A stretch of DNA of 61,938 nucleotides, filler included, from Sphacelaria rigidula (Eukaryota): assembly GCA_964200075.2 (NCBI GenBank). It is 9 parts of 9 records of this genome, joined end to end, with 100 filler letters (N's around TTAATTAATTAA, not from the genome) between each part and the next. Parts side by side here need not be neighbours in the genome. Positions count along the whole stretch, not along the records: positions 27,576 to 34,368 come from CAXNAA020018052.1; 8 more parts are not named here. The stretch is one strand, 5' to 3'. Position 1 is the stretch's first letter. The number at the start of each line of letters is the position of its first letter. The position numbers and the translations under genes were made by a program. Under the pieces are notes generated by a model. It saw only the letters and a program-made list of their open reading frames with translations, searched no databases and had not been told where the DNA came from. Positions 1 through 61,938 of this stretch are shown in pieces.

Positions 1-154
1 CCCCCCGCCCCTCCCGGAGGGCATTTATTCGAAAATTGTCATGACTTTTCAATTCTTTCTTGTCAACTTTGTCGGAAGAAATTGATCAATAAACACTGTT
101 TTAATTTTTTCTGTTATTTTGTTACGAGAATTGATCAATAAACAATGACCAAAA

Positions 155-360
155 CCGAAAAGTCTGGTGGGCCTTGCGGGGTTCGTATATCTGCTTCTGC
201 TCCTTGCCCGCTCTGTCCCGATGACCTCAGATGCCGGAGAGCATTTTTTCTGGATATTTTTTTTCTGCCAACTTTGTTGCAAGAAATTGATATATGAACA
301 TTGACAAATTCCGAAAAGTCTGGTGGGCTTCGCGGGGTTTGTATATTTGCTTCTGCTCTT
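155..360. repeat. Direct repeat of ~50 bp (CCGAAAAGTCTGGTGGG...TGCTTCTGCTC), 2 copies
   Basis: Near-identical copies at ~155-201 and ~311-358, followed by an AT-rich low-complexity tract to ~600. Confidence 0.7.
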
Positions 361-3016
361 AATATATTTATACATATATATATATATATATATGGAGCAA
401 ACATATCATGATATAATACATAGTGTATATTATACTACTCGTTGATATATATTCATACATATTATATGAACAAATGATATATAAATATGGAGCATGTATA
501 TTATATAATAAATGACATTATACTATATAATAAGTATAGTATGTAGTACGTGGAAAATAGTATATATAACATCGTTTATAGAATATCGTATGTAGAATAT
601 ATAAGGATCTCCACTGTCCACGGCAGCTGACCGCATTCGCCAACGCTTCGGCAATAAACTAGGGGACATACAGCTGGGTGCCCCCCCCTCCCCCCCCTTC
701 CCTCCCTCAGAAACTCAAATTTTCGATCTTGGGGCCTACATGTCTTGAATTCTTGTTTTTGCTGCCCCCTTCCTGCAGCAGAAGTTATGCCGCAACATGT
801 CCAAACTGTCATCACATTTCCGTTCAGACTGGTGCAGTATGCACTGTACACTATGCACTGCCCCGTGCGCATTGTGGGGCCTATGTGATTATACACATGA
901 AAAAATTTAAATGGAAATCAACAGCGTGCCGGTCACCTAATATATATATATATATATTATCATTATTATTAATTAGTTAAATTAAAGATTGTTTGAGGAT
1001 GGATGGTTGGAGGGTTGATTTCTTTTTGTGAGCAAGCGAAAGACAACATCGACGTCCCATTGTGGCCGCAAAGAACCACTGCCGAGCAACCGAACGGGGG
1101 AAACTGCCACCTTTGCAGCGAAGAAGTAGAATCCAGGGTCCCGTCTTGAACACGTCTTCCCAGTGGTGGCACCTTTTGAACCGGTGCATCGGAACGGTGC
1201 AGCTTCGTCGGGGGCGCGCCGCTCGTGTGAGCTCCCTCTACTTTGCATTTAGATTATGCTCCGCGACTTAATCAACCTGATCCCTGAATAATGACATTAT
1301 ATGCGAGCATCCGCGCATATTCTTGTTTTTTTTTCTTTGAATGCAACACTGATTATGGAAGAGGCAAATAAAATACTCCGAGTCTTGGATTGACAAGCAA
1401 TCATGCTGCACAAGAGTATTCACGGTACTAGATCCTGCGATACACAGAGATCGGGGGGACTAAGTCGCGACAAACCACAGACCATTATCCGTACCTGAGC
1501 ACTGAGGTGATGGGCCTACCTCTTTGATATTCTACTGCATCCTGTACGGGTGTGAGAGCGTATTTGTGGGCACTCTAGAGGTGGGCGAAACTAAGGCAGA
1601 CACCGGAGACCCCATCGGGGCAGTGAAACTGGTGACACCTGTGCCGACCGTCAGCAAGAGTCTGGGTCCAAGAGGCGATATCGTGCCGATTGACTAACGG
1701 GCGCCGTCAAGTGAAAGGTACGTGTGCGTCGAATAATGAGTTGGCCTTCTGTATCAGTACTTGTAGCTATCCAGCACCAGCAGCCTATTATCAGATTGCC
1801 GGAGCAGAGCATGCCGGTTACAACCTTTTCCCATATCAACATCTTGTCCTCTCTCCAAGGTGTGTCGGGTGTTGAGTGCCGGTTGTTTTAGGTCGGTATG
1901 ATTTGTTTTGTGATCGCGAAATGATACTGTACCAAAATTGTCGTATGTTGCTGTACTCCTACACGAAGTGCGGAGGCACGCCATGTCATGAAAATGCTGA
2001 CTCAATCTCTCTCCTTACCGTTGACTCTTGGATGCTGCATCGCTAATGGTACTACTATATTGCATAGTGTACTTACTGCACGGACTGTATCGGGTTCCGA
2101 ATCTCCGGTAAATTGCGGGCGGGTGAATGAGTACGTCGAGTACGAAGAGGGCGAGTACAGCAATGCTGTGCGGTCCGCACAGCTGTGTCGCTCGCATAGC
2201 AGTGCGGCAAATGGACAGATCTTGTGCACCACTGGACATTACCACAATGATCCTACAAAAGTACCGTACCCGACAGATTGCCGAACAGGAAACAAATTCC
2301 AAACCGAGCACACGTCGGACAGCTCATGAGCTACGTAAATATTGCTTCTTCTTAGTGTACTGATCCAGATCATGAGCTCGCTCATTTGCCCCCCGCTTTC
2401 CATAATTGATCCCGACAGCACCCAGCACACGGAGTAGCTCAAAGATAGCACTATGGCGGACCGTGCTGTCACGTATTCTTTGTTTTCTGTTTTTGAACTA
2501 CGGATTGAGAGTCGTGTTCCATGATTATAGTTATGCGGGTAACCATGAGCTGTCCGGCGTGTGAAACTAAGGTATGACCTTTTCCAACAGAAGTCGTACA
2601 CTTGAAACTACGCGAAGGGGAGGGCTTGACAGATGGCATGCAAACCACCCTTCTCGACGTGATATAAACGAGCTCGTATCAAACGAAGAAAACCTCCTCT
2701 GTATCTCGCTCTGTACTGCCTGGATAGTGGCGGCTGTATGCAACATTATGATCGCGGCTTCTTCGGGCTTGATAAAATTGAAATGTCGACGGTCTGTTGC
2801 ACTACTGTTGTAAACCAGTGAGGCCACGGTACGGTTACGCCGTTGTCTTCTCGAGACGAGACAACGAAGCGGGAAAAGAAACAAGGGTTAAAGAAAGGCA
2901 GCATGTTGATTCTTCGCCGGGCAGGTCTACGGTTGCGACGACTATTCATGATGCTACTTTTGGACACCTGTTTTGTTCCACGCTTCATTATTTGATTTCG
3001 ATAGGACACGGCGGTA

Positions 3017-3958
3017 GGGGGTGTCCTCAAATTTCGTTTTTGGTGAACGAAATCCTGCGGCGGAATTGATTCGATCGAATTTGTTTCGCGCCGTTTGGTT
3101 CGTGGTACTATTTAGCGAATTTGCAAGCGCAGAAGCTGAAAAGGCAGCGGGAAGCGCGAAGCGATGCTCGGTCACGTGTAACTACCGTAATGTCTCATGT
3201 CTGCATACACTGTGTGTGTGTTCGTACAGTAGGATGCGAAAAAGAAGCGGGCAACCTGCAGTACAGACAGCGTAGGACGATTGTACAGACAGCGCAGGAC
3301 GACTGTCTATGCTCTCGGCATATAGCAGAGCTCACGAGTATGGAGAGATACTTGAACGTCGTGCAAACTTGTAGTATCTGTACTATCCATGCGCATCTAG
3401 GCAATTCGATCGCCCACCCACGACACAATGCCGTCGTCAAATCCTACCATGTAAAAGAAATCCTCAATTTTGCGAACATATGAAAACGCACCATACCAAG
3501 AGGGCGATAGTAGCGGTTCCGGCATTACTATAATAGTACTGTTACTGCAACGTGTGTATCGTTGTGCTCAACTTGTCCTCTATGCTGCAGGGTTGCGGTG
3601 GTCGCTGAGAATGATTTTTGTGGAGTTTGTGTTGTTCTGCGAAGGGGTCCTGCAACATAAATATCTGAACACTCTTTTGTGGTAGTCTGTAAGATAAGAA
3701 TCAACCCTTTGACTGCGACGGTAGGTCACCTGCTTGCTGAATCGGCATCAATTTCACTGGAAAAAAGTATTGTAATCCAGATGGACTGCCGGCATCGCGG
3801 TCCAAGGGTCTAGTTGCCCTGTGTGACTCTCTCCCGCATGTTTTCGGTCGGAAAATCAAGGGCGTGTCTTGGGCCGCCCCACCCGGCAAACAAAAAAACA
3901 GCCCTGTAAAATTGCATTGTTTTCAGGTTCCTAGTTTCGTTCACCAGAAGAAACGACC
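3017..3958. mobile_element. Diverged non-autonomous DNA element related to the Harbinger-type MITE family
   Basis: TCGTTTTTGGTGAACGAAA (~3033) is inverted against TTTCGTTCACCAGAAGAAACGA (~3935-3956). Internal 3200-3690 resembles 4150-4550. Segment ~3727-3810 recurs at ~47649-47732. Confidence 0.55.
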
Positions 3959-3961
3959 TTA

Positions 3962-4642
3962 GGGCCTGTCTTAGCATTTTTGTTTCCGATCGAAAAAATG
4001 AGGCGGTGGAATCGATCTGAGCGAAAATTTCTCGTTTTGATTCAGTTGGGTCCGGATGGATTTTCAAGCTTTCGATCGCAAAAAGACAGGGAAATTCGTG
4101 AAACGGTACATGCATGGCCTGTACTATCTGCACTGCTTGCAAGTAGGGTGTCTTGAGTGCGTGTGTGCGTGTTTCGTGCAGGAGAATATAAAGGTGAAGC
4201 GGACAACGTGCAGTGCAGACAGCCCAGGACTATCAGTTATCTCTGCTTACAATGCGACGTGAAAATAATTTCAGCAACATGCAGCTTTGTACTGCTTGCA
4301 CTGTCCATGAGCGTGGACGCAAATCGGTTGCCCACCGTACCACGCAGTTCCGTCCCTGATGCCTCCCATCACAGAAGATGCGCAAGTTTTCGCCAACAAA
4401 AAATAAACAAAGCACACCCAACTACTGTAGTGTATCTATGTGCTCAACTCGTGCTCTATGCTGCAGGGTTACGGTGGTAGCTGGGAATGAGTTGGATGGA
4501 GTTTGCATCGTGCTGTGAACAGGTGGTATTAGGCGTGGTGGTCTGTAAGATGGGAGTCAATTGCTGCTTCGTGCCTTTCGATCGCATGTTTTCGATCGAA
4601 AACGATTGTTTCGACACGAAAACAATTTGAGAAGACACGGCC
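3962..4642. mobile_element. PIF/Harbinger-type MITE, family A copy 1
   Basis: Termini GGGCCTGTC...GACACGGCC with flanks TTA/TCA. Internal sequence aligns by eye with 28696-29511 and 51850-52455. Confidence 0.75.
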
Positions 4643-5903
4643 TCACCCTTTTGAGACTGGGCCTCCAGAACGACCAATCAGGCTGGTGAGGAATGACTTG
4701 TCTGGTGTATGCACCAAACAGTGGCTTTATGTTGCTGAAACTCCATGTAACCACAGGGTAAGCAGGAAGACCGAAAGTTTCATCGAACCTGTTTTCAGGT
4801 AAAGGTACAAACTGTAATTAGAGACCTTTCCACAGGATGGGTCGACCGCCCGCCACTTGTAGCTTTGGATGGTGTTACTGTCCCCACCACCTTGCCAAGC
4901 AGCCCTTTGTGGTCGGGGTGGGCCGCGATTTCCCTCGGTGTTGCAAGCGGAATATTGTCTTCGAAGGGCATGGGCGTTGCGGCGCACATACAGTATAGTA
5001 CGCCTCTATGACTGCAGCAGCAGCTGCCGTTGCATACTCCCTTACACGTCCTGGGCAGTTGGTTCTCCGCGACGGAGATCAGCTGCCTGTACACAGCTTG
5101 TTCATTCCCGCCGATTACATACGACCTCACTGCGTGCTGTACCGCCTCTACAGAGGGATACGCAACACTCATGCCTGTAGCTCCGTCTCTCGTTCCATGG
5201 CATTGGTAAATTCAGTCGCCTTGTGAAGATGATCACTTATATGGTAGGTAGGGTACGCTTTTCCCGTATTTTCCCCGAGCACCCTGTGTTACCCTTAGAC
5301 CGCGGGATTAGTCTTTCTCATCATACATACTTTTTTTGACTCGAAATTGATGCCGATTCAACAGAAGACTAACCTCGCGGTCTAATTACCACGTTTTAGT
5401 ATTTGTTTGTTTTGTCTTTCTTTCTTTTCTCTCTCCGTTGAACTCGGGGGAGCTACTTCTCTCCGGTTTTCGTGGCGTCGCTCTTCTTACTTATTTTTTT
5501 TTCTTTATTTTGGTAATGTGTCTGGTAAGGAATAGCAGGGATGATATTGGAAAGGCGAGCCTATGTCTGTGACCACGGGTTCGCGAGATCGGACTAATGT
5601 TCGGAAATAATAATAATAATAATAAAGTATGGGATAGTGTCCCAAAATAAACTCGGGGGAATGGGGAGCCTATATAAAATGCAAGTAAATGTAAAAAAAC
5701 GAGAAAGAGCTCCCCGACCATCGCGGCTTTCGTTTGCTTCGACGGCTTTTTTGTGGACCAGGGACGGGGTACATACAGAAACTCGGCAGTGACATCACAC
5801 CCAGCGACTGCCCCACTGGTCGTTCGGATGTGGTCGATAATATCGCCTCCCCGTGATTGGGCATGTCGCTCCCAGACTTTTTTATTATTGTTTTATTTAC
5901 TAA

Positions 5904-6372
5904 GACCGACTCTAATGCGAGCCGTTCAAAATTCCTGCTCAAAACTGCATTTTTGGCCCTTCTCCGTCGCTTTACGCCGGGAAAGACGGCTAGGCGGCTG
6001 TTGACGCCTCGGAATGACTTGCTATACTCATTGAGGCCGTTCCAGGGCAACTTTGCATTTCCCGCTGGCCGCACTTTCATTTTTGGCCAAACATGGATTT
6101 TCAACAAAATGCGGTCGAGCTATCAGAGACCAGGGGGAATTTTTTATCACCTGACTGTTTTTCACTGAAAATCCGTGCCTCGCCTCATTTGGCCGGAAAC
6201 AAAAGTGCGGCCAGCGGGAAATGCAAAGGTGCCCTAGAACGGCCTCAACGAGTAGAGAAAGTCATTCCAAGGCGTCAACATCCGCCTAGCCCTCTTTTCG
6301 GGCGTAAATCGAAGAAGGGCCAAAAAGAGAGTTTTGAACAGGAATTTTGAACGGCTGCCATTAGAGTTGGCC
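5904..6372. mobile_element. Long-TIR Harbinger/Tourist-like MITE, family B
   Basis: Imperfect inverted arms of ~190 bp (GACCGACTCTAATG...CATTAGAGTTGGCC), with TAA on both flanks (5901-5903, 6373-6375). Confidence 0.8.
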
Positions 6373-6494
6373 TAACGCATGGTTGAACAAAATATATGAT
6401 GTGTGGACCACCCCGCGATGACACTTCAGTGATCTCCGGGAATTTTTGCCCCTTGCAAGCCTCCCTGTACACATTTCAAAGTCCCCCAACAATC

Positions 6495-6700
6495 GATCGT
6501 CTAGAGTCTCGAATCCCCGACCTCTTATTCCACGAGCGGGAATTTGACCATCGAGCTACCAGTGAGCGCTCACTGGTTCAATGCGCTTCCTGAATTTTTT
6601 ATACCGCCGCACCCTAATGGTGATGGTAATGGTCCGACTGTCGCCATTAGGGTGGAGAGGACGAGGGTTCGATTCCCCATGCGTTGGCTTTTTTCTTCGT
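6495..6700. repeat. tRNA-derived (SINE-like) fragments
   Basis: The minus strand at ~6500-6560 has an A-box-like GGTAGCTCGATGGTC and a B-box-like GGATTCGAGAC. The plus strand has GGGTTCGATTCCCCATGCGTTGGCTTTTTTCTTC at ~6665-6698, which recurs reversed at ~61800-61834. Confidence 0.45.
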
Positions 6701-6794
6701 AATGTATGACTTCCACCGTGGAAAGCGTGAGAACGCGAGTAAACGAAATAGTTGGCTGGGTTCGTGTGACGTGAGTTAACGCGGTGCGGGAGTG

Positions 6795-6894
6795 NNNNNN
6801 NNNNNNNNNNNNNNNNNNNNNNNNNNNNNNNNNNNNNNTTAATTAATTAANNNNNNNNNNNNNNNNNNNNNNNNNNNNNNNNNNNNNNNNNNNN
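6795..6894. other. Artificial contig spacer N44-TTAATTAATTAA-N44
   Basis: 100-bp linker with stop codons in all six frames. Confidence 0.98.
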
Positions 6895-8300
6895 AAACCA
6901 ACGGGTCCAAAAGAAGACCAAAAAAAAAAAGAAAAACACAAACAAAAAAAGAAAAAAAAAAAAAAAAAAAATCGAACAAAACGACATAGAGTAGACTAAG
7001 ACGTTGAAAAAAAAAGAGAGAAGGAAAAAAAAAAGAAGCAAGGCACAGAGAGAGATGATGACAGTAATTAAAAAGGAAGAGCCCGAGGGATTCAGGGCAG
7101 CAGAGTAGATGAAGACATGGCAACCACAAAAAACGCAAGCGGAAAAAAAAACAAGACAATAACCTGGTTGATCAGCTTACACAGTGAGTGGCGTATTGCA
7201 CAGCGTCGTTGCCAACCGACGTCGACCCTCCAAAGGGGGTAGACGTGAAGTGTTTTTGGGATGGGGGAGGTCGGGGGGGGGGGGGGAACCATTCGAAAAA
7301 AAACAATCCCTTCACTCGTGGTTTTGCAAAAGGGGAACTTGATTTTTGTCCTTTGGCCATCTTTCAAGCAATTTTTTGTTTTGCAAACACGACTGGACAA
7401 ACAGACTGAGACGGAAATACAACGGTGTCAAGGCTCCTTGGCTACCATGTTACTGGACGACATTAGTGTCATAAAAAACGCACAAATACCTCCCCTAAAA
7501 TATATTTTCATATTTATATGTGTATGTTTATACACATCAGTAAGCGTATAGGATACACTCACTTGGATTACCACGACACACGAGCATACGATTGGACGAA
7601 ACGGCCAACCTCGTCGAACTGAACCACTCTGCGTAGGCCAACACATTCCTGCACCGCCACAAGACGGAACCCAACCGGCAGAGTGGCGTTCTGCTGTTTG
7701 AAGGTGCTGCAGGAACCTCCATGCGCGCTGACCGTGCCCCTCATCATAGCCTTCGCGAAAAATTTCAACGTTGTGTTCTATAAGGCCCACCGGCTGGAGT
7801 TCGTATTATTTTCCTCCTACGTGTAAAATAGGTATTTTAATCGGTGAATACCCTTCCGAATCATACCGGCTTGTTCGGAACGAGACTCGATACTTTACCC
7901 TGCCAAGCCACACCGGAATGTTGGGTTACACATTCCTGTATGATTAATTTATTATCCAAACCTTGAAACACAATCCTCCACTCCGGAGCATACCCTACGT
8001 ACAGAACACAACCTTACAGGGTATGCATCATGCTGAGGAACGCTTTTACGGTTGCTATGCAAATAAATGTCCCAGCAGACGCTGTCGCCCTCGCTAAGGC
8101 TCTCAGGAGAACGACATTTCACACGCGTAGCTAACTTGATTTGTGTGCCGCGCTTCGCCTCGAGCACGAAGGTAAATAAAGCCTTGGGGGTACTTCTTGG
8201 TGAACAGCGATTGAACGCGGCAATCTGGAGACAATTTTCCAAAGATGCTTCACGAAGAACGTCGTCAGTCAATACTCGCGGCCCGTTCTTCACCCAACAT

Positions 8301-8734
8301 CCGATCACCGAAATTAGCTTTGGAGCTTTTCATTGAGGATGCCAACCCGGAGGATTAAAATCTTCGTATCCACACCATATCTGCGAAATATGGGTCCATT
8401 ACTTCACCTACTGGTAACTATTTGACTAGAACCAGACGCCCTACAAATTTGGATTTCGATAACCGAAATGTTGGGGTCCTAGGCGAAAAAACAAGTTCGG
8501 GGAATTTCGGCGATCCGATCGGATCACCCAAGTTCTCCCAAATGGTTATTCATCTAGGACCCCAACATTTCGGTTATCGAAATCCAAATTTGTAGGGCGT
8601 CCAGCAGTTGTCAATAGCCACCAGTAGATGAAGGAATGGAACCATATTTCGAAGATATGGTGTGGACACGAAGATTTCAATCCTCCGGGTTCTCATCCAC
8701 AACGCAAAGCGTCATACTCAATTTCGATAATCGG
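8301..8734. mobile_element. Fold-back (palindromic) element, family C copy 1
   Basis: Nearly end-to-end imperfect palindrome centred on GATCCGATCGGATC (8512-8525). Homologous to 38484-38913, with a partial copy at 20683-20740. Confidence 0.8.
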
Positions 8735-9239
8735 CCGTTACCCCGAGTTTCCAATTTCGGCCTGTCACCACGAGTTTGTCTTCCATGTTGAGTGGACCAA
8801 TGGGCCCTTCCCCCAGTAGCCCGAATGGTCGCATGTGACACCGGAACTTAGAGGGCTAGCGATAGTAGTCTTTTTACCTTCCTCTTGTTTTTTTTTTCCT
8901 AGTGTTTCAATTTATTTTATTTTTATTTATTTTGTATCGCGTCTGTGTGAATTGTTTCTGGGTCCGATTTTATTTCATGATTTTCCTTTTTACCCTAGCT
9001 TGGGGTTGTTAGCCTGTGCCCCACGGAAGGCGTCGGCATGAGACGTCCAGTACAGAGTACTGGGAAGATATCGGAACGGTTTTTTAATGTGAAGACGACA
9101 ACAACAACAACAACAACACCTTATCTCTCCTTAGGGTCACGAACGCACCGGGATTACTCGAGCACAGCAGATTTGCCTCTTCCGTGAGAGCCGAAGACGG
9201 TCTTCCAGGGGGGCACAACGTCCTTATCAGATCGCTCTA

Positions 9240-9526
9240 GAGCAGCAATGCTACGGTAGGGGTTCGCACGTTTTCAACCGAAAACGTTTCTCGTAGCTGC
9301 TCGAGGGGTGTTGGACGGGTCATATTGAGAATCGGCATTCATTTTTGCTTGAAAACAGACTGAACAATGATGCCGATTCACGAAAAGGCCCCTACCACGT
9401 GCAAACACCATCTTTCTGGGAGTCTGGTCCCCGGAGACTTGGGTTGTGCACAGAGTAAGCTCCATATAGTTGGGCTCTTGAATAATAAAATTAAAAAAGT
9501 GCAGCCCCTACCGTAGCATTGCTCTC
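9240..9526. mobile_element. Short-TIR MITE (AGCAATGCTACGGTAGGGG termini)
   Basis: AGCAATGCTACGGTAGGGG (~9244) is inverted against CCCCTACCGTAGCATTGCT (~9505-9523). The right terminus recurs at ~55247-55290. Confidence 0.6.
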
Positions 9527-11262
9527 TACACACAACACATGGACAGCACGGTCGAGACCACATTCCCAAACTTGGAAAGGGGTGCTGGGTAGGGCATTTT
9601 TCTCACACTCAGGTACTTTGAAAACTTATACTCTACTCATCACCCAAAAACTCGGAACGACGAGTGATAAGATCGTACTCAACGATAACCCAGATATTGG
9701 GTGAAGTAATGCGATCGTACCTAACTCTACCCCAATATTGGGGGTGAAGTTTGGAGATTCGGACCTTGGCAACATCAAGATTCGGGAGAGTGAATACTCG
9801 GGTAATTACCCTACAACCCCAGCACACCCTTGAAACCCTGTATGTACCCATCGTTATAGGGTAGGGGGCGGGGGGTACGGGAGTACTGACGGAATTCTCA
9901 GGGTCCACGCGAAACAATTCAAGGTGAGTTCGACCGGCGAGTGGGAGCGCCGATCCGCTTTTCTGCACGAGAGGCCAAGGTAAGTACCGAGGGAGATATA
10001 GATCCCTCGAGACTGTGGGTTCGTCTAGCGGAGGCACGCATCATCACTGCAGCATAATATGGGGTGGGTGCAGCCCCAGAGTATTGGAATGAAAAAAATC
10101 ACGGTCTGTTCCGTAAGGGGGGGGCGGGGGGGGGGGGAAGGGGTTGATGAAGCCATGGTACCGTGCAGCTTGTGCAACAAGCATCGAAAAATAGTAGTCC
10201 CGTTCGTTGACCCTTCGGGAACTCAAGTTCTTTGCGGTATCGGCATAATTTTTGTACTCGAAAGTGAATGACAGTGATGCCGACTCACAAAAACAAAAGT
10301 CAGCACTCGCTGGGGGTCTATTTATAGTTAGTTCCCGGAGGATTAAATCTCGAACCAAGAGACAACTGGCTCCAACTTCAGCTACAGTAGTGGGCGGTCT
10401 AAATAATCATTTTTGTGGCATTTTGCAATTTTTTCGTAATTGGCGATTTTTTTCTTGGGCTCTTTTCGTTTGCCACCGCTTATCACATCGGGGATCTGAA
10501 AATATTTGTATCCGCTCCACATTCCGAGAAGAAAAATCATCTGTACTCAATATTGAGTGACTTACGGGCTGACCGGTCATGGGGAGTCCTTGCCACGTTT
10601 CAGCCCAGATTTCTGCTCTTCTGTACTTTCGGTCGATCGAGCCCGTCCTGAACATATTTGTGAAGAAATGTACAGTTGATTTTTTTTATTTCTGCCTACT
10701 CATTGCACTAGGGCCGCAAAACTGTGTTTAACGGTCAATAACATCCTCCTCATGAACGGTATACTTTCTCGCTTCGCCCGATAACACCAACAGACCCTGA
10801 CTTGGGCACTGTGTTACGAGCATGATCTGTTGTGTTGTACCGAAATCTACCGACGCTAGCAATTTCGACTTCTACCGAAGAGTAGTACGCAAACTCCAAA
10901 ACACCCCTGAATAGTTAGACCGCCCACTACTGCACCGTCGGACGTTTTGGAGTATCGCACCTGCGCGCCTTGGTCAAGACTTAAAAAGCCAGTGAACGTG
11001 ATCATTTCTCCGTCGTCGTCGTCGGGATCGTTCCCTGTGCCGCCCGCAGAATTGTCCCTCGCATCGTAGGTTGGCTGCGCGTTTATATCTTCCATGACCA
11101 CGTCCATCACCGCTCGAGCGCTGCTCATGGCAGCATTACCAACCCCCTGCGTCGTCAGCCAATAAATAACATCGAATATGCGCCGTAGACGTGAAATTTT
11201 GGCGGTGGGGATTTTAAGGCAGCGCGGCGCGGGATTTACGAGAGTTAATGCAAACGTGCCGG

Positions 11263-11583
11263 AGAGAGCTAGGCGGAGTTTGACGCGTTGAAATGACTTG
11301 CTCTACTAGTTGAGGCGGTTCCAGGACGTCTTCCCGTTTTCCGGTGGCCGCTGTTTTCATGTTGGCCAAACAACTTTTTCTGTACAAGAACGGTCGAAAA
11401 TAGTCAAGTACAGAGAAAAGTGGCGTTTTTTCCTGGATTTGACTGTTTTTGACCGTTCTTGGACAAAAAACTCTTTTTGGCCAAAATGAAAACAGCGGCC
11501 ACCGGAAAACGGGAAGATATCCTAGAACCGCCTCAACTAGTAGAGCAAGGGATTCCAACGTGTCAAACTCCGCCTAGCTCTCT
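11263..11583. mobile_element. Long-TIR MITE related to family B
   Basis: Inverted arms of ~110 bp (AGAGAGCTAGGCGGAGTTTGAC.../...GTCAAACTCCGCCTAGCTCTCT), similar to 5904-6372. A single-arm remnant lies at ~21030-21190. Confidence 0.7.
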
Positions 11584-11722
11584 TTTGGGGCGTGAAACGA
11601 CGTAAAAGCTCCAGAAAGGCACTCTTCCAGAAACATTATTGTTGTCTGTTTTGAGGAGCGCCCTGAACGCAAAAGTGGACGAAAAAAACTCGTAACCAGC
11701 ATGGAGTTGAACGACCATCCAC

Positions 11723-11893
11723 TTATTATTATTTTTGTTATTATTGCTATTGCTATTGCTATTGCTATTATTATTATCATTATAATAATTATTATTATCA
11801 TTATTATTATCATTATTATCATCATTATCATTATCATTATCATTATCATTACTATTACTATTACTATTACTATTATTATTGTTATTATTACTA
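11723..11893. repeat. Compound (ATT/ATC/ACT/GCT)n microsatellite
   Basis: Directly visible; it generates the spurious poly-Ile ORFs. Confidence 0.95.
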
Positions 11894-13417
11894 TATCCAC
11901 TACAAACCCTTTGAATAACTCAGCTTTTGCGGTAACGTGAAAGTCAATAATACCGCACACAATGTCAAAGCACCTCTTCTTCTGCCGAACGTGTTTCAAG
12001 TTGCATGACATCATTAGACCACTCACTTGGTCTGCTTTTTTTCGTTGCGCTGTTAACAGCTTTTGTTTCTTGTATACGGAGGGAACCTTTTCCGAACTCA
12101 ACCCTTGAAACGCCCCTCGTGAGAGGTTCCATCAGTTCAAATATGATATCATGTTCCAATTCATTAATGACTCCCAGACAGCGCTGTTTACCTACGAGCA
12201 CCCAGGGGGTTAGCAGCAATGACGGGATAGATTGATTATTCATGTCCATTTTTGCCCATTTTTGCCCCGTGTAATCAGTCAGACCCGCGGTCAGAGGATA
12301 CAAAAAAACGCGCAAAACAAATATTTCCAAAAACAATTCTCAAGCACGATGATCATAAACTGCTTTTTTTTTTCAACTACCCAAAATGATTGGGACAAAA
12401 ACATGCGAACGCATCCGCTCCATGATGAGGAGAAAACACACACGGTGGATTGCTTCCCCCGGGCAAAACGGATCAAGAGAGCTACGGCAGAGCATGGGAC
12501 GGATGTGTACCATATGTCAATACACCAGGTACCTGAGGGTGCACGTCAAAAGGCGAAAAACAACACCTACGTCCTAGTGCGATCGACAATGTAAACAAAC
12601 CAATGGCTTTCAGGATTTAGGTTTTCGGCAAAAAAAAAAATGAACAAAAAAATTGAAAAATAAAATGGAAAATGCTCTCTTTTTTTTGTCGCAGCGTATC
12701 CTCGGGTGCGCGGGTGTGGACAAGATATCCTTCCGGGTAGCTAGGGCCACAGCTCATGAGAGTAGGGCGAAGGGCAACGCGTGCACTACGCCAAGTTGAC
12801 GGGGGGGGTTAGCGGGTTCAACCCCGACACTGCCTAGAGCGCCTACCCCACACGACTGACAACGGATTCTCGAAAATGAGGTTGAAAAACAAATGAGGTT
12901 CAACTCACAAGCCACGCTTTCCCTGAAACTATTTTGGGGGGGTTTCAGCCTCCCGTTCCCCCAGAGGATATGTGCGAAAGCACGATTTTTGGACCAAAAA
13001 ACGTCCTTTTTTCACCCCGAAATCGAGGCAAAAGTGTTGGGTGCGGTTCAAGCCAAGCCCCCCGCTAGCGGGGTAACTATTGGGCGAGGTTTTCTCCTTC
13101 CTTTGAAGAAAGAGAAAAATAAAACTTGAGGTGCCCCGTTACATTCAGTACCGTTCCTCGGCCCATTCTCCAGGTGCCCTAAAGTACTGGTGTCTTTTCG
13201 CATTCGGTACTCCAGACAACCTGTAGGCACTCGGTACTGCAAATACCATCTGGAGACCCGGGTCTTTAAAACGCGGTACCGTATCCTAGCCATCGACCGT
13301 TCAAGAATTGGCGCTCAAAAACGCACGGCGTCCGTAGAGCACCCCGATTGAATAGTAAACCCTCTCTAGCCGTAGAAGCCCCATAAACGCATGCACAGCA
13401 CACCACATGCTGCTCAC

Positions 13418-13507
13418 CTCTGCCCCTTTTTCCATTGCCCAAGCACTAGTCCGAGCAACGGTTCCTACTCCTTCTACGCCTTTGTTGACCCCTTGCCGGA
13501 TCTTCGA
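13418..13507 (-). CDS. Isolated internal exon of an unidentified gene (SKIRQGVNKGVEGVGTVARTSAWAMEKGAE)
   Basis: 90-nt open exon bounded by tgtcctcag| and |gtgagc. No family recognised with confidence. Confidence 0.55.
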
Positions 13508-13688
13508 CTGAGGACAAACGTTCGATGATGCCGGCCGGGCAAAAGCAATGAACAAACAGCAAAAGGATGTGATACCAAAGCAAAAAAAAAAAAAAAGAGG
13601 CCAACGAAAAAAAGAAGAAAAACAGCAAAGGACGGAAAGAAGAGGCATTAATCTGGTGAATGAGAGGGATGGATTTCTGCGATACCAA

Positions 13689-13788
13689 NNNNNNNNNNNN
13701 NNNNNNNNNNNNNNNNNNNNNNNNNNNNNNNNTTAATTAATTAANNNNNNNNNNNNNNNNNNNNNNNNNNNNNNNNNNNNNNNNNNNN
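13689..13788. other. Artificial contig spacer
   Basis: N44-TTAATTAATTAA-N44. Confidence 0.98.
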
Positions 13789-13862
13789 GTGCTCCGTCTC
13801 GAAAGGGATGCGTGGTCAATGGTCAAATGACTAAGGCAAGCAACAGATGAGTACGCCCCCCC
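13789..13862 (+). mobile_element. 3' end fragment of the LINE family seen at 35985-38394
   Basis: GTGCTCCGTCTCGAAAGGGATGCGTGGTCAATGGTCAAA...GAGTACGCCCCCCC matches the reverse complement of ~35990-36065. Confidence 0.8.
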
Positions 13863-16423
13863 TGAACACTTCGTGTTTCGTAGCGCCACCACAAAGTTCA
13901 AGCCAGCTGTATACACGGTCACCACAACACATACGTCAGATGGATGTATCAAATGAATCCTCAAGAGCGTAGCTCATCTCAACTCTCCGTCACATATGCA
14001 GGAAGCGGACACATGAACATATTTTTGCTCGTTGTTTTGCTTCTCCTGTCTGGCAACCTCATCCGTGTGTTTCTTTGAAGCTATATCACGTCTCCTTGGC
14101 CTCGAACATTTCGGTGGCTACTCGGTCGTTTCTCGATTGTTCTCCTACTCGCCAATAAAGATTTTTGTTTTTCGTTGCCGTTGAAATTGCGATTGCAGCA
14201 TATGGACCACCAGGTTGTCTGTCACGGTCGCCACCTTTTCACTCCGGCTATCTCCCATCCCATCGTGGGCGGGGATGTTTTGGTGGAGCTCGCCCGCTAT
14301 CGAGGCGACCCATGCCATGAGGGATTACTTGAACACCTTCCACAGATCACATCATCAATAATTGTACCGGTTGCGGCACGGCGTGTATTGTCTACTGTAC
14401 ACCTCTACATGGCACGCCGCACGCTCTCTGACGACGTCTCCATTTTTTTCTGTGTGTGATTGTGTGACCCATAAAAATCACAACAAAGTGCGGAGGGTAA
14501 CTCACCGCTATTTCCTCGAATTTGCTCGTGTCACTGATGTGGCGCTACGATGGCAATGGGACTACGATCGTCCAGAATGGCAACGGCTTTTGACGGTGCA
14601 CGTGACATATCCTCCCCCTTCAGCGGCGGGACGAAGGGCAAAATGTGGGGTGCCCCTGTCCTAAGTCTCACCTGCCCACGAGGGCCTGTAGGATGGTTGC
14701 GTGCAAGGAACAGCGTGGGCCGCCGTTCGGTGCTCCCATGGGATACGCTAGGTCTCCTAATGTCTGCCGGAACAAGGGAACCTTACCCTTGTGGTTCCCG
14801 TACACGTCGTCCATTACGACGCGCTCGTTTATCGTGCACGGCGGCCCTTGCTCGCCCCCTTATTGTAGCGGGACTATCGAAATCGTGCCCGCGCTGACTG
14901 ACATCTTCGGGAGGGCACCGCACATCAAACCCTGCGCACCCACGTTTTAGGTCTAGTACAGGTGGCGACAGCACTTAAGAAATATCGAGTGAAGAAATCC
15001 AGGTTCATAAACTTCAGGTTTCAAGAAATCGATATTCAGAAGTTGAAAATTACAAGAGGCTCGGCGGATAAGAAATCTGTCACCGACCCTGCGGCGTCGA
15101 GATTCAGGAACTGGTCCTAGGCCCATCAGCCCCTCGAGTTTTAACCGGAGACCTCAACATTTCGGTAATCTGAATCAAAATTTGCATGGCATGTCGTAGA
15201 TGTGAAAAAATGTCGGTTGGGGAACGAGTGGAACCGTGCCTCGCAGATTTTGTGTGGGCAGTAAGAGTTCAAGACTCCGAGTTCTCATCTTCCATAAAGA
15301 GCTTCATCCCCAATTTCGATCTCGGCTATGAAAGGTATACGTGCGAAGATACCGTGTATATACAGTTAATACAACGAGATGTGACTGCATGTTTTGGACG
15401 TCGTTATGCTGTCTCGAATACACTGGCATGTAGTACATGAAACATGTATGATACCGTGTGACACTAGATCTGCGATTGACCATGATATGATTGCACTTAT
15501 TACATATTTGATTTGATTTGATTTGATTGTCGAACTTGGACTGACCCCCCGGGAGTCCAGCCGTGGTCTCATGATAGACGTATACAAGAAAAACGAAATT
15601 CAAACACGCTCTAGGGGGAAAAAAAAGGAACAGAAAAACAAAGAAAAAAAAGAGAGAGGGGTCGAACAGAACAACATAGCAGGCTAAGTCGTGACAAAGA
15701 AGTAATAATGATTCAATACAAGCGAAGCACATAAAGACATGCCCGACTTGAAGCAAGAAAAAGGAAATCCAGAGGAAAATACAAAGCAAATAAAAAAAGT
15801 GCAATGAAACGATGGAAAATAAAATAGTCTAAGGGGTTCATGGCAGCAGATTAGACACAAACACACACCAGCGGGCTATATATTGCACCGCAAAACGGTA
15901 CACTACGACTGTACTGCGCAACCATTTTGTGTCTGCCTACTGCGAGGCCATCGCACATAATCTGTCCAAGCGACAGTGCAAAAAAACGTATTGTCTCGCT
16001 GCAGTACACGGTAGCACTACATCCGTTGGTCAAAACAATTTTGGCTGTACACAATCCCATCATTTTGTACGCGCAGGGGATGAAGAACAAAATATTGATC
16101 TGTAGGAAATCCATCATTGCGCATGTGCGGAAGCTAAGGGTTCGGCTTCACTACATTATGCTTCGCTCGGCGACAAGAAGGGTTCAGCCTCACCTCAAAT
16201 TAGAGTTTCTGATGTAGTGCTGCTGAGAGTACTAGCCGAAATATTCTCTGGGGTATCTGGGATACCGAATGCACGTGAAAGTTCGGGCGGCTGTTTGAGG
16301 GCAACCTCAATGCACTCAATGTGGAGTGAATACCAGTGGATTTCACCCGCGGATCGGCAGTGACGAGCTATTTTTGGCGGTAAATGCGCCGTACTCAATC
16401 CTACTCCGTTGCGACGACGCTCA

Positions 16424-16684
16424 CTATATAACTGTTGTCAGGATGCAGTCTTCAGTGAATTCGTCGCTCGGCAGTCCTTCCCTCTCCACCACAAGCGCGG
16501 GTGCGGCGTGACGGAGCCATCCTTTCTCCGTGATGGACTTGACCATCACGTCGAGACCTCTGTCGTTAATTGGGCGCGTGAACGCGGTCAGCCTTATCCG
16601 GCTCAGAGGCACCTCGAAGCAGGCGATGAATTTTTGCGCGAGGCTGTTCGCGAGGGTTCCCCCTCGCTTCCGTCCAACCTTCAA
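16424..16684 (-). pseudogene. Truncated ParB/Srx-N-like domain fragment
   Basis: VPLSRIRL..FTRPINDRGLDVMVKSITEKGWL..APALVV resembles the ParB N-terminal pattern (R...L..SI...G.L.P..V). The frame stops before a DG.HR motif. Confidence 0.4.
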
Positions 16685-18107
16685 GGCGCAGCATTCTCCC
16701 CCTTATCAACTGCGGCCCCCGACATTTCACCGGCGGCAGTGGATGTGATTAATCGCCGGCGAGTTGAGTTGACCAATTCGAGTAGAGGGCGGAGGGGGGG
16801 GGCAGGGGGGGGAGCGTGCTTTTGTGTTGGACGGGGGCAGCGAGGGGTGAGGCGGTTCGATCGCGGCGATCGGATGCCCCTGCACGGAGTGGTCGCTCCA
16901 TTGCAACCGTCGGAAGATGCAGCTCTGTCAATAGTGTTCCAATTCGTACTGCGGACAACGCGTGTTTTCCTCCCCAATAGGTGCCAAGTGCCAGTGGCAT
17001 ATCGCTAAGGCTAAACTGATTGTGGTGTGCCCGCACGATTCTTTCATATGTGAGGAGAAGCTTATATGGTCAACCGTTCGTTCACATCGCTGCTGTGTAG
17101 AACGCGCCTTCGCAACGTTCTTTTTCGCGTGGTAATTACCCCCGGATGCGTGTACAGTGCCGTGCGGTGACGGAGGAATGTGCGAGCAGTATAAATCAGA
17201 ACACGAAAGCGGAATTGAAATCTCAGGTAAAAAAATTAGCGCGATGCGACTGTATGCGATCACAAGAACCGTCGATTGGAATGATGCCATACTATCCACC
17301 ATGAGCGAGCATTCGGCGGAGATTCAGAAGGCTTATCCGACCGTTGGTAAAAGCCACACGAAAAACGCCGGCGGCGGCCTTCGGTACGTAGGGGACGATG
17401 CAAGTCCAGAGCAAGAATCAGTTTTTAAACTACCCCCTACCTGCTCACAGCGGGTAACTCTCCCCTCGCGTCCCGCGAGATGAGCGCGTACGTGGAAAGC
17501 CGGGTGGTAAGCGCCCAACGTGGACGTCCACGGCCGAACATAGCCTCACCTGGAGGTGGTGACGTCCGCACTCCCGCCGGATTGAGCCCACATCCCCTCC
17601 AGCCCATCAGCCCAAACACCACAGCCTAGTCTCCAGGCGGCTCGTGCAACAGCAACCTATATCTGGGCAGTCAAGGCCGACAATCAGGAAGCCGACCCAT
17701 TCCTTGCGTTTCAGAGCGCACAAAATGGCCGGCGAGTACGGATGTGTCGGATATGGTGCAGAGGTCCTTTCAGTGCTGCAAAACTCTTAGGTGTGTTGAC
17801 GCTTTTGCGCGCAGCGCCCGTGACGTCGTCGTGCTCCGTGCGGAGCAAAGCGATTTTGCCAAGCTGAGGTCATGCCGAGCTCGACTCGATTGGGTGCGCC
17901 GGCAGGTACCGCTAGTAAACATTCCCAAAAACGGTGGATCCATGCTGGCGGCGAACCATATCGTGTGCAACGCGTTCTTCAGGATGGCACAGAGAGGTCA
18001 CATATTTGTATATGAGAAACAAGAAGGTAAGGGAGGGCGCCTCGTCTGCACAGTACAGCACAATAGTAACGAAGCAATGTCGGATGCCGTAATGGGCAGC
18101 CTCATGG

Positions 18108-18493
18108 ACCGGATGCATTGTCGCGGGAAGTTGTAGGCCCTGCCATGGCCAGTTGAGACCGGGTATCATTTATGTAATCAATTCACCCATATTCGCCCAC
18201 TCACACATAACACACACACATACTGAATCAACACTCAATCAGAACTAACACTGAATCAAGTGGGGCGGGAAATCGTTCATGCAAAATCACGCCCCATGCA
18301 CCGGGTGCATTGTCGCGGGGAGTTGTAGGCCCTGCCATCCATGGCCAGTTGAGAGCAGGTATCATTTATGTAATTAATTCACCCATATTTGCCCACTCAC
18401 ACATAACACACACATACTGAACCAACACTCGATCAGAACTAACACTGAATCAAGTGGGGCGGGAAATCGTTCATGAGAAATCACACGTCATGA
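18108..18493. repeat. Tandem duplication of ~190 bp, 2 copies
   Basis: 18108-18299 and 18300-18493 are highly similar. Confidence 0.9.
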
Positions 18494-18589
18494 TCCCATA
18501 TGTTCTGCACGCGAGAAGGCGTGTGCCCCCAGTAGATTTGTACTGCAAGCACCACATCGGGTATACGTCAAATATCAGGACTAGTCTCT

Positions 18590-20290
18590 TATTCGTAGTT
18601 CCCCTGTATGTCATGACCCAATCTTGATATCCATTTCCCTTGTATCCAGGCAGATCCTGGAGCGCAAGTGTAATCGATTAGCCTTCCTGCTTACGGCTCT
18701 AGGACTGATAGTTTATCCTGAATACATAGTGCCTCATTCTAAAAACGGGAAAATCCAACACTATATTACCAAGCACTGAAAAAGAAAACCCGATCCCGTC
18801 AGGAAAAAAACTTTTCCAGCCACGCACAGACGTCTCAAACTCGTCTACCTCAGCAATCGAAAGCTCAAATCCTGAATATAATCAGTTCTTCGTAACCTAT
18901 CCATGCTCTATTTCAACAATTGTTTGCGTCATTCAGCACAAAACAATTAGATACATGTATACCAATCTCAATCATTACCAGGTCCCAAATCTTCCTTGGA
19001 ACAACCAAAGATCACACATGGATGCACAGTGAACACCCTTTTCATACTCCTCAGTTACCATGATGACATTCGAGAAACACACTCAACCTTCCAATACTCG
19101 AATATGTCAAAAACGCACTATTCTCATGGTAACAAGATGCTGTTGTCTATGTGAAATTCGATTCAACATACCGTCTACAACACGGTCTACATCAGGCGAG
19201 TGTCTACCGTCAACATGTCCAGTGACCGAGATATCATTCCACTGAACAACAGCATGACTCCTCGAAATAGTATGCAAAATAAACACTGCAAAATGAAAAC
19301 TTGCAGTAGTGGTGTGTGTACCACTTCCCCTCGAGTTCGAGAACAAAATTCAAATTCAAATCGCTAAAACTAGAGGTATGCTTGAATACAGTAACATATA
19401 GATTTCCCATCTGTCCCAACATAAGAACACAAGATCTGCTACTGTTTGTACCACTCTGTATCCTAGAAAAACAACATTAGCCTCCCTGATGTCGACCATG
19501 TATCAACTGCCTTGAATAGTTGATGTAACCCACATCAGTGAAAACTTGCAAGCTTGGGTCCTTTTATGTCAGAACACGAAAAAATCTCTTTCGAACCCCG
19601 TTCACTTCATAGACCCTAGAATACCCAGAGAAAATTTATGTATCCGTACACTCGTGCATTTCACAACGACTTGTACTGCTTATATCCTATCAGGGAGAAA
19701 CGCGGTAACATAAAACCAAACTCTGTAAGTACCAAATATATTGTAACCAAAATCAGCGGTTGATCAGTCCATTTAATTTCAAATTACTTATCTTTGATGC
19801 AGCTTTCGCTCGTCATCCGGCCCGATAGATTCCCAAAATCGTCAAACTCATCGTCCCACTCTTAGAATATTTTCTCTTTCACAAACCAATCAATCCCTGT
19901 ACACCAAAGTCCAAGTGCATGCAAATAAGTCAAACTAGGAGTTACTCTGCATAAACAGAACTATCACCCGAAACATACCAGGACGGATATTACTCCTTGA
20001 ATAAACGCCACACCCTGCGAGAATATGACATGAATTACTCCGTGTTAAAACGCCCCCCCCCCGATTTAATATCACATATTGACTTGCAGGCCGTATTGCT
20101 TTCAGGTTCTGCATGAAAGCATAACATCGATGACCCCAGAGTCAGTTCTCGTGAGTATCCTGGTGCATAGTCAGTTCCGCATGTTGAACGGCGGTGGATA
20201 GTCAATTGTTTAGTGACACCCCAGACTAAAAACCGTTCCACTCTCGGAAGTATACTCGAGGTTGAGTCCACGCCATGTTCTTTCCACAAC
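18590..20290 (-). pseudogene. Heavily decayed coding remnant, possibly a Plavaka/CACTA-like transposase
   Basis: Broken minus-strand peptides in plausible order: CFHAEP..GGRFNTE, ILGIYRA, GLHQLFKAV, LPGYKGNGYQDWV. Many stops and frameshifts. Confidence 0.25.
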
Positions 20291-20582
20291 GGAAAATGTT
20301 CGACCCAAAACCCGGAGCCGGCGAATCAATTTGTCAAAAACGTTTCGGCGCGGATCGCAAAATATCAAATTCCCTCTCGAAATCCATGACAGACGGATCA
20401 AATTGTCCGAAATACTCCGCCGTTGATCACCCCATCACATTTTTTTCTCCAAAAATAATTTGCTGTGGATAACCCCATCACATGAGTTTTCTCCGTTTTT
20501 AATTGACAGATCTGGCATTTTTTTTTTCTTTCTTTCTTTTCTCTCCCCGTTGAACTCGGGGGAGCTACTTCTCACCGGTTTT

Positions 20583-20682
20583 NNNNNNNNNNNNNNNNNN
20601 NNNNNNNNNNNNNNNNNNNNNNNNNNTTAATTAATTAANNNNNNNNNNNNNNNNNNNNNNNNNNNNNNNNNNNNNNNNNNNN
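20583..20682. other. Artificial contig spacer
   Basis: N44-TTAATTAATTAA-N44. Confidence 0.98.
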
Positions 20683-21589
20683 TTAATCCTCCGGGTTCTC
20701 ATCCTCAATCAATAGCACCATCCTCAACATAGATGATTGGCTGTTTGCACAAGGGGCGCCAGAATGTAGAAATGCTACTCGAGAGGGAGACAGTATACCG
20801 TCTTTATCTTTAGTTCGAGATTAGTAGCATTCCGCACCGTTTCCTGGCATGGTGCCGAGGAAATTTTGAAAAATTGCAAAATTTGATAAAATTATTCCAG
20901 ATATACAAGAGCAAAATATGCATATGATATATCGTGCGATCCAGAGTATGATGTGTGGTATGATCCAGTATTGGTCAGACTAACTTTTCCATCATATATA
21001 TGTCCCCAAAAAAATCTTGTTCAAACATTTCTGTTCGGCCCTGTTTGAGCCCTCCTCCGCCACTTTACGCCCGAAAAGAGGGGGCGAGAGGCGGATGTTG
21101 AGACCTTGTTGTACGGTAACGAATTCCTCTCTACTCACCGAGACCCTTCCAGGGACACTTTGCGCTTCCCGCTATCTGCAGTTTTGTTCTTGACTGAACT
21201 TGCATTTTCAATACCAAACAAACGACAAATAAACGACCAAGTGATGAAAAAACAGGGGCATCCAGTACTGACAACGGTAGTAGTAGTTACTGGTTATGAG
21301 TATCCACGTATCATTCCACTGCTTGTATATGGGAAAAATGTTCGGTTTTCAGCGACGGGTCTGAACTCAAGAAACAATGTGATAACGAAAAACAAAAGTA
21401 GGAGAACTCAGCTCGCGATGAAGTGAGGTAGTCGAACCCACATGTACCCCCGACATCAACACGTAGCGGCCCCACCATCCCACCGCAGAGTCATACTTTG
21501 CACTTGACCATCATTTTCAAGACTAAGGCCAACCCTTGGGTCATTCAGGGAAGCAGGGGGAACAAAAATAGCGGGTTGGGAGCTAAACG

Positions 21590-21887
21590 ATGCCCGCAGT
21601 AACAGCGCAGCTGTTCGTACTTCTGCTTGGCACATCCAGTGCTTTTCACCTCGCGATCAAGCCAACCTCAGCTCCACGCCTGGCGCTGTTGGCACAATTC
21701 GCTCCACATGTGAGCAACGACGACATCAAAAGCTTCAGCCTCTGCAGGAAAGGATTCCAATGCCTCAACTCGAGACTTCGTTGCACGGTGATGTCAGCAT
21801 CTCGTGGTGGCAGTACCGCGAGCGGTGTCACTCGCGAGGCGTTTATTTCTGGGAGTGCCGCGATGATCGTAGCTGCGGTAGCACCAG
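21590..21887 (+). CDS. Probable first exon of the ChaN/DUF399 gene: signal peptide + SSAF cleavage motif + transit peptide
   Basis: MPAVTAQLFVLLLGTSSA|FHL fits an ASAFAP-type bipartite plastid presequence. It ends TREAFISGSAAMIVAAVAP at a phase-1 donor CCAG|gtacag. Linkage to downstream exons is inferred. Confidence 0.65.
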
Positions 21888-22148
21888 GTACAGTCAACCT
21901 TGGAGGACAGTAGGTGCAACTTGGGGTGATGGGTGGATATTGTTTGTATCTATGTGTCTTTCTTTGTGAATCGTTTTTCTTTGCAACACATGTCCTCGAT
22001 AGTTTCCTTGGCTTCACAGTTGCGGTAGACGGCAGGCAACGTACTACCTGTAGATTGTATACTGCCACGGATACGCGTCACACGGTACTGACTGCAGTAC
22101 ATTAGTCAGAGCAAAGTGTTGCTCGCGGGTGCCTTCTGCTACCCCCAG

Positions 22149-22259
22149 TTGGTAGCCGGCAGTTACAACAGCGGGACAAGGAGAGTCACAGCCCCGTGCC
22201 AAGTGCTGCATCCGACTTGAGGACAACGGGTTTGGTCACCGATACAGGAAACCCTCAAG
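22149..22259 (+). CDS. Candidate second exon of the ChaN/DUF399 gene
   Basis: acccccag| acceptor and CAAG|gtgcag donor, open and phase-compatible (1 to 1) with the neighbouring exons. No homology support. Confidence 0.35.
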
Positions 22260-24036
22260 GTGCAGCGAAGGAGTCGCTGCGTATATGAAAAAAACCTGTG
22301 AACATACGTTAAAAGGCGGTAGGCCGTGGCACGCGCTCCACGGTAGGCGGTGGCACGCGCTCACGGAGACATACTTGGACTTAGGCTTATCATATTTTGT
22401 TCCTGTTTTTATTGACAAAGGTTGATTTCCAACCAGAACAACCTGCGCAAATAAAGTATGGGACTATGACGTCCTTCGCCGCCGTTGTGCGAGCACGCCG
22501 CAAGTGCGGGGTGTAAGCGCATAAGGTGGCACCCAACCGCCCATATTGCCTTGGTGGCATATGCAGCAGCAGACGGGGTCGATTGACGTTGCATGGTAAG
22601 CGCGTGATCTCCATCTGTGATCTTTCTACCGCTCAGTTCAGTTTGTACCCCCACACGTTGCGGGAAGCGCTGCTTGGGGAAGAACTCGCCCTTCGATTTC
22701 AGGTGTTGCCGTTGTCACATTTTACCTTGCGGGAGCTTCGTGTGTCGAGTATATAAAGATGGGCCTTGACGAAATAGAGTTTACGGCTACGTGTACACGT
22801 CTACAGCTCGTCAATTAGCTGCGTAACTCGACCCCGTTTTCGAGTGTTTTTGTTCCTGGTTGTTCGAGGCACTCGAGCGAAGAAATAAAAAACTGCGCGT
22901 ACGATACTGAGCCTATACATGACCTGGTTCAAAATTGAGCAGCTTGTTCTAACTCAGACCTCACCGCTGTTTGGACCCGATGAACCATTCGATCGCCGGC
23001 GTTGATCGATCAATTGGGTATTCCGATCATTTTTCGAGTCAAAATAACCGTTTCCAAAGGATGACTGACCCACATCTAGCGGTCAAAAAAGCTATGGTAA
23101 AGCGCACCTGTTCCCTTTCGTCAGCTGCCCGTAAATCTAAATCCGTCGACCTCTGAGACATATCCGCGACTTTTACGTGTGACTTACCCAGAGCTTTCTT
23201 CCCTCGTACATGTCAAGACATCATTTTATACAATCGGAGGTACAGACCTCAGATGTGAGCACTTGGGTAGTCTCGGAGTGTGCTATGTTCTCCATTCAGG
23301 AATGAACCCCCTTGAACCGGTGCGGACCTAACGAACCCACGATGGGTGCAATGCTGCACCGAGTGTCTCAACAGCCACCTCCCCCCTCGTAGGGTGGGGA
23401 ATAGCTGCAAACGCAGCAGGAACGGGTTCATGATTTAGGCGTCCCTCTGGCGAGGTGTCGAGCATGGAACACCGTCCGTGGTGATGTTACAGCGCCATAC
23501 AACGAGACGCTACGTGATGACTTACGAAGTCTAATCAACTCAACCGCACTGTACATATATCGGAAAGGAACAAGCAGCGTCCTCCTTACTGTGAGTGCAG
23601 CCTACGTACAGATGCCTCACATGCTTGATTTGTCGCACACCACACGTTCGAAACACGGCAAAATGGCAACAATACCCTCGCTGATTTTGTTTTTTGTTTC
23701 CCGGAACCTGCGCTACGTGGCACATTTTTTTTTTTCTTCATGTTCTTCGTTTGCAGTATACTCTCTGACAAGCAAATCGAGACCCTCCACCCCGCTTTGT
23801 CGAAAACAGGCGAGTCATCGCGTGGAAGGGGCCGGCCCGAGTTTTCAGAGTTTGGGTCAAGTCTCCCAGGCGTACGGTGTTCATACAAGTCACGTCGAAG
23901 TTACACCAACATGAGCCTGCCCCCCCTCCCTTCCCACCATTGTGCTTGCTCTTCGTACTTCCTTGCTAGATTTTTTTTGTGAAGAGCCTCCCGTCCCTCC
24001 CCTTGCATCCCCTGAAATGCCTAAATTAACCCTTAG

Positions 24037-24317
24037 GTTGGCTAACGTCCCCGTCATCTCTCCGCTCTTACGACGTGAGGCGAGAGCGTATTTTCGACAC
24101 CAGGAAGAGCAGCTTCATGCCCGCGGACCCGCAGCAACTGATCGTCAATAACCCGAGGACCAAGTTCGACGACAGGGTGGTGTGCCTGGGGGAGGTACAC
24201 ACGCACCCCTTGCACCACCGCATGCAGTTCAACATGGTGAAAGCTACGCATCATATCACCAAGGCTTCCGCGGAGCCCCTCGCGATTGGCCTCGAGATGT
24301 TCTATCGCCAACAACAG
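24037..24317 (+). CDS. ChaN/DUF399 (haem-binding uptake, Tiki superfamily) protein exon
   Basis: VVCLGEVHTHPLHHRMQFNMVKA...LAIGLEMFYRQQQ carries the family motifs LGE.H, H..Q and GLEMF. Boundaries ccttag| and |gtgaca. Confidence 0.9.
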
Positions 24318-24987
24318 GTGACATACATGGCAATGTATCACACCCTGAAGAACAGAAGGAAGTACGTAGCTAACATAGTGTGCTGGGCAGCTAAATGGTT
24401 GCAAGTATGTAGGCGACAAGATGACGTTCAAAACAGGCAAGCTCCGGCTGTGCTACATACGCATACGGGAAGCAGCGCGTGAGACGGCGCAAAAAATCCC
24501 CCGGTGTGCGTCTCTGACCCGCGATCAACGCAGTACTGGCATGACGATGGCGGCAACAACAGGGGATCTTCGAACTCTTCGCTAATGCATTCCGAAGCCA
24601 AGGAATGCACAATTTTTCGTCTGTGGGTGGGGATGCAAGCCTTATTCACTCGCTCACTTTTACATTGCGCATATGTCGGCGACGAGCTGTATAAGAGGAA
24701 GTTCGGATTCTCAACGACATGCAGCATCAACGTTGCGGGCATATTACTTTGATTCCGGGATGAAGTATTTCCGCCCAAAATATTATATATTCTGAAATAC
24801 ACACACCCTACGGTGAACTGCACCTACACAGGATTGTACATATGCTAAACTAACACTTGATCGCCAAATCTCGCCTCTTGCGTGCATTTCTGGCCCCTCA
24901 ACTCGCCGTCGTGCACTCCCCCTCTGGATATGCTCGCTTCACGATACCTTCCCCGCTGCCCGACCGCACTACCTGTCCGTTGTATAG

Positions 24988-25173
24988 GGCCCCTTGGATC
25001 GCTACGTCTATGGCCACGGGGATCTACGACTGCTCAAGGTCGAGACACAGTGGGACCAAACATGGGGCTTCGACTTTAACCAGTATGCCAAAATATTCCG
25101 CTATGCGCGCGAACAGGGCATCCGCCTGGTTGGTCTTAACGCGCCGTCCTCACTTCTTTACCTCGTGAACAAG
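24988..25173 (+). CDS. ChaN/DUF399 protein exon
   Basis: GPLDRYVYGHGDL...WDQTWGFDFNQYAKIFRYAREQGIRLVGLNAP. 186 nt, phase 0-0, tatag| and |gtccga. Confidence 0.92.
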
Positions 25174-25952
25174 GTCCGAAAATTTTGTTACTATTTTGGA
25201 GCACGGTACTCAACTTACGCTACTCGCCATTTCCATGGGATCCTTGTTCTGGAGGGTGGGCGGGGGGGGGGGGGGGGGAGGAGGGGGTTGTACTCATGAT
25301 TTTGCATGCAATAGTCATGGGACCATCGACCTCGCATCCCAACAAAACCGGGACTGAGCACGCCAGGTTTTCGCCGGACCAGCCTCACAATCAGTCATCA
25401 AGCGCGAAGCGCTGTCGAAAGGGGGGGGAGGGGGGGGGGGGGATCGCTTTGCATGCAAGATGTACTTGTGTCCTTGGAGACGTATGGTGCAGGGGCTCCT
25501 CGTGTACTAACTGCACGTAGCGCATATCGCACAGATTGAGGCTTTGCGTGTATCTTCCTTTCGTCTCGTCTTGGCGTTTCATCATGAAAAATGAGAGGGG
25601 GAAAACAGAAAAAATGATTGAAGAACAAGTTTGAGGATTCTCGAGCCCAAACACGCTAATCTCGTGTGCTACGCTCTTGTGTGACGGACGGCGTATATGC
25701 GCGGTCGTCCGGCCGTCTTGATTTCAAACAACCTTCCGTTTTCTTCAACATCTGGATCAGTTGATATGCGACAATCAATCAACTGATCAATCGAACAAAC
25801 ACCGGGAAACGCAGTCGCCGCGTTCGCAGACAAACTCAACCAAGATACGACATGTTTTTTTTTTTTCTGTTGAATGAGGCCGCCGGTATCATTCTTCTTC
25901 GCAATAATTCGCGCCCCTCTACCCTTGTCCGCACGCATATCTGGATCTTCAG

Positions 25953-26155
25953 GTGGGGATTGAGAAACTTCCCAAACGAATTATGGCGCTGCTGCCCGAG
26001 ATGGACCTGGGTCAGGTGTTGCACCGGCAGCGTTTCGAAGACTCGATCAATAGCTTCGCAGGAGCGCACGGAGGTGGTATGGACATCGGAGCCATGGACA
26101 GGATGTACCAGGCGCAGACCTTGTGGGACGAGTATATGGCCGAGACAGCTAGTCG
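25953..26155 (+). CDS. ChaN/DUF399 protein exon (gene continues beyond the contig)
   Basis: VGIEKLP...HRQRF...RMYQAQTLWDEYMAETAS. Boundaries ttcag| and |gtgagg. The expected C-terminal G.GH exon was not found. Confidence 0.92.
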
Positions 26156-27475
26156 GTGAGGGTTTCACGAAAAAGGAACTGAGACGAGTTGCTTGTTTTC
26201 CCGATGTGGCGTGCGAAAATTGCCAAAAGTGCTCACGTGGCGCAGTAGAACTGACAGTCATGTCAGTCAGCGGTGGGGGGGTGGGTGTACCCAAGGTCTT
26301 GCATGCCGTAGTGATCACACCATTGGTCTTGCATTTCCAAACAGCCGGCAAGGAGCACGCCGGGTTCCCGCCGGATCAGGCTCGCAGTCACCGAGCGCGA
26401 AGCGCCGTCGCATGAGGGGTGAGCTGCATCCTGCTAAGATTGTTCGGCCCGGAGCCTACTAATTATCTTGCATGTAGATGATGGCCTTCAATCAGTTGCT
26501 TCATTCTCTGGTATCGCCACTTTCAGAGAGAGCCACGGCTTACACACTGCTTCATGGGTGTTTCACCACTTATTTACTGCGTAGTAAGATCATCGCCTTT
26601 ACGCGAAATTGAGGGTTTTCCATCCCACGCATATAATATAACTTGACCACCATCATGGTTGCCGCAAAAGGAATGCAAGCGAGAGAATGAACGGCAACCT
26701 GGTTGCCTAGCTTTCGCAGTGAGTAACGTGTTTCTTAGCGTCGTTGCCAACCGACGCCAACCCTTGAAGCGAGAGTAGGGGGGTATGAAAGTCACCACGA
26801 GCCAGGCCAACCCGCAATCCTTTAGCTCACGATAACCTTTTCAGCTTCCAGAATCGACACGATTTGTTTATATCGCTGTAAACTGCAGACCGATCTGATG
26901 ATGCACGCTCTGCTGCCAAATAAAAAAATAAAAAAATAAATGTACTGTGGAGGCCACGTATGTATGAGCGTAATGACATCCACTTACACATGTAAAGCCG
27001 GAGAGACAATCACAGGAACGAAGCCCGCCGGTGACACACATGAGCGAACTCGAAACGTTCAAACCTGTGAAACTGGATCTTCAGCAAACCTAGGCAACGG
27101 GATCTCCGGTACAAGAGCTCAGAATAACAGGAGTCACCGCATGAATCCTGGTTGAACGGACCGGTACGCCGTACCGACCCGTTCACTGGTTCTTCTAGCC
27201 TACCCTTGACCACGGTCGAACCCTTGCCTGAACGTTGGAGAGAAAATCACGCCTCGCTTTGGGGATTCTTCGGCAGCAGGGTACGACAACGTTCTACTGC
27301 CCCACCTCGAGCGAAGGCTGTTTCACAGTACTGTATGATTGAATTACCTGAACGATGGAACCGGATTCTGCAAAAAACGCAAGTGTTTATCGGGCTTCGA
27401 ACTCGTGACATTTACCCTCTTAACAGTGTTTTCGTGAGATTGAGAGTAGATGATACGATTGAGGGTGAAAAGCGG

Positions 27476-27575
27476 NNNNNNNNNNNNNNNNNNNNNNNNN
27501 NNNNNNNNNNNNNNNNNNNTTAATTAATTAANNNNNNNNNNNNNNNNNNNNNNNNNNNNNNNNNNNNNNNNNNNN
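27476..27575. other. Artificial contig spacer
   Basis: N44-TTAATTAATTAA-N44. Confidence 0.98.
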
Positions 27576-27637
27576 CCCCCCCGCCACCTGGGTGGGCGCC
27601 GCCGCGCGCGGGCGGGGGGGGGCGGGGGGGGGGGGGG

Positions 27638-27674
<37 letters not shown>

Positions 27675-28222
27675 TACCTGACGGTATCGCCGGAAATGGG
27701 ACAGCGTCGCCGCGCAGCATGACTGATCGGCATAAATCGGATGCAGCATGCTCACGAAACTCTCAGGAGGTGTGGTTCCCCGTTGCTCACTCACCGACAG
27801 TCAGCTTTCAATACCATGTATGACAGCCACATGTGCTCCCCTTATCCAACAAAATCACAGATTGCAACATTAAAATTGCTGCAACCCCACCGCAGCCCCA
27901 TCCATTCAACACAATATCAAACAGAAGAAGGATTATTCGGGATTGCGGTTGATGCACGGGCCTCGGGATCATAACAAACGAGGGGGGACAGAGGCACATG
28001 ACTATTGACGCGAACCTGCTTCGCCGAAGATCTTGGTATCATACCTGTGCGTTGACCACTCTCCCACACATCGTTCATCCGGTCCAAGTAGGATTCCAGT
28101 ACGTCCTCGCCCATGTCTCCGCACGAAGCATATGACTCCTCCGATGACGTGCTGCTACGGCACTCACAGTCTTCATCTGAGGTCGCCTTTGCTTCGTCGC
28201 CTCTGTCACCCCCGGGATCCAC

Positions 28223-28692
28223 TTAATTGGCCATCACCAATTCCAACACTTCGCTAACCGGTACGTTTTGCGTGTCGATAGCCGGATCGCACCGCCCCGT
28301 ACACCCACATAGTATGGGATGGCAAGCCTTCCCAAGCTTCGCGAATTTGCAGTTGCGTTGGCACCTGTATTTCTCGCCCGCCAATGGGTTACACCCGCAC
28401 AGAAGATGATTAATCCTCCCCGTGGGGTCAATGCGCGCGTGTTCCGATAAGTTGACAACAACATTGTCCTTCGTCATGGGCGTTTGTGCGTTTTCGGAAG
28501 TCGTACTCCAACCGCGATTGTTGAACTCCACGTACGCCATGGACTCCTCCATACCCCCCATCCAATATGCCAACACAACTCCAGCTCGCTGCCCTCTAAG
28601 TACCTGTGCGATGGAGGCGCATGATGCCAACACAACAAGTCATCGTAATGTTGGGAAAGCACTCTCTTTGGGCTGGAGCCTCACTTTTGCGG
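28223..28692 (-). pseudogene. Cys-rich C-terminus resembling the Academ (AcademX) transposase Cys8 finger, frameshifted
   Basis: APPSHRYL (one frame), then QRAGVVLAYW...RGW...LCGCNP...RCQRNCK...KACHPILCGCTGRC (another frame), followed by an acidic tail (27917-28222). Confidence 0.45.
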
Positions 28693-28695
28693 TCA

Positions 28696-29511
28696 GGGCG
28701 TGTCTCACTTTTTTTTTCGGTCGAAAAAATGGGGCGGTGGGCTCGATTTAAGCTAAATTCTCTCGTTTTGATGCAGTTTGGTCCAGATGGATATTCAAGC
28801 TTTTTATTGAAAAAATGCAGTGAAAATCTTGAAACGGTACATGGTCACTCGTGAACAGTACAGACACTCTGTATTGTCTGCACTGCTTGCAAGTAGTGTC
28901 TTGGTTGCGTATGTGCGTGCTTCGTTCAGGAGGATATCAAAGAGAAGCGGGCAACGTGCAGTGCAGACAGCGCAGAACTATCAGTTCTCTCTCCTTACCA
29001 TGCGACGTGAAGAGGACCTCAGCAACGTGCAGCTTTGTGCTGCCTGCACAGCCCATGAGCGTGCACGTAACTCGGTTGCCCACCGTACCACGCAGTTCCG
29101 TCGCTGATGCCTAGCATGAGAGAAGATGCGCAAGTTTTCGCCAACAAAAGTAAACAAAGCACACCCAACCACTGCAATGCACATATCCCTGGGCTCAACT
29201 CGTGCTCTATGCTGCAGCGTTGCGGTGGTAGCTGGGAATGAGTTGGATGGGGTTTGCATGGCCCTGTGAACAGGTGTTATCTGGCGTGGTGGTCAATAAG
29301 ATAGGAGTCAAGTGCCGTTTTGTGCCTTTCGACCGCATGTTCTCGATTGAAAACGATTGTTTTGTACTTCGATGCATTCCTCTTCGCGCGCCGCAAATTA
29401 TAATTTTGAGTTGAAGCCTTCTGGGAACATGAATGCGGTGGACCTATCAGATGGGCGAAAACAAATCGACCGCACTTTTTCGATCCAAAATAAAAGTGCG
29501 ACGACACGCCC
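28696..29511. mobile_element. PIF/Harbinger-type MITE, family A copy 2 (complete)
   Basis: Perfect 9-bp termini GGGCGTGTC...GACACGCCC, with TCA on both flanks (28693-28695, 29512-29514). Confidence 0.85.
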
Positions 29512-30059
29512 TCAACCTCATCTCTGCAATCGGCTGTTGGTAAGATGGACGTGGGGACACGCTGAGATAATGCCCCGCCCCTTCAGGCTGCGTTCGTATC
29601 ACGAGCACAACCGACATAAAGGCACAGGCTTCACATATCAGCTGCCTGACCAATGTGGTCTAGCGCCAGGGCACCGGTGGTTGCGTCGCCCGCTTCATAC
29701 ACCTGCTTCGACAGTCCCAGGGGCGCTGCAAATAACACGGGCGGATCGGGGTGCAACGCCTCTTGCAGCCCGATACCGACGGTGTCGGCGTGCGTGGTCA
29801 CCCTCCCTGTGGGTTAATGAGCGTGCCCTGAAGGTGTTCATGTTCGGTACAGTGTACAGTACTGAAACCAACAGCACGCTACGTAACCCTTTGGTGTATG
29901 CTGACACTCGAAGACAGTAATTTACGGTAGAGTAAGTATAGCACAACAGCTACTGTACTTCAAAAACAGTACAATAAATTACTGTACACCAAATACAGTA
30001 CAGTAAGTGCAGAAGCGTGCAGCTGTGCATGGCAGTGGTTATATTGGAATTTATCAAGA

Positions 30060-30823
30060 TGTTATTATGATCTCTGTATGACCCGACCCGCTCACTAATA
30101 ACCCCGGGCCAGTCAACCCGGACCGTCTTCCCGGGCCTGTCACCCTGGGACTGCCATCATCCAATCCCCAGTCTGGGAGTGTCATTCTCCCATGTCTAGA
30201 TGTTCCCTCGTGGGTGCATCCCCCCTTCGTCAGTTCTGTACCTCAACCCAAACCGGCTTGCAAAGTCCATCCTGTTCAAGTCCACGTCACGGCTCCGCAC
30301 ACTCCGTACCCTTTCACTGAGTGAGAAGCTACAACCTACACACACACACCGTCCGGGTAGGATAAGTCACAATCACTGTCCGACTATGTCTTATATTGGC
30401 GTCGACGGTAGGACACAAACCTACGCGTGAGATCACAATGGGTTTCGAATCCATTTCCTTGACCACTCGGACACGTCGACGCCAATATAAGACATAGTCG
30501 GACAGTGATTGTGACTTATCCTACCCGAACGGTGTGTGTGTGTGTAGGTTGTAGCTTCTCACTCAGTGAAAGGGTACGGAGTGTGCGGAGCCGTGACGTG
30601 GACTTGAACAGGATGGACTTTGCAAGCCAGTTTGGGTTGAGGTACAGAACTGACGAAGGGGGGATGCACCCACAAGGGAACATCTAGACACGGGAGAATG
30701 ACACTCCCAGACTGGGGATTGGATGATGGCAGTCCCAGGATGACAGGCCCGGGAAGACGGTCCGGGTTGACTGGCCCGGGGTTATTAGTGAGCGGGTCGG
30801 GTCATACAGAGATCACAATAACA
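30060..30823. mobile_element. Inverted pair of ~340-bp LTR-like arms around a tRNA copy
   Basis: Arms ~30060-30396 and ~30485-30823 are reverse complements. By eye they differ by about six transitions and one CA unit. Outer termini are TGTT...AACA. Confidence 0.85.
30397..30480 (-). tRNA. tRNA-Ser(CGA) copy with encoded 3' CCA (probable retro-copy, non-functional)
   Basis: Acceptor GTCGACG/CGTCGAC + G + CCA; D arm TCCGAGTGGTCAAGGA; anticodon arm ATGGA-TTCGAAA-CCCAT; long variable arm TGTGATCTCACGC; T arm GTAGG-TTTGTGT-CCTAC with a damaged B box. Confidence 0.85.
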
Positions 30824-32700
30824 TATCCCCCCAGCTACAGCGGTGTTAGCGCGCGACTCCGCTGAAGCTAAAGACTGGTATTTGAACCTCTAGGGACAAG
30901 ACCTGACGAGTTTACTAATATCCAATCCACTAATGTGGTATGAGACGTTCCACGAGACGATGTGGATATATGCGCACATTAGAGAACACTTGCAAAGACT
31001 TGTACGAGACAATACCGCGACTTCTTTCTTTTTCAGAATAGATCCTCAACGGAGGAGCAAATACATATATATTGTAGTCAATTTAACGACAAACCTGCAG
31101 GGTTGTTTTTACACATATATTTGCAGACATACGCGTATGTGGGGCAGAACGATTTCTTGCCAAGACTTAGTCACTTGTGACGGACGTGTGACATCTGGAA
31201 AAATGTGTGACGACTGAAGTATGGTGAAAAACGTGATGAAACCGTGATAGGTTTACTTTGGTCAAAGACTTGAATATTTTTACCATGACTTGAGCATGGT
31301 CATGTTTGAACTGACTTTGACAAGACGTGGCCGTGAAAAAAAATGTTGGCGAAACGAGACAAGACAAGAGATGACTGGTGTGGGTAAAACATTATGTATT
31401 CTGGGGTCTTAATCCAACAGCGTTCATCATCTTGTTTGCCCAGTGATCAATGCATCAGTGGAACGTACGATGGTGAATATCGAAGAAAATATTGGTGTTC
31501 TCTGATACAACCACCTGGGGTCCTAATCCAACAGGTGGTGATGACTGACGGCGCACGACGGTGGACGTGGACAGTCGGCCCGACAAAACAGACGATATAC
31601 AAGAAGACATATGTACACCCAAGCCCTAACTGAGGGTGCGGTATATCACCCTAGTTGACTCACACAAGACAAGGTAAACCATGTTCGACGTGGTTCGCAA
31701 CGGCGAAGACCAGATATGGTGTATGAAACACCAGCGGCAAGGATATATGCCGCTATAACTAGTATATACGAACGGCACAAAAATACGGGACGACAACTTG
31801 CCAAAAACATACAAGAAAAAACTGACGACTACTGGTAGCAATCACAGCGCTGCTAATTCTTTACTGTACGGGGAGCATCAAACGCAGATGGGTCCGCCGA
31901 CAAATTGACTGCCCGGTACGACTCTATCATTTCCCGGCACTGCGGAACTTCTCTATGATGCTTCCAAACCAAGAAACTGGTCACTTGTCAAACTTCAAAC
32001 TTCACACGGTCCAACTTCACCACCAGGGGTGCCTGCGGATCATCGTGTCGTGCATCTTGCGCCCCAAACCATTTGACGCAGTTTTTCGTCCCATGGAATC
32101 TATATATGATGGGCAACACCGTCTCCGTGCTGTAGACCCAGATGGACCTGCGTGGACGCCACACATCGACATACCAGTGTCTCCGCAGCATACGGGTGCT
32201 CAGCAACAGTATCCTGACCACCCAACGCGGTAATTTGTCACTTAAACCGTCACCTTTTCAGCCACGAACCAGCACCGACGCTCCTGCCTTCTTCAAACCT
32301 TCGCAGTGATGTCGCGTGTCGGACCGACACTCCTTGGTGGGGAGCTCCCCGGTCGTGTGAAGTACACCTACTTTGCGGCTGGTTCCACTTGTATGCGGGC
32401 TTACACCTACTCGTGATTTTTGTGTTTTCCGGCGTAACACTGATACTGTCGAGGGTGCTCCACGACCTTGTGGAATCTTTCCTTCGCGGGCTTTTGGGGG
32501 CGATTGCAGCAGATCCGCGCCGCTTTCTGCTCTCGGAATGGCTTCAAGTGTCACCCGTTATGCACCTACCAACTCTCCAACACTGCCAAGCACAACGGGG
32601 CACGCACTGCTCGGGAGGCCGACCTTGGGCAACACTGTCCAACGTTTTCAGGAAGTAGTGATACGACTCTGTACGACTGTCTGAAAATCTGGCTCACCTC
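30824..32700 (-). mobile_element. Decayed Ty3/Gypsy 3' internal region: integrase C-terminus/chromodomain-like segment, 3' UTR and polypurine tract
   Basis: On the minus strand GGGGGGATA directly precedes the TG of the right arm. Broken peptides GASVLVR...LSDKLPRW (GPY/F-like) and ...SFLVWKHHREVPQCREMIESYR (chromodomain-like) lie at ~31870-32290. Confidence 0.55.
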
Positions 32701-33964
32701 CCACAGATAAAAGTAACGCAAGGTGAGTTACAAGAGTTTCGCGCGAAGCGCGTTCATGGCCGAGCGTCATAAATCTGCACTCGGCAAAATATGAGGGCCC
32801 GTCTGAAATGAGGGGAAGAATTATCACATGGGACATCAAGGCAGACAGCTGCAACCATCAATAGCTTGGGATATGGCAGCTCCGTGTTAGCTCAGTTTGT
32901 TTGCCCCAACCTGCACGCGTCCGCCTTGCCTGTCTTCTCCGATCACAGCACCCGACTACAGCTGAAGTACCGAAGAAGACGCAACAGACAGCTGCACAGT
33001 CGTCACGTGATCGTTTCAACTTTGTGTACAGCCCTTTGATCCCACCCCACTTCTTTGTGGGCCGAAACACCGCATGCATCAGTACAAGTGCTGAGGCATT
33101 CTCCAGCGCACATCACACCATGTTTGTCGTGGAGTGTTTAAATGCACAACCGCACGACTACAGCATAGGAAAGATGGATGTGGCAAGCGCCTTGTTCGTT
33201 TTGACTGACGGCGAAACAGCCAACACACAACAGTGGTGTGCAGACAGCATTGCGTGCCGAAGAACATACTTTTCCTCGTTTTCTGTAAAGACGAAGGCGG
33301 TGACAGTCAGGTAACTGACGCAGTCCCAGCGGAGACCAAACCGTCTTCGCAAAGGTCCGAACACACCACAGCGCAGTGACAGCTACAGCGCATGAGAGAG
33401 AGCGTATGTTTGTGCTGCAGCACGATGAAACAGCACACGTCCCATGTGATAGTTCTTCCCCTCATTCCAGACGAGTGCTCAATTTTTGCCGAGTGCAGAT
33501 TTTTAAACGGTCGGCCATGATCGCGCTTCGTGCGAAAATCTTTCAATTCACCTTGAGTTGCCCTTCTCCTGCTCCGAACTTCCGTGCAAGCCGGATACAC
33601 GTCACGTTTGTTTTATGTTCTTCGTGCTGCTCGCTGTCTGTGTCAAGTTGTGCTCAACACTCGTTCTGTGTTCATATGCTACTGTGCTGACTTCATGAGA
33701 ACACCACTGTTACACCAACCGTTCTCGGCGTATGGTCTGGTGTGCGCCTTACGCGCGATGATGGAGCTGGTGTGGTATGTGCCGGGGGAAAGAAAACCCG
33801 AGCCTGTCGGCCAATAGCATGTACACCCAGAAGACCAAACCGAGGGAAGATCAGAACGTTCTTTTTGCTGCGGACTTTCGGGGGCAAATCTGCTTCCCAA
33901 ACCACCGTAATCCTAACCGTAATGCGGACTTGGGATTGTTGACCAATAGAAAAGACCGAGCCAA

Positions 33965-34202
33965 TCAATAAACTAGGAGGTAGATGGTGGCTAGAGACGG
34001 CGAGACAAGACGGGGATAAAATATCTAAAAGGTATTTGTGCAATGTATGGAAGGAACGTAATGAGCTATGGAAGAAACGTAATGGGCGTCGGAATGTTGG
34101 AGGTGTCTTTATCAGGAGTAGGAACGATGCGCCGTCTCAAAAGGGATGCGTGGTCAATGGTCAAACGACAAAGGCAAGCAACAAATGGGTATGCCCCCCC
34201 CC
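33965..34202 (+). mobile_element. LINE 3' end fragment
   Basis: Matches the reverse complement of ~35990-36200 and ends in GTATGCCCCCCC. Confidence 0.8.
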
Positions 34203-34368
34203 TCCGCCCCCCTCCTCTCCCTATGGACGCCACACTGATCTCGCCTCATTGCGGGTTGGGATTTTTTCCAAGGGCTATCTGGCACTTTTCCGCTTCCCTG
34301 GACGCCAGTTAACAGCGGATCCTGAAAAATGGAGCCCATCTCAAAAATGAGGTTGAAGTGGCATATCT

Positions 34369-34468
34369 NNNNNNNNNNNNNNNNNNNNNNNNNNNNNNNN
34401 NNNNNNNNNNNNTTAATTAATTAANNNNNNNNNNNNNNNNNNNNNNNNNNNNNNNNNNNNNNNNNNNN
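34369..34468. other. Artificial contig spacer
   Basis: N44-TTAATTAATTAA-N44. Confidence 0.98.
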
Positions 34469-34569
34469 CTGGTGTCGCCACTTCCCGAGACAGCCACAGC
34501 TTATACACTGCCTCATGGGTGTCTCACCATCACCCGGCGTATGAAGGGGGGATGTAATAACAACCAAAA

Positions 34570-35410
34570 CTTGTACTTCGCCGCACGTGAGGTGGCGAAA
34601 CTGTGGAGAACGGTAGAGGAGGATGATAAGCAGCGCAGATCCACTCTCCACCGCTCAAAAACAAGTAGGTGGGTTCGCAAGAATCGAAGAAACTGTCGAC
34701 GGCGGGAAGCACCGCGGCCGCGACTGCTGTATCCGGTGACAGTGGATCGAAATCCATAAAACCTCAAAAACCCGGCCTGGGGTACGCAGGCTGTTTCAAG
34801 TGTGGGGACAAAGGTAATTTCAGGAAGGACTGCAAAAAAGTCGAACAAGCCTGCGGCTACCGGGGGTGGGGATGGCGGACACGTGCAGCCGCCGCAGCAG
34901 CAATGACAGCAAATGGCGCAAGCTCAGCGGGGCGGGAGCAAAGATGTCCTACCCCCCACACGGACTGTTTTTACAGGGGATGAGAGTCAAAGGAACGTAA
35001 ACGGTGCTGATGTACTATGGTGCCGCTCGTGCCGTCTGTTCGGGCTCCTGCAGTACAGCCTCCGCCATTGACAGAAAAAGTTCAGCAGTGGACATCGGCG
35101 GCAGTGCCGGCGGAGCGGGGCTTACAGACTGCTTCAGACGTTGCAGAGCTAGAGGCAGATGCTTTGGACGTAGGAAAAAGGCTGCCGGGCTCATCTGTCT
35201 GTCCCAGGTTCCGCAGTACAGGCGGTATATCCGGTCAAGGCCGTGTTTGACGCTGGGGCTGGAGTGCCAATTATGTCTGAAATGGTGGTGTCTTGGCTGC
35301 AAAGCGCGTTTCCTGGGGTGTCAGTTGTCACACCAATGGCACGTGCACACTCGGTACTGCTGGCAGATGGGAACGTCAAAATCATGCAATCTAAAACGTG
35401 CATGGAGACA
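34570..35410 (+). mobile_element. Ty3/Gypsy gag-protease remnant
   Basis: Zinc-knuckle-like CFKCGDKGNFRKDC (His replaced by Asn) at ~34790-34835. Aspartic protease motif VFDAGAG...LLADG at ~35240-35380. Confidence 0.7.
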
Positions 35411-35429
35411 TGCTGCGACAGGGGGGGGG

Positions 35430-35968
35430 GGGGGGGGTACTCATTTTTTTTTTGGCTTGGTCGTTTGTTTATTGACCACCCATCCATTGTGAGAAAAAGC
35501 CCCGGTCCTNNNNNNNNNNAAATAAGTGCGCTATGCAAATTGAGGGGGTGGTGAGGGTGGGGGGGGGGGGGGTGGTGGGGGTGAGTCGTACTCATTTTTT
35601 GTGTGCCTTGGTCGTTTGATCATTGACCACGCATCCATTGCGAGACAAAGCACCGTTCCTACTCCTAATATAGAGCCACCTTCAACATTCCGCCGCCCAT
35701 TAAATTTCTTCCATACATTACGATACACAAAAACCTTTTACATATCTTATCCCCGTCCTGTCTCGCCGTCTCTGCCCACCAGCTATCTCCTACTGTATCC
35801 ATCCTTTCCTCCCTACTGTCTAACGCATCAAACGATTTCATGATATCTTCGTTCACGTCCCGCATTTCCCCCTCTGGTACGTCCCGGTCCTCCTTGTATA
35901 GTTCATATTCTGCCACTATATGACTTATCCTCTCTATTATTTTGCCACAGGGGCAGTTCTGTTCATCT
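35430..35968 (-). mobile_element. Additional tandem LINE 3' fragments
   Basis: 35585-35968 duplicates the 3' part of 35985-36400 (…HIVAEYELYKEDR…FDALDSRE). A short terminal piece lies at ~35435-35490, and a 10-N gap at 35510-35519. Confidence 0.8.
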
Positions 35969-35984
35969 ACTTCCTCCCACGACA

Positions 35985-38394
35985 GGGGGGGGGGGGGCGT
36001 ACTTATTTGTTGCTTGCCTTAGTCGTTTGACCATTGACCACGCATCTCTTTCGAGACGGAGCACCGTTCCTACTCCTGATAGAGAGCCACCTTCAACATT
36101 CCGCCGCTCATTACGTTTCTTCCATGTATCACACGAAAACCTTTTACGTATCTTTTCCCCGTCCTGCCTCGCCGTCTCCGGCCACCAGCTATCTCCTAGC
36201 ACAGCCATCGTTTTCTCCCTACTATCCAATGCATCAAACGATTCCATCCCACCTTCGTTCACGCCCCGCATTTCCCCCTCTAGCTTGTTCCGTTCCTCCT
36301 TGTATAGTTCACATTCTGCCACTATATGACTTCTGCTCTCCATTTCTTCACCACAAGGGCAGTTCTCTCCATCTACTTCCTCCTCCTTTCGACCACTGGT
36401 ATACATCCTTTGTCCCATAAGTCTGGTCGGTTATGTTTATACGAGCCCTTAACGTTGTCCGATCTGATTTTCGTTTTTTTCGATTCCTTCGCCGTTTTTT
36501 TAGGTATAACAACCTTTTGTTTTTTTGCAGCACGCTATTGAACCATGCGGCCGAACGGCCGCAAACAAATCAGTCGGCCAAAAAATGGCCGATTCTGCTT
36601 GTTGACCTTCTTCAGCGCCGCCACCTTGGTGAGCGTGAGGAGCGACGGACGTCCAGTTCTTGCGCTGTTCGAAAGGTCGACCTCCTGGGTAGCGTTCATC
36701 TGGGCTCTGGCGTTTTCCCACAATTTAGTCTGGTACTCGGGACCAACACCGCAGCGTTCGCAAATTGGCCCCAGTGAGCCCTCGGGCACCCTAGTCTTGC
36801 CCGGTGGAATAGCGAGCGCAACCTCCATCGCAATCGCATAGCGGCGACCCAATGGAAGCTCACCACGCGTTGTGCAGGGGGGGGGGGGGGGGGGGGCAGG
36901 GGGGGGCAGTTCCCACGGGTGTTGTTTTTGGGGGGGGGCGTACTCGGGGGCAAGTCCATCGTATTGTGATGTCTGTGGGCTAGATGTCGGGCGGTAATCA
37001 CGAATTCAAACAAAAATTCTCATGAAAATTCACGAAAATGGCCAAAATGGGGTATATTCTGACCTAATTTTAGTATTGAAAACGATGGGGTTTTTTTTTA
37101 TCCGCTGCGTCTGCGTTCTATCTTTCTATAGAACCCAACTATAGGGTAATCGTCAACACCGTTCCGCCCAAACAAAAAAACGCCCATAACCGACCAGACT
37201 TATGGGACAGAGGAAGTATCTCTTTTTTCTTTCTGGCAGGTTCAGGTCCCCCACCCGAAATCGCAGTTTCATATTTTTCGCAGCGTCGATTGGGTCAAAC
37301 GAATGTGCATTCATCCCTATCCCCTCTCTCAACCCCTCGTATATCTCCAGGAGGTGTTCTTCCTCGTCTACCTGGCGTGTGAGCGCTCCTTTTCCCCTTT
37401 TTTATATCATGTCTCTTACCTTTGTCTTGTACCCCACGCCTTCATCTATGGGCAGTATTTCGTCTTGGTTTCGTCCTATCTCCTTCCACAATTTATCGAT
37501 TTCTCTATCCCACCTTACTCCAGCCTTCCCTCTCGTACTTTTCTTTCATACAGCCCTATGAACTAAAGCTGTCAATCTCTTTCTCTGCAGCATGTTCTTT
37601 AAGCTACATCGTCATCTCAATTTCCTCACGTCTCTGTTTATTTTACGTGAGTACATTCCTAACCCTGCTCTCAAGACTATATTACTCGTCGTTTTCGAGC
37701 ATCCAAGCATTTTCTTACAGCTGTTGCTGCCATCTGTACTGTTTACAACTTTCCCACCAACTTCACGTTCCCCTCCCATACTTCTCCTGCATATTCTAGC
37801 TTTGGCACGATCACGTTCATCAGGATACATCTCTTAATCCTAGTCTAGGTGCGGGTCTCTGAGGATCACGTCCAACCTGCCTATCTGTGCCTTACCCTTT
37901 TCTACTACTTCGTTCATCTGCATATCCCAAGAACAGTGTTTCGAGATCTCTACGCCAAGGTATGTATACTAGTCTACGATCGGCAGTTCCTCTCCTCCCC
38001 ACTTCCATTCGAACTCTACTGGATTTTTCTTATCTTCGTTACAGACGAGAACCGCGCATTTATTTGTTGACATTCGCTGTCACTCGTCATTTTTTCCTAG
38101 TGTATTCTAGCGCCTTGTCTATCCGTTTCTGTAATCCTTCTGGTGTTTCTGAAATCCCCACAAAATCATCTGCGAACGTCAATCCCGATATCATATCTTC
38201 ACCCACCTTGAACCCTTGCGTTGCTACTTCTATTGCTATTATCAAGTCATTGATAAATACCTTGAACAAAGTGGGTGATAATATACATCCTTGTGCAACC
38301 CCTTGTAACGTATCTATCGAAATATTTCGATATTTCCCCGTCTAGGATCATGGCACTCTTGGCACATTCTGTCATCTTTTTCACCACTCTCAGA
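35985..38394 (-). mobile_element. 5'-truncated non-LTR retrotransposon (RT + C-terminal CCHC finger), interrupted by a mariner derivative
   Basis: GVAQGCILSPTLFKVFINDL...LTFADDFVG (RT core), LRFRVGDLNLPERKKRY, then TSGRKEEE...CPCG...ESRSHIVAEC. Stops and frameshifts are present. Confidence 0.9.
36404..37216 (-). mobile_element. Internally deleted Tc1/mariner (Stowaway-like TIR) element
   Basis: ~32-bp TIRs (CATCCTTTGTCCCATAAGTCTGGTCGGTTATG / CATAACCGACCAGACTTATGGGACAGAGGAAG) with TA on both flanks. ORF 36535-36852 resembles a mariner N-terminal HTH region (..GV...KLW...VDLS...GRPS). Confidence 0.85.
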
Positions 38395-38483
38395 CAGGGG
38401 GGGGGATTTTCGGCCGCTTTCGTTCACGATAGCAGCAACGGTACTTCGAGTGCGTTTGCTTCCGATGTAAAACGCTCGTTCGC

Positions 38484-38913
38484 GATCTTACAAATTGGGG
38501 ATGGATCTTTCATTGGGAATGAGAAACCCGGAGAATAAAATGTTCGTACCCACACCAAGTCTTAGAAATATGGTACCATTTCTTTACCTACTGACAGCTA
38601 CTGACAACTGCTACACGCCATAGGAATTTGGAATGCGATCACCGAAATGTTGGGGTCCTAGGTGACAAGACAACTTCGGAACCATTTTAGCGTCCGTTCG
38701 GACACCCGGAATTCCCCAATATTAGCTTCGTCACCTAGGACCCCAACGCTTCGGTGATCGAAATCCAAATTCATATGGCGTGTAGCACTTGTCAATAGCT
38801 ATCAGTAGGTGAAAAAATGGAACCATACTTCTAAGATTTGGTGTGGATACGAAGGTTTTAATTCTCTGGGTTTCTCGTCCCCAATAAAAGATCCATCCCC
38901 AATTTGTAAGATC
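38484..38913. mobile_element. Fold-back element, family C copy 2
   Basis: GATCTTACAAATTGGGGATGGATCT...AGATCCATCCCCAATTTGTAAGATC. Homologous to 8301-8734. Confidence 0.8.
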
Positions 38914-39377
38914 CCGTGTTATTTGTCATTGATACTGTTTGACATCGCTTTCCCCAAATACAAGCGCACCGCGAGAGTGTTGGGTCGTGTGATGCACCTA
39001 TGAGCCTAATATTTCGTGGAATCGAACACCCCCCCCCCCTCCTCACCTTTAGACTGTTGGGTTGGCGTCGAGTGGCAACGGCGCTGTAAAACAAGCCACC
39101 AAAACCTAGACAAATGTACAGACTGTCACCGTGCATATACCGGGGACCGCCGATAGACAAAGAAAGTCACGGACCGACGGACACAACTTTTAAGAACATT
39201 AACAATCCAATGCTTTCCTCCCAGAAACACACAAAATTCATATAGGCATGATTTACCGAAGATGAGCTTTTCCCCTGATTTCACTACTTCCTTTTCCTTA
39301 GCCGTCCTGTTTTTCCTTCCTTTCTAGTATTTTCCTTCTTTTCTTCCTCTACATTTCTCCCTTCTTCTCTTTTTTTC

Positions 39378-40735
39378 AACCTCCCATAAAACAGCGCGGA
39401 CACGGACATGAAATAGAGGAGCTCACCCCCCTTTTTATTTAACCTACCATAATACGGCCCGGGCATAGACATGAAATAGAGAAGCTACAGCCCCCCTTTT
39501 CTTGAACCTACCACAACACAGCCCGGACATAGACATGACATTCAGAAGCTAACCCCCCTTTTCCTTCAACCTACCATAACACAGCCCCGACATGGGCATG
39601 AAATAGAGAAGCTAACCCCTCTTTTTCTTAAACCTACCATAACACGGCCCGGACATAGACATGGAATTAAAAAATCAACCCTCCTTTTTCTTTAACCTAG
39701 CACAACACAGCCCGGACATGGACATTAAATAGAGAAGCTAACCCTTTTTTCTTAAACCTACAATAACACAGCGCCGACATAGACATGAGATAGAGAAGCT
39801 AACCCCCCTTTTTCTTTAACCTACCACAACACATCCTCGACATGGACATGAAATGGAGAAGCTAACCCCCTTTTTCTTAAACCTACAATAACACAGCCCG
39901 GACATGGACATGAAATAGAGAAGCTAACCCTCTTTTTTCTTAAACCTACAATAACACAGTCCCGACATAGACATGAGATAGAGAAGCTCACCCCCCCTTT
40001 TTCTTTAACCTACCACAACACATCCCCGACATGGACATGAAATGGAGAAGCTAACGCCCTTTTTCTTAAACCTACAATAGCACAGCCCGGACATAGACAT
40101 GAAATAGAGAAGCTAACCCTCTTTTTTCTTAAACCTACCACAACACAGCCCGGGCATAGACATGAGATAGAGGAGCTCACCCCCCCTTTTCTCTAACCTA
40201 CCATAACACAGCCCGGACATGGACATGAAATAGAGAAGCTAACCCTCATTTTTCTTTAACCTACCATAACACAGCCCGGACGTGAACATGAAATAGAGCA
40301 GCTAACCCCCCTTTTCATTTCACGTATCATGAAACAGCCCGGACATAGACATGAAATTAGGAAGCTAACCCTCCATTTTCTTCAACCTGCCATAAAACAG
40401 CCCGGACGTAAACATGAAATAGAGCAGCTAACCCCCCTTTTTATTTCACGTATCATGAAACAGCCCGGACATAGACATGAAATTAGGAAGCTAACCCTCC
40501 TTTTTCTTCAACCTGCCATAAAACAGCCCGGATGTAGGAATGACATCATGAAGCTAACCTCTTTTTTCTTCAAGCCACCATGACACAGCCTGAACATGGA
40601 CATGGAATAGAGAAACTGACCTTCTTTTTTATATTATTACTACCATAATACAGCCCGGACATAGACATGGAATAGAGAAGCTAACCCTCCTTTTTCTTTA
40701 TCCTACCAAAACACAGCCCAAATATGAACGTGGAA
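39378..40735. repeat. Minisatellite, ~61-63 bp unit, about 22 copies
   Basis: Head-to-tail unit AACCTACCATAACACAGCCCGGACATAGACATGAAATAGAGAAGCTAACCC(C/T)nTTTTCTT, without unique spacers. Confidence 0.95.
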
Positions 40736-41261
40736 TGGCGAAAAAGAACAAATCTACTGTCCCATATCAAGTCAGAAAACAACCGGGATTTCCCCCCCAA
40801 TATCATAACAAACGCAAGACAAGAATATATGTCCAAAACCTAGACATGTAAACAACAGCGTGGAGGTTGACCACCTCACATGCAAATCGAAAGTACAGAA
40901 GATATAGCCAGTACGGGTAGGGTAGGGTCACCACCTCCTCCATGTCAAATTCACGTGGAGGTTGTGGTCTCGTGGTGAGATACCCGTAAAACCGTACCGG
41001 TCTTCAGTAGGCGGTGGAAGTCTGGTCAGCCATTTCCAGAAATTTCTGACATAAGGTGCAAAAGGCGCCCATCGAAGGGAAGGAGTGGACAATGCATGGC
41101 TTAAATACCAAGACCTACTGCGCTCGTGGAACAAACACCTTACCGATGACCGACCACATGGCCTACGAGAGGGAGCACCAAGCGGTACGTAGCCTTCTTG
41201 AAATCGTGAAGGATAGAAGCTGGTGCAAAGTGTGGAGGAATCGTTGGCCAAGCTTTCGGCA

Positions 41262-41361
41262 NNNNNNNNNNNNNNNNNNNNNNNNNNNNNNNNNNNNNNN
41301 NNNNNTTAATTAATTAANNNNNNNNNNNNNNNNNNNNNNNNNNNNNNNNNNNNNNNNNNNN
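41262..41361. other. Artificial contig spacer
   Basis: N44-TTAATTAATTAA-N44. Confidence 0.98.
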
Positions 41362-43029
41362 TATGAAAACACTGGGGTTGGTCATTGCGCATTTGGGAGT
41401 CATGCAATGTTGCACGGGACTGTGCTGTCATGGAACCCATCATGACAGAACGGTCAACGCTAGCGTACCCACACCACAAGCGAGAACCCACGCTGGCCGA
41501 CGAGGATTTTGTTAAGTGGTGATGGTGCACTGGCTGAGTGAAAGAAAATAAATTGCCGCGGGTTTGTTGTTGAAGGTTGTTGGGGCCCGACTGCGGACCT
41601 GTGGTCGACAATGAGGTTTGAAGTAGAAATGTTACGCTTCGCCGTGGGAGACAGCACAGTTGTTGAGGACTGAGGCGGATCGAACAAAAATAAAAGAAAC
41701 ATAGTGGCAGGGTACTGTCGACAGTTTTCGATCGAAATGTAGGTCCGCGCACTCCGCACATGGAGCGGTCTATCACCTTTTTAGTTAGGTGCAGACGAAA
41801 GGGAAAAATACACACACATAAATATATATATGTCGGAGGCACACAACAAGCCTATGTGTGTGTGTGTTGAAATAACTTGTAACAGCAAGAGACAAGAAAA
41901 CGAAGGGTGTCACAGTCAACAGACATACAGTGTCTGTCACTAGCGCAATAACGCATTAACAAACCGGCATTCCACGAAGGAATAGACGTGTCGGATGCAG
42001 CGAACAGCAACGTGAAACCGCTCAGCGCTATTGTGAGAACACGTGGAGGCTGAGAAAAAAAATATAACTACCGGATGCCGTGTGTCTAGAGGCAACACCA
42101 GCGCTGCTGGCGATTTTCATTACAGTGCCGCGTAGTTCGCGGGGAATCGCCGAGTCGGGGGTCGATGACGTATTATCGCGCAGGTGAACAGTAAAACAAA
42201 TGTACAAGTGCAACCGTAATACTCGTATGTAGTGGAGTACAACAGCAGCGTACAAAGTCCAGACAGCAAAATGCACGGTGGCACACTTTAGTACATATGA
42301 TCTTTGCGTGGGGTAGCGGCGGGTCGGGTCAGTGGTCCTGTACAGACGTCAATTCGTTCGTATTACACGAAGAACACCCGACACCCGCTATACCGCGCCA
42401 TGTTCATATCTACAATGCAATATAGATGATTTCGTTCAGATAGTGCAGCAGTAACAACGTATGCACACCACGGTACCTCGCCGTCCGCAACATATCGCCC
42501 GCCGAGACTATGCGGAACTCACACACGTAGGACCTTGGGAAGAGGGTGGTACTGTAGTGTTGTCACGGATGTTTGGTGCACATACACGGTACAGGGTGGG
42601 GTCGGATGATGTACAGTCAACACCCAGGTCGGGCACAAAAAAAATGTGTTGCACGGTGAGCATATTTTGAGACAGCAAGAGACGGTCAACATTAGCTACT
42701 GAAAAATAAAAGGCCGACGGTACATGCGGCGGGGTGGGTGTATCGAAAGGATGCACGCTGGTACAGTGCCGGTGGTGGTAGAAAAGAGTTGGTATCTGAT
42801 GATGTACGGGCAGCTAAGTGGAAAAAAATGTGATGGGGCAGCAGGGTCACGGTATAAATTGGACTCTACCTGGTGACTCGCATCCGCTACAGAGTAGATG
42901 GGTATCATTACTGGGGCAGTTGCCACAGGTAGGCAGCTGGGACGAGAAGGAGAGGATGGTCGGGGGGCAAGTGCTATTGTTCGCGTACGTTCGCGTCGGA
43001 GTCGGCGGGCCAGGCTAAGCGGCATTCTG

Positions 43030-45160
43030 ACGCCCACTGGACGGGTTATGTGAGTTTGTCGGTACAGATTGTAGAGATGTTGGAGCGTCTTCTCCCGGGT
43101 GTGCCACTGCGCATTTCGTTTTCGCTTGGGGCGCGGCAGGCCGTCACCGCGTCTTGTCAGCATGTTTACGTCACAGAGCGTACTGTTCCACTGCAAGTGA
43201 CTTCCACGATTTCCTGGGGGCCGGCGCAGTTGCCTCCGATCTCGTTTGCGATCATGCCGGGGTCGGATGGCGTTATTCTTCTGGGGTTGCCGATGGTTCA
43301 GGATATTGGAGTCAACGCTCGGCGGTTCTGGGATTCCATCAAGACGCGGATATCTCAGCCTGGCCCACGCTTGGAGACGACCGCCGTTTTGGGTAGTCGT
43401 CGCGTGAGCTTGTCGGTGGGATGCCTTCCAGGAGGCTGGAGAGCAGGTGACCCAAGAGCGGGATGCGGCGGTGGAACGCTCGGTAGAGCGCTGCCCGGAG
43501 CTGATAAGGATTCCGGTGGAAGAGGAGTCCGCTCGGAAGGTCGCGCTGGAGGACAGCGTGATGGATGGTGGGGTGACAGGCCTCAGCATCTCAAAATCGG
43601 AGCGCCTGCGCGGCATATTGCATTGCCGCATCAACGCGTTTCGTCGTGCGCTGCGGGGTGATCCCCCTGCGCGCGTGGAGCCCATGCGTGTTCAGTGACA
43701 ACCTGAGGCGTCCGCGGCGAAGACGAAGCCGCGGCGGTACGATCCAGTGAAGTCGAGTTGGTTGGCGTTGTGCATGGCGGCTCTTTTGGCGCTCGGGTTG
43801 GTAGTACGGAGTTTGAAGGCGGGGTAGTCCAGTCCAGGTATGGTGTTTTGCAAGAAGGCTGCATCGTAGACCGAGGGCAGGCTGCAGGCATGGGCGGCAG
43901 CGAAGGGTCTAGTGGCTCATGCCGTGACCTGCTCCATTCTCGTCCTGATTGTCAGGTGTCAATGTTTCCGGAGGCATTTGAGTGCCATTGGGGTAGTTTG
44001 GTCATGCAGGTGCCTACAGTTGAAATGCAGATGCCTGTGCGCGCTGTGGCTGTGTATGGTCCGTGTGAACCTGATGACTCGATGCCGTCCAAATCTGTTG
44101 TCCGCCAAGCGCAACGAAAAGACCTTGGGGCCGAAGATGCGGATGTGCAATCTTTCGAGTCGGATGTTGGTACTGCTATCTTGGACCATGAAGGTCTGTT
44201 TCGTGTGCATGTGCGTGGCAAAAACGTTTTGTGCAAACCGAGTTCTGACAAGCAGTTTCAGGTGCGCTGACGATTTGCGCGCACATGCGCGACGCCGGGC
44301 ATGGTGGTGTGGCTGCGACGCTCGTGCGCTTGCGAGAGTTTTGTGTCTTGCGGGGGATAGAAACTCATGTGCGCGAATTTTTCCGCCAGTGCCTTCACTG
44401 TGCTGACCCGAGGGCGGGCGATGTTGTTCCCCGCCCGCTCGGCGAAACGGTCCATGGGACCACGCCGAATGAAGTCGTTCATTTCGGCTTCTTGTACGTG
44501 GGCGAGAGGGACCCGCTAGCTTCCCAAGGTTTGTCGGAGGATGCTGGGTTTCGATACACTTTGGTAATCATGGATGATATCAACAATTTCGTGGCTCTGG
44601 AACCAGAAGCAGTGTGTACTGCTGAATCGACCGCTGTATCTTTGCTGAGTCGGCGCAAAACTTTGGGGTGCCGTGTGTGTTGGTTAGTGATACCGCCACG
44701 CATTTCAAGAATGCGATCTTGACCCGATTGCAAAAGGCTTTGCGCATTGATCACCTGTTTGGGGTATGGTATTCTCCGTGGTCTAACGGTACGTGCGAAC
44801 GCATGGTCAAGGAAATGGTTCGTGCTCTCCGCTCTATTCTTTTCGAGCAGCGTAGAGCGGTTTCCGAGTGGGTGGGCGTGTTGCCGGCGGTGCGATGGGC
44901 GCTTAATACAGCGTACCGTCGTCGTTACGATAGTACGCCGCACCACGTGACGGTTGGTCGTGCCCATCTGACGTCTTTCTCGGTGCTGGCATCTTCGTCG
45001 GCGGGGGAATGGAAGTGTGATGTTTTGGACGATGTTCAAATTAAGAGTGCATTGCAAGGAGTCTTGGTTTTGCAAGAACGTTTCCACGTTCAAGTGCAGG
45101 AACGTGTTGCCGCTGCACGTGCGCGTAGAAGTGAGGTGTCCTCGTCGGGGTCGTTTGTAA
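43030..45160 (+). mobile_element. Decayed Ty3/Gypsy pol: protease, start of RT (most of RT/RNase H deleted), integrase
   Basis: Protease end (FAIMPGSDGVILLG), RALRGDPPARVEPMRVQ, integrase HHCC (AH...GH...CLHC) and core (LVIMDD, VSDTATHFKN, SPWSNGTCER, WALNT). Frameshifted. Confidence 0.9.
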
Positions 45161-48154
45161 AAACGATCAAGCAGGAGATACATGAATGGACTGTTCGGCG
45201 CGTGATTCGTTGCAGCACATTGTTTAGGTCACATTTTGCTTGGGTACGTCTATCATGAGACTACGGCTGGACCCCTGGGGGTTCAGTTAAAGGGAGTCAT
45301 CCTGCGATAGGGGGGGGGGGGGTATTTTGCGCCAATTCTTGCACGAAATTCCGAGGCATATCGTCCTTGAAAGCAGCAAGGGTTGTTTGAACGAGCTTGT
45401 TGTGGATTCATAACGCCCATCTATACTGCCTGACACTGTTTGAAACCAAATACAAGCGCAACGCAAGTGTGGCAGGTCGTCTGACACACCTATGAGCCTC
45501 TTTTTTCGCGCAACCAAATACCCTCCCCCCCTATCGTAGGATGACTCAAGGGCGACAATCAATAAATCAATCAATCAATCAGCCACACGGTCTCTTGCCA
45601 CGAGCAACTACCTGCTTCATGATGCTGTGATATTGTATCTGCGCAGACAGCCACTGACAGCAGCGGTGCGTTTGAAAAACCGCACAGATTTTTCATCTTT
45701 GCTGTTGCGGGGGCCGTCAGCGGCAGTTGATTACTGTCGAACAAAAGGAGGGGCACTCAAAAGCTCAATCCAAACGTTGTATATCTTCAGTACGCTCGCG
45801 TTCTGTCAACGTGCGCTCAGATACACTCACCAAACCATGGGCTTTAGACATCACCTACAGGCTGGTTCACGCAACAGGCTCAACATTCTGCCATCAGCGA
45901 ATGCCTTCTGTAATACGCACCCAATGACCGCATGCATGGTATCATATCGACCGCGATGAACTGACAAAGAGGGTGACATTTGGCCACATTTTTGTTCAAG
46001 GCTATAGCGGTGCATGGCGATATGGACAAAAATGTGTCTCGACCAATCAGCGCCTTTCATATTGTTCTGAAATTGAAAATACGAATTCCAAGCCTGATTT
46101 TCACCGACTTTCCACATATATATATATGCTTCAAATCGTAGTGACCGTCATCACCTCAGGAGTCTAACGGGAGAAAAAGAGTTGAAAACGGTTCCAACGA
46201 GGTCGAATTGTACCCGAAACCGTCACATTTCGGTAACGTGGAGTTTGGCGTCGTCTAATTTCCACCCATGATACGTACGACAGACTCAGGGAACCTCGTG
46301 ACGATTTCTCTTCTATTTGTTGTAGCAAAGCTTGGATCGTCCTCAAACTAGGCAGTTTCGTAGGTATTGATGCTCCAAGTGTAAAAATTGTGTTTTTGGC
46401 AAGGTTTCAAGGTTTCTCCGTTCTCTACCGGCTCCCGGGGGTCCCAGTGCAAAGCCCCCCGGAAGGTGGTATATAATGACTAAAAAACATAAGTTTCACC
46501 TGATGCGTCACGGGATATTCCGAGAAACCCATGCACAAAGTTTGGTGGAGAAACCCCTAAGTCTCATACACTTTTTTTTGCCTTGACGTGAAATTCACCC
46601 AAAAAAGACGTTTTCATACTCAAACCGAATAGTTGGGAGTTTGCGCGTTTTAAGCTCACATCCTCGCACAAACGCGCAAACCTTCACGCAGTTGTGGGAA
46701 GTTAGACCCTGAACCTTTGCACAAATGTGCTATGGATCATTGCGCAAGTTTCGATCGACGAGGTTTTTCTAGTGGTTGATTTTTTTTATCGTTTTTCGGG
46801 GGTCCGATGGGATCCAAGTCGTTTTCCGAAGCCATCCATTCTGGGACCCCAGAAAATCGGCACTACGTTTCGTTTTTCATTTTTTCGCAAATGTGTTATA
46901 ATGATGTGATAGCTAATGCATTGGCTGAGGTCTCTCAGTACGCGTACCAGGAGATACCGTTGGTTCCAGCTAAACCAAGCTCTCACGTGGGCGCAACGTA
47001 CGACCTATAGCTATCCATCATGAACAATCACACAGTGGGTTCATTCATGTGTAGACTGCTGGCTGGGAACTCACGTGTTTGCTTAGCATCATGTTATATT
47101 CACAAACAGCTCTCTTACTCAGTACAGCCGCGGCGCAGCCATAAGAGCAGAGCGTAGTGATGGCCCAGGGTAGACCGAGGCAAAGCCAGTAACTGATCGA
47201 GGTGGGTCGACGCGGCCTCTGGCCGCGGCCCAACAACCCTGACTAATGACAGCAGCAAAGGCAGTCACAACGCGTGACGGAACCCAGGGTCTACGAACAG
47301 ACCCGCATATCGTGATATCTTGCTATGCCACCAATCCTCCTCACACTAGCCGATCCTAGACGAGTCCCTATGCAGTTGAAACGTGATCACCTCGGCACAA
47401 TGTAATTGCGCCGAGAAACTTGAAAATTCAACGAGAAAGGGCTCTTCTACACTACACTCGTACAAAAGTATGAAGCGAAGAAAAACCGAATAAACAGCCG
47501 ATCCTAATTTTTGGGGTTGAAACAAAAAATGAGATTGAAGTCCCATTTCTCTATTGCAGGAAAGATACGAAAGAGTAAGACAGAGCGAAAGTATCTTCCT
47601 TCCCAAACCTCCGCAGCAGGAGTTACCCGTCAGACCGCGAGAGTAGATCACCTGCTGAATCGGCATCAATATTCACTTGAAAAAAGTACACACGTGGTCC
47701 AGATGAACTACGGGCACCGCGGTCCAAGGGTTAAGCAACTCTGGCTAGGTGCACCCAACGAAATGCGGTGTACACGCGTGTCGATGACGATATNNNNNNN
47801 NNNGCAACGACAGAGAAGAAGCTCCTCGCCCGTGCCCTTTGTGTGTCCCCGCTCGGCGATTACTAAACTCTCGAGAGACTGGCATCCTTGATCTTACCAG
47901 CATGTGCAAATGTTTTCATATGCCAGAGCATCGACGTGCGGAGAAATCCCGTGGTCTCTTCTCGCCTGTCGCCAACGCGAACATCGATTTCTCTTTGCCT
48001 CTCCGTTTGGACAGGACGTGCCTCTGTGTGCTGAAAGCATGCTGAAAAAATAGGGCAATGTTCCCTTCACCGCTACTACTGTTCTCTGCCACACACATAT
48101 GCCAGCAAGGACGGTGCTGCGGCAATAACAGAGAGATCCAATTTGAACTTAGGG

Positions 48155-48254
48155 NNNNNNNNNNNNNNNNNNNNNNNNNNNNNNNNNNNNNNNNNNNNTT
48201 AATTAATTAANNNNNNNNNNNNNNNNNNNNNNNNNNNNNNNNNNNNNNNNNNNN
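48155..48254. other. Artificial contig spacer
   Basis: N44-TTAATTAATTAA-N44. Confidence 0.98.
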
Positions 48255-48337
48255 TTTTTTTGGGGGGTTTTTTTGTTTCCTTCCTTTTTTTTTTTTTTTC
48301 CCACCCCCTCTTTCCCCCCCCCCCCCCCCCCCCCCCG

Positions 48338-48485
48338 CTTCCCCGCGACGAGTCCCGTGGAATCAGAGGATTTATCCACCTATTTTTCCCTCCGAACACC
48401 CTGCTTTTGGGGTTTCGCGGATTGGATCATGAGCAATACTCCCGCGCACCGCGTCGACGGTCGTGAAAAAAGTCAGTCGAGCAGA
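48338..48485. repeat. Dispersed repeat, also at ~61595-61745 (+) and ~60768-60822 (-)
   Basis: Shared blocks GACG(A/G)GTCC..GG, ATTGGATCATGA and CGCACCGCGTC. Confidence 0.6.
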
Positions 48486-49609
48486 CTCATTTCTACCAGT
48501 CACGTACGTCCTCATGCTTTCAACGACGACGGGAACCATATACTTGAAAAAAAACGAACCTAGTCTATTCCAGTAGGTCTGCTGTGATTCAATCGGTCTT
48601 ATACGGATCTTTCGTAGTGTAGGTGCCCCTTTTCGTGAAGATGTTTCGTTTGTCGCCCTCCTCTGCGGACTGTTCGAGTTATGGGTATGGGTGGTACGCT
48701 CTTCGCACTCTGTGACCACGGGTTTCAGAGATCGGGCTAATGTGACGCATATATTAATAATGATATTACGACTACGACTTCGACAACGACTACGACTACG
48801 ACTACGATCGCGCGTGTGTTCTTGTGCTCCACCCTGTCCCCGCCTCCCGGCGATACTTTTTCAGTTCCAATCGATCGCGTGCAATTGCAATCATATGGTG
48901 TTGAGAATGTCGTACTTTTTTTTCCTCTGCCCCATCCCGCCCTCCCACTTCCCGACGATACTTTTTCATTTCCACGAGTTTCTCTGTGTAGTTATTTTCG
49001 TCCACGAACACATGGTGTTGGGCATATCGTATGCTTTTTGTAGCACTTCATCCATCCCCTCCGCCTCCCGGCAATACTTTCTCAATTCCACTCGTTTCTG
49101 TCGATTTTTCTCATTCTGCTGAACGGGTCTCCCGCGATCCTGCTTTTCCGTAAGCCCGTTCCTAGAATTCCAGGCATTTTATAGTACTACATCAAACTGT
49201 TCATCCAGCTAACACTGTACGCTGTTCATTCATCAATTGATATCAGCTACTGTCTGCGTACTAACCAATAACTAGCTGTTAAGTACTAACCAATAACTGG
49301 CTGTTAAGTGTTGGGTTGGGTTTCCTCCTTCCATCAAGGAAATAAGAATAAGAATAATAACAATAATAATAACTGGCTGTGATCGTTTTCACTGCTTTGA
49401 GTTATGACGAGCATAACTCTTGAGTCACTGCAATACTGCTTTGTAGCATGCATTCTTCATGTGACTACGATACATTTGCAACGAATGAGTGAACGATTCT
49501 TTCCCTCGGCAAACATATGATGGGGGGCATATCTCGGGTTTGTTCTTGTGCTTCGTCCCCACCACCCCGCCCCTCCCCGCTTCCCTGCGATACTTTTTCA
49601 GTTCCACAG

Positions 49610-49757
49610 GTCTGGTCGGGCCAAGGATGCCCGTAAACACCACGGGGAGGAGGACGAAACGCGAGAGGAGCGAGAGTCAGGCGCGAAGCTGGAGTACCGC
49701 GACGAGTGGGGCAGGGCGTTGACTAGAAAAGAAGCCTGGCGTAATCTCAACTACCAG
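49610..49757 (+). CDS. SART1: U4/U6.U5 tri-snRNP-associated protein 1 (SART1/Snu66), near-C-terminal exon
   Basis: GRAKD...KLEYRDEWGRALTRKEAWRNLNYQ matches the conserved KLEY.DE.GR.LT.KEA.R.L motif. Boundaries ccacag| and |gtgtct. Confidence 0.85.
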
Positions 49758-51024
49758 GTGTCTCACTTTTTTTCTTTTCTTTCCTCTTGTCTTTTTTTTT
49801 CCAGCCAGTCGATTTGTTAGAGGTTGCGCAAACTCTGTCGACAAGGTTCATGGTTGAACAAATGCTCGGTGTTGAATGTAATCTGCAATGTTCGGATCTT
49901 GTGGGCGGACTAACTTGTCCCAGGTGCCCGCAGAGTGTGTGCAGGAGGCGGATTTTGCTCATATTGGCGCCGTAGGTGCTGGTTTTAGCCCTCTCAATGT
50001 ACACATTGCCTGAGATATCATATCCACCTCCCTTGTGCGAGGGTTCATCGGTGTGGCTTGGGATAGGGCTAGGGTTAACGTTGAGGTTGGGTCGGGTTGG
50101 GTCAGGTGATCAATAAGCGCAGAAGGGACCACCTTGTAGAAACATCTTCATCACATTTGTATATTTGGTAAACAGCCATATACCTACCCATTGCTCACGT
50201 GTGGTGTTTGATTTTCGTTCAATCAAGCAAAAAAGAAAAATCCCCCTAGGGTTGACCCGTTCTGCGGCATATCGTGTCAAGGGGTTCTCTCTAGCCCGCC
50301 AGTTACTGGTTCGACTTTGTGTCTAGAGTGCCCTATGATTTCGGTGTTGGGTGTTGATGTTGTAGAGTCAGTTTCGTTTTTGTCTCCTTGTTCCTTGTCT
50401 CTTCGTCCTGTTCAGTTTTGGTTTACTTTTGCTTCATTCCGTTTGGTTTACCTTGCTTTCTCTCATGTATCTTTCGCTTCTCTCGAGTTTCCTTCCGCGA
50501 GGTGTTCCCGTTTCTGTTTTTACCTTGGATACGTCCATCTTTTAACCACTACTGGGTCCCTCGGGGATCCGAACTCATGAAAAAATTGCCGTTAACTTGT
50601 CCCCCCCCCCCCCCTCAAGTACAATTTCTATACATTTCGGACTTATATGTGGACCCTTTCGATTACAATTCCTGTGCCTTTCGACCGTTATGCGGACGTC
50701 ACCCTACGAAATGTGCAACGACCAGCCATCCAAGTAGTCAACCCATCAAGAAGTACCAAAGGCGGGTGGGGTGCACAAGCGCCCACACGGACACACCCAG
50801 CCACTTCATGATCGTTAAATCCGATCGACTCAGCACGTCGTCGGTTGGCGATTACTTGCTCCCCACCCGTGGCAAAGCCGCACTGAGCGGACGTCTAAGG
50901 TCTCACGCTGACAGTACGCACCCCCGCAAGTTCATCCAGGCTATCCGGTATCCAGGGTAGCTTTGTAGTTAAAATAGAACCCTCGCGGCTCGGATGATAT
51001 TCTCATGAAGTCTTCCCTTCCCCC

Positions 51025-52982
51025 GGGGCAATCGCCAAAAACCGGTATACCGACGGTATTTTCGCCAACATCCGGTATAGCTCACGCCCCCCCTCAGAAA
51101 AGCTACTAATGTAGCCGCCTGATTGGCCGCATCCCGCCGCGTGCGCATTCTGGCGAAAACACATACGGTATACCTGTTTTGGGAAACTCAATTTGGCTTT
51201 CATCGTTTTTTGGCGACGGTCTCACCGGTTTTGGGCGATCGAAACGGTAATGCTCAAGTTCCCGGCCAGCCCCAAAACACACACGTCACCATATTCTATG
51301 TTACGTTTCGACGGCTGGCCGTTGGAGATCATAATATCCGGAGTTTTCGTTTCGTCTATCCGGTCACCCGCCGTTCTGGAGCTTTGCCCGTCAGTCCGAC
51401 AACAAGCACGCTTTGTCAATCCGTCAACGAACACGCCTTGTCGATCCGACAAAGCACGTGGTAACCCACGGGTTTGGAGAGAACCTTCAGTTGAAAGCAC
51501 ATGGCGCCCTGACCAAACAAACCGTCACCCTCGCAGGAACATGCAGAGTACAACATATCACCACCCACGCGAATCCAACATCAAATGCTCCGACCTAGGG
51601 GGACTCTCCCGTTATCTCAGCGTCGCTTTTTTTTCACAGCAGGGATTTGTCTGTCGCCTGTTGTTGCACGTACCGGCATACATACACCCACGAGATCATC
51701 ACCCAAGAAAGGGGGCCACGACTACACGGCAACTATTTTGAATCCAAGGGCTTGCTGCCGCTGCCTGCATGTGCACGGCGCTTCGGCACGTCTCCTTACC
51801 TTGTCTGTCTGCACACTGTTTGACCTTAGTTACAAACTGTGGGCAATTAGGGCGTGTCTTCGCACTTTTCCTATCGATCGAAAAGATGGGGAAGTGGAAT
51901 CAATCTCTGAGCGAAAATTTCTCGTTTTGATGAAGTTGGGTCCAGATGGATTGTCATGCTTTCCATCGAATAAAGGCAATGTAATTCGTGAGACGGTACA
52001 TGGTCACTCGTCTACAGCACAGTACAGACAGTCTGTACTGTCGGCACTGCTTGCAAGCAGAGTGCCTTGAGTGCGTGTTTGGTGCAGGAGGATATAGAGG
52101 AGAAGCGGGCAACGTGCAGTACAGACAGCCCTGAACTATCAGCTCTCTCTGCTTAAAATGTAACGTCAAAAGGACTTCAGCAACGTGCAGCTTTGTGCTG
52201 CCTGCACTGTACATGAGCGTGCACGCAACTCGGTTGCCCACCGTACCACGCAGTTCTGTCGCTGATGCCCACCATGAGAGAAGATGCGCAAGTTTCTGTC
52301 AACATATAATGAACAAAGCATACCAACTACTTCAGTGTATATATCCTTGTGCTCAACTCGTGCTCTGTGCTGCAGGGTTGCGGTAGTAGCTGAGAATGAG
52401 TTGGATGGAGTTTGCATGGTCCTGCAAAGAGGTATTGTTTGACGTGGTGGTTTCGGTCATAGGTTCGTGGGCTCGTGACAGCCAGCCAGGAGTACACAGG
52501 GCACCGTGTGCTTTCAACTGAAGGTTCTCTTCAAACCCGTGGGTTACCACGTGCTTTGTCGGATCGACAAGGCGTGTTCGTTGACGGATTGACAAAGCGT
52601 GCTTTTTGTCGGATTGACGGGCAAAGCTCCAGGACGGCGGGTGATGGTATAGACGAAACGAAACTCCGCATATCATGATCTCCAACGGCCAGCCGTCGAA
52701 ACGTAACATAGAATATGATGACGTGTGTGTTTTGGGGCTGGCCGGGGGAACTTGAGCATTACCGTCTAGATCGCCAAAAACCGGTGACCGTCGCCAAAAA
52801 CCGATGAAAGCCGAATTGAGTTTCCCAAAACAGGTGTACCGCTTGTGTTTACGCCAGAATGCGCACGCGGCGGGATGTGGCCAAACAGGCGGCTGCATTA
52901 GTAGCTTTTCTGAGGTTGTGTGTGAGCTATACCGGATGTTGGCGAAAATACCGTCGGTATACCGGTTTTTGGCGATTGCCCC
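51025..52982. mobile_element. Element with ~480-bp terminal inverted repeats (Mutator-like architecture, non-autonomous)
   Basis: 51025-~51510 and ~52497-52982 are reverse complements starting GGGGCAATCGCCAAAAACCGGTATAC. No TSD seen. Confidence 0.75.
51850..52455. mobile_element. Harbinger-type MITE, family A copy 3 (right end missing)
   Basis: TTA|GGGCGTGTC start. Homologous to 28696-29290, then replaced by the right arm of the long-TIR element. Confidence 0.75.
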
Positions 52983-53368
52983 CAACGTACCCTTAGCATT
53001 TCCGATTTCTTCACTGTAGGAATTCGCGCTCGACTCTCATGTCTCAGGGATAACAAAACGCAAAACCCTTCATCTTCATGAAAAATCGGACGGCCCTTGC
53101 ACGCATAAAATAAGTAAATCAACAATAAGAATAGGAACCAACGACATTGTGCAGACAGGAAATTCTGACCCTCGGACAAGATTTTTTGCGAACTGGATGA
53201 TTGTGTGGTTTTCTGTAGAAGTGCGTAAGTAGCCGAGAAAATTTGAAGCATTATCTCTTTTAAGTCAGTGCTGTGATGCCCCTCGCAAGAGATGCGCAAC
53301 AAAGGTCCTGAAGGGTGCACGCGGGGCAACGTGAATCGGGTTCGTTTCAGTGCTCTCTCCGACCGTAC

Positions 53369-53427
53369 CTGATATGTTTCATTCTCCGGCGTGCCAATTG
53401 GCCCCACCACTTTCGCCAGTCCAAAAT
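53369..53427 (-). CDS. Protein kinase exon (DFG motif/activation segment)
   Basis: (D)FGLAKVVGPIGTPENETYQ, bounded by ctgcag| and |gtacgg. Joins in phase to 54068-54110. Confidence 0.85.
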
Positions 53428-53759
53428 CTGCAGTACGGGGTATCGGTTGCGGTAGGCAATGCTATGCGGTTACCGAACAGTGCAGCACTACCATCAAGGT
53501 AGTAAATAATGATCTTTCAAGCAGGATACCATTGAATCGTACACAGCCAAGGCCTACGCCCCGGTAACCGGGAGAGCTTACTACTGAAAGCACATAACAG
53601 ACACCGAGCGCACGATACAATGAAATGTAGAGGCACGTAATGCAAACGTTGAACATCGAACAATGCCTCGAAGGAAAATATGCCATGTTCGTATGCCGGA
53701 CAAATTTTGACCTACAGAGAATGACTCGAATGACAGAAAAATCTAACCGAAAGAGGGAT

Positions 53760-53945
53760 GGGGGAGGGGGGGTTATTCGTTTGTCGTTTGCCCAATAATC
53801 ATTTAACACGCACTCCTTTCGAGACAGAGCACCGTTCCTACCACTAATAGACACCTCCAACAGTTGAGCGCTCATTGAGTTTCTTCCATACAGTTCACAA
53901 AAGCCCTACACATATCCCATCCTTCATGTTTCGCCGTCTGCGGTC
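53760..53945 (-). mobile_element. Diverged LINE 3' fragment within the kinase intron
   Basis: AGCACCGTTCCTAC...AATAGA...CCTCCAACA matches ~36060-36100. Confidence 0.65.
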
Positions 53946-54067
53946 AAGAGCCCGAAGCCCCCCTACACCCTCCCCCTCTCCCGCAGAAGACAATTTCACC
54001 ACCTGAAATTTACCATTCTCATTACCATTCCTGCTACTGCTGCTGCAAGTCTACTCGACAAGCTCAC

Positions 54068-54110
54068 CGATCAACTTGAGGTTTCCATTCTGTGCGAATC
54101 CAATGTTCAC
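54068..54110 (-). CDS. Protein kinase exon (subdomain VIb-VII, probably TKL-like)
   Basis: VNIGFAQNGNLKLI(D), bounded by ccgcag| and |gtgagc. The spliced product reads NIGF...LKLIDFGLAK. Confidence 0.85.
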
Positions 54111-55046
54111 CTGCGGATGAACGCGGACGAAATACGCATGCATGTGGTATACACGATGGGGGGAGGGGAGGGGCGGGGGAGGGGGGGGGGTTAATAAACG
54201 TTGTGTGGATGAATACAGTACGATCGTCGACGAATTCCCAAGCTCTTGCTCCGCGGCAACTTTCAGCAACCCGTAACGGTAGCAGTCATCCGTGGTAAAG
54301 TCATGTACTAGTGGATCTGTCAGACCTAGCCCCTTCTCGGGGAGGGGATGACATTACAATGACAATAGCATATGCGCTTGGGTCGATTCTTGTGCCGCGA
54401 AAAAAAAGGGTCGAATATCCCAAGGGACTCGAGTTCTAAATCTTTATATTGCGAGCCTTAGCTTGTGACCTGCGGATTGGGGGCGCAGCCCTCCTACTTC
54501 CTCTCAAACAATACTCTGCCATACGCTTGGGCACATGGTCAAGGCTCAATTTGCCAAGGCATACAGGACATGCCTTTAGCTGTTGACGGTTTCAACCCGT
54601 GACCGTCTGCACCTCCCCCCCCCCCTCCCCCCTTGTTCAGCCCCATTTAAGGATTGGCGTCGGTTGATAGGGACGCTGTAAAACATGCCACTCACTGCGT
54701 CAACCAGGCAACCAGGTTACCCTTTACTTTCTCGCTTGCGTTTTTTGCGGCAATTATCATGGTGGTCGAGCTGGATCATAGGGTGCGGGGTGGAGAACCT
54801 CAACTCCGCGAAAAGAGGATAATCGTACTACGTAGCGTGTAAATGGTAAGACATCCATGAGGCAGTGTGACGCCCGTGACCGTCTCTGGAGGTGGCAATA
54901 CCAGAAAATTAAGCAACTCATTCAAAGCTGCCATCCACATGCAAGATGGTCAGTACACTTCCGGCCGAACAATCTTAGTAGGATGCAGATCACTCCTCAT
55001 GCGACTCGCCGAACACATCACGGCGCTTCGCGCTTGGTGATTGATT

Positions 55047-55146
55047 NNNNNNNNNNNNNNNNNNNNNNNNNNNNNNNNNNNNNNNNNNNNTTAATTAATT
55101 AANNNNNNNNNNNNNNNNNNNNNNNNNNNNNNNNNNNNNNNNNNNN
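55047..55146. other. Artificial contig spacer
   Basis: N44-TTAATTAATTAA-N44. Confidence 0.98.
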
Positions 55147-56568
55147 GGGGATATGCCGAATGAATTTGCAAACGGGGATGCCCTGACCCACATTGTTGTG
55201 CATCTAGAATCGTTAGGAGCCCCTGAAGTAGATGAGATTTCGCGCAAAAAGTGCACCCCTACCGTAGCATTGCTCTAGACACACACATGTTTTTGGAGTC
55301 TCAGAAGAAGTCCCTCAATGAGCGCTTCAGTGTAATGTAATGAATGTAATAGTAACGGTACCGGAAAAGGCGAGCCTATGTCAGGTTCGAGAGCCAATGT
55401 AAGTACCAGGGTAGTCCACAAGTCTGCACGTGTCCACACACGCCACGGGACCATATCTCCCTCGACATAGATCCGAGAATATGCATGGATCCCTCCGCTC
55501 CGTTCCAGGAATGTTCCCCCAGGAGCAATAGTCTGTCCTCTCGGGTCAATATCCATTATGTCCCCGGAGTACTAGTCATACTCCAACTCGAGGCGGTGTC
55601 TCTCCCGACACCCCCTCGAGTCCACTTCTCCACTCGACCCTCTCGTCTTACTCCACACAAGAACAAACTGTCTAGGCGCGTCCCACGGCCACGTCCGTGG
55701 CTCCCGTGACTACTTCTCCCTCACCCAGGGGTAGTAACCTCAATGATAACAACGAAAATTAATATGAATATCGCACAAGGGTACGTTCACATCCCCAACA
55801 CACCCACACACGTGCGTCAGGGTTCTATTTCCTCCGCATGGATCCGGGATGTTCCTCTGGATCGGATGTGTCCATCACCTCGGTTATTGTTCATTCTGTC
55901 ACCGACTAGAGTATCGTCATTCTCCAAGGAGGGAATCGGTTCACCAGAGTCGCACCTGTCCCGCCTCTCAAGCCGTGTTCTCCTCGACCTCCCCACACAA
56001 GAACGCAAATGAAGGGTGCTCATCTCAGGGTCGTTTATTGACGGGACTTTTTTTCAGACTTTTTCGTGAAATTTTCCACCTTCTGTGAAAAAAAAAAATG
56101 GAAAAGAAAATCCTACACTAGATTTTTCGAGAAATATATAGTCAGTCTTATATTAATCCATCTCTTGACCTGGTTAAGAAATCTGCTGTCACATTTTTCG
56201 GGATGTTTTTTTCTTTCCCTTCTTTTTCCCCGAAAAAGCCGGAACAAGTCTGAAAAATCGACCCATAGTGGCTAAAAATTCTAACAGCGGGCAGCATCGT
56301 AAGTATATGAGATAATAATAAATTCCGAGACATGACGAACAACCCTTTGTCTAATCGCTTGTGTCCCTGATCGCTATGATACCAAAATCTCCCTCATAAT
56401 TTTCGCAGCAAATATTGTTGCATAAATACTTGCAGTACACAGCTAGCTGTGGCCCCCGTCTTTGATATTTTCAATCATCAACCTACTGTCAACGTTGGCA
56501 TTATATATATATATATATATTGTCCTTTTTTGTCCTTTTTTCAGCAACTGCTTTCCCGTCCTGTTTAC

Positions 56569-56608
56569 CTTGGGTGTGTACGTCCATCCTGTGACCACAG
56601 CCGGATCC
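56569..56608 (-). CDS. Candidate small exon of the AIF-like gene (DPAVVTGWTYTPK)
   Basis: ccccctag| and AAG|gtaaac boundaries, phase-compatible with 57540-57715. Weak homology support. Confidence 0.45.
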
Positions 56609-57539
56609 CTAGGGGGTGAGTTAAAAGGTGCGGCAATCAATCATCAAAGAGTGCAGTGTAATGCAGTGTAATGCAGTATACAATGCACGGCAATGCACAA
56701 CGATGTTTTCGTGGGGTTGAGAGCCTAGCGTTGATGGAGGGTGAGTTTTATTATTCGCCCTGCCTTTGACCAGCTTTCCACTTTGTCTGCACTTTTCCTC
56801 CGCTGTAACGTCGTCGTATGCCTACAGCTACACGTCGATATCCTATTCAGGGATATCAAAGGCTTCAGTCGCAAAAAGGTACTACAGGAAAGCGCATATA
56901 AGCCTCGGAGGGGCATTTCGGAACCTACAACTATTTCATTAATTGATTGACCGCTTTTCACTCTCAATCGCATCCTAGACTCTCAATCTCACGAAAACAT
57001 TGTTTACATACACTCCGCTATTAGGCACGTCACGGTTACGGTTGTGAACATCGTAAACTTTGCACACGGTACCATGTCTAGCCACCCATTCTAGTGCGGC
57101 CCGCCTCACTTATTGCGGCTCACTCTATCTGCCCTTCTATATATTAACTCTTTTGGAACTCGAGACACAAGTACAAACTCCCACATGCAAGCTTTCGTCA
57201 CCGGGAAATCGTCACTTCGAGTTCGGTGCACAAACCTGTCACATTATAATAGTATACTTGAACTTAGAGTGGTGCACCCTTCTGGTGGGCTGCATCTTCA
57301 GCACTTGCTGAAAAACAGCCACATTTTGTTCAAGGAAACGTCAATTGTAAATTGTCCTTTTTTCCGTCAACGGTTCCAAAAGGGTGAACTACACGCTTCG
57401 GGGGATCGGTCACAAGTTTCTTGAGAAATGTATCGACACCAAACAACTATGTACGGCGACATTGTTCATCACACAAAGGCATCACGTAAAAGATAGAGAT
57501 ATGCCCCCTCGACAAGAGAAACGGGTAGTAATAACGCAC

Positions 57540-57715
57540 CCGGGAGAATCTTCGTCCGCAGGAGACATATCTCCTTCCTCGAACTGCCGAAGCATGACCT
57601 CCCTCTGCTCCCTGCCGTACCTAGCGGCCAGAGATGTGACGGCCATGTTGTACCCTGCCACCCAACCTGACCGAACGCCGTGCTCTAAGATGTCAGCTCG
57701 TCGCCGCCCCAGCGC
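57540..57715 (-). CDS. AIF-like flavoprotein exon
   Basis: ALGRRRADILEHGVRSGWVAGYNM corresponds to AIFM1 [23 protein letters not shown]. The donor is either at 57540 or at ~57621. Confidence 0.8.
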
Positions 57716-57850
57716 CTGTTGTACAGTTTTTGCGCGCGCGTGTTGAATGAGCTAGTGAGGCAGAGAGGTGGGGAGGTAAACAGCGATCCCATTGACGGAC
57801 GTGATTACTGATTGGCCTACGGATTTGACCCAGTTCGTTGATTGATCAAC

Positions 57851-57931
57851 GTATAGCGTATAGCGTATAGCGTATAGCGTATAGCGTTTAGCGTTTAGCG
57901 TTTAGCGTTTAGCGTTTAGCGTTTAGCGTAT
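57851..57931. repeat. Heptamer microsatellite (TATAGCG)n(TTTAGCG)n in an intron
   Basis: About 11 units, switching from TAT to TTT midway. Confidence 0.9.
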
Positions 57932-58091
57932 ACTACTGCAGCCGGAACCAAAACAACACACACAACACAACGCTATACTGTCTCGCCTCAACATACCACG
58001 GTATACTACTACCATCATAACGTGTCACCACCAACAAGCGTGACCCAGCGCAATAAATAACGCCAATAACGTAGTGATGACTGCAAAATAC

Positions 58092-58197
58092 CTGGTCGTA
58101 ATAGCTGGCGCACGCCCCCGCGGCGTAAATCCCAGACACCGCTTCTAGCTGTCCATTCACCACCACACCTCCGTTCACAGGGTCAATCTCCAGACCG
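58092..58197 (-). CDS. Apoptosis-inducing factor (AIFM1)-like pyridine nucleotide-disulphide oxidoreductase exon
   Basis: GLEIDPVNGGVVVNGQLEAVSGIYAAGACASYYDQ, bounded by aaacag| and |gtattt. Confidence 0.88.
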
Positions 58198-59385
58198 CTG
58201 TTTGCATCATGCGTGTAAGTGGAGGGTCAAGCGGGAGGGAACACACACACACACGCATGTGAGAAAGGGAGGGGAGGAAGAGGATGGGGCAGGGCGGTGC
58301 CGGGGGGGGGGGGGGGGTTAGCATTATACTCACTACTGTACCCTTCGGACGTCCACATGTCTGTTGCATTCGGCTCATGTCATCCGAATTGTTTTTCAAA
58401 AGAAACACGGTGTTGGGATTTCTGTGCACGCCCGTTCCTGTATAATTACTACCCGTTGGTCAGTCGCCTGCCATGGATAGGCCAGAAGCCATCCCGAAAA
58501 GATTTACATGAGATAAGTGGGTACAAGAAAAGTAAAGTGCATCAGAGTAGAAATTAAATCAGCCCCGTGGGGAGGGGCGTTCATGAAGCCATGGTGAAGT
58601 ATGGGCGAGAAGCTAACATGTGCGAGTGTGAAGAGAATTACATCAAACTATTTATCTCCTCATTTTTCTTCACGAAAACTGACTCTATTTTCACAACATA
58701 CAGCAACGATCTGGGATTATTTCTCACACCATGCCCAACAATGGAGAGCGACTGTGTCTTGGGCACGCAGAGATCGACTTCACGGTCTACGAGAGGAAGG
58801 AACCACTACACCCTGCTCGCCATAAAATAAAAAAGGCAAGCACCGTAGAGGGAAGGTAGAGAGCTAAAACAAGAATAAAACCTCTCGTGTTGACCTTCCT
58901 CCTGCGTGACCCCTGGCTGATACGTCCACTTATGTATATACCAAAAGGTGTAGACCGGCATCCAGAATAGGTGGAATGACAGCACACACACAACAGTAAA
59001 ATAGTAATACTGTCGTACAAAAAAGCATTTCCCCTCTTTACGATAGAACTTGAAATTTCCTTGGAACGTATGAAGAAGCTATCGGGGATCTATCTCCTTC
59101 TCTCGCTACCATTACTTTCCAACACTGAAAGAAAAGAAAAAACGTCACCCACAGGGTCGGTGAAAGTGGCCTCATGAACGGATAACATAAGAAGGATTGC
59201 TACTGTACTAAACTTTGCAGTCCAACGGTGACGGGGACATCGAGACACGTGGGTGGGTGGGTAGGTGGGGGGGGGGGGGGGGGGGGGAAAAAATGGGGGG
59301 GTGGTTGGGTCCCCCCAACAAAAAAAAAAATAGAGAAAAATATTTTGTTATGAAACCTTTCCAAANNNNNNNNNNGGGGGGGGTA

Positions 59386-59439
<54 letters not shown>

Positions 59440-60499
59440 GGGAGTAGATACACGGTAGTAGATTGGGGCCTCCTCATCAAAAACAAATCTAGGCAATTAT
59501 TATTGTATGATAACTGTTCCCAGAATTTTCTGTGTTCGGCATGATGATCGAGATACATACAGTAGGGACCCTACCATAGTGCGGTGAGTCCCAGTATAGT
59601 GCGGTAGGTCCCAGTATAGTGCGGCGGGTCCCAGCATACTACAATGGGTCGCCAGGAAGACATGACCGCACTATGCTGGGACCCTGCACTGTATACCACA
59701 ATCACTTGATGGTAGTATAGTGGACCGGACTTGTGACCTGTGATTTTCACTGCACTGTGGTGAGAACCTGCACTATGAAGGGGCCACACTTCTGTGGGAC
59801 CCCCGCCACAGTCATTTGTTCTGCAAAGTATACAGTCAACATTCCACTACAAGTGGTCTATGACAAACCCGCTGCTGAATTTGAGCGCTTTCAAAACCCC
59901 ATGCCAATAACTTCCTGGCGTTTATCTCAAATCTGCGAAAGTTGTGTGTTCCGATATTATGGACATCGTGGAAAATTGGTGGGGGGGGGGGGGGGGGGGG
60001 GGGAATTGCGGGTCTTGGCCCTTGGGATGGTACACCCTGTACCCTTTCTAGTCCGGTGTCCCAGTTCTGGGGGACACGATCGACAGNNNNNNNNNNGGGG
60101 GGGGAGGGGGGGGGGGGGGAGGGTGGGTGGCGGGAGGGGGGGGGTCGTCGTGAATTCAGCGTCTTGGCCACTGAGATGATACACCCTGTACCCTTTCTAG
60201 TCCTGTGTACCACTTCTAGGTGACACCATCGACAGGATTTCGAGTGTAGCTGCCGTCCAATCAACATACCTTGTTTTGTCCGGCCCTGTACATACACCGT
60301 GTACCGGTTATGTTCAATAGCGCCGCATACCCTCTTTAGTCGAGGCATGTGTACATGTCTCGGGCAGCATCAACGAGAGAGTTCGCGTGTACACTGCGCC
60401 CAATACACTTCACTCTTGTCCGCACTACACGGGTATCTTGTGTACCCGCGCATGTTCAACGAACGCCCAGCATGCCCTCTTTAATCTAGTACTTTGTAC

Positions 60500-60640
60500 C
60501 TGTCTCGGGCTACGTCAACCACAGGGTCGACGTGAGTGGAGGCCATAACAAGGTAGTCGGAGGTAATGCTCTCCTTCGAAAGCCCCATCATGCTTAGTGT
60601 TATCTTTTCCAGGTCCATGTCGTCGCTGTCTTCTCCACCT
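60500..60640 (-). CDS. AIF-like flavoprotein exon
   Basis: ...ITSDYLVMASTHVDPVVDVARD(S), bounded by ctccag| and |gtacaa. It splices in phase to 58197 to give DVARDSGLEID. Confidence 0.8.
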
Positions 60641-61855
60641 CTGGAGAAAAATAGGGGGGAACGGGTGAAGGAAGGCGTCGAAAAAAAAGAGTAAAAAGGC
60701 CACACAATAATGAAACACCGGACATACAAATAATCGAAGAAACACTAAATATGTGGATATCATATGTACTGGGGAGAGATGGGCCCTTGAGACCGCGGAC
60801 TCGTCCCGAGGAACGGGAGGGGTTAAGAGTGTGACAAAAAACAATATATATATATATACACACATGACACTATCCACGCGCGGACTCAATGAATACTTGC
60901 ATGCGTATGTATACTAGGAAGAGACAATAACTTCACAGAAGACGGTTCCGCTTATGCAACGAAAAATCATGACACACGGCAGGTGCATGACGGACGATTT
61001 TTCTTACATCAGCCTTATATCTCCACAAACAATAATGATTCTGAGTCTTCTCACCCACACGTCCGTTCGACCGACCGCCAACTGTAGGGTCCAGCCCGTC
61101 AAGAGGGTATACTACCATTTAATATACACATATTGCAAGGGGAAAATAGAACGGAATAACACTCAGGAATGTGTGTTTGCGTTTGGCACGATCGTGAGAT
61201 TAAAAGAGCTTGGAAAAACATCGTACGCCAGCCTCGTCAACTACACATGTTGCGATGAAAAAAACAAAATAACCGAAACATTTCTTTGCGATTGGCACGA
61301 TCGTGAGATTAACTAGAAAAGAGGCTTCTTCTGAATGCTTTAGTGTCAATATATACATATAACATATTATTGTATATATATATATCCACTTAGAAAAAAA
61401 AAAAGAGAGCAAAAACACTGCACGCCAACGCTCTTGGCATTTGCTTCGTCTGTGTTGACTAACTTGGTGCATCGCCTAGCGCGTGCCTTTGCCTTTAGCG
61501 TACGAACAGTACCACGGTAGGTGCGCACTTTTTAGGTCGAAAGTTGCTTTGTCTGAGTTTTTTCTTGTTTTTCTTTCCGTACTCTGAACCTCTCCCCCTT
61601 CCTCGGGACGGGTCCGTGGCCTCAAGGGATCAACTCATCCATCTCCCCCCCGGTACACCCCGTGCAGTTTGGTATCGCAAATTGGATCATGACTACGCAC
61701 CCCCGCACCGCGTCAACTCTCGCCAAGCAAAAACTCAGTCAACTACGTTTTGTTTACTCACATACACACGCTTTCGACGGTGGAACATCAGATGATGTGA
61801 AGAAAAAACCCATCGCATCGGGAATCGAACCCATGTTAAGTGATGCTGCGATAGC

Positions 61856-61887
<32 letters not shown>

Positions 61888-61938
61888 ACCCAAACACCCC
61901 CACCAGGACACCAAGCGCACCACGCGCAACAAACACCC

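Follow-up and report, generated by a model that had tools for sequence, protein, structure and literature searches.

That a primer tRNA can be copied into retroviral DNA is already known from a few cloned molecules, and the need for a stop at m1A58 is known from work in cells and in the test tube. Colicelli and Goff (1986), as recounted in the accessible text of PMC12220202, cloned circular murine leukaemia virus DNA with tRNA sequence between the two LTRs; as at the locus reported here, reverse-transcribed tRNA adjoins the U5 end of an LTR, the attached primer having been copied by the plus strand. According to that text the circle has direct LTRs, is unintegrated and holds a spurious tRNA-Gly without its first four bases, whereas the Sphacelaria rigidula locus has inverted LTRs, carries a complete tRNA with a 4-nt mirrored extension and is chromosomal. 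The same portion of PMC12220202 describes a retro-copied mature tRNA-Gly with CCA that abuts the 3′ end of an HIV provirus, which resembles our locus in having a mature tRNA cDNA with CCA at a provirus end and no target-site duplication, and for which unwinding of the acceptor stem and its copying by reverse transcriptase are invoked. Unlike our locus, it is presented there without a second, inverted LTR, and its authors favour an independent self-primed tRNA cDNA that was inserted alongside.

Plus-strand strong-stop DNA normally halts one nucleotide before m1A58, which together with m5Um54 provides the stop signal, and the available part of PMC8599865 predicts that without this stop the plus strand extends into the tRNA and loses its match to the other strand; in contrast to what we describe, that part reports a loss of infectivity and no fold-back or re-primed product. 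Methylations of the Watson-Crick face, including m1A58, m2,2G26 and m3C32, are named in the accessible part of PMC5066629 as the chief sites of mutation during reverse transcriptase read-through. Self-priming is described for HIV-1 minus-strand strong-stop DNA, whose 3′ end forms a hairpin and, as we propose here, folds on itself and is extended by reverse transcriptase into an inverted copy; in the portions of PMC6088434 and PMC1919501 at hand this concerns the minus strand and the TAR hairpin, occurs in vitro and is suppressed by nucleocapsid, while the S. rigidula locus would involve the plus strand and the anti-tRNA acceptor stem, with the product fixed in a genome. The non-autonomous LTR elements Helenus/TRIMp3 also associate tRNA-derived sequence with LTRs, but the accessible text of PMC10886601 places their tRNA-like part inside direct LTRs, with PBS and PPT between these and a target-site duplication of 4-5 bp, whereas our locus has the tRNA between inverted arms, the PPT-like tract outside them and no target-site duplication. 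In the literature searched, with most subscription journals outside its reach, we found no description of an inverted LTR-tRNA-LTR structure.

We analysed a 61.9-kb stretch of S. rigidula DNA, referred to as the window. A repeat search of the window recovered an inverted repeat of 764 bp at positions 30060-30823 (arm segments: 291 nt, 98%; 70 nt, 99%), as the first-pass annotation had claimed, and global alignment resolved its two arms, 30060-30396 on the left (337 nt) and 30485-30823 on the right (339 nt). The arms differ by six substitutions, all of them transitions, and by one AC-dinucleotide indel in a microsatellite, giving a divergence of 1.8% (6/337). They are the only two copies of the arm in the window, both inverted, and no direct LTR partner is present there. 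The order at the centre is exact to the base, namely arm, T, TGGC, tRNA, GCCA, A, arm, where GCCA (30481-30484, plus strand) mirrors TGGC (30397-30400), and both arms keep an unprocessed 1-nt spacer (T/A). The acceptor stem of the tRNA forms an inverted repeat of 7-11 nt with a spacer of 62-66 nt.

The loop between the arms is a DNA copy of a mature tRNA. ARAGORN identified one tRNA in the whole window, a tRNA-Ser with anticodon cga on the minus strand (30397-30480), and Rfam RF00005 agreed with a score of 48.8 bits (gathering score 29), confirming the earlier proposal of one complete tRNA-Ser(CGA) with CCA. The copy is 84 nt long, with encoded CCA, discriminator G and a full cloverleaf that is intact except for an A31-C39 mismatch, and it has no leader, trailer or intron, as expected of a retro-copied mature tRNA; termini of the arm family abut it at both ends. 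It runs past position 58 (30415) to position 1 (30480). The 18 nt that follow the left arm (30397-30414, plus strand) are complementary to tRNA positions 76 to 59, are equivalent to a PBS and occur once in the window; ordinary plus-strand strong-stop DNA would bear just this stretch. The PBS-like 17-mer noted here earlier is no independent PBS, since it is the 3′ end of the tRNA read on the other strand. In public collections the 18-nt sequence matched 13 bacterial contigs and one viral contig, which is about the chance level for an 18-mer, and a 20-mer from the variable arm of the tRNA, used to scan the collections for a host-like tRNA-Ser gene, gave 0 matches.

Evidence on the arm as a family came from contigs of three public studies, the runs being X1, X2 and X4 (DNA) and X6 (RNA by guess), in which 913, 817, 942 and 132 contigs, respectively, matched a 1051-nt stretch. 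Diverse loose contig ends were found at 30823, the mirror of the start of the left arm (18, 12 and 20 contigs of X1, X2 and X4), at 30824 (11 contigs of X2 and 9 of X4) and at 30486, the mirror of its inner end (10 contigs of X4), the last representing arm copies without the tRNA. The arm therefore behaves as a bounded, multi-copy unit with unrelated flanks, of which a subset continues into common internal sequence, in line with the LTR nature claimed for it. The family unit starts with TG, and its inner end is TA and not the CA of a TG...CA LTR; the TG...CA pair noted earlier at the ends of the palindrome has no meaning of its own, since it is automatic in any palindrome that starts with TG. 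A 20-mer from the arm gave 0 matches in viral, metagenome and genome collections. We infer that the arm family is the LTR of an element primed by tRNA-Ser(CGA).

Both arms are copies of one molecule, as indicated by the 11 of the 16 listed departures from the family majority that they have in common; the right arm carries in addition five derived substitutions absent from the left arm and one extra AC unit. The left arm is a complete family unit in sense orientation on the plus strand, with its TG start at 30060 and its inner end in TA plus the 1-nt T spacer at 30396, and it ends exactly at the family terminus, where it is joined to unrelated flank; so exact an end speaks for cDNA and against duplication within the chromosome. 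The right arm is the same unit in minus-strand sense and behaves like a 3′ LTR toward the sequence on its right. These features bear on a reading in which a tRNA gene or pseudogene became flanked by two independent family insertions through tRNA-targeted integration. tRNA genes do serve as targets of some retroelements, according to the available parts of PMC5633606 and PMC3159450, but here the tRNA sequence includes an encoded CCA, the two junctions mirror each other base for base (T/A spacer, TGGC/GCCA), the 1-nt spacer is unprocessed in both arms, and the arms have most of their private variants in common and differ by so little, with the result that we regard two independent insertions as close to refuted.

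On the minus strand, G6 followed by A, T and A lies directly before the TG of the right arm (PPT-like tract, 30824-30834), and no purine tract precedes the left arm, bearing out the earlier observation of a tract on the right arm only. The tract has the position of a PPT upstream of a 3′ copy and is short for one; 0.8% of the positions in the window have a run of at least six G or C within 5 nt. At 30826, 15, 16, 16 and 3 contigs of X1, X2, X4 and X6 have T>C, away from contig ends, and this variant (G on the minus strand) would give G7 followed by TA. The right arm thus sits in the usual upstream context of its family, a G-run, 2 nt and TG. A G-run, 2 nt and TG, together with an LTR end, 1 nt and a PBS, is the retroviral geometry. 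The junction 30823/30824 was bridged, with at least 31 nt on each side, by 4 of the 8 listed pieces of X1, 3 of 8 of X2 and 3 of 8 of X4, and the listed bridging pieces, three or four per DNA run, extend into 30824-31100. Beyond the tract, on the minus strand, lies a putative internal 3′ region (30835-31400, the end coordinate being provisional), which is repeated, keeps its colinearity with the arm elsewhere in the genome and has no second copy within the window.

The sequence to the right of the palindrome had been called Gypsy-like, which our searches did not bear out: in the three minus-strand frames of 30836-36837, 0 Pfam families were found, with no gag, protease, reverse transcriptase, RNase H or integrase that would place the element in Ty3/Gypsy (Metaviridae). 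Across the window, Pfam analysis of 93 ORFs of at least 110 aa returned nothing beyond a Tiki/ChaN-type exon, an Integrase_H2C2 fragment and matches below threshold. The Integrase_H2C2 fragment (44249-44719) is the sole retroelement domain of the window and lies on the strand opposite to the element of the right arm. Over the 31 kb beyond the palindrome on its right side, no PBS or 5′ LTR was found. Around 30060-30823 there is no target-site duplication, the flanks reading CAAGA on the left and TATCC on the right; the locus therefore departs from a Foldback/MITE-type DNA transposon, in which terminal inverted repeats come with such a duplication, and its right flank belongs to the repeat family of the arm. 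The left flank showed no likeness to the arm (best local score 22, against a 95th percentile of 24 in shuffles), and given this score a 9-nt match of the left flank to the junction of arm end and TGG is attributed to chance.

We propose that the locus is probably the fossil of one aberrant reverse-transcription event in an LTR retroelement primed by tRNA-Ser(CGA). From the anatomy we infer read-through of the primer, re-priming and a mode of chromosomal joining, as follows. Plus-strand strong-stop DNA, consisting of the LTR, the 1-nt spacer and the primer copy, would have failed to halt before m1A58, and all 84 nt of the mature tRNA, CCA included, would have been copied. Removal of the tRNA by RNase H would then expose a new 3′ end, CGTCGAC. 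The 3′ acceptor strand of the tRNA itself reads the same, which would allow this new end to anneal to the opening stretch of any PBS, displaced inward by four bases relative to normal priming. In the fold of the anti-tRNA DNA, the 3′ CGTCGAC is paired with 30401-30407 and TGGC is the next template. Extension would copy TGGC, or the same bases of a PBS, into GCCA, followed by the spacer and U5-R-U3, yielding the inverted LTR; GCCA at 30481-30484 would thus mark the extension point.

This extension might have taken place in cis, on the strand itself, as a fold-back, or in trans, on the PBS of a second packaged RNA or of another plus-sense strand. Read-through followed by a self-primed fold-back had been suggested earlier, and the mature tRNA copy with CCA, T58 and the fold that places TGGC as the next template agree with much of that suggestion. 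The strictly in-cis part is less satisfactory, in that it needs an extra, unexplained switch at the U3/PPT border, whereas priming in trans on a PBS explains the same sequence by ordinary minus-strand synthesis, which would continue through the PPT into the internal region, as seen to the right of the right arm. Second-strand synthesis would give a duplex whose free end is the inverted U3 terminus with CA-3′, and this end would have been joined to the chromosome at 30059/30060. Such a product would have no usable 3′ PBS for a second jump, which agrees with the finding of neither a 5′ LTR nor a target-site duplication.

The substitutions within the tRNA copy also bear on read-through. By alignment to the Rfam consensus, the copy has T56 and T58 in place of C and A, both at invariant positions, so that its B-box region is altered, and its A26 contrasts with a G in tRNA-like contigs (9 in X1, 10 in X2 and 13 in X4). 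At 30455 (T>C) and 30461 (G>A), 7-13 contigs per DNA run depart from the window, whose A26 and C20a stand against a majority G and T, and the window's letters at these two positions keep depths of about 106/110 in X1, 96/66 in X2 and 62/83 in X4. Position 58 is the m1A58 stop site, and T58 therefore counts in favour of read-through of the primer by reverse transcriptase. The arm divergence of 6/337 predicts fewer than one later substitution in 84 nt, and at least 4-5 departures are present when the Rfam consensus and the tRNA-like contigs serve as references, suggesting an excess that arose during copying. The C56>T change lies at a CpG and may be ordinary decay, and gene conversion between the arms could hide their true age, which weakens the argument from excess substitutions.

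A palindrome could also have formed at the DNA level, if a break, or a template switch during replication, struck an integrated 3′ LTR that already carried a read-through tRNA copy, the DNA folded back at the acceptor stem and repair synthesis then copied the LTR in reverse. Short inverted repeats beside a break are a known route to palindromes, the acceptor stem offers one of suitable kind, and the lack of a target-site duplication would be accommodated. However, fold-back repair copies anything beyond the repeat, yet the new arm ends to the base at the U3 terminus (30060), and because the family's own copies end at this terminus as well, such a coincidence is unlikely for a chromosomal process; moreover, read-through by reverse transcriptase would still be required to place the tRNA. 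We therefore consider an origin by DNA repair improbable.

The palindrome is real in the assembly, though the public contigs do not confirm it. None of the listed pieces spans the whole 1051-nt stretch, and the best public run contains a fraction of 0.46 of the sampled words. At 30386, where the window has A, all contigs of X1 (21), X2 (17) and X6 (3) have G, and the A is matched solely by a depth of 12.9 in X4. This private base, the missing spanning piece and the incomplete best run would fit an origin of the structure in a chimeric long read that folded back on itself, or in two LTR copies wrongly joined during assembly. Contigs are poor at palindromes and repeats, though, and their silence proves little. 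The arms differ at six sites and by one microsatellite unit, five of the differences being derived in one arm only, whereas fold-back read artefacts yield identical arms, and thus the argument made earlier from the arm mismatches holds; in addition, the centre of symmetry is no arbitrary point and consists of a complete tRNA with exact family termini on either side. An assembly artefact is accordingly very unlikely in our judgement.

Two contigs, each known from the two sides of its joint, appear to join arm and tRNA/PBS sequence in other ways (each joint in one contig; X1, X2, X4). The joint 30415>30478 connects the arm and 19 nt of tRNA complement to GACGCCA and the inverted arm, and the joint 30479>30543 connects the 5′ part of the tRNA to the arm; the depths of both contigs are similar to those of other listed contigs. 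Neither arrangement is predicted by the single aberrant event that we favour, and both are counted against it. For the joint 30415>30478, a reading with an inverted loop was ruled out, as a flipped loop would break the alignment at 30407/30474, and a deletion between the direct repeats GGACA (30411-30415 and 30469-30473) was also ruled out, as it gives a skip of 58 nt and not of 62. The two joints, and the part of the depth that retains the window's letters at 30455 and 30461, would fit a recurrent or mobile "tRNA-loop fold-back" element, in which the unit LTR-tRNA-inverted LTR recurs or is re-mobilized through its two identical CA-3′ U3 ends. On the other side, joints with less than 95% likeness often arise from repeats; the residual depth at 30455 and 30461 may stem from ordinary tRNA-Ser genes; no target-site duplication surrounds 30060-30823 (CAAGA against TATCC); and the right arm runs on into upstream sequence typical of the family, so that the 764 bp are not free-standing here. 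Recurrence or mobility of the unit is thus doubtful.

The locus can be set beside a further model. Okada, Ohshima and colleagues are said to have derived tRNA-derived SINEs from strong-stop DNA, and on the minus strand our locus shows tRNA with CCA fused to the complement of U5-R-U3, the primer-plus-cDNA intermediate postulated there. Unlike a tRNA-derived SINE, it has a damaged B box (T56, T58) and no tail or terminator, and tRNA plus arm were not seen as a repeated unit.

The fate in nature of a plus strand that fails to stop is not known to have been described. This locus, which is most likely inert today, has the appearance of one such product that became fixed in a chromosome. The steps are recorded in it to the base: the tRNA is complete and ends in CCA, position 58 is altered, four mirrored bases follow, and then comes the LTR in inverted orientation. 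The locus also suggests a general hazard, in that a fully copied tRNA end has the sequence of the primer's acceptor strand and can re-prime at any PBS. The placement of tRNA and CCA directly against U5-R-U3 cDNA corresponds to the intermediate that was at one time put forward for the origin of tRNA-derived SINEs. Any transcript across the palindrome would fold into a perfect LTR hairpin some 340 bp long, of the kind able to trigger RNA silencing.

If the locus is a one-off, it is an instructive curiosity. There is a small chance that it belongs to, or founded, a recurrent class of retroelement ends of a "tRNA-loop fold-back" type, in which a copied primer tRNA mimics the primer and re-primes at the PBS. 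Were this so, the product would have two identical integrase-compatible U3 ends and could recur or move, its LTR hairpin RNA could feed the silencing of its own family, and it would provide a natural example of the postulated route from primer tRNA and strong-stop cDNA to SINE-like elements; the m1A58 stop would gain a second reason, namely the prevention of primer mimicry by the copied tRNA. A recurring structure would be a new retroelement-derived one, for which any genome could be searched as long inverted repeats with a CCA-bearing tRNA loop.

Both an inverted-repeat search of the window and a global alignment bore out the 764-bp palindrome proposed in the first-pass annotation, at positions 30060–30823, and, as read in the assembly alone, it is a real and unusual structure. 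The palindrome is near-perfect; the search scored its inverted arms as stretches of 291 nt (98%) and 70 nt (99%), interrupted only by a microsatellite, while in the global alignment the left arm (30060–30396, 337 nt) and the right arm (30485–30823, 339 nt) differed by six substitutions, all of them transitions, and by one AC unit. No third copy of the arm was found in the window by sensitive BLAST. The TG...CA ends previously remarked on carry no weight, as they are automatic in any palindrome with a TG start. To the left of the palindrome lie a 29-bp unit repeated 1.9 times (29951–30006, 85% matches, ~55 bp away), rich in a short self-complementary motif, and, ending ~700 bp away, one copy of a ~650-bp repeat that is unrelated to the arm and present three times at ~82% identity (28695–29362, 3961–4611 and 51849–52451).

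The loop had been described as a complete tRNA-Ser(CGA) with CCA, and this was confirmed by ARAGORN, which found a single tRNA in the window, a minus-strand tRNA-Ser at 30397–30480 with cga as its anticodon, and by the Rfam tRNA model (48.8 bits vs a gathering score of 29). The copy is 84 nt long, with the discriminator G and CCA counted in, and the PBS-like 17-nt complement claimed beside it is not a separate feature, being simply the tRNA 3′ end as seen on the opposite strand. GCCA at 30481–30484 mirrors TGGC at 30397–30400, and a single base separates each arm from the centre (T at 30396 and A at 30485), which gives the order arm, T, TGGC, tRNA body, GCCA, A, inverted arm. The right arm has a G6 run and then A, T and A immediately before it in minus-strand sense, while no comparable purine run was present before 30060 at the left arm, as had been claimed; a G-run this close occurs at 0.8% of window positions.

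For comparison outside the window, Logan contigs from four public sequencing runs of three studies were aligned to 30350–31400 at 85% likeness, yielding 913, 817, 942 and 132 contigs (runs X1, X2, X4 and X6, respectively). Summed depth over the arm was hundreds of times that of single listed contigs, a value that is not a copy number and indicates only a multi-copy family; a 20-mer scan of public viral, metagenome and genome collections found no arm relatives. At 16 listed right-arm sites the great majority of family contigs differed from the window base. The window's minority base was common to both arms at 11 of the 16, and at the other five the right arm alone was derived (in LTR sense, four C>T and one A>G). 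The remaining difference between the arms probably arose by a CpG change on the left side, and this asymmetry of five to one is without statistical significance. Judged by these variants, one molecule was the source of both arms. Separate insertion of the two arms next to a tRNA gene, a candidate we regard as extremely improbable, was rejected on the strength of the shared minority variants, junctions that mirror each other exactly, and a CCA that is encoded.

The same contigs bear on whether the palindrome is an assembly artefact. At 30386 every X1, X2 and X6 contig carried the family G where the window has A, the latter being matched only by a depth of 12.9 in X4, and the best run contained 0.46 of the sampled words. 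However, an artefact would yield neither arm-specific substitutions, a point already made in the first-pass annotation and upheld here, nor a centre exact to the tRNA, and we consider this explanation very unlikely.

Many family copies end exactly at the ends of the window's arm, so that the arm is a complete, bounded unit: at 30823, 18, 12 and 20 contigs (X1, X2 and X4) continued into mutually unlike sequence (agreement 0.42–0.46), at 30824 another 11 (X2) and 9 (X4) did likewise, and at the inner end, 30486, 10 X4 contigs diverged (agreement 0.47). Some copies extend beyond the outer end into sequence matching the window's right flank; among the listed pieces, 4 of 8 (X1), 3 of 8 (X2) and 3 of 8 (X4) crossed 30823/30824 at ~90% identity and reached 31 nt or more to either side. 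A variant at 30826, in 15, 16, 16 and 3 contigs (X1, X2, X4 and X6), would lengthen the run to G7, with TA after it. Solo LTRs and 3′ LTRs show just this pattern, a mostly solitary bounded unit that is sometimes preceded by shared sequence, a purine run and two bases, and the single spacer base ahead of the tRNA complement fits the picture. The LTR status of the arm is nevertheless indirect; the window contains no direct LTR pair, and the inner terminus of the family is TA, not CA.

Gypsy-like internal sequence had also been proposed, but the three minus-strand frames of 30836–36837 contained no Pfam families. The only retroelement domain that Pfam found in the window was an Integrase_H2C2 zinc-binding fragment (44249–44719, plus strand, E 3.6e-07), 13 kb off and on the opposite strand; as it stands alone among retroelement domains in 41.4–46.5 kb, it is what is left of a decayed LTR element with no relation to the arm family. 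Fragments repeated at 35574–36383 (tandem), 33968–34215 (inverted) and, more weakly, 53780–53939 encode on the minus strand a Cys/His knuckle-like motif and, after it, a conserved stretch; they had no Pfam match and may represent the C-terminus of an ORF from a non-LTR retrotransposon. An ORF at 24030–24479 (plus strand) encodes a Tiki/ChaN-type haem-binding domain (Cofac_haem_bdg, E 2.9e-11) and is probably a host gene exon. Paired 44-base N runs, 12 bases apart, recur every ~6893 bases (6795–6894, 13689–13788, 20583–20682, 27476–27575, 34369–34468, 41262–41361, 48155–48254 and 55047–55146), together with four 10-base N runs, and their regular spacing suggests masking or scaffolding, not biology.

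The tRNA copy has an encoded CCA, and arm-family termini abut both of its ends. All of what we take to be the conserved tRNA positions are kept in the Rfam alignment except two in the T loop, T occupying positions 56 and 58 where the Rfam consensus has C56 and A58; an A31–C39 mismatch is also present. At position 26 the copy has A, while 9, 10 and 13 tRNA-like contigs (X1, X2 and X4) have G, and at 20a it has C, while 8, 7 and 8 have T. The Rfam consensus and the tRNA-like contigs served as the reference for these changes in place of the host tRNA-Ser(CGA) gene. Position 58 is m1A58, and plus-strand strong-stop synthesis normally ends one nucleotide short of it (PMC8599865); mutations from reverse transcriptase read-through fall chiefly at Watson–Crick-face methylations, among them m1A58, m2,2G26 and, in type II tRNAs such as tRNA-Ser, m3C32 (PMC5066629). 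Since the arm divergence of 1.8% predicts less than one later substitution per 84 nt, most changes probably arose during the copying itself, an argument weakened by C56>T lying at a CpG and by arm gene conversion, which could mask age. The loop thus reads as a copy of a mature tRNA, probably in its modified state. SINE-like activity is unlikely because the B-box region is damaged.

In plus-strand order the locus comprises LTR, spacer, complement of tRNA 76 to 1, GCCA, spacer, inverted LTR, purine-tract complement and upstream sequence. The first half would be plus-strand strong-stop DNA that failed to halt and the second ordinary minus-strand DNA with the primer's last four bases in front, the acceptor stem serving as the link between them. 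Because the complement of tRNA 7 to 1 (CGTCGAC) is necessarily identical to tRNA 66–72, copying of the tRNA in full would leave a 3′ terminus that mimics the primer minus GCCA. In the predicted fold of the anti-tRNA DNA, whose energy is ordinary, as expected for 96 nt (z = −1.1), the 3′ end pairs with 30401–30407 and TGGC comes next as template. The in-cis fold-back first proposed would yield GCCA and the inverted LTR, but it would exhaust its template where U3 begins, and only with another switch could synthesis enter the purine tract and the sequence past it. Re-priming on a PBS in trans, on a second packaged RNA or other plus-sense strand, would create an identical junction, and extension would proceed as normal minus-strand synthesis, with first-strand transfer into U3, to the purine tract and internal region. 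As no added switch would be needed, the in-trans form is favoured, though the sequence fits both.

Such a product would be without a 3′ PBS for the second transfer, which fits the lack of a 5′ LTR or PBS in the 31 kb of window to the right, the lack of a target-site duplication at the palindrome flanks, and a left end lying exactly at a cDNA-type terminus with CA-3′. Joining to the chromosome would have occurred by end capture or one-ended integration. On balance, we lean towards a reading in which the primer was read through, re-priming followed and the by-product became fixed. Fold-back at the DNA level, starting from a break, could have produced a palindrome, but it is not expected to stop at the arm-family terminus, and we regard it as unlikely. 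That arm–tRNA products recur, and that this is not a one-off, seems similarly doubtful: two other contigs in X1, X2 and X4, with depths like those of other listed contigs, join arm with tRNA/PBS differently, but these could reflect allelic or paralogous copies, or joins induced by repeats. From the joint coordinates, one (30415/30478) would read arm, the tRNA complement for 19 nt as far as position 58, GACGCCA and inverted arm, and the other (30479/30543) the tRNA 5′ part followed by arm from 30543.

In agreement with the first-pass annotation, no inverted LTR–tRNA–LTR structure was found in the full-text literature searched, most subscription journals lying outside it. Among the nearest cases is the strong-stop-DNA model for the origin of SINEs. 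Another is hairpin self-priming, which differs in concerning minus-strand strong-stop DNA (PMC6088434, PMC1919501). Two more are described in PMC12220202: a tRNA retained in cloned circular MLV DNA (Colicelli and Goff 1986), where the LTRs around it are direct, whereas here they are inverted, and an HIV provirus with a retro-copied, CCA-bearing tRNA-Gly next to it. Helenus TRIMs are a different thing, as they carry tRNA-like sequence inside direct LTRs (PMC10886601). Primer-tRNA retention in retroelement DNA is already known, and the structure in the window is a novel variant of it. A transcript across the locus is predicted to form a perfect hairpin of ~340 bp (−774 kcal/mol, z = −52) and, speculatively, such LTR hairpin RNA could feed silencing of the arm family.
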